Shown here in pieces: positions 1-35,452 of a DNA stretch of 35,452 nt (position 1 is its first letter; the number at the start of each line of letters is the position of its first letter). Source of the stretch: Promethearchaeia archaeon (lineage in GTDB: Archaea; Asgardarchaeota; Lokiarchaeia; Sigyniarchaeales; SOKP01); the NCBI GenBank assembly GCA_029856105.1, contig JAHQWH010000098.1:1-35452 (forward strand), in the 5' to 3' direction. A program made the translations under genes and the position numbers. Below the pieces are notes generated by a model. That model ran no database searches and was not told the DNA's origin. It was given only the letters and a program-made list of their open reading frames with translations.

Positions 1-217
1 ATTCGTCGTCCCATATTTTTATTGTCATATTTGTAAAAAGATGGCGCATAGCTTTCGCAAATCTTATGTTTGGAGCCTCACCCTTTGTACTTTTATAAGA
101 TTCCGTGAAAAGTTTAGCTCTTTCTATGCAGAGTTCGTGTGGCTGTAAAACCACTCTATTTTTCAATCGTGAAATTCGATCTTCATAACCCGGAGGAGAA
201 ATTTGCTCTATTTGCAT
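1..217 (-). CDS. Glycyl-radical enzyme (pyruvate formate-lyase superfamily), 5' part only; runs off the window start
   Basis: Not in the ORF track. Manual translation from ATG at 217 gives MQIEQISPPGYEDRISRLKNRVVLQPHELCIERAKLFTESYKSTKGEAPNIRFAKAMRHLFTNMTIKIWDDE. This matches the N-terminal pattern of PFL2/CutC/diol-dehydratase-type glycyl-radical enzymes (RI..L...ERA...TESYK.T.GEP..IR.AKA......M.I.I.DDE). Confidence 0.85.
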   Translation of the reverse strand, partial: MQIEQISPPGYEDRISRLKNRVVLQPHELCIERAKLFTESYKSTKGEAPNIRFAKAMRHLFTNMTIKIWDDE

Positions 218-539
218 TGTTATTCCCAAAAAATTGTAATTTTTGATTAATTTTTAATTAAAATATCATTACTTTAATTTTTATTATAATTTTAAAACTA
301 AATAAAAGTTGCTGTGAGTTATTATAAAATCTTTAAAAATTTTTAACCATAAATTGGTACTCTTTCTAAGATTATCATATATTTACCTTTCTTTTTTAAA
401 AACAAATAGACTTCTATTTTAATTTATTACTTATTTGTAATCCTTTTATCTTATTATATTCAAAGTTAAAAATTACCAAATACTTATTATTTACAAAAAG
501 AAAGACTTTGAATAGTCATCTTTAATCAGAGAAAATAAA

Positions 540-1481
540 ATGATTAATAAAGAAAGATTCGAGGAGTTATTTCAGCAACAACTTATAAAAGATATATCTC
601 AAGAACCAATTGATATTGTTTTATCAGGACAATATGGTAAAGCACTAGAATTACTTAGAGATGCCGAAGCAACGGGATTATTTCCAGCTCTAGTTGGGCC
701 ACCTGGAGTAGGGAAAACAATTTTATGTAGGTATTTTGCTAGTTTAAGAGCTAAAGAAAAAAAAAATCAGAGCTTTTTCTGGCTCACTATGGACGAAAGC
801 ATAAAACCTTCGCATTTTATTGGAAGTTTCGATCCTGCTATTACTCTAAAAAAGGGATTTGTGTTAGAAGCATTTAACCCCGGTCCACTTTTGAGCGCAA
901 TGTTAGAAGGTGGAACTTTTTTAGCTAATGAAATAAATCGAGCTACTGAATACTCGCAAAATACTTTATTAGAACCTTTAGAGGAAGAATCGATTAACAT
1001 ACCGCACTTGGGTCGAATAAAAGCTAGCAAAGATTTCTTCTTTATTTCTGCGATGAATCCGGAAGAGCTTTCGGGCACACATCGTTTATCTGAGGCTTTA
1101 AAGGATAGAATTAAGGTTTGGATTAAACTAACATATCCCGATAAAACGACTGAGCTCGAGATTATAAGAATAAATTTACCGGAACATTTTGTTATCGAAG
1201 AGTCTGAATTAGAATTAATTTATTCAATAATAAACGAAACGAGAAAGAACAAAATAGACATTGAAGTACCAGCGTCAATCCGAGCCGGAATTGCGATGGC
1301 AAAACTATTAGCTCGAAGACGATCTTTAGAAAAAGAAGGAAAAATAAAAGAAAAAACATCTACTAACGAATATCTTTCAGAGATCACTCGTCACGTTCTA
1401 CTAGGAAGTATGAAACCAAAGCCTGGTACAAAAGTTGAAAATATTATTGAAAGTATTATTCATAAAACTTTAGGTGCGTAG
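540..1481 (+). CDS. MoxR-family AAA+ ATPase (CoxD/YehL-like)
   Basis: Walker A GPPGVGKT, degenerate Walker B FLANEINRA, Q.TLLE.LEE, SAMNP, L.EAL.DR arginine finger and a C-terminal lid with S.R; directly upstream of a VWA gene. Confidence 0.9.
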   Translation: MINKERFEELFQQQLIKDISQEPIDIVLSGQYGKALELLRDAEATGLFPALVGPPGVGKTILCRYFASLRAKEKKNQSFFWLTMDESIKPSHFIGSFDPAITLKKGFVLEAFNPGPLLSAMLEGGTFLANEINRATEYSQNTLLEPLEEESINIPHLGRIKASKDFFFISAMNPEELSGTHRLSEALKDRIKVWIKLTYPDKTTELEIIRINLPEHFVIEESELELIYSIINETRKNKIDIEVPASIRAGIAMAKLLARRRSLEKEGKIKEKTSTNEYLSEITRHVLLGSMKPKPGTKVENIIESIIHKTLGA

Positions 1482-1499
1482 GGGGTAAAAAGTTATTTT

Positions 1500-4013
1500 A
1501 TGACAGTCTTTCCAGAAAATCCTTGCGAATTTGCTGTAGATTTCATTAGAAAAATGAGGGCTCATACCGACATTATCCAAATTCCGTCATCACGTCAAGT
1601 TTTATCAATTCCAAAATTAATTTTATCTAGGTATTATCGAAAGGGCTTTGTGACACCTAATGATTACATAGAAATAAGTACCGTAACTTCGTTTCCGGAC
1701 AATCAGGAATTAGCAAAAGATATCGCTTTTAAAATTCTCTTTCCAAATTACAAAAAAGATATTATTGACTCGTTTTTTCAGAGCGAAGATACCGTTGATA
1801 AATCTATTGAAGACCTTGTAGAATCCGAGATGAAGTCTGAATTAGATCAACTTCAAGAGATTATAGACGAAATCGAGGTGACAAAATCAATAGATACAGA
1901 TGAGATTCAAAAATTAGAAGAATTTCTTGAAGAATTAAATTCGAATAGGGAAAAAGAGCCATATAAATCCGCATTAAATTTCTTTAACGACGACTCGGAA
2001 TTGTATAAAGAAGAGATATCTTCCTTAGAAAAACTAATTCAAGAAGCCCAAAAAAGGCTAGAACAAAAAATAAATTCCTTAAGCCCTGATGATTTAAAGG
2101 CTGGTTCGAATTTAGGTTTAGATGACTTAATCCAGCAAAATTCCTTAAGGGAATGGGAAAAACTCGCAAGTAAGGCTCTCAATAATCAAAATATTTCAGA
2201 AGATTTATCAAAATTAATTAATTCAAACAAATTGGATGATCTTTTAAAGTCTATAAAATTTATTAATGAGACTTCGGACAATCAAAACATAAAAGATCAA
2301 ATCCAAAATATTAAAAATCAACTTCAGAACCAAATAAATAATTTAGATCAATTATTTAATGCCGCAAAAACTTTAGGCGAAACTCCTAAGTTTGATCAAG
2401 ACAAAGTTTTGAATAATTCGCTAAACCAATCTTCATTTGAACATAATTTTAACCTTGCAGACTCGCTAGATCAATATTTTGGTACTAATTTAAGAGAAGA
2501 ATTGCTAAATAAATTAAATGGGCAAATGCAAAATCCGCAAAAACAAAAGAAACAAATGAATTTATCGTTAGATATGTTGACAAAAAATGCATTTGCTAAT
2601 AAATCTTGGAACTCGCTATTTAGCCAAGCAATGAAAAATGCGATCGACGAGGCAAATAGTCAAAATATTAAGTTTGAAGCATTTAAATCGCTTTCTCATC
2701 AAATGCAACAATTAATGAATAGTTGCCCAAACATGCACTGTGGACAAAAAATATCTCAGAAGTTACCCGATTTAACCTCTCAAACACTAGAAGCCTGTGA
2801 AACACCTGATCAATTAAGAAACGCAACAGAATTCTTAAGAAAGATCGGATTAAATCCTGAAGCAGAAGATATTAAAAGAATTGGAAAAAAGCTTGAAATG
2901 CCCGAAGAGGAAATATACGAATTAATTGAACCTAATTATCAATTACTTAAAAAAACGATTGAAAAGAAGGTAGCAGATTTTCAGCGAATTAACAATTTAA
3001 TGAATCAAATTAAAGACCAACTAAATAAAGAGAGAATTAGAGAGCTTTTAAGCAGTGCACTAGCTTCCGATAATAGAGATGCTTTAGGTGCAATTGGCCA
3101 TTTTAATTTGAATGAAGCTTTAAAAGGTGCTCAGCAAATCGGGGGCAAAGAAGCGCAAGATAAATTAATTGCTTGTTTATCTGCGGGTACCGGTGAGAAT
3201 CTCCTTAAACAATGGTTTATTCATAGAAATAATCTACCAGAGCAAGTTAAATTAAAGGTTAAGGAATTAGCAAAAAAAATGCTAATTGAGTTAGGAATAT
3301 ATTACTCAAGGGCTCGTTTAGGTAGTGCAACGACTGGGCCTACACCTATTAACATAGTTAGGCCCTACACAATAGGAGACGACTTTGAAAATATAGACTT
3401 GGAGGAAACAATTTTTCATCTTTTGGAAAAGGGTAAAAAATTAGACCACATTAATTACGACGATTTTTTTGTCTATGAGACCACAAAAGGATTACGCTCG
3501 TTATGCTTTGAACTTGATATCAGTGGTTCGATGACAGGAGAAAAACTAGCATACATGGCAATATGTGTGACGATGTTAGTATATGGGATGAGAAAAGACG
3601 AGATTGCTATTGCGTTTTTCGAGTCAGATACGCATGTTTTAAAGGAATTATCTAAAAAAGTAGATTTAGAAAAATTAGCCGACGAGTTGCTCTCTGTTTC
3701 AGCTAAGGGAGGTACGAGGCTTCAAAGCGCCTTAGAATGGGCAAAAAAACAATTTAAAGAAAAGTCAAGCTCCCGTGAAAAGCTGAACGTATTATTTACT
3801 GATGCTGAAATATACGACCTTCAGCAATCTATTGAAACATTAAGAATTTTCCGCTCTTTAGGAATTGATTTTATCTTAGTCTGCCCAGAATCCTCCTTTA
3901 ATTTAAAAGAAGCAAAAAAAATGGTAAAAATCGCAGGAGGACAATTATTAACTATAAAAGATTGGAATGACTTTCCAAAATTAATTTCTGATATTATAAA
4001 ATCGAGATTTTAG
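1500..4013 (+). CDS. VWA-domain protein (CoxE-like C-terminal VWA) with long helical N-terminal region
   Basis: C-terminal MIDAS motif (DISGSM...GGT...FTD) preceded by RPY..GDD...IDLEET, typical of MoxR-partner VWA proteins; starts 18 bp after the MoxR stop. Confidence 0.88.
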   Translation: MTVFPENPCEFAVDFIRKMRAHTDIIQIPSSRQVLSIPKLILSRYYRKGFVTPNDYIEISTVTSFPDNQELAKDIAFKILFPNYKKDIIDSFFQSEDTVDKSIEDLVESEMKSELDQLQEIIDEIEVTKSIDTDEIQKLEEFLEELNSNREKEPYKSALNFFNDDSELYKEEISSLEKLIQEAQKRLEQKINSLSPDDLKAGSNLGLDDLIQQNSLREWEKLASKALNNQNISEDLSKLINSNKLDDLLKSIKFINETSDNQNIKDQIQNIKNQLQNQINNLDQLFNAAKTLGETPKFDQDKVLNNSLNQSSFEHNFNLADSLDQYFGTNLREELLNKLNGQMQNPQKQKKQMNLSLDMLTKNAFANKSWNSLFSQAMKNAIDEANSQNIKFEAFKSLSHQMQQLMNSCPNMHCGQKISQKLPDLTSQTLEACETPDQLRNATEFLRKIGLNPEAEDIKRIGKKLEMPEEEIYELIEPNYQLLKKTIEKKVADFQRINNLMNQIKDQLNKERIRELLSSALASDNRDALGAIGHFNLNEALKGAQQIGGKEAQDKLIACLSAGTGENLLKQWFIHRNNLPEQVKLKVKELAKKMLIELGIYYSRARLGSATTGPTPINIVRPYTIGDDFENIDLEETIFHLLEKGKKLDHINYDDFFVYETTKGLRSLCFELDISGSMTGEKLAYMAICVTMLVYGMRKDEIAIAFFESDTHVLKELSKKVDLEKLADELLSVSAKGGTRLQSALEWAKKQFKEKSSSREKLNVLFTDAEIYDLQQSIETLRIFRSLGIDFILVCPESSFNLKEAKKMVKIAGGQLLTIKDWNDFPKLISDIIKSRF

Positions 4014-4017
4014 AAGA

Positions 4018-6378
4018 ATGACAAAAAATAAATTATCAGAATTAATAATTGAGAAATATGGAATTGAAATATATAAGAAATCAATTGAGTTCCAGAAAAA
4101 TAAAATTAATATAATTTCACTGAAAGAAGATCCAATAAAGATAAGATCAATCATTTTAGATAATGACAGGGAATTCCACCTAGTTATTAACGAGAAAAAA
4201 AATGAAATATTTCACGATTGTCCTACTTTTTTAATACATAGCGAAAGAGATGATAAGATATGTATTCATCTAATAAAACTTTTAACGATAATAAAACCGT
4301 CGATTTCTTTAAAAATTATCAATAATATTGACGATTTCTATTTAACTTCTGAAGACTTTGGTTCTAAAAAGAAAACTAAAAATTATTTGGAATTAGCTAA
4401 TGCTTGTTTTGAATGTAAAAATTGTGTTGATGGACTAAATTATTTAAATAAAGCGATTATTAATCAACACGAGTGCGAATCGATTATTGAAAGATACTTA
4501 AAAACAGCAATTGAAAATAATTTGTATATTGAATTTTTTGAATTTCTGCAATCTGCCTATAATAACGAATTAGGCCCCTATCTTCTCAAATACAATCACT
4601 ACATAGAAAAAGGGATTAAATTATTTCTAAATTCGGTTTCAAAATACACTTTTTATGAAATACTTAGGATTATTGAATCGTTTGATAGATTATTAGATGA
4701 TTATAAATTTCAAAACGAAACTTTTGTTTCGTCTATACTTAAGAAATTGGAAAAAATGGCTAATTCAAACGATTTTAATGAAATGTACTTTTCAACTTTT
4801 TTTATTAAAAAAAATTTCGAAACTCTTGTTAACTATAATCCACTATTCAAAGATTTAATACCTTTGAAGGCTTTTGAATCGTTTAAAAGCGAAATTGTTA
4901 AGTATTTTAAAAGCGAAATTGAGAATTTTTGCGTAATAGATAAACTAAAGCTAATGAAGAGGCATTTTGAAGTTTTTCAGATTCAAAACGATGCGTACTA
5001 TAACGAATATAAGGCTTATAAAAGCGAAATAAAAGAATTAGAAAAGAAAGTATATTTAAAGAAATTTGCCTTTCTCAATCTACTTAAGGAAAAATATAAA
5101 ATCAAAAAATCTAAAGTTGACTTTAGAAAAAAGAGAAACACCTACATCGTTAATCACGATAAAGACAATCTCAAAAACCCCGCTTACAATTACGTTATAA
5201 AACACATAGGTTTTTATGGAATAAACGAATCTACCATTAAATCTTCGGAAATTGGGGTTAACTATTTAATAATTAAAGAATTGTTTTTAGACGATTTAAA
5301 CAACTTCCCAGATATTTTTTATTATAAAAAACAATTCTGGGGAGAAGAAAATAGTTATGAAATTAATTCTATAGATGTCTTTTCGTTAATAAGTAAACCT
5401 ATAGAATACAATTACGACATTGACCAAGATTATTCTAATATTAACGACCTAATGATAATCGAATGGGATTTAGCTAGTAAACCAAGACAAGGTAGCTTAG
5501 TAAATGCATATGGTGCTCAAATTGTAATCCCAGATCAAAACAACTCTCTTTTTCACGACTTAAAACCGTTCGATTTAGTTTACTGTCAAAAAACACCAGT
5601 AAAAATTGAAGGAAATATCGTTAAAAGAATCAATGTAATCGCAAAATGTTCGTTTAAAGACGCAATTAATAGTATTTCGAAGGGGATGGTATTTATTGAA
5701 GGATATTACCCTTTATCTCTTATCAAATCAGTTCTCGAAAAAAAGATTAGTCCCTTTAAAGCTTATGAAATTATATCAAATAACCCAAATAAACAATTTG
5801 TCCCAAACTATCGTCAATTTGTAAAAGCTTTTAGAAAATTATTATTCGATTTTATAAATAAAGAAAGAGAATTTATTTACCAAGAATTAAAATCTAATTC
5901 TGAAGAGAAAACGGATCAAATTTTAATATTATTAAATTTAACGACTGAATTAGCTGGATTAGATTTACCATTTTCTGAAATATTTCAAGAGCTATTATGC
6001 GAAGTAAGTAATTTGGATGAATTTAGAACGAAACTGCTTAATAAAATTCATTCGATCGTAAAAAATGTACTCGTAGTAAGAGAACTTGGAAGTACAAAGA
6101 TTTTCGATCTAAAAAAAATGCGACACACACAATTTGTCAAATATTCTAGCGAAATCTTAAAAATAAGAAAAGAAGAATTCGAAAAATCTAAAATTCTTAA
6201 ATCGTCTGAAAAAAATGTTTTATATAATGTTTCCGAGCTGTTTAAAACCTATTATGGTTACCAGTTCTCGAATATATTGAATTTAGGCGTAAAACTAGAT
6301 ATAGATAAAGATATTTTTAATAAGATAATGTTTTATGCCTCTAAATTAAAGCTAAAATTAAATATAATTGAGGGGTAA
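4018..6378 (+). CDS. Hypothetical protein with N-terminal SWIM-like Zn finger
   Basis: 786-aa ORF starting 4 bp after the VWA stop. FHDCPTF-x9-ICIHLIKLL resembles SWIM (CxC-xn-CxH) with the first Cys replaced by His. Confidence 0.7.
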   Translation: MTKNKLSELIIEKYGIEIYKKSIEFQKNKINIISLKEDPIKIRSIILDNDREFHLVINEKKNEIFHDCPTFLIHSERDDKICIHLIKLLTIIKPSISLKIINNIDDFYLTSEDFGSKKKTKNYLELANACFECKNCVDGLNYLNKAIINQHECESIIERYLKTAIENNLYIEFFEFLQSAYNNELGPYLLKYNHYIEKGIKLFLNSVSKYTFYEILRIIESFDRLLDDYKFQNETFVSSILKKLEKMANSNDFNEMYFSTFFIKKNFETLVNYNPLFKDLIPLKAFESFKSEIVKYFKSEIENFCVIDKLKLMKRHFEVFQIQNDAYYNEYKAYKSEIKELEKKVYLKKFAFLNLLKEKYKIKKSKVDFRKKRNTYIVNHDKDNLKNPAYNYVIKHIGFYGINESTIKSSEIGVNYLIIKELFLDDLNNFPDIFYYKKQFWGEENSYEINSIDVFSLISKPIEYNYDIDQDYSNINDLMIIEWDLASKPRQGSLVNAYGAQIVIPDQNNSLFHDLKPFDLVYCQKTPVKIEGNIVKRINVIAKCSFKDAINSISKGMVFIEGYYPLSLIKSVLEKKISPFKAYEIISNNPNKQFVPNYRQFVKAFRKLLFDFINKEREFIYQELKSNSEEKTDQILILLNLTTELAGLDLPFSEIFQELLCEVSNLDEFRTKLLNKIHSIVKNVLVVRELGSTKIFDLKKMRHTQFVKYSSEILKIRKEEFEKSKILKSSEKNVLYNVSELFKTYYGYQFSNILNLGVKLDIDKDIFNKIMFYASKLKLKLNIIEG

Positions 6379-6610
6379 ACTTAGTTATTTTTGTTAGTTT
6401 TAAATAGTAACTCGCCATAGACGCGATCGTGACCTGGAATAAACCAATAATTTAAAATAATCAATTATAATTATTAACTCAATTCTTAAATAAAATTATT
6501 TATATCTTTTTTATAATAATTATGTTTGTGGACGAATATCTCTGGTATTAAGATTATTAAAATAAAATATTAAATTTACGTACTCAAAGAAGAAATTACC
6601 GGGTGTGCCT

Positions 6611-7819
6611 ATGGAATTATCTGAATATGGAAAAAGATTTCTGCGTTTACCACTTCGCATAGACAAACACAATAAAGGATATGTAGATTTTTATATTGGT
6701 CCTAAAAAATTACGTAAAATCGTTAACAATGAGGTTATAACTTCACCAAACAAACTATTAACCGAATGCAAAGCTCTACAAAAAGATTTGTTTAAACAAG
6801 GTTACGATAAAAAACGCGAGCGATACTTAGAAAAATTATTAACGGCGATGAGGGCTTCCATCGAAATCCTAAGCGGTATCGAGATTACTATCAAGGAACA
6901 ATTTTTAAGGCTATATGATGTAGCCTTACAACCAGTTAAAGAATCTGAATTAGATAACTTAAAAGAAGATTTTAACGCAGCGTATGGTGGTCCTGGAAGT
7001 TTAGAAAAACGAATGAACGATTTAAGAATACGGCGAACGATTCCGGAGGGTAAAGTATTTGAATTATTTAAGAAAGCTCTCAATATCACGAGAGAGCGAA
7101 CTAAAGAAGTGTTTGTCGATCTCTTACCTGAAAGTGAGTATATTAATATAGAGTTAGTAAAAAATAACAATAATAATAAAATTAAATGGACTTATTACAA
7201 TTGGTATTTGGGTAATTTTCGCTCCCGAATAGAAGTTAATCCGAATTATAACATGTATTGGACCTTATTTTTGCCCGCTGCCGCTCACGAAGGGTACCCT
7301 GGCCATCATACTGAATTTATAGTCAAAGAACAAACACTATATCGCGAGTTAAATCAATTTGAACACTCAATCTTGCTACTAAACTCGCCCAAGTTAATAA
7401 TTTGCGAAGGAATAGCGACTATCGCAGTTAATATGCTTTTTTCTTATCGAGACCAAGTAGAAATTAGCTTAAGAGAATTTTGTCAAGACTCGTCAAAAGA
7501 ATCTTCTATTGAAGCATTAATAGCGCAAGGCAAAGTAAAAGTAAAATTATCGCTTTTTAGGTATAATTTCGCTTATCGTGCTCTTTTTAACGGGTGGAGT
7601 GAAGAGAAATTAATTCGATACGCGACCAGTTTTGAAATCTTTAGTCAAGAAAATATAAAAAATAGAATAAAATCATTTCTTAATCCCGTACATTCAACTA
7701 CTGATTTCTCGTATAATATAGGAAGAAAACTCATAATAAACAAATATGGGGAATTTCCCTCGGTTAAAGATTTTCGAGACCTGCTTATCAACCCAATTCT
7801 CCCCTCCGATTTAGCATAA
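6611..7819 (+). CDS. DUF885-like putative zinc metallopeptidase
   Basis: AAHEGYPGHH motif, downstream EG.A and Y..G motifs. The likely start is ATG 6611 after a GGGTG SD-like site (the ORF track starts at GTG 6605). No signal peptide is evident. Confidence 0.7.
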   Translation: MELSEYGKRFLRLPLRIDKHNKGYVDFYIGPKKLRKIVNNEVITSPNKLLTECKALQKDLFKQGYDKKRERYLEKLLTAMRASIEILSGIEITIKEQFLRLYDVALQPVKESELDNLKEDFNAAYGGPGSLEKRMNDLRIRRTIPEGKVFELFKKALNITRERTKEVFVDLLPESEYINIELVKNNNNNKIKWTYYNWYLGNFRSRIEVNPNYNMYWTLFLPAAAHEGYPGHHTEFIVKEQTLYRELNQFEHSILLLNSPKLIICEGIATIAVNMLFSYRDQVEISLREFCQDSSKESSIEALIAQGKVKVKLSLFRYNFAYRALFNGWSEEKLIRYATSFEIFSQENIKNRIKSFLNPVHSTTDFSYNIGRKLIINKYGEFPSVKDFRDLLINPILPSDLA

Positions 7820-7849
7820 AATTACCTCAAAAATTTTTTCATTAACATT

Positions 7850-7881
7850 AGCTTTAAAAAATAAAAGCTCTCTCTTTTTTT
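7850..7881 (+). terminator. Possible terminator of the DUF885-like gene
   Basis: AGCTTT-N8-AAAGCT inverted repeat followed by a pyrimidine/T tract, about 30 bp after the stop codon. Confidence 0.35.
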
Positions 7882-8009
7882 AGGGGTTTAAATAAATTTT
7901 ATCAATTAATATATTGTTTTAAAAGAACTTAACATAAACATTTCATTTCGGTTTCAAATTAAAAAAAAATAGTTAAAAACAATTCACATAACAAATCAAG
8001 TGAGGAAAA

Positions 8010-8039
8010 ATGCCTGGTCAAAAAGATGCAATACCATAA
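8010..8039 (+). CDS. Putative 9-aa micropeptide MPGQKDAIP
   Basis: ATG CCT GGT CAA AAA GAT GCA ATA CCA TAA, preceded by SD-like GTGAGG (8000-8005) and followed by a hairpin; start, stop and frame are preserved in the second copy. Confidence 0.6.
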   Translation: MPGQKDAIP

Positions 8040-8040
8040 A

Positions 8041-8084
8041 ATGATGCTTTTCATAAGCGCATCATATATTTTCCTTTATTTTTT
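8041..8084 (+). terminator. Hairpin plus U-rich tract after micro-ORF 1
   Basis: ATGATGC (8041-8047) pairs with GCATCAT (8059-8065); the inner stem is imperfect; followed by ATATTTTCCTTTATTTTTT. Confidence 0.55.
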
Positions 8085-8220
8085 AAAATGAGTGGTTTAA
8101 AAATATATTCTAATATAATTAAATAGATTTAACAAAATGTAATTCATGCCGTTTCATTTCGGTTTCAAATTTAAAAAAATTAGTTAAAAACAATTCACAT
8201 AACAAACAAAGTGAGAAAAG

Positions 8221-8250
8221 ATGCCTGGTCAAGCAGACGCAATACCATAA
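8221..8250 (+). CDS. Putative 9-aa micropeptide MPGQADAIP
   Basis: ATG CCT GGT CAA GCA GAC GCA ATA CCA TAA, preceded by GTGAGA; differs from copy 1 by K5A and a synonymous GAT/GAC change. Confidence 0.6.
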   Translation: MPGQADAIP

Positions 8251-8252
8251 AA

Positions 8253-8295
8253 TGATGCTTTTCGTAAAAGCATCACATATTTTCTATTCTTTTTT
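8253..8295 (+). terminator. Hairpin plus U-rich tract after micro-ORF 2
   Basis: Perfect 10-bp stem TGATGCTTTT-CGT-AAAAGCATCA (8253-8275) followed by a T-rich tract. Confidence 0.6.
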
Positions 8296-8450
8296 AAAAA
8301 GTTATTACAGCCGTTAGTTAAAGCTTTCCAACTTAACGACTTAAATCAAAAATTTATCTTCCAATATCCAAAAAGAGTTAAAGGATTGCAATATTTTTAA
8401 ATTGAAAATATAACTTTATTAAGTATATAAATTAAAATATCCGTTGAAAA

Positions 8451-9734
8451 ATGGTAAAAGACAGATTACAGCACCCATCCAAGGACATTATAGAAAGCAA
8501 GGGAACGATCTTAAGAGGAAAAACTATATGTATGTGTTTAACTGGCTCGGTTGCGGTTATTAACGCTCCAATTATTGCTAGAGAATTAATGCGTTTAGGA
8601 GCGGATGTAGTTTCCGTAATGTCAAAAGCAGCTACAGAGTTAATCAAACCAACTTTAATGCATTGGGCTACAGGAAACCCTGTAATTACTCATTTAACTG
8701 GATCAGTTGAACATGTTTTTCTAGCCGGTGATAGACCTAATGCCGCCGGAAAAGCTGATTTAATTTTGGTTTGTCCAGCAACAGCAAATTCTATTTCTAA
8801 AGTCGCTAACGGGATAGACGACACCCCAGTAACAACAATGGTTTCAACCGCTTTTGGTTCATCTATTCCTATAGTCGTAGTTCCTGCTATGCATGAAAGC
8901 ATGTATCATCCGTTAATCGAAAAAAATATCTCAGTTTTGAAAAAGTATGGTATTGACGTATTAGGTCCTCGAATATCTGAAGGAAAGGCAAAAATTGCAA
9001 AAGTAGATGATATAATCGATAGAGTTATTGATTTATTGATTACGAAAAAGGATCTTGAAGGAAAGAGAATATTAATCACTGCTGGACCCAGCCGTGAAGC
9101 AATAGATAATGTTCGGTATTTATCAAATAAGTCCTCAGGTCGAATGGGTATCGAAATAGCAAAAGAAGCCTCTGCTAGAGGTGCAGATGTATTATTAGTT
9201 GCCGGTGAATGTATGGTGAAGATTCCAGAATACATTAAAACCAATCATGTGGAATCGGCATTAGATTTTATTAAAGTCATAAAGGATGAAATTTCTAATA
9301 ATAATTACGACTTCTTTATTTCAGCAGCAGCAATTAGCGACTATAAGCCAGTGGATCTCATCGAAGGAAAAATCTCCTCAGACAATGTAAAGGAATTAAA
9401 TGTAAATATGAAATTAACACCCAAGATATTAGATATAGCAAGAAGGAAAGATTACACACTTTTTATTATCGCATTTAAAGCGGAGACAAATGTTTCTCGA
9501 ACAGAGCTAATTGATCGCGCTTACGATAGACTTTTAAAATCTGAGTCAGATTTAATAGTTGCAAATGATGTGGGTCGAGAAGATATAGGGTTCAATAGTA
9601 AAGATAATGAGGTATACATAATAAATAAAGAAAAACACATAACACATATCGAAAAACATACAAAAAGATATGTAGCGTCAAAAATAATTGATGTAGCCTT
9701 AGAAAATTACCGAATCAGAGAAATTTCAAAATAA
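8451..9734 (+). CDS. coaBC: Bifunctional phosphopantothenoylcysteine decarboxylase / phosphopantothenate-cysteine ligase
   Basis: TGSVA, PATANSISK..GI.D, PAMH..M, ITAGPSRE.ID.VRYLSN.SSG.MG, AAAISDY, FKAET and IVANDV motifs; archaeal HPSKDI N-terminus. Confidence 0.95.
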   Translation: MVKDRLQHPSKDIIESKGTILRGKTICMCLTGSVAVINAPIIARELMRLGADVVSVMSKAATELIKPTLMHWATGNPVITHLTGSVEHVFLAGDRPNAAGKADLILVCPATANSISKVANGIDDTPVTTMVSTAFGSSIPIVVVPAMHESMYHPLIEKNISVLKKYGIDVLGPRISEGKAKIAKVDDIIDRVIDLLITKKDLEGKRILITAGPSREAIDNVRYLSNKSSGRMGIEIAKEASARGADVLLVAGECMVKIPEYIKTNHVESALDFIKVIKDEISNNNYDFFISAAAISDYKPVDLIEGKISSDNVKELNVNMKLTPKILDIARRKDYTLFIIAFKAETNVSRTELIDRAYDRLLKSESDLIVANDVGREDIGFNSKDNEVYIINKEKHITHIEKHTKRYVASKIIDVALENYRIREISK

Positions 9735-9926
9735 ACTTACTCCTTCTTTTTAATTTTTTTCACCTAAAGAAAAGATTTAAATACTAATTCAATTTCTGTT
9801 CAAAATGATTGACCGAATACATTGAGAAAAATTGATTGAATAGTAAAGAATTATGTATTCCTAATTGATATATTTATAAATTTACAAATAATTATGTAGA
9901 TATTTAAACTAAAAATAAGAAAAGAT

Positions 9927-12900
9927 GTGATTCAAATTTCCTCTGAGGATGAAGGTAGAATAAAGCAAGGCACAATTGCAGGGTTTATGAGGAAGAGAGG
10001 ACAACTTGTAGGCTTCTCAATGGGTTATTATAAACATATGCAATATGTTTCAGAATTTTTAGACAATAGTTTAGATGCTATTGAAGAATTTCAATGGAAT
10101 GAAATAAAAGATAGAGATTCAAAAATCCAATTCTCTCTTGATCAAGAATTATCTTTAGAAAATTTATCCATCCTTCAAGAAGCAAAAAAAGATGAAGTGG
10201 AACGGCCATTAAATAACGCAGCTAAATATGCATTAATGCAGGAAGTTGGTATTGTTCCTACAATATCTTCTGATGCTGAAGTTTTTATAGATGATGATAG
10301 AGATAAAGAAGAAGAATCTGGAGAAATTATCGATAAAGAGGAATTAGAGGTTGAGGAAGAAGTAAAAAGGATAATTGAAGACATGAATGAAATCATCAAA
10401 CCAGTAGAACCAATTATTGATATCGAACCAATTGTAATAATCCGACTCCGCGAATCTGAAGCCGCCACCTTTTTAACTTCTGAGTTATCACAAAAAAATA
10501 TCATGAGTTACACTTTTGAAATGTTTGACAATGGTATTGGAATGACCAAAAGAGATCTAGGTAAGTTTGGAAAATATCTAGCTTCTTCAAAAAGTCTAGA
10601 ATTAAAGCAAACTCGCGGAAGTCAAGGATTTGGCTCTCCAAGTGCGTTCAGTGACGCCCAAAACACGACTGGCAAACCAATTGTTGCAGTTTCAAAGTTT
10701 AAAGACACTATTTATGGTACTGTGTCAGAATTTTTTACAACTTCAAAAAATGAAAAACGATATTTAGTGCGCCCAACGGAGGTTGACAGCCCATTCCTAC
10801 ACGGGACATATATTAAGTTGAATTACTTAAACGTAAAATATGTTAGAGGTTATGTGGATACCTATATAAAAGAAACTGCTTTAATGAATCCGCATGTAAC
10901 TATTATTTTTATTGATCCTTATGGTGAAGAATGGATTTATAGAAGAGTAGTTTCGAATTTTCCTAAACAACCAAAATATGCAAAACCACACCCCTTATCT
11001 ACTAATATTGGTGATTTACAAGATCTATTAATAAAATCAGAAAATCTCACGATTTCAGCTTTTTTACAAGATAATTTTGTAAGAATCAGTTCCAAATTAG
11101 CTAAAGAAATTCTGAAGATTGCAGAAAAGAATTTACAGGATAATTTATCTTTATTAATTCTTAGTAATGGATTTATAAACAAATTAGAGAAAAAAACTGA
11201 TACTATTAAACTCCTTAAATTTGAAAAGAGAATATTTGGGCGCTCTACGAAACCAAGGGATAAGTTAATCATTTACCAAGTTGATTCTGAAGAGTTGAAG
11301 GCTAAATATTGGGAACTTATGAATACATATAACCAATATGATAAAGATTTAGAAAAGATATATAGAGAAATAAAAAAACATAGAGGTCGTATTGATAAAT
11401 CTGAAACGAAAAAAGATATAAAAAAAATCGAAAAAGAGATTAATAACTTATTAAAACAAATAGAGATCAATTCACAAAAAAAAGAAAAAATAAAAAATAG
11501 TTTAAGTACAATTTTCAATACTTCTACAGGGTTAGTAGAAGTTAAAAAATTAAAAAATAGAACCGAATTTGAAGATTTAGTAAAAGAAGTTCAAATTTCA
11601 AAAACTAAACCCTTTGAGTTAACTAATGTGCAATTCAATTCTCTATTTCATGCATTCAAATCAGTCAAATACATGGCGCCCCCAACAGATACAGCTATCC
11701 CTGTAGGTGATGTTATATTAGAAAATACATTAATAAAAGAAATTGGGTTGAAAATATCTGAAAATATTGATGATTTTGATGATCCCATAGATGATATAGA
11801 AGATTCAATTGAATTATTGCGGGAAGAAATAATAAAAGAGAGCGCCAAAAATTATTCCTCCGGAAAGGACGAATCTTTAGAACAAATTGTTGTAAATTCC
11901 GAAGAGGTTAAGGTTTTTAACTCAAAAATATTAACTAGTATTGATATTAAAGATCTCTCTGTCGAACCGGAAAAATTTAGACAAACAATCCAAAAAAATT
12001 TAATATCGTCTGAAGAAGTGCAAAAAGATTCATATCAAGAAATATTTGAATACTTTATTGAAAATTACACCAAGGACGACGATTTTATTTCTGCAGAAAC
12101 TAGAGCTCCAACAAGTGGTAAGGGCTTAGCATATGCTGTTGAAGCCGTTCTGGCTTATTGTAACGATCCTAAAAAACTTGATACACCTAAACGTTCTAGA
12201 GATGTTCTATCAAGATTTATTAATCGAACGCCAAAATTAAGAGATTCTGCGGATTGTGCAATTACGAAAGCCGTTCAATCAGTTAATTGGAAGAATTATA
12301 AGTTAGAAACATATGATAATAATTTACCTAAAGGCCCAATAAAGTTATTAATAAATATTTCGGGCCCCTACGTTCATTTGATGTTTAAGAGCCAGAGCAA
12401 AAATGCTTTGGCTGATGATGACGAACTTATAAAAGAAATTAAATTTTGTCTCGAAGCTATTGGAAGAAGGTTGAGAATTTATCTTAATAGGAAAGCGAAT
12501 ATTCGAAAAATTGAAAGAAGATCTGGTTTAATTGAAAGATACATTCCAATATTCGTCCAAAGCCTTTATAACATCGCTATGCAGGGTGATGGAAAATATA
12601 AAGACAAAATTTCAGAAACGGAATTAGAAAAGTTAATGAAAGAGGCCATTGGTGTAAAAAAAATACCTAGCATTTCTAAAGAGATAGAACCAACGATTAA
12701 AAAGGAAGAAATCGAAAAAGAAAAACAGAAAACAGTCGTTGAATGGGATAAAATAATTGATAAGAAAGAATACATCCCCAAGAAGGCAGAACCAAGAAAA
12801 GAATTTCTTTCAGAAAGAACTCTTAGGAACTGGACTATTAATGAACTCAAAGAATATTGCATAGAAAATGATATCTTAATAGCCAAATCTTCAACGGTGC

Positions 12901-13340
12901 GAAAATCAGAAATTATTAAAATAATTCAAGAATTTTATACAAAAGAAAAGCCAGAAGTAATATCGCCTCCAGTAAAGGAAAGAAAAGAACCCATAAAACT
13001 CAAACCCGTCATTCCAAGCGTTGTAACAGAAAAAACAAAACAATTGCGGTTAGTCGGGGGTGAAGTAAAGGCTCAACCTATCGTTATAAAGAAACCCACT
13101 GTTCGTGCTCCAGAGCCTAAACCAGAACCTACTCAAACCGAATTACCGATAATTACAACAGAGAAAATACTAGACGCTTTATCTGATGAATGGCAACCGA
13201 TTACTTCTTTAATTTTTAAAATGAAAATAAAAGAAATGATGGATGCACGCTTCTTACAAATAAAATTAAAGGAATTAGAGCGCAAAAATAGTATTGTTGT
13301 CGCTACTATAAAAAATAAAAAAAATTGGAAGTTAAAATGA
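9927..13340 (+). CDS. top6B: DNA topoisomerase VI subunit B, greatly expanded
   Basis: GHKL motifs EFLDNSLDA, DNGIG, FGKYLASSK, QTRGSQGFG and HGT; NPH; KPHP; RFINRTP.L; F.SQSK.A transducer lysine loop; immediately upstream of top6A. Confidence 0.93.
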   Translation: MIQISSEDEGRIKQGTIAGFMRKRGQLVGFSMGYYKHMQYVSEFLDNSLDAIEEFQWNEIKDRDSKIQFSLDQELSLENLSILQEAKKDEVERPLNNAAKYALMQEVGIVPTISSDAEVFIDDDRDKEEESGEIIDKEELEVEEEVKRIIEDMNEIIKPVEPIIDIEPIVIIRLRESEAATFLTSELSQKNIMSYTFEMFDNGIGMTKRDLGKFGKYLASSKSLELKQTRGSQGFGSPSAFSDAQNTTGKPIVAVSKFKDTIYGTVSEFFTTSKNEKRYLVRPTEVDSPFLHGTYIKLNYLNVKYVRGYVDTYIKETALMNPHVTIIFIDPYGEEWIYRRVVSNFPKQPKYAKPHPLSTNIGDLQDLLIKSENLTISAFLQDNFVRISSKLAKEILKIAEKNLQDNLSLLILSNGFINKLEKKTDTIKLLKFEKRIFGRSTKPRDKLIIYQVDSEELKAKYWELMNTYNQYDKDLEKIYREIKKHRGRIDKSETKKDIKKIEKEINNLLKQIEINSQKKEKIKNSLSTIFNTSTGLVEVKKLKNRTEFEDLVKEVQISKTKPFELTNVQFNSLFHAFKSVKYMAPPTDTAIPVGDVILENTLIKEIGLKISENIDDFDDPIDDIEDSIELLREEIIKESAKNYSSGKDESLEQIVVNSEEVKVFNSKILTSIDIKDLSVEPEKFRQTIQKNLISSEEVQKDSYQEIFEYFIENYTKDDDFISAETRAPTSGKGLAYAVEAVLAYCNDPKKLDTPKRSRDVLSRFINRTPKLRDSADCAITKAVQSVNWKNYKLETYDNNLPKGPIKLLINISGPYVHLMFKSQSKNALADDDELIKEIKFCLEAIGRRLRIYLNRKANIRKIERRSGLIERYIPIFVQSLYNIAMQGDGKYKDKISETELEKLMKEAIGVKKIPSISKEIEPTIKKEEIEKEKQKTVVEWDKIIDKKEYIPKKAEPRKEFLSERTLRNWTINELKEYCIENDILIAKSSTVRKSEIIKIIQEFYTKEKPEVISPPVKERKEPIKLKPVIPSVVTEKTKQLRLVGGEVKAQPIVIKKPTVRAPEPKPEPTQTELPIITTEKILDALSDEWQPITSLIFKMKIKEMMDARFLQIKLKELERKNSIVVATIKNKKNWKLK

Positions 13341-13350
13341 AGTGATTTAA

Positions 13351-14544
13351 GTGTCAAGTAAGATAAAACAAGAAAAATGGGATATAAGGGCAACAAAAAA
13401 ACTATTTCAAGAAGCTTTAAAAAAAGGCATTGAAGAGGAAAAAAAACAAATCAAGTTACCTGAACATACAGTTAAAATTGATGAATTGGATAGGGAATTA
13501 ACCTTAGATCGGATAAATATTTTAATAGATTCCCTTATTGAAATGATTTATGAAACAGGAAGACCCTCCATTCGCTTACCTTCAAGAACGAGTGCAAATA
13601 TTATTTGGGACGAAGAAAATGATTTATTGCTGTTAGGACGACAAATAATGGAAAAACAATTTCATTCGCTTGCTAGCGTTGCTGATATTACTAGATTAAT
13701 GAAAGTGCTTGAAAAAATTAACGAATTACTACTTAAAGACCTTCACGCTACAAAAAGAGAAATTTTTTATTCAGCAGTTCAATTGTTTGGGGATCAAAAA
13801 AATAGTGATAAATGTATTGAAGATGTCGCTACAATGCTCTATACAACGAGGAATTCAACACATATTGTTGCTTCAGCCAAAGGGTCATGTATAGGACGTC
13901 TTCGAATTAGGGACAGAAACGATATCATAGATTTAGAAGGATTAGGGAGCGGAGGTTGGACGATTAGTCCCATGCTTGATAACATTGAAATAATTGAATC
14001 CGATGCGGAATTTATTTTGGTTTTAGAAAAAGATGCAGCGATGATAAGATTAGCAGAGGCTAGATTTTGGAGAAAATACCCATGTATAATTTTAACAGCG
14101 AAGGGAGCGGCTGACATCGCTACCCGAATGTTCTTAAAGAGAATTAGTAAGGAACTCAAATTACCCGTCTTTTCGTTAGTTGACTCGGACCCCTACGGGC
14201 ATTATATTCATAGCGTTTATTTGCGCGGATCTAAACGTCTAAGTTACGAGTCGCCTTTTTTAGCCACTCCCGATATAAAACTCCTAGGTGTACTCACCAG
14301 AGATTTGGAAAAATACAAAATTCCAAATGATTGTAGAATTCCAATGAATCAAACAGACATCAAAAGGACTAAAGAGTTGTTAAATGAAGGTTTTGTTAAA
14401 AAAAATAAAGAGTGGGAAACAGATCTAAAATTAGCTCTGAAATTGAAGGTAAAAGCAGAAATTCAAGCACTTTCGGCGTTTGGGTTTGAATTCTTGACCG
14501 ATCAATACATACCTGAAAAATTATCAACTGGAGATTGGATATAA
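13351..14544 (+). CDS. top6A: DNA topoisomerase VI subunit A (Spo11-like)
   Basis: TKREIFY catalytic tyrosine region, F..Q..SD..IED, TOPRIM motifs VLEKDA and DSDPYG, and KAEIQAL. Confidence 0.96.
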   Translation: MSSKIKQEKWDIRATKKLFQEALKKGIEEEKKQIKLPEHTVKIDELDRELTLDRINILIDSLIEMIYETGRPSIRLPSRTSANIIWDEENDLLLLGRQIMEKQFHSLASVADITRLMKVLEKINELLLKDLHATKREIFYSAVQLFGDQKNSDKCIEDVATMLYTTRNSTHIVASAKGSCIGRLRIRDRNDIIDLEGLGSGGWTISPMLDNIEIIESDAEFILVLEKDAAMIRLAEARFWRKYPCIILTAKGAADIATRMFLKRISKELKLPVFSLVDSDPYGHYIHSVYLRGSKRLSYESPFLATPDIKLLGVLTRDLEKYKIPNDCRIPMNQTDIKRTKELLNEGFVKKNKEWETDLKLALKLKVKAEIQALSAFGFEFLTDQYIPEKLSTGDWI

Positions 14545-15062
14545 TGAAAATTTTTTACAAAAAAGAAGGTGGGATAGTACAGCTAATAGACAAAGAAAAA
14601 ATGAAGGAGTGGCCAATAGAATTACCTCTTATTTTTATTGAGTACATACGTAATAATCAATTAAATTCATATAACGATTCTAAATTAAAGAAAGAAATTG
14701 AGCAATATCTTGACGAAGTTCTTAAAGATGTTGCTATTCCAGGGCTAATTAAAGTTCTTGATGGTGATAATTTTGAAGAAACAAATAAAGCACTCGTTAG
14801 AATTGATGAATTAGCTAAAAAAAAAATTGAGTTAGTTAAACCAATAAAGCCATATGTAGAGAAACTGGTAAAAAAGGAAAATAAGGAAATAAGAAAACAT
14901 AGTAAATCAATTTTGGAAAGTTTTACCAAAGCAGATAGAAGAAAGAGATTAGCTGAGAAAAGAAAAATTATGCAAGAAAGAGAAAAAGAATTCTTAGCAG
15001 GAAAGATAAGTGGAGAAGAGTATGCTAACGCTCGAAAAGAGTATTTGATTTTAAAAGAGTAG
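14544..15062 (+). CDS. Hypothetical helical protein with C-terminal SHOCT-like motif
   Basis: ATG at 14544 overlaps the top6A stop (TAATG), suggesting translational coupling. The C-terminal FLAGKISGEEYANARKEYL resembles SHOCT (G.IS.EEY...K..L). Confidence 0.7.
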   Translation: MKIFYKKEGGIVQLIDKEKMKEWPIELPLIFIEYIRNNQLNSYNDSKLKKEIEQYLDEVLKDVAIPGLIKVLDGDNFEETNKALVRIDELAKKKIELVKPIKPYVEKLVKKENKEIRKHSKSILESFTKADRRKRLAEKRKIMQEREKEFLAGKISGEEYANARKEYLILKE

Positions 15063-15073
15063 TTTGATTTTTT

Positions 15074-15748
15074 ATGAGTTGGGAATTAGAAAAAAAAGAG
15101 TTTTACAAATTTATCATCCAAAACAATGTAATCGGGTTTTTTGATGAGCCAATAACTTTAAAGTCTGGAAGACAATCATATTGGTATGTAAATTGGAGAA
15201 ATATAGCTGAAGATGTGTTTCTATTTGATATATTGACTGATTATCTTATTTCATATGTTAAGCATCTAAACCTTAAACCAGACTGTTTTTATGGCGTTCC
15301 AGAAGGTGCAACAAAGCTAGGTGTAATAACTCAATATAAATGGGCAATTAGCGATAAAAATCTAACACCAGGCAAGTTTATTCTATCCATGGGAAGAGCA
15401 AAACCAAAAGAACACGGGGACCTTAAAGATAAGTTCTTTTTAGGAATTCCTAAAGGGAGAGTGATCATCATAGAAGATACTACAACTACTGGAGGATCTT
15501 TACTTAAAACAATTGATAATTTGCTTAATATTAATGTAAATATAATAGCCGTTATCGGATTAACAAACAGAAATGAATTAAGAGACGATGGAAGAACTGT
15601 CGAAGAAGCTATCAAGCTAAAAAACATTCAATATTTTGCAATGAGCGATGCTTTCGATTTATTGCCAAATCTAAACCCAAATGAAACCATAAAAAGTCAT
15701 ATTAAAAATTATTTTAAGAAATACGGTTCAAAAGAAATCGAATTTTAG
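15074..15748 (+). CDS. pyrE: Orotate phosphoribosyltransferase
   Basis: TLKSGR.S..Y.N.R, R.KPKEHG flexible loop, and PRPP-binding motif IIIEDTTTTGGS. Confidence 0.85.
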   Translation: MSWELEKKEFYKFIIQNNVIGFFDEPITLKSGRQSYWYVNWRNIAEDVFLFDILTDYLISYVKHLNLKPDCFYGVPEGATKLGVITQYKWAISDKNLTPGKFILSMGRAKPKEHGDLKDKFFLGIPKGRVIIIEDTTTTGGSLLKTIDNLLNINVNIIAVIGLTNRNELRDDGRTVEEAIKLKNIQYFAMSDAFDLLPNLNPNETIKSHIKNYFKKYGSKEIEF

Positions 15749-15787
15749 CGTAAAATTCAAACAAATAAAATTTAATTATTATATGAT

Positions 15788-16348
15788 TTATTTAAAACTT
15801 AAAAAGAACGCTCTCCATACTTTAATAAGTTTGCTTAACTTTTTATAGAGCAACTTTTCAGAGTTAGTTAACTTAAGCTCATCATCTACAGATAATTCTG
15901 ATCTCGCTAATCTTAGCATTTTTGACAACCTACTATCAACAATATTTATGGAAAAAGATTTAAATCGGTCTAAACCTACCTTCGGTTTATTTTTATCGTA
16001 TACATCTTTTTCAATGAATGTTTTAAATTCTTTTATTTTATTTAGAAAATAAGGATTGTTTCGTTGGATTAATCTCTGATCGTCGCGTTCGCTTATAGCG
16101 TATCTTTGAACGTCGACATTATCGCACTTTTCGTTTGATGAAATCTTCATAATATTATTTTCTATAAAAGGAAGCGCTACAAAATACTTTAGTTTGTATT
16201 TTTTACTTTTTTCGAACGGTCCGAATGTTTCTCCTAATATTGAAAAACCGTCGTAAGCATTTATGCATTCGGTAGTTATTTCCTCGTTTTTAAAGATAAA
16301 ATTTACCCGATTTAACGAATCCTCTAATTGATCTTCAATTTTATCCAA
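15788..16348 (-). CDS. gins23: GINS complex subunit, Gins23 (Psf2/Psf3-like)
   Basis: 186 aa with an N-terminal B-domain-like GPF......L...VA segment, then helical R..K..RLA and LT..E..LY..L...I..W motifs; located near mcm; TTG start after a GTGGTG SD-like site. Confidence 0.7.
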   Translation of the reverse strand: MDKIEDQLEDSLNRVNFIFKNEEITTECINAYDGFSILGETFGPFEKSKKYKLKYFVALPFIENNIMKISSNEKCDNVDVQRYAISERDDQRLIQRNNPYFLNKIKEFKTFIEKDVYDKNKPKVGLDRFKSFSINIVDSRLSKMLRLARSELSVDDELKLTNSEKLLYKKLSKLIKVWRAFFLSFK

Positions 16349-16446
16349 ATTTTACACCACAATAAAGCTAATTTAATAACATTCAATTCCTTTTTATATT
16401 AAATATATGTAAACAACAGAAATATAAATGTATTAAATAATTAATA

Positions 16447-19400
16447 ATGCTTACAGAACTTATCCTTATTCTCATTTTTATAATTTTTTTCATTATTGGG
16501 TTCATAATAATTTACAAACAAGTTAGTTTAGTTAAAAAAGGGGAGTTTAACAACAAGGATCGCCTTCAGTGCTTAATTTACGGATTTGTCTTTAGCATGG
16601 GAGTTATGGTCGTAATCGCGATGGCTTTTATATTTGCCATAAATACTCCTGAGTTTTGGCAAGGAAGTGTATTAACACCTCCAGATATTAGCCCTCTTTC
16701 TTTACTTATCCCATTTACGTTTTGTTTGATGTATATTTCTTTATACCCTCTTATAGATTTCTTATTTATTGCTTTAAGTTCAGAATCTGACGAGGGGCTT
16801 ACTCCATTTCATAAATTTATTGGGAAAAAAATTATTCATTTATCTAAAAGCAAGATTATTTCTGTAATTATGGCAATTCTTCTTTATTTGCTATTTATTA
16901 TCCCTCCAATGTTACTTTCTCTTGCGGGGTTACCTTTTTTAGTAATCTGGGTTTCTTGGTTGCTTGCTTACCCCCTTATGATTTTATCATTTTATGGCTC
17001 AAAAGGTTATGTAGCTGGGATAACAAACGAGTTTGTTCATATCCCTGAAATTAAACGCTCTTCGTTTTTAAATTTTGAAGATAGCAAAAGAGGTATGAAA
17101 CAATTTATATCAAATCCTAAATCGTATATACTATTCGGTTTAATGTTGTTCGTTTTTGTGTGGGCTTGGATTTCTATGTTTCAAACGATAATATTCTTTT
17201 TTTCTGGATCACTAGCAATTTCTACGATGACCTCGTATTTTGTGTTTGTTACTCTATTGTTTGGCATAATAGGATACTTTACTCGATTTTGGGGTAGAAA
17301 AATTAAATATAGAGGAATTGATATTTATTTTGCAGCGTATTTAATGGCCGCAATTGGTCTAAATGTTTTAGTAAATTTTTTAATAGTGAATATCGACAAA
17401 TTATCGGTGACTTTAAATTATTCGATTCTCACGCAAGATATTATTCCAAATTTTACTAAGTTTGCTTGGGCGGCAGTAATCGAAGAAATTTGCATGATCA
17501 CATTTACATCTTATTACTTCTTATCAAAAAAAAATGAGTTTACTAAAAATCTTAAATACTCAAAAATTACGGAGTATGGTCAAACTTTTGATCCTATCCC
17601 ACTATTTAATTTTATCAAACATTCTGATCCTATACTAAGAAAACACGCAGAAAACACGCTCTTGATGATGTTTGAAAGAATTCCTTTGAAGTCAGAAATC
17701 TCCTTAAACGATTGGAAATTTAAAAATTCTTTATTAGACGGTTTATGCGACTCAAATTCGAATTCAAGAAAGATCTCATTCGAAATTTTGACTAAATTAG
17801 AGAAGGAAATTCCAAATATGATATTACCTTGGATTATTGAATCTTTGGAATCTCCAAATTACGACAAAAGTATTCTTATTGCAAAATCCTTACTAAATGC
17901 TGATTTTGCTTTAATTAAACAAATTCCTATAAATGTTATATATAACTTAGTAAATGATTCAGAGTGGAGATTAAAGTTATTGGGATTAAAAATCTTGATA
18001 AGAATTGCTCAAAAAGAAAAAGAAGTAGTACGAAATTTTGATTTGATGAAATTATTAAACGATCCAAACAGCGCTATTCAAGTGGAACTTCTTAACTTTT
18101 TAGCAGAATCTTCACTTAATATTCCTATTGAAACATTTTTAGATAAATTAAATCATACCAATAAAGAAATTAGAGCCGCAGCCATTAAAAATATAAAGAA
18201 TATTGACATTGAAAAGATTGACTCCGAAATTATTAATAAAATAATTCCCTTTATGAGAGACCCTACAAGCTCTGTTAGAGCATCTATATTTGAAGTTATT
18301 TCTAAAATGGGGAATTTCAAAAAATTTAATATTCCTATTTCGACCATTTTTGAAGGTTTAGTCGATTCAGATATAAATGTTAGGAATGCATCTGTTTCAG
18401 CTCTTGCAAAGTATTATAGTGAAGAGCCTGATTCCATTGATATAGATAAGATTATCAGTAAAATCGATTCTGAAAATCTAAAATCTTTGAACAGCGTGTT
18501 AACTCTCCTTGGTAAACTTTGGGGCAAAAATCCAGAAAAAATCTTAACGACTTTCTTGATTTTTATAAAATTTGATGATTTTGAATTAAAAGAAAGAATC
18601 TCAGATATTATCGTTGAGAATTATGAAAAAAACCCAACTTTAGTTTTAGATAGGTTAATAAGAACTAAGGACGAATCAAAATTTATTTCAAAAGGCGTAA
18701 TTTCTAGAACAATAACAAAAATTGCTAAACAATTTCCTAAGGAAATAATACCAAGATTAATTAATCATTTAGGTTCCGATGATAAAGATATAAAATTAAA
18801 TGTCATTGCTTCTTTGGATGGTTTAATAGAAGATTATATGGATAGAATCGATATTAAATCAATAATATCCTTAATTCGAAGTGAAAACGATAAAAAAATT
18901 AAGAAAGAAGCATCCCAACTAATTTTAAAAATTTCAAAAATTAAACCTTTAGCATTACAACCTGTAATGACTGATTTATTGCAGACCATAATAGAACAGG
19001 AAGTATCAATAAGAATAATTTTAACTAAATCAATGTTAGAAATATCAAAACAATTACCAGATCTTATTCCTGTGCGCCTTACTATAAATCTTCTTTCAGA
19101 TGAAGATTCTTTTATAAGGGAAACAAGCGTGAAAATATTAGGATACATTGGTCAGAAACTCTCTTTCGCTACTGCTGATGCTTTGATAAATAAAGCGTTA
19201 GTTGACAAAGAGTGGATAGTTAGGGATGCCGCTGTATCAAGTTTGGGAAAAATTTTTAAAGCTGTCGATAACAAGGAGACTATTATTGAAAAACTTGTTT
19301 CTTTATTAGACGACGATAAAAGTTGGGTTCGTCGTTCTTCCATGAATGTTCTTTCATCAGTAGAAGGAATTACAGAAACTCAAATCCCCTTTGAAAAAGT

Positions 19401-19794
19401 TTCAGAGAATTTATTAAATAAAGACTCCAAGGTTAGAGAGGGAGCAGCTAATTTATTAAAAATATACAGCTTTGAAAATATTGATAGAATCTTTAGTAGC
19501 GTAATTTCATTATTAGGTGATGAAAGCGGGGATGTAAGAAACACTACTGTAGATGTTATGGTTAAAATCATACAAGAAATTGGTATTTCTAAAGTACTTT
19601 CTAAATTATTGAGAAGTTTAAGCGATGAATATTCAATCCAAACCCAACAATCGATCGCAATAATACTAGGCCGCACTGTTAGATATGAAGATGAAAAAAT
19701 AAAAAAAAGAGTAATATCGCTATTAAAAATTCGATGTGAGATGTCGCAAGACCCCATAATATGCGAAATGCTAACAAAATTGAGAGAAAGTTAA
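16447..19794 (+). CDS. Multi-pass membrane protein fused to a long HEAT-repeat solenoid
   Basis: About 8-9 hydrophobic segments in aa 1-360, then about 750 aa of repeated LL.D....VR..A...L HEAT motifs. Confidence 0.85.
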   Translation: MLTELILILIFIIFFIIGFIIIYKQVSLVKKGEFNNKDRLQCLIYGFVFSMGVMVVIAMAFIFAINTPEFWQGSVLTPPDISPLSLLIPFTFCLMYISLYPLIDFLFIALSSESDEGLTPFHKFIGKKIIHLSKSKIISVIMAILLYLLFIIPPMLLSLAGLPFLVIWVSWLLAYPLMILSFYGSKGYVAGITNEFVHIPEIKRSSFLNFEDSKRGMKQFISNPKSYILFGLMLFVFVWAWISMFQTIIFFFSGSLAISTMTSYFVFVTLLFGIIGYFTRFWGRKIKYRGIDIYFAAYLMAAIGLNVLVNFLIVNIDKLSVTLNYSILTQDIIPNFTKFAWAAVIEEICMITFTSYYFLSKKNEFTKNLKYSKITEYGQTFDPIPLFNFIKHSDPILRKHAENTLLMMFERIPLKSEISLNDWKFKNSLLDGLCDSNSNSRKISFEILTKLEKEIPNMILPWIIESLESPNYDKSILIAKSLLNADFALIKQIPINVIYNLVNDSEWRLKLLGLKILIRIAQKEKEVVRNFDLMKLLNDPNSAIQVELLNFLAESSLNIPIETFLDKLNHTNKEIRAAAIKNIKNIDIEKIDSEIINKIIPFMRDPTSSVRASIFEVISKMGNFKKFNIPISTIFEGLVDSDINVRNASVSALAKYYSEEPDSIDIDKIISKIDSENLKSLNSVLTLLGKLWGKNPEKILTTFLIFIKFDDFELKERISDIIVENYEKNPTLVLDRLIRTKDESKFISKGVISRTITKIAKQFPKEIIPRLINHLGSDDKDIKLNVIASLDGLIEDYMDRIDIKSIISLIRSENDKKIKKEASQLILKISKIKPLALQPVMTDLLQTIIEQEVSIRIILTKSMLEISKQLPDLIPVRLTINLLSDEDSFIRETSVKILGYIGQKLSFATADALINKALVDKEWIVRDAAVSSLGKIFKAVDNKETIIEKLVSLLDDDKSWVRRSSMNVLSSVEGITETQIPFEKVSENLLNKDSKVREGAANLLKIYSFENIDRIFSSVISLLGDESGDVRNTTVDVMVKIIQEIGISKVLSKLLRSLSDEYSIQTQQSIAIILGRTVRYEDEKIKKRVISLLKIRCEMSQDPIICEMLTKLRES

Positions 19795-19961
19795 CATTTC
19801 TTTTAGGATTATGAAAAACCACATGGAGTATATCACTAAACCATTTCTCTCCTATGATTTTTTTCCGACAAATTTTATTTGCAGTTTAATAAGCTTAAAT
19901 CGTTAATATATCAAATTAAAATATCACCAAAAATAACTTTGGTATATTACTATTATTTTAA

Positions 19962-19967
19962 AGGTGA
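19962..19967 (+). promoter_or_regulatory. Shine-Dalgarno-like site of mcm
   Basis: AGGTGA lies 6 nt upstream of the TTG start at 19974. Confidence 0.6.
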
Positions 19968-19973
19968 ATCTGT

Positions 19974-22100
19974 TTGACAACGCCAATATCCCGTCCTAGT
20001 GTACCTATTCATAAAACTTCACGTTTTGAAGATTTTTACAGGCTATTTGAAGATAAACCTGGAGTATATAAGTATCAAGACAAAATAAATGATATATTTT
20101 CTAAGGGTGGTAATACTTTAATAATATTTTATGAGGATTTGTTAGCCTTCGACTCTCAAATTGCCGAACTAATAAGAAAAGATCCCGAAACTCTTTTAGA
20201 AAACGCAACAGAAGCTTTTAAAAACATATTAAAGTTTCAAGGAAGTAAATTATCTGATAAAAACTACTTTGTAAGAATAACAACCAAAGACGATAAGAGC
20301 CCTTTACACATCTCATTGAGAGGGTTAAGGGCAAAAAATATTGACAACTTTATCTGGACTAATGGAATCCTCGTTAGGATCTCAACGATACGACCGAAAT
20401 TAATAGAAGCGACATTTGAATGCATGATCTGCAAAACACAATTTGAAGTACTTCAGCTTAGTTCTAAAATAAAATGGCCTAATTTTTGTATTAACCCAAG
20501 ATGTAAAGCTAAAACTCAATCAGATTTTCGGCTTGTTTCAAAAAACTCAGAATTTATTGATTGGCAAAGTATAATGATCCAAGAAATTCCAGAAGATTTG
20601 CCACCTGGTAGAATTCCTAGATCCGTTCAAGCAATTTTAACCCACGATTTAGTTGATATCGTAAAGCCAGGTGATAGAGTAAAATTAATGGGATCTTATA
20701 AATCCGTTTTAGCCCAATCTACAAAAGGCATAAATAGTACGCTATTTAAAACATTTGTCGATGTAAATTATATCGATCCTGAAGATAAAAGCGAAGGTTT
20801 CATCGAACTTACCAAAGAAGATAAAAAGGCAATTGAAAAGCTATCTAAAGAACCTATGATACAAAAGAAAATTGCCAGATCTATTTCACCCGTAATATAT
20901 GGAAGAGAAGAACTTAAATTGGCTACTGCCTTAACCCTATTTGGAGGTACAAGAAAGAAAAGGCCAGGAGGCGGCTATAAACGAGGTGATATTCATATTT
21001 TATTCGTTGGTGATCCAGGTACAGGTAAATCTGAGATACTAAAAAGTGCTATTGAAGTATCACCTCGCGGGTTATATACGTCTGGCAAAGGTGCTTCAGC
21101 TGTCGGTTTAACGGCGGCAGTTATTAAAGATGCAGATACAGGTCAAATGAATCTTGAAGCAGGAGCTATCGTGTTAGCAAACGGAGGTGTAGCAGCAATA
21201 GACGAGTTTGACAAAATGGATACTTCTGATAGATCTGCTTTGCACGAAGCAATGGAACAACAAACTGTTAGTATTGCTAAAGCAGGGATAGTTGCTACTT
21301 TAAAAGCCCAAACAGCAATTATAGCTGCAGCAAATCCACGGACTGGAAGATACGATAGATATAAAACGCCCACACAAAATATACATCTACCTCCTTCACT
21401 TTTGTCTCGTTTTGATTTGATATTTATTGTTATAGATAGACCAGATCCCGCTGAGGATGCACAAATGGCGGAATTTATTTTACAGAATTCGATGATAGAA
21501 CTAAAGGACAGTCTTGATAGCAAAACAGGACATGTAGCGCCTATTCCAGGGGATCTCCTAAAAAAATATATTAAACATGCTAGAAGAACTTGTCATCCCG
21601 TTTTAACTGAAGAAGCAAAGGAACAAATAAAGGAATTTTACTTAAAACTACGAGGGCAATATGATAGTGAAGACGCAATAGTCTCCATTCTAGCGAGAAA
21701 CTTAGATGCACTCGTACGATTATCCGAAGCTTATGCAAAAATGGCTTTAAGGGACAAGGTAATCAAAAGCGATGTAGAAGGCGTTATTAAATTATTTAAA
21801 AGGTTTTTAAAGGATACCGGATATGACGAAACGACGGGAAAAATTGATATGGATCGAATTTTAGTTGGACAATCTAGAAGTTCTATAAGTAAACTCGACA
21901 AAATGCTTACTAGGCTAAAAGAAATTTTTGAAGATGGTAATTGGAAAGCATTAGAGAGGAATAATGTTATTCAAATTCTCGAACTCGAAGAAGATTTAAA
22001 TGAAAAATGGATCAAAGACGCTCTTGAGGAGTTAATAAAGGAAGGAACTTTATACGAACCCAGAAATAATATGCTTAGATTTACAAATAAAGACGACTAA
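19974..22100 (+). CDS. mcm: MCM replicative helicase
   Basis: Zn finger CMIC...CINPRC, IQE.PE.LPPG..PRS, Walker A GDPGTGKS, IDEFDKM, AAANP, arginine finger SRFDL and a C-terminal winged helix; no intein. Confidence 0.98.
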   Translation: MTTPISRPSVPIHKTSRFEDFYRLFEDKPGVYKYQDKINDIFSKGGNTLIIFYEDLLAFDSQIAELIRKDPETLLENATEAFKNILKFQGSKLSDKNYFVRITTKDDKSPLHISLRGLRAKNIDNFIWTNGILVRISTIRPKLIEATFECMICKTQFEVLQLSSKIKWPNFCINPRCKAKTQSDFRLVSKNSEFIDWQSIMIQEIPEDLPPGRIPRSVQAILTHDLVDIVKPGDRVKLMGSYKSVLAQSTKGINSTLFKTFVDVNYIDPEDKSEGFIELTKEDKKAIEKLSKEPMIQKKIARSISPVIYGREELKLATALTLFGGTRKKRPGGGYKRGDIHILFVGDPGTGKSEILKSAIEVSPRGLYTSGKGASAVGLTAAVIKDADTGQMNLEAGAIVLANGGVAAIDEFDKMDTSDRSALHEAMEQQTVSIAKAGIVATLKAQTAIIAAANPRTGRYDRYKTPTQNIHLPPSLLSRFDLIFIVIDRPDPAEDAQMAEFILQNSMIELKDSLDSKTGHVAPIPGDLLKKYIKHARRTCHPVLTEEAKEQIKEFYLKLRGQYDSEDAIVSILARNLDALVRLSEAYAKMALRDKVIKSDVEGVIKLFKRFLKDTGYDETTGKIDMDRILVGQSRSSISKLDKMLTRLKEIFEDGNWKALERNNVIQILELEEDLNEKWIKDALEELIKEGTLYEPRNNMLRFTNKDD

Positions 22101-22129
22101 AACAATTTTATAATTGTTTAGACAATTAA

Positions 22130-22384
22130 ATCTTAAAAAATTTAAAACAACACTTCTTTTTTACAAAAACTAATGGAATATGTACTGCTAAAGGTTTTGA
22201 ATGGGACATAATTTTTATATTAATGCTCACAGATAACTTCTTTGCTTCCAATGAATCCAGAAATCCAAAAGTATCAAGAAATACGATTCCTGGCGTTGAT
22301 AAAATTAAACACTGTTCTCTCTTTACGACTGCTGATAATTTATTGAAATATAAAAAAATAAATAAGTTAATAATTGGGTTATGA
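22130..22384 (+). pseudogene. Probable remnant of a UvrD/Rep/PcrA-type SF1 helicase C-terminal domain
   Basis: An 84-codon stop-free frame with no ATG/GTG/TTG ahead of the motif contains ICTAKGFEWDIIFILMLTDNFF (from 22178), matching SF1A motif V (TIH.AKGLEWD.VFI..L.D..FP). Confidence 0.55.
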
Positions 22385-22419
22385 CTTCTTTTTACTTAAT
22401 TTTTAAAAATTAATATTAG

Positions 22420-22995
22420 GTGATTTTTATCTCTGTTGTTATTGAAAATTTAAAAGAAGCTATAATAGGAGAAAGCAATGCTAAAAGAAAATATGAGCTA
22501 TTTGCCGAAAAGGCACTAAATGAAGGTTTTCCAGAGATAGCTCACTTGTTTAAAGCCATTTCTACTGCGGAATCGATCCATATAAAAAACCATTTAAAGG
22601 CAATTGAAGAAATTAAGAAAAAATCTGTCGATTTAAATGCAATCGTTAATATTGAAGAAAAGGTTTTAAAAAAACAAGTTAGTAATACCAGAAATAATTT
22701 AATCCAAGCAATCGCTGGAGAGACATTTGAATTCAAGAAAATGTATAAAACATTTATGAAAAATGCTAAAAAAGACGATGTTTATTTGGCAGAATTTTCG
22801 TTTGATTTAGCAAGAATGGCTGAAATTGTTCATAGCAAATTGTATATTAGATTTCTAAAAAAACTTGATAAAAAAGAACCTTTTGAAGATATAGACATAT
22901 ATGTTTGCCGGATTTGTGGAAATGTCGAGTTAAAAAAAAAACCTAAAATTTGCCCTAATTGTGAACACGATCAAAAGTTTTTCATGAAAGTATAA
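22420..22995 (+). CDS. rbr: Rubrerythrin
   Basis: ENL..A..GES.A..KY..FA, E..H diiron motifs (AESIH, AEIVH), AI.GE..E...MY, and a C-terminal rubredoxin-like CRICG...CPNC. Confidence 0.92.
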   Translation: MIFISVVIENLKEAIIGESNAKRKYELFAEKALNEGFPEIAHLFKAISTAESIHIKNHLKAIEEIKKKSVDLNAIVNIEEKVLKKQVSNTRNNLIQAIAGETFEFKKMYKTFMKNAKKDDVYLAEFSFDLARMAEIVHSKLYIRFLKKLDKKEPFEDIDIYVCRICGNVELKKKPKICPNCEHDQKFFMKV

Positions 22996-23034
22996 TTTTG
23001 TAATAGATGTTTCTAGAAAGAAATACAAAAACTA

Positions 23035-23742
23035 TTATAACGGAATTAGCTGTTCTAACCATAATCCAATAACTAAGGATGCTGTAAATGCTACAACTCC
23101 AATAACGACCATCTCTAAACCTCCTTTTATAGCTGATTCACCAGTAATTTTTGTTTTTAAACCTCCAACGATGAAAAGAGAACTAAGAGATAAAATTGAA
23201 GAAAATATAAGTGAAATTAACCCTAAATTTAGAAAATAAGGCAATTGAGGGATAAGGGCTCCAACAATAAAAGAAAAAAAAGTTAATAACGCTCCTATAA
23301 TCGGATTTTCAGATTCTTCTAAACCTAATTCGTTTTTTATTAAAAATTCTAACCATTTATCCTCGTTTGTTGTAATAGATTCTACACATGGATCTAAAAT
23401 TTCTTCTTTTATCCCCATTTTTTTAAAGATATCTCTTACTTCTTCCTTCTCTTCTTCAGGAAAAAGTAAAATTTCAGCTTTTTCTTTTCTAATTTCATTT
23501 TTAACATAATTATATTCAGATTTTGATGAAATATATTCACCAAGTCCCATACTAACAGCTCCGGATACCATTGCTGCAATTCCAGTTAATATTACAATAG
23601 TATTATCCCCACTTTTTATTAAAGTTGCTGCAGCAACCCCTACTAATAATGTAAATGTTGAAATGAGCCCATCGTTCAAACCAAGAATTACGCTGCGAAT
23701 CTTACCGCCGCCTTTTATATGTTCTTCCTTTCTTTCTGACAT
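23035..23742 (-). CDS. VIT1/CCC1 family Fe2+/Mn2+ transporter
   Basis: ILGLNDGL, SGAVSMGLGEYIS.KSE, a Glu-rich cytosolic metal-binding region, ELG, SFIVGALIP..PY and multiple TM helices. Confidence 0.93.
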   Translation of the reverse strand: MSERKEEHIKGGGKIRSVILGLNDGLISTFTLLVGVAAATLIKSGDNTIVILTGIAAMVSGAVSMGLGEYISSKSEYNYVKNEIRKEKAEILLFPEEEKEEVRDIFKKMGIKEEILDPCVESITTNEDKWLEFLIKNELGLEESENPIIGALLTFFSFIVGALIPQLPYFLNLGLISLIFSSILSLSSLFIVGGLKTKITGESAIKGGLEMVVIGVVAFTASLVIGLWLEQLIPL

Positions 23743-23899
23743 AATAAATCATTTATAGGGAGTTTTTTTACAAAAAACTTTATGATGATTTAAAAAATTT
23801 AATTATTTGTAAAGTAAAAATATAATATTAATATTAAAGACCGTAATTTATATTTAAGAATTCATAACAATTAATCATTATTTAAGAAGAGATTGAAAA

Positions 23900-24880
23900 A
23901 TGAAAGCTGCCGTTTTTGTAGATGTTAAAAAAATTACTTACAAAGAAGATTATCCTACACCAACTCCTGGACCAGACGATGTTATAGTGAAAGTACATTA
24001 CTGTGGAATATGTGGAAGCGATGTTACAAATTTTAAAATTAAAATGTATCAAGTGCCATTAATTATGGGACATGAGTTCGCAGGAGAGGTTGTCGAAATC
24101 GGAAGTAACATTACAAATGTTGAAATAGGTGATAAAGTTTGTGGAATTAATGTTTTATTAGATATTAGCCAAGGGCAGTTAGATGGAATGGGTATCTTTA
24201 AGGACGGTGGATTTGCAGAATTCGTTCGGGTACCTAAAAAATATTTATTCAATATTCCTAAATCTGTTTCAATTAAAGAAGCAATAATGATAGAATCATT
24301 TGCTAATGCTGCAAGAGGGACAAAATTATCTAAAATCACTTCAAATCAAAATGTAATTATCATTGGCGGAGGAAATATAGGTCTTTGCTTTTTAAATTAT
24401 TTGGTTAGTGAAAGAGATCCCAATTATATAGTTGTAATTGAACCTCAAAAATTTTTAAGAGAAAAAGCTAAAGAGATGGGCGCAACAGAATCGTTTCCCC
24501 CTACCATAACCAAAATTAATAAATTTATTAAAAAATTTGGTAAACCTTCTTTTATATTTGACTGCGCAGGGAACGAGCGATCTTTACTTATGGCAATTGA
24601 TTTAATTAAGCGTGGAGGTACTGTATTATTAGAAGGTGTACATAAGGGGCGTATTTCCTTCCCAATGTTTTTAATAAACTCTAAAGAAGTGTGTTTGAAA
24701 GGTGTTCTTGGTCACGATCGAGACGATATACTTATGTCTTTAAAATTTTTTGCTCAAAATAAGATAAAAGCAGAAAAACTTATTTCACACGTAATACCGA
24801 TACAAGATATACAACAAGCATTTGAAAAGTTCCTTGAACCAGGCGAAAGAGATTTTATCAAAATAGCAATTAAATTATAA
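23900..24880 (+). CDS. Zn-dependent medium-chain dehydrogenase (threonine/sorbitol dehydrogenase-like)
   Basis: CGICGSD, MGHEFAGEV, GGFAEF, Rossmann GGGNIG and FDCAG motifs. Confidence 0.9.
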   Translation: MKAAVFVDVKKITYKEDYPTPTPGPDDVIVKVHYCGICGSDVTNFKIKMYQVPLIMGHEFAGEVVEIGSNITNVEIGDKVCGINVLLDISQGQLDGMGIFKDGGFAEFVRVPKKYLFNIPKSVSIKEAIMIESFANAARGTKLSKITSNQNVIIIGGGNIGLCFLNYLVSERDPNYIVVIEPQKFLREKAKEMGATESFPPTITKINKFIKKFGKPSFIFDCAGNERSLLMAIDLIKRGGTVLLEGVHKGRISFPMFLINSKEVCLKGVLGHDRDDILMSLKFFAQNKIKAEKLISHVIPIQDIQQAFEKFLEPGERDFIKIAIKL

Positions 24881-24922
24881 GAACAAAATCTTAAAATTAA
24901 AAAGTACCTAAGAATAACAAAG

Positions 24923-25435
24923 TTATTGCATTATTTTTAGAGCATATTCAGATATCATTTCAAAAGATTTCTCGACATTTTCGCCATTCTTAGCAGATGT
25001 ATGAAAAATTAATTTAGCATTTATTCTTTCTCCTATGATTTCTACATCGTTTTCAGAAATGTTTGAATTAAGATCTGATTTATTAGCTAGTAAAATTATT
25101 GGAACCTCAGCACAATATTTTTTCATATCTGGGCTCCAAAATTGTACTATTTGTTCAAAAGTGTTTCTTCTCGCGAGATCTCCAACAATTAAAGCTCCAT
25201 GAGTCCCTCTGTAATATAAATGTCTCATTTTTATCCATTTTTCTTGCCCAGCTATATCCCAAATTTGAATTGAGACTTTTTTATCTGAGTTTAAATCTAC
25301 CTTTTTAATAAACATGTTCGTACCTATTGATGCTCGATAATCTTTAGTAAAGTGTCCAGAAACGAATTTTTTTACTAAACTCGTCTTACCGACTCCGGCT
25401 TCTCCAATAATTATTACTTTAATACGATAAACCAT
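24923..25435 (-). CDS. Rab-like small GTPase (Ras superfamily)
   Basis: G1 GEAGVGKT, G3 WDIAGQE, LYYRG, G4 NKSD, G5 TSAK; 170 aa with no C-terminal Cys. Confidence 0.93.
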   Translation of the reverse strand: MVYRIKVIIIGEAGVGKTSLVKKFVSGHFTKDYRASIGTNMFIKKVDLNSDKKVSIQIWDIAGQEKWIKMRHLYYRGTHGALIVGDLARRNTFEQIVQFWSPDMKKYCAEVPIILLANKSDLNSNISENDVEIIGERINAKLIFHTSAKNGENVEKSFEMISEYALKIMQ

Positions 25436-25571
25436 ATTTTTTCAAAACTTTCTATTGAATCTTTAAATTTTTTTAGCAATTAACATAATAAAAAATAGTA
25501 AATACTTTATTTATTAAATCCTAAATTAAAAAGTAATTATTGTTTTTTGAAATATTCGAGATGAGATAGTA

Positions 25572-26660
25572 ATGAAAACGGGTATAGTATACGATCCTAT
25601 TTATTTAGAACATCGAATTGGCGTTCATGTTGAAAGCCACGAAAGACTGATTGGTATTATGGATTTTTTAAAAGATGAAAAGGTGTTGGAAAATCCTAAT
25701 TTCGAATTAATTCAACCTAGAAAAGCTACTACCGAACAAATTAAATATGTCCATCAAGAGAGCTTGATTAACGAAGTTAAAGAAGTTAGTGAAATAGCTC
25801 AAGTTACGGGTCATATTCAACAACTTGATATGGATACAGCAGTATCTGCTAAGACTTATGAAGCTTCTTTATATAGTGTTGGAGGTAATTTAAATGGAAT
25901 TGACGAAATTTTAGACGGTAAGGTAAATAACGTATTCGCGGCAGTAAGACCTCCAGGACATCACTCAAACGCCTATAAATGTTCAGGGTTTTGTATATTT
26001 AACAACATCGCTATCGCTACAGAGTATCTATTTAGAGAAAAAAATATTAAAAGAGTAGCCATAATTGATTGGGATTGTCATCATGGAAATGGGACTTCGT
26101 CTATTTTCTATGAAGGATCTGAGAATGGGGATGTCGTAATATTTAACTCTCACCAAGACGGTAGAACATTATATCCTGGTAGTGGTTTTATCGATGAGAT
26201 AGGTTCAGGGAAGGGGGAGGGAAAGATAATTAATTTTCCTATGCCTCCTAGGGCTGCCGAAGATATTGTAATGTTATATTTCAAAGAAATAGTAAACCCA
26301 ATATGTCAAGAATTTAAACCAGAATTTATCTTAATTTCTGCTGGGTTCGACACTCATTGGACGGATAGATTAACCAATATGGGATGGACAATTCAAGGAC
26401 CCGCAACTTATCTAAAAAGCATAAAGACTATGGCAGAAGAACACGCAAATGGAAGAATTTTGATAACATTAGAAGGGGGATACGAGATCGATAAACAAGC
26501 AAAAGCGGTATATAATTGTTTGCAAGTTCTTAATAATAATTACGACAACTTAATTGAAGAAAAACCTAGAAAATCTGGTGAAGAAGTTTTAAATTATGTA
26601 AATAACAAAATAATTCCCGAATTAAAAGAACATTTAAAACCCTATTGGAATTGCTTTTAA
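25572..26660 (+). CDS. Histone deacetylase family (Zn-dependent, class II-like) deacetylase
   Basis: RPPGHH, GFC.FNN, DWDCHHGNGT, YPGSG, SAGFD.H..D and LEGGY motifs are all intact. Confidence 0.95.
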   Translation: MKTGIVYDPIYLEHRIGVHVESHERLIGIMDFLKDEKVLENPNFELIQPRKATTEQIKYVHQESLINEVKEVSEIAQVTGHIQQLDMDTAVSAKTYEASLYSVGGNLNGIDEILDGKVNNVFAAVRPPGHHSNAYKCSGFCIFNNIAIATEYLFREKNIKRVAIIDWDCHHGNGTSSIFYEGSENGDVVIFNSHQDGRTLYPGSGFIDEIGSGKGEGKIINFPMPPRAAEDIVMLYFKEIVNPICQEFKPEFILISAGFDTHWTDRLTNMGWTIQGPATYLKSIKTMAEEHANGRILITLEGGYEIDKQAKAVYNCLQVLNNNYDNLIEEKPRKSGEEVLNYVNNKIIPELKEHLKPYWNCF

Positions 26661-26790
26661 TTTTTAAAGTTCCTTTCAAAAAATAATACGCCTTTGTGTT
26701 ATAATATAAACTAAAATTTTTAAACAAAATCCACTATTAAAGTTACAAACTATAGTAATTTTTATTATTAAACAATAAGAGAAGATAATT

Positions 26791-27627
26791 ATGTCGGAAG
26801 AATATGAAAGAGATGACGAAGATGAATATAGACCACGTGCCCCTCCTCCGGGTCAACCTCCATCTATGCCTCCACCTACAGTACCTCCACCAATAGCTCC
26901 CAATTATCAACCGGAAACTACTATTCCTAGTGGTCCTTCACAGGCAGATTATAACACAATAATGACTCAGGTTCAAGAGAAAGACAGAACACTCTATGAA
27001 CTACAAAATCAGATAAATGAATTTAATGCTCAATACGCTAATTTAAATGCGCAATTTTTAGATAAAGATAATCAAGTAAGACAATTAACTGGACAAGTTC
27101 AATCTCTTCAAACATCAATGGAAAGCTTTCAGAGTCAAATTACACAGTTAAATAATGAGAAGGCTCAACTACAAGCTCACATTCCTCAATTACAAAATCA
27201 ACTTCAACAAGTTCAACAAGAAAATATGACCCTACAACAACAAATTGGCCCATTACAAGCCCAAATCAACAAATTACATGAAGAAATCAATTATAAAGAA
27301 AAAAGAATTCAGGAATTGAAGGAACCCAAAGCTGTCATGCCATCAAGTTTATCTCAAGGGATTACTTCACAAACTCCATCATACGGTAGTAGCCCTTCTT
27401 TTGGACTTTCAACCGATTCTACACCAATTTCGACCCCTGCCCCCACTCCAACACCAACGCCTAGTATAAGCCCGGGACTTGGATCGGGAAGGAGAATTTG
27501 CCCTAATTGTGGAGCAACTGGATTTGCGATTAAGGAGGTTGAAGATAAATCAAAAATTATAAGTTACATCCCTAAACCGATTTTTGCAAAGAAATCTATC
27601 TGCACCAAATGTGGTTTTGAATTTTAA
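26791..27627 (+). CDS. Pro-rich / coiled-coil / C-terminal Zn-ribbon protein
   Basis: Acidic plus polyproline N-terminus, about 125-aa Gln-rich heptad region, Ser/Pro/Thr linker, and CPNC-x29-CTKC at the C-terminus. Confidence 0.85.
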   Translation: MSEEYERDDEDEYRPRAPPPGQPPSMPPPTVPPPIAPNYQPETTIPSGPSQADYNTIMTQVQEKDRTLYELQNQINEFNAQYANLNAQFLDKDNQVRQLTGQVQSLQTSMESFQSQITQLNNEKAQLQAHIPQLQNQLQQVQQENMTLQQQIGPLQAQINKLHEEINYKEKRIQELKEPKAVMPSSLSQGITSQTPSYGSSPSFGLSTDSTPISTPAPTPTPTPSISPGLGSGRRICPNCGATGFAIKEVEDKSKIISYIPKPIFAKKSICTKCGFEF

Positions 27628-27813
27628 ATTATTTTTATTTTTCAACTTTTTTATGTGAATATAAACAAAATCTAAATTCAATATTTTCGTTTATTTGGTT
27701 TTATTAATCAATATTTCATATAAATTTGAATTACTAGGAAAATTATTTATATCATTATTTTAATTAATATTGCAAACTTAATATAGAAAAGTTAAGGGTA
27801 AAATAGAGTAAGT

Positions 27814-30800
27814 ATGTCAGAATTTCGTGAGGATTTATTAGTCTCTACCATTAATAAAAAACGATTAGTTAAAATCATTCTTACAGCCGCTTTATTGGTT
27901 GCCTCGTTTGCATTTTCAGTCTTCTTGTTTAGCCTTCTCTGGGGGACCCAAAGGCCACTTCCAAGCGACCGATTGTTAGACGCAGAATATGAAGATGTTG
28001 TTTTGATAATACCTCCCTTTCCTTATAATATGTCAGATTTTCAAGATCAATTTTCAGACCTTAATTTAACCCAAGACCAATTACAAGACCTATTAGACGC
28101 ATTACAAGATATGTTTGATGGAGATATTGATGATTTAGACTTAAGTGATTTTTCACAAGCAATGGCAGCCCTTATGTTTTCTGAGGTCGAAGCATTTAGA
28201 GTTCGTAATTACGATCAATCGATTTTTGAAATGGAACAAAAACTATGGCGATATGAGAGTTTTGATGAATATAACGGTTCAACTTGGCATTCTACAGCAG
28301 CAAGCGCACCAGCTGATTTTTATGAATCTTCAGACTATTGGGCTTTTCATAGTGATAAAGATTTAATAGAGATAGAAATGCCTTTATCTGCAAATGCTGG
28401 AACAAATTCCTTTGTAATTCCGTCCTTTTTCCCTGATCCTTATATCATAGATGAAAGTTTCAGTTCAAGTCATGGATTTATTGATTATTTTAACAACCCT
28501 CCAAATTTGTATAAAGATGATTATAATTGTACTACACTTCATATTGATTTCAATACAGAAGGAGATCTAAATATGACTTATAATATGTTTGGATTAGATT
28601 TGCCCACAAGTGCGGAAATTGCTGCAGTGGCAATCGAACCGCTTCATACTCCTGATACATTAGAAAGTAAGTATCTCAAATTAAGAGGTGATACTGTAGA
28701 TAATTACATTAATGACTGGGACGATTTTGCGACTCATGTTAATATCTTAAATGGTACAATGTCTAAATACTTAAACGGTACTATTTCTGAAAGTGCTTAT
28801 GAAGTAGCAGATAAAATCAGAACATATTTATATTATAATTTTAATAAAATTACAGATCCGGATCAATATACTCCTGCTCCTGATGGGTATGATTATATTG
28901 AATGGTTTTTAGAGCAGGGAACTGGTTATTGGCCGGACTTTACATCAGCATTTTGTGCATTTGGAAGAGCTTTTGGTCTCGCAACGAGATTTGTTGATGG
29001 GTTCAATAGTTTTGGGATACAAGAATTCCTAGATAATGGACGAGACACTTTTGCTATTAAATACAGGAATTTATATAATTGGGCGGAGGTTTTTATACCT
29101 ACAGCTCCCGGAGATGGATTTTGGATACAAATGGATGTATATTATGATATTGCACCTACTTCTGCAAATTACTCATTAACTCTTAATTCAGATTTTAATT
29201 CAGGATATAGGGGAGGTATTGCTAATATAACCGCTACACTAACTTTGGATGGCAGCCCCGCTGTTGGTGAACCAATTAATTTTTATGATTCCAACTCTGG
29301 TCAATATTTAGGTGAATCTTATACTGATATCAATGGAAATGCATCAATTTCAATTCCTCTTGATGATACACAAGTTGTCGGTCCCCACACTATATACGGT
29401 CAATTTTCTAATATAACCAATACAACATATTTTGAAATATACGGGGATATAGAAGTGAATCTTCTCAATGTAAATCCCCAATCAATTAATATAACAATTG
29501 ATGATATCGCAAATATAGTAGGTTTTGTTGAAGATCCTATTAATAACCAAAGAGTAAGATGGGTACCACTAGATTTCAATTTATTTTATAAAGGAACCAG
29601 CGTTGAAGCTCATCCCAATCCTTTTGACTGGGGTCATCCGGGAAATTATGCATATACAGATGATAATGGTGATTTTGATTATTTTGTGACTTTAGATAAT
29701 GGAGTATCTATTGGTCAATATGAATTAAGAGTAGATTTAAATATGTCAAGTAATAAACTGAATGCTTCAAGTAATAAGCTAGACTTAAATGTTACTAAAG
29801 GAATTGAAAAAGCTGTATGGTTTTATATAAATGATGTAGATAGGGTTATACATGATGCCCCAATTGTGAATAGAATTGCCACCATTACTCTAAAAGCAAA
29901 AGTAGTTAATGAAACAAACCATGCTTTACCCAATGAAATTGTCTCCTTTTATGATTATGATAGAGGTATTTTAATTGGTACTAATACTACTAATAATAAC
30001 GGTGAAACTACTTTTGATTATGCTTTGGGCAATTTTAATACAATTGGCCCCAATCTTTTATATGCTAAATTAGGAGGTAAAGAGAATTATTCATATTTTA
30101 TATTAAATGAGGAACCATGGATAAATATTATATCTGGTCCAACACCAAGAGAAATTAACAGAACTGCTGCAGGTGCTTCTAATACTTTATTTAATATCGA
30201 AGGAGAAATTTTAGATCCCATCAATAATAACCCAATTAGAACATCTCAGTTAACTTTGAAACTAATTAGAGGGGGGACTGATTACTCTTCATATTTAATT
30301 CCTAATGGGGATATTTACATAGATTTTAATGGATATTTCAATATTAATTTTGAAGTCGCTTCAAATACACCAGTAGGAAACTATAGCTTAAGGTTAGATT
30401 TTAATGGTACTATAGATTGGGGTTGGCACCCAGAATATAGTACTTCCTTTGATTTACCATATATTAATACTTCAAGCTCATTTTTAAATAAATTGAAAAT
30501 ATCAACTCCCACCACTTTACTCTTTAACTTTTGGATTGATGGAACCACATCTTATGATTATAACAATCCCGTGATTTATCCGGATTCTAATCTAAATTTA
30601 AGCGTTTATCTAGAATCAGATGGAATTCCAATAGGAGATGGAGAATCGATTGATTTTTTTGATGTTACTCAGAATGTAAACATAGGTTCTGCCCAAACTC
30701 TTAATGGTTTTGCTAGCTTAATCTATGACACAGGACCATCAGCTGTAGCTGGACCTCATCAAATTTATGCATGTTGGGGGGCTAATTTCAATCATTCCTA

Positions 30801-32250
30801 CTTTATTATTGACAATCCTATAAGCTTAACTCTGAACTCTGGACCCAACCCTAGAGAGATTATGAGAACGGGAGTAACGCAAAGAACATTTAACCTTCAA
30901 GGAGATTTAACCGATTTCACGTTAGGAACTCCAATAAAGTATGGATTTATTTATGTTTATCTTTTTGACGGACCCATTGATGTATCTCATTATCTTGTAC
31001 TAGAAAGTGGTTCACAAAGATTAGATCAAACTGGCGTTTTTGATTTAACTTATTCAGTATTAAGCTCAACCCCCGAGACTAATTATACCTTACAGATTGA
31101 ATTTTCCGGTACCTTTATGTATTCCTGGCCATATAATCTGAACAATGAACATGATTTTTATTTAGGAGGTTTTAGTAACTTTACTGATATTGATATTGCT
31201 AGCAATGAACTAAAAGTAATTGATCCTGAAAATCTTGATATTTTGCTTTCTGTAGAAGGAAATCCAACATTACCTTTTTATAATAACACTAATCCTCCAG
31301 AAACCTATAATTTTGGTGACACTGTTCACATCCAGGTTCAAATAAATCACGCACTACCATTTACAGGAAATACTGTATATCTTTATGATGACTTTACTTC
31401 TACTCTTATTAGTTCACACATTTTTACCAATGAGACTGGTTTCTATCAATTTAATATTCAAACAAATGATCTTCATGCCGGGTTAATTAGATTCCGAATC
31501 AATTATCATACTTATAGTACTTTTAATACTACCTATATTGTTATTAATGAAACGATTGATATTTCTATAAATATTGATCGATATGTTATTCAACGTGATT
31601 TCCATCAGTTTGATGTCTGGGGGGTACTACAACAAAATGGAACAAATCTAGATGGGCTAAATATTGGCCTATATCTATTAGATAGTTCATATACTGATGT
31701 TACAAGCAGTTATTTAAATATAAATGGCCCTCAATTTTATACTGTCAATGGAGGAAATTATCAATATTATGACAATTCTATCTTCTTGAGTTGCCCGCAA
31801 GGACAATATTATATACTGATATATTTTACAGGAAGTATAAATGAAGCAGGAATCTCTTTAAACAATTATATGATCCCAACTTTTAGCTCTTTTGAAGCAA
31901 TAAATATTACAGCAGGGACTACTATTACTGGAAATTATGATACAGAAATCGTGAAGGATGATTTCTATGAGGGAGATAATTTATTTGTTTATGGCTATTT
32001 ATATTGGGATAATGGAACTCCTATGACATTCATGCAAGTCGAGGTCACAGTTAGGAATAATCTTGGACAAACATTAGCGACAGCAACAGGTTCTACGGAT
32101 ATTAATGGCTTCTTTAACATCACTTTACCCATTGGATCTTGGCCTTCAGATGCTGAAGTATGGGTAAGTTTCTATCCTGAGGATAATTTCAGTTACCCAG
32201 AATATTATTATGTCGAATTCTATGAAATTGAAGTTTTTAGAGAAACTTAA
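27814..32250 (+). CDS. Membrane-anchored transglutaminase-like (TgpA-type) surface protein with tandem Ig-like repeats, probably catalytically inactive
   Basis: N-terminal TM; WRYESFDEYNGSTW (DUF3488/TgpA-N-like); a TGase-core pattern (FL....GY...F.SAF....RA.GL..RFV.GF...WAEVF.P....W...D); then beta-rich repeats with many N-x-S/T sequons. Confidence 0.8.
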   Translation: MSEFREDLLVSTINKKRLVKIILTAALLVASFAFSVFLFSLLWGTQRPLPSDRLLDAEYEDVVLIIPPFPYNMSDFQDQFSDLNLTQDQLQDLLDALQDMFDGDIDDLDLSDFSQAMAALMFSEVEAFRVRNYDQSIFEMEQKLWRYESFDEYNGSTWHSTAASAPADFYESSDYWAFHSDKDLIEIEMPLSANAGTNSFVIPSFFPDPYIIDESFSSSHGFIDYFNNPPNLYKDDYNCTTLHIDFNTEGDLNMTYNMFGLDLPTSAEIAAVAIEPLHTPDTLESKYLKLRGDTVDNYINDWDDFATHVNILNGTMSKYLNGTISESAYEVADKIRTYLYYNFNKITDPDQYTPAPDGYDYIEWFLEQGTGYWPDFTSAFCAFGRAFGLATRFVDGFNSFGIQEFLDNGRDTFAIKYRNLYNWAEVFIPTAPGDGFWIQMDVYYDIAPTSANYSLTLNSDFNSGYRGGIANITATLTLDGSPAVGEPINFYDSNSGQYLGESYTDINGNASISIPLDDTQVVGPHTIYGQFSNITNTTYFEIYGDIEVNLLNVNPQSINITIDDIANIVGFVEDPINNQRVRWVPLDFNLFYKGTSVEAHPNPFDWGHPGNYAYTDDNGDFDYFVTLDNGVSIGQYELRVDLNMSSNKLNASSNKLDLNVTKGIEKAVWFYINDVDRVIHDAPIVNRIATITLKAKVVNETNHALPNEIVSFYDYDRGILIGTNTTNNNGETTFDYALGNFNTIGPNLLYAKLGGKENYSYFILNEEPWINIISGPTPREINRTAAGASNTLFNIEGEILDPINNNPIRTSQLTLKLIRGGTDYSSYLIPNGDIYIDFNGYFNINFEVASNTPVGNYSLRLDFNGTIDWGWHPEYSTSFDLPYINTSSSFLNKLKISTPTTLLFNFWIDGTTSYDYNNPVIYPDSNLNLSVYLESDGIPIGDGESIDFFDVTQNVNIGSAQTLNGFASLIYDTGPSAVAGPHQIYACWGANFNHSYFIIDNPISLTLNSGPNPREIMRTGVTQRTFNLQGDLTDFTLGTPIKYGFIYVYLFDGPIDVSHYLVLESGSQRLDQTGVFDLTYSVLSSTPETNYTLQIEFSGTFMYSWPYNLNNEHDFYLGGFSNFTDIDIASNELKVIDPENLDILLSVEGNPTLPFYNNTNPPETYNFGDTVHIQVQINHALPFTGNTVYLYDDFTSTLISSHIFTNETGFYQFNIQTNDLHAGLIRFRINYHTYSTFNTTYIVINETIDISINIDRYVIQRDFHQFDVWGVLQQNGTNLDGLNIGLYLLDSSYTDVTSSYLNINGPQFYTVNGGNYQYYDNSIFLSCPQGQYYILIYFTGSINEAGISLNNYMIPTFSSFEAINITAGTTITGNYDTEIVKDDFYEGDNLFVYGYLYWDNGTPMTFMQVEVTVRNNLGQTLATATGSTDINGFFNITLPIGSWPSDAEVWVSFYPEDNFSYPEYYYVEFYEIEVFRET

Positions 32251-32270
32251 AATAACTAAAATCCCATAAA

Positions 32271-33833
32271 ATGATTAACATGATATTAATAAATCTTAGA
32301 GCTACAAGCAAAAAAACAAGGGTTAGGCTAGTTCTTTTGCTTATATTCTTAGGAATGTTTTTTAATCTAAGTTTTGTTAAAAATGAACTTCTTACTAACA
32401 ATCAATCGCTAAGGTCCTCGGGTATTTGGGCTACATTAGATCTTGAGCCTAACCCATGGTTTAACGATACAGAAATTCCTCATAACACACTTCTAACAAT
32501 TAAAGGAAGACTTTGGAACCGGATTACCGGTGATAATAAATCAGGACATACCGTAGAATTAGAAATCGATAGTATAATCAATAACAGTTACACTGATCTT
32601 ACTGATATTGATGGAGTATTTGAAATAGATTATATTGTTGATCCTTCACTAGATATTTATTCTTCTCATATAATCGAAGCGATTGTTCTTGATCCTCTTG
32701 ATACTGTTGAGTATCGTGGGTATTATATTATTAATGTAAATACTACTTCTTATTTCGATATTGTTGGACCTCCAACTCCAAAACTTATAGGAGATTTTTT
32801 TGATCCTAATGCTTATTTGCGGATGGAAAGTGGCTCTAGTATCCCTTTTGCAAGTTTAAGTTATTATTGGTATGATAATGCTCTGCTTATTGACACTAAT
32901 TTTGTTTCGACTGATGGGAGTGGATATATCCAAAATATCCTGATTCCCGATATTGGTATAGATGATTTAGATTTACTTTTATCATATGAATCACCTCCCG
33001 AGATTGGATATTCTGATAGTTTTATTACAGAAACAAATCTATTTTCAAACATTTCATGTGTATGGGATTTACCTACAACGATTCGAGCATTAAGTGACCT
33101 TGAGATAGCTGGAAGAATAATTTCTAGCACTAATCCTTCTATTGCGATAAGAGATACAGAAATTCAAGTTTTATATAATGGAATACCTTTACCAACAACA
33201 ATAATTACAGACTCTAAGGGAGATTTCTCAATTACACATTCTCTCTCCAATTCAACAGGAGTAGCTTCTATATCAGTTCGATTAGTAGATGATCTAGGAA
33301 AAAATATATATACAAGACATTTAATAACTATTCAAACCGCAGTTTCACAAACAGGTCCTGGAACGATGATTCCCCCTTTTATGATGTTTTTCTCTATTTT
33401 TCTGCCAATCTTAGGAGCACTTATTGGTGGTTTAGCATTTTATGGTTATCGTTATTATAAGAAGCAAGATAAATTATCAAAAGTAGTAAATCTACCTCTT
33501 GAAAGTAAAATAATAAATCTGAAAATTCTTAAAGATACGGGAAGATTAGAAGAATCTTTATCCTACCTTTTTAACGCAATTTATATGGATTTAATAAATG
33601 CTAAGTTTGGAAGAATCCGAAGTGATAATGAAACTATAAGAGATTTTGCTATAATTTCTGTTAAAAATCTACAGTTATCTCCATCCACACTTTATCCCTT
33701 TATACAAAAAGTTGAGGAAATTATTTATGCTAAACCGTTTCAAATTACAGATAAAGAATTTTATAACGCAATAAATTTATTTTCCCCTATCTATTTCGAA
33801 TTAACAGGCTACAATTTTGAATTAAATTTTTAA
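32271..33833 (+). CDS. Secreted Ig-like ectodomain + TM helix + cytoplasmic DUF4129-like domain
   Basis: N-terminal hydrophobic segment, beta-rich repeats, a TM helix near aa 370-393, and C-terminal ETIRDFA...VEEIIYA resembling DUF4129 (T.RE.....E...Y). Confidence 0.75.
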   Translation: MINMILINLRATSKKTRVRLVLLLIFLGMFFNLSFVKNELLTNNQSLRSSGIWATLDLEPNPWFNDTEIPHNTLLTIKGRLWNRITGDNKSGHTVELEIDSIINNSYTDLTDIDGVFEIDYIVDPSLDIYSSHIIEAIVLDPLDTVEYRGYYIINVNTTSYFDIVGPPTPKLIGDFFDPNAYLRMESGSSIPFASLSYYWYDNALLIDTNFVSTDGSGYIQNILIPDIGIDDLDLLLSYESPPEIGYSDSFITETNLFSNISCVWDLPTTIRALSDLEIAGRIISSTNPSIAIRDTEIQVLYNGIPLPTTIITDSKGDFSITHSLSNSTGVASISVRLVDDLGKNIYTRHLITIQTAVSQTGPGTMIPPFMMFFSIFLPILGALIGGLAFYGYRYYKKQDKLSKVVNLPLESKIINLKILKDTGRLEESLSYLFNAIYMDLINAKFGRIRSDNETIRDFAIISVKNLQLSPSTLYPFIQKVEEIIYAKPFQITDKEFYNAINLFSPIYFELTGYNFELNF

Positions 33834-33941
33834 TAAATAGATGTAAAAACAATAAAATAAAAAAAAAAGTAGAAAAAAATTTAAAGCCAAAAAAAATTAT
33901 GAATTAAATAATTTAAAAAATTACACAAATTGGTAAAGAAT

Positions 33942-34325
33942 ATGGCAAAAAAGAAAAAATCAAAAAAAGAGCAAGAACCTGAAGTAGATATCAAGCAAAA
34001 ATTTGAGAATGCAAAAGTACTAGTTGATACTAATAGAGCAAAAGAAGCAATAGCATATATCTACCTTATTTACAACGATATAATAACAATAAAATTCAAA
34101 AAACCACGATTAGCTCACCAAACGATACGAGAATATGCGATTAGATGCGTTACCGAGTTAGATCAAAAGCCAGAATCCATATACCCTTTTATTAAAAAAA
34201 TCGAAGATATTATATATGGAGGGGTAGAACCAACAAATAAAGAGCTAAATTTTACAGTTCAGCTATTTTCAAATTTATACAACGATATAACAGGAAAGAC
34301 ATTGCCAACAGTAAGTTTTCAGTAA
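33942..34325 (+). CDS. Stand-alone soluble DUF4129-like protein
   Basis: ATG at 33942 (the ORF track starts at TTG 33930). Clearly homologous to the C-terminal domain of the upstream gene (QTIREYAI...IYPFIKKIEDIIYG vs ETIRDFAI...LYPFIQKVEEIIYA). Confidence 0.8.
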   Translation: MAKKKKSKKEQEPEVDIKQKFENAKVLVDTNRAKEAIAYIYLIYNDIITIKFKKPRLAHQTIREYAIRCVTELDQKPESIYPFIKKIEDIIYGGVEPTNKELNFTVQLFSNLYNDITGKTLPTVSFQ

Positions 34326-34380
34326 AAAATAAAAAGTATATATCAAAATATGTAAAAAAATACGCATTATAGATATTAAA

Positions 34381-35452
34381 ATGTCGAGTGTAGGAAAACC
34401 ATCAGGAAGTAATGTTACTTTTTCAAAGGGCATAATCATAGCGTTTTTCACGGTTTTTCTCATAATCTATGGTATTTTTATTACTAATTTCATCGAATTT
34501 TATCCTTTGTATAATCCGGGCGAAGCTCTCCCATTTTTTATAAGTTATATCCCCCTTGTTTGTTACATTGGAGCGATATTTTTAGGATTTGGCCTAGTAA
34601 TTTTTATTAGAAATACAACTATTCAAAAATCAAGAGAAATACAATCTCGCAAAAAAGTGAAAACGGGGACTGCGTATAAAGAGGCTTTGTTTTTAGTAAT
34701 TTTTATCTTTTCATTTATACCTTTATTTGGCTCAATACTCGATTCGGGGAAAAATGATCAAAATTTCTCTGTTTATAATAGTGAATGGAATGGTGCAACC
34801 GATTTTAAGAGCACTATTGAACTTGAAGGTTATGATGTAATGACTATTCAATCCAGCTTGAGCGCCACAGAAAGACTAAATAAATCTATTTTGTTGATTC
34901 TATTAGGGCCTAATCAATTTTATAATCCGGTATTTGAGATACCATATTTCATTGATTTTTTTGATAGCGATATAAAAAATTCGTTGTTTATATGTCACGA
35001 CCATGGAAGCACGAGCACGCTCTTATGGGAAATTTTTATTGCAAGTGCAATAGATCCAGATCTTCAAGGAGCCGTACCCGTTACGATATTTCCTAACGGT
35101 ATATTACGTGATAACCTCTCATACGATACTCGTCCAGATTTTCCAGTAATAAGGTCGTTCTCGCCCCATCCTACTACTGTGGGAATTAGCGATGTTATTC
35201 TCTCCCAAGCGTCTTGTGTTGTTGGAGGTCCGTTTATTTCCTATTTTGGATGGGATTTAGTTGGTTCTAGTTCTGATTATGGATATGTTGACAAAAATAA
35301 CGACCACATGTATAGTTTTGAATATGATTATGTTGATTTAAGTATGGTAGCAGGAATAATCCCTGGATTTCCTGCTAGATGGCCACTTGGTGGTTATTCA
35401 CAAGGGGTTTTTATGGCTAAAGATGCTGGAAATTCAAGAGTTTTCTTATCAG
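34381..35452 (+). CDS. DUF4350-like membrane protein, 3'-truncated by the window end
   Basis: Not in the ORF track. The frame from ATG 34381 reads MSSVGKPSGSNVTFSKGIIIAFF..., with three hydrophobic segments, then FSVYNSEWNGATDF...LLILLGP, typical of archaeal DUF4350 proteins found in TGase/MoxR operons. Confidence 0.75.
   Translation, partial: MSSVGKPSGSNVTFSKGIIIAFFTVFLIIYGIFITNFIEFYPLYNPGEALPFFISYIPLVCYIGAIFLGFGLVIFIRNTTIQKSREIQSRKKVKTGTAYKEALFLVIFIFSFIPLFGSILDSGKNDQNFSVYNSEWNGATDFKSTIELEGYDVMTIQSSLSATERLNKSILLILLGPNQFYNPVFEIPYFIDFFDSDIKNSLFICHDHGSTSTLLWEIFIASAIDPDLQGAVPVTIFPNGILRDNLSYDTRPDFPVIRSFSPHPTTVGISDVILSQASCVVGGPFISYFGWDLVGSSSDYGYVDKNNDHMYSFEYDYVDLSMVAGIIPGFPARWPLGGYSQGVFMAKDAGNSRVFLS

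Follow-up and report, generated by a model that had tools for sequence, protein, structure and literature searches.

Nine-codon peptide genes in a Lokiarchaeial genome and their candidate partners, a zinc peptidase and a giant Lrp-like protein

Our results suggest that Lokiarchaeia carry a family of peptide genes of about nine codons, which are, to judge from their sequence conservation, very likely translated, and which are very probably coupled in function to a DUF885-like zinc metallopeptidase encoded beside many of them. The window, the whole stretch of 35,452 nucleotides that was analysed (contig C98 of a 3.66-Mb assembly with 32% GC), holds two of these genes in tandem. Database labels on close homologues of its genes read Promethearchaeota or Lokiarchaeota. 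The new elements are one peptide family behind two pairings, with the peptidase and with a 1,200-residue protein and an MFS transporter, both of which are found in one genome; a clade of convergently arranged peptidases; a pattern of selection; a contrast in terminal Pro; and a correction of the promoter. The initial annotation knew of no such system in Asgard archaea, and our literature search, with subscription papers mostly outside its scope, likewise found no paper on Asgard peptide signalling or small-peptide gene families.

Cassettes of the window and their family

Much of what had been described in the window was recovered on re-measurement (Table 1): two ungapped 148-nt direct repeats with a spacing of 211 nt and 16 mismatches; an ORF pair that differs at codon 5, where two base changes turn Lys into Ala, and at codon 6 by a single synonymous change; an SD-like GTGAG at 8000 and 8211 that matches the 3' end of the 16S rRNA of the same genome; hairpins after the stop codons that stand out against shuffled sequences and are followed by U-rich tracts; and a greater divergence upstream of the repeats, where 26 of 63 nt are identical. 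A decayed third cassette has lost its ATG and open frame, and no peptidase adjoins it.

Table 1. Coordinates of the cassettes and of the adjoining peptidase gene in the window
Feature	Position	Strand	Details
Decayed third cassette	314..401	+	SD, final Pro codon, stop, hairpin and U-tract retained
Peptidase partner gene	6611..7819	+	402 aa, soluble, DUF885-like zinc metallopeptidase; His226, Glu227, His232, Glu266
Likely TATA box, cassette 1	7886..7894	+	ATG 124 nt downstream; placed from the motif
148-nt repeat, copy 1	7941..8088	+	Holds part of the 5' UTR, SD, ORF, hairpin and U-tract
Shine-Dalgarno site, copy 1	8000..8005	+	From the sequence and the 16S 3' end
Peptide gene 1, 9 codons	8010..8039	+	M-P-G-x5-P-stop, position 5 = Lys
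Hairpin (8041-8065) and U-rich terminator-like tract, copy 1	8041..8084	+	z -3.6
Likely TATA box, cassette 2	8095..8103	+	One-base variant; ATG 126 nt downstream; placed from the motif
148-nt repeat, copy 2	8152..8299	+	From comparison of the copies
Peptide gene 2, 9 codons	8221..8250	+	M-P-G-x5-P-stop, position 5 = Ala
Hairpin (8253-8275) and U-rich tract, copy 2	8253..8295	+	z -5.3

The promoter had to be moved. A TATA-like box 38 nt before the ATG, previously taken as the promoter, does exist, but a comparison of 95 homologous cassettes shows it in no more than 28, which form one subgroup. A canonical TTTAAATA box is found in 56 of the 95, mostly 100-130 nt before the ATG (mean of 1.1 and maximum of 5 in shuffles), and lies upstream of both cassettes of the window, exact in the first and with one base changed in the second. 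These positions imply that the functional, duplicated unit probably spans all 211 nt and includes a 5' UTR of some 90 nt, and the transcript, earlier put at about 90 nt, becomes one of probably about 170 nt. The promoters of the cassettes gave no sign of a common operator. The description of the cassettes as self-contained micro-genes thus holds for the promoter-like box, SD, terminator and coding constraint that each has of its own, but they are tightly linked to the gene of the upstream zinc peptidase, and their family to those of the MFS transporter and the 1,200-residue protein.

Elsewhere in the window, an operon-like block upstream of the peptidase (540-6378) encodes a MoxR-like AAA ATPase, a VWA protein and a 786-aa protein that has no convincing Pfam match. 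A Topoisomerase VI B-like ORF of 1,137 aa (9927-13340), about twice the usual length, has its transducer domain alone detected by Pfam (717-863), and a HEAT-repeat protein of 1,115 aa is encoded at 16447-19794.

Pattern searches placed the two ORFs in a family of the form M-P-G-x5-P-stop, of which this genome has ten intact copies and its relatives have well over 100. Eight ORFs of this genome match the strict pattern, compared with 0-1 in shuffles, and other lengths show no such peak; two variants have a different second or third residue. Of the 24 further genomes in the genus, 8 contain the strict pattern, one of them as many as 18 times, and the reversed control gives 0-1 per genome. (With a looser pattern of an SD plus an ORF, true matches are swamped by chance ones.) Pro (24%) and Gly (19%) are abundant and aromatic or Leu residues few, a composition that the pattern itself favours but with which a set collected blind to the end of the ORF agrees. 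This end-blind set comprises every ATG-Pro-Gly start up to 1.2 kb behind a partner gene, without any condition on the end and leaving out two starts inside long genes. Its 61 starts lead to nine residues in 58 cases, to ten in three and to fewer in none. The 55 distinct nine-codon sequences, encoding 50 peptides, all end in Pro-TAA and use all four Pro codons between them; column shuffles of these sequences are expected to yield 4.9 internal stops.

The interior of the peptides behaves very differently from their ends. In 16 disjoint close pairs, pN/pS was 0.313/0.310 for codons 4-8, against 0.080/0.271 in the adjacent enzyme. Fixed ends and length in spite of synonymous variation, together with a pN/pS near 1, indicate selection on length and ends with a free middle. 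The suggestion of coding selection is thus borne out for the length, the final Pro and the stop, but not for the five middle codons, and the idea of a single variable position 5 fails, because hypervariability extends to all five middle residues in the family as a whole. Extensions of one residue after the Pro look partly like stop-codon slips, and sequence comparison gives no proven follower. Viral contigs hold ten pattern matches, none with a partner gene, and all three of the matches listed lie outside cassette context.

Several individual copies deserve mention. Two cassettes of one genome (G000 C158:12055, or L032:6056, and C213:5306, or L034:5306) have identical ORFs and 95 identical nt upstream; the former looks like a duplicate of the MFS-linked latter, and an MFS fragment lies at the matching site in G017. 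A 455-aa gene beside the C158 copy was ruled out as a partner, being present in other genera without the peptide. Alternative starts are apparent, ATT for some peptide genes and GTG or TTG for others (L325:1220 in G020, L486, L487). One copy (L013:1053, G004 C174), which has no peptidase near it, is interrupted at codon 6 by an in-frame TGA and is probably a pseudogene. Finally, a fragment of the 3' end of a peptidase gene is duplicated together with its cassette (L252 and L065, G017 C70), which suggests growth by unequal recombination.

The adjoining peptidase

The gene preceding the two cassettes encodes an enzyme whose AF2 model (pLDDT 91.6) is closest to the DUF885 structure 3iuk (Z 20.8, rmsd 4.5, 357 aligned), then to M32 carboxypeptidases (Z ~13), oligopeptidase F, ACE, Dcp and MATCAP, and which matches atlas clusters named DUF885 with a TM of 0.88. 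The Pfam DUF885 family (PF05960) scores 17.3 bits, below its curated cut-off of 32.4. An alignment of 103 homologues shows no variation at His226, Glu227, His232, His233 and Glu266. The protein shares the fold (Z 20.8 to 11) and the HExxxxH plus Glu zinc site of DUF885 proteins (3iuk, 3u24, 3o0y) and M32, M3 and M2 peptidases. It differs from DUF885 proteins in length, about 400 aa against 550, and its bacterial relatives lack peptide genes. No hydrophobic segment was found in it, PDB sequence searches with the peptidase, the MFS transporter and the 1,200-residue protein returned nothing useful, and we found no DUF885-like protein with a measured activity. The peptidase occurs in 37 of the 134 genomes of the taxonomic family, confined to two genera; a search of 26 further genomes from the class did not find it. 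This genome has four copies, with peptide genes behind each.

Peptide genes lie beside 62 of the 80 assessable Lokiarchaeial peptidases, 49 in tandem and 13 in convergent orientation. The convergent 13 are more distant (35-41% identity) and form one clade; their peptide genes, 9-11 codons long, lie on the opposite strand. Since the linkage holds down to 35% identity, it does not reflect one copied block, and its preservation through an inversion argues for function rather than hitch-hiking. The remaining 18 peptidases stand alone, mostly in a separate clade of a tree whose deep branches are weakly supported. Around bacterial homologues (24-33% identity), the lengths of nearby short ORFs are spread evenly and a terminal Pro is seen in 7 of 96, which gives no sign of pairing. 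A final Pro is found in 80 of 90 peptidase-linked peptides against 22 of 52 beside the 1,200-aa gene, in related genomes whose members are not independent. Distances between peptide cores and between enzymes on the tree are hardly correlated (Mantel r 0.08, p 0.08), so cognate co-evolution was not detected. The downstream gene in the window, coaBC, was ruled out as the partner, because this neighbour differs between loci. Canonical long DUF885 genes in two genomes (G015, G053) have no peptide gene, and a record labelled Candidatus Hodarchaeota (L083) contains a solo peptidase that falls in with the solo clade of Lokiarchaeia, down to an identical downstream neighbour.

The MFS transporter and the 1,200-residue protein

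Cassettes without a peptidase led us to a second type of locus. There, a peptide gene lies 227-357 nt upstream of all 13 close orthologues of an MFS gene, and a gene of about 1,200 codons adjoins these MFS/peptide loci in several unrelated neighbourhoods. The latter is present in 118 of the 134 genomes of the taxonomic family and in none of 265 others of the phylum, with one copy in this genome; in G000 it lies at C213:5600-9199. It is often head to head with a peptide gene while its surroundings vary, and in many peptidase-free genomes peptide genes of 8-12 codons, mostly starting with Met-Pro, diverge from it or flank it. The most distant paralogues have no peptide gene by the same rules. 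Upstream of one of these (L497, G001 C111), two tandem Tyr-rich ORFs of seven codons with an SD are possibly another peptide class.

The 1,200-residue protein has no sequence match in Pfam, NCBIfam or PDB, and neither an invariant His nor a nucleotide-, SAM- or metal-binding family was detected in it. Its model (pLDDT 89, pTM 0.90) starts with a zincin-like domain of middling similarity to SPRTN (Z 7.4) and jannalysin (Z 6.5), in which two His ligands are replaced, and continues with four helix-plus-ferredoxin units that match Lrp/AsnC proteins. Residues 204-370, a winged helix with a RAM-like unit, align with full-length Lrp/AsnC proteins at Z ~7 (atlas lead, 0.81). Among single structures, NirDL matches best (Z 11.9, rmsd 4.9, 291 aligned). 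The protein shares tandem winged-helix and ferredoxin-like units with NirDL/AhbAB and Lrp/AsnC, but differs in having four of them fused behind a zinc-less zincin-like domain. NirDL-type proteins and AhbA/B are enzymes although they are annotated as Lrp regulators (PMC3942049), so that the 1,200-residue protein may be either a receptor or an enzyme.

No identical peptide is shared by the peptidase-linked and the 1,200-aa-linked sets, and this genome has about nine different peptides for its one 1,200-residue protein. One genome (G112, a single contig, 90% complete) has a peptidase with its peptide, and in it the 1,200-aa gene and the MFS gene were not found, nor was the whole neighbourhood of the former.

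Possible roles of the peptides

Signalling and modified-peptide roles, both raised in the initial annotation, remain the leading readings. Tentatively, we see in the products leaderless peptides of the signal type that the peptidase may recognise by their C-terminal Pro and trim or turn over. Each 211-nt unit would give a leaderless nine-residue peptide, probably an octapeptide starting with Pro-Gly after removal of Met. The peptidase, presumably cytoplasmic, would bind it by its length and its C-terminal Pro, irrespective of the residues in the middle, and, if it acts like its fold relatives (M32 carboxypeptidases, ACE and Dcp), would cut near the C-terminal end, thereby maturing the peptide or clearing it. 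We lean slightly towards the peptides being substrates of this enzyme rather than its inhibitors. The core circuit would consist of one peptide gene and the Lrp/AsnC-like 1,200-residue protein, often with the MFS transporter; this protein, with its zinc-less peptidase domain, would be the peptide sensor. The peptidase appears dispensable for this circuit, because many near-complete genomes lack it. The cassettes of the window would be an accessory in which one to three additional, diversified peptides go with a peptidase, and which has multiplied in two genera and may widen or tune the pool of signals.

In its widest form, this reading would give Lokiarchaeia a peptide communication of a non-RRNPP kind, with leaderless peptides of 8-11 residues, an MFS transporter, a giant receptor in which a dead peptidase domain is joined to four Lrp units, and, in certain lineages, multiplying peptidase-peptide cassettes by which a shifting set of signals is produced or jammed. 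Signalling through the 1,200-residue protein comes close to an even chance. A neutral core and some nine peptides per single 1,200-residue protein are a poor fit to a specific receptor, and because of these two observations, the lack of shared peptides and the gene content of G112, we regard the communication system as a whole as possible rather than probable.

Known leaderless signals offer the nearest comparison. SIP/RopB of Streptococcus pyogenes relies on leaderless communication peptides of 8-10 aa (PMC10518010), and the endopeptidase PepO controls such a signal (PMC9603395). The present genes resemble this system in their 8-10 aa peptides, ultrasmall ORFs with an SD, absence of a signal or leader, variable code and position beside a putative cytoplasmic regulator; by analogy with PepO, which can lower the signal, a maturing or clearing role of the peptidase is favoured. 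They differ in the putative receptor, a 1,200-aa Lrp/AsnC-like fusion instead of an HTH-TPR RRNPP protein, in peptides that are Pro/Gly-rich and polar instead of hydrophobic, and in their many copies per genome, dedicated peptidase and MFS transporter, and archaeal host. The partners gave no RRNPP Pfam hit, and no TPR/RRNPP fold appeared in the fold lists, for which the 1,200-residue protein was searched as a whole chain.

A serious but unlikely alternative is a RiPP library, in which the peptides would be hypervariable precursors, the 1,200-residue protein a promiscuous modifying enzyme, the MFS transporter an exporter, and the peptidase a means to mature or cyclise the product or to protect the producer. 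A single 1,200-aa gene with many scattered or tandem precursors per genome, conserved ends around a variable core with a pN/pS near 1, and the enzymatic nature of NirDL and of the Lrp-annotated AhbA/B (PMC3942049) all fit it. Prochlorosins similarly pair one promiscuous enzyme with many dispersed precursors (PMC10783134), and share with our genes the hypervariable, isolated or tandem precursors and one large protein per genome, but have a Nif11 leader and a lanthipeptide synthetase, which are lacking here, where precursors have nine residues. Most of the peptides have neither leader nor follower, the 1,200-residue protein lacks the detectable binding families and invariant His noted above, and many near-complete genomes hold it with a peptide and without such a peptidase. 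Neither Pfam nor NCBIfam recognises a known RiPP modifying enzyme in the clusters, the likeness to NirDL being one of fold only. A metallopeptidase that cyclised the peptide head to tail, starting from a free C-terminus, would moreover lack an energy source. Microcin C (mccA/MccB), among the shortest genes known, has a dedicated enzyme beside an MFS pump and a peptidase. The Lokiarchaeial genes are similarly short and accompanied, but have no ThiF adenylyltransferase and no terminal Asn, and their precursors are hypervariable and multi-copy.

It is improbable, in our view, that cytoplasmic peptides hold the adjacent peptidase off until they decay, the family having been borrowed from the signalling locus. 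Such an enzyme-inhibitor pair would explain why an X-Pro end is fixed in peptidase-linked peptides, since Pro-ended peptides inhibit ACE and the fold of the peptidase is akin to ACE and M32. Separate promoters and terminators would permit an excess of peptide over enzyme, and G112 has the pair with no 1,200-aa gene found. It would, however, be odd for a tight inhibitor to have a free core and for one enzyme to have one to three different peptides, and both the 18 solo peptidases and the orphan cassettes without enzyme speak against it.

The cassettes could also act in cis, as leader peptides or small RNAs, if pausing at Pro-stop or RNA structure controlled the gene that follows, coaBC in the window. 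Termination is slowed when Pro precedes the stop, a hairpin and U-tract follow the ORF, and at one locus cassettes lie upstream of the MFS gene. We find this very improbable, because downstream genes vary between loci, many cassettes face the end of the partner gene, many peptides of the family have no Pro end, the constraint is at the codon level, and an Rfam search of the cassettes returned no match (best E 1.9, all far under gathering scores). A selfish or accidental repeat with a functionless peptide, suggested by decayed or partial copies (the third cassette of the window and a premature stop in one orphan copy), is hardly tenable, being largely refuted by the coding constraint, with length and ends fixed in spite of synonymous variation while flanks take indels, and by the peptidase linkage, and further opposed by links to three partner genes across genera and by the absence of transposase or viral association.

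The Lokiarchaeial system differs from RRNPP/LCP in its putative receptor fold and in its peptide chemistry, and it appears to fit no RiPP class examined. Genes of nine codons are below the size reach of annotation pipelines. If our reading is true, the peptides would be the first substrate class for a DUF885-like enzyme, and the lineage closest to eukaryotes would have peptide communication or peptide chemistry with a novel receptor architecture.
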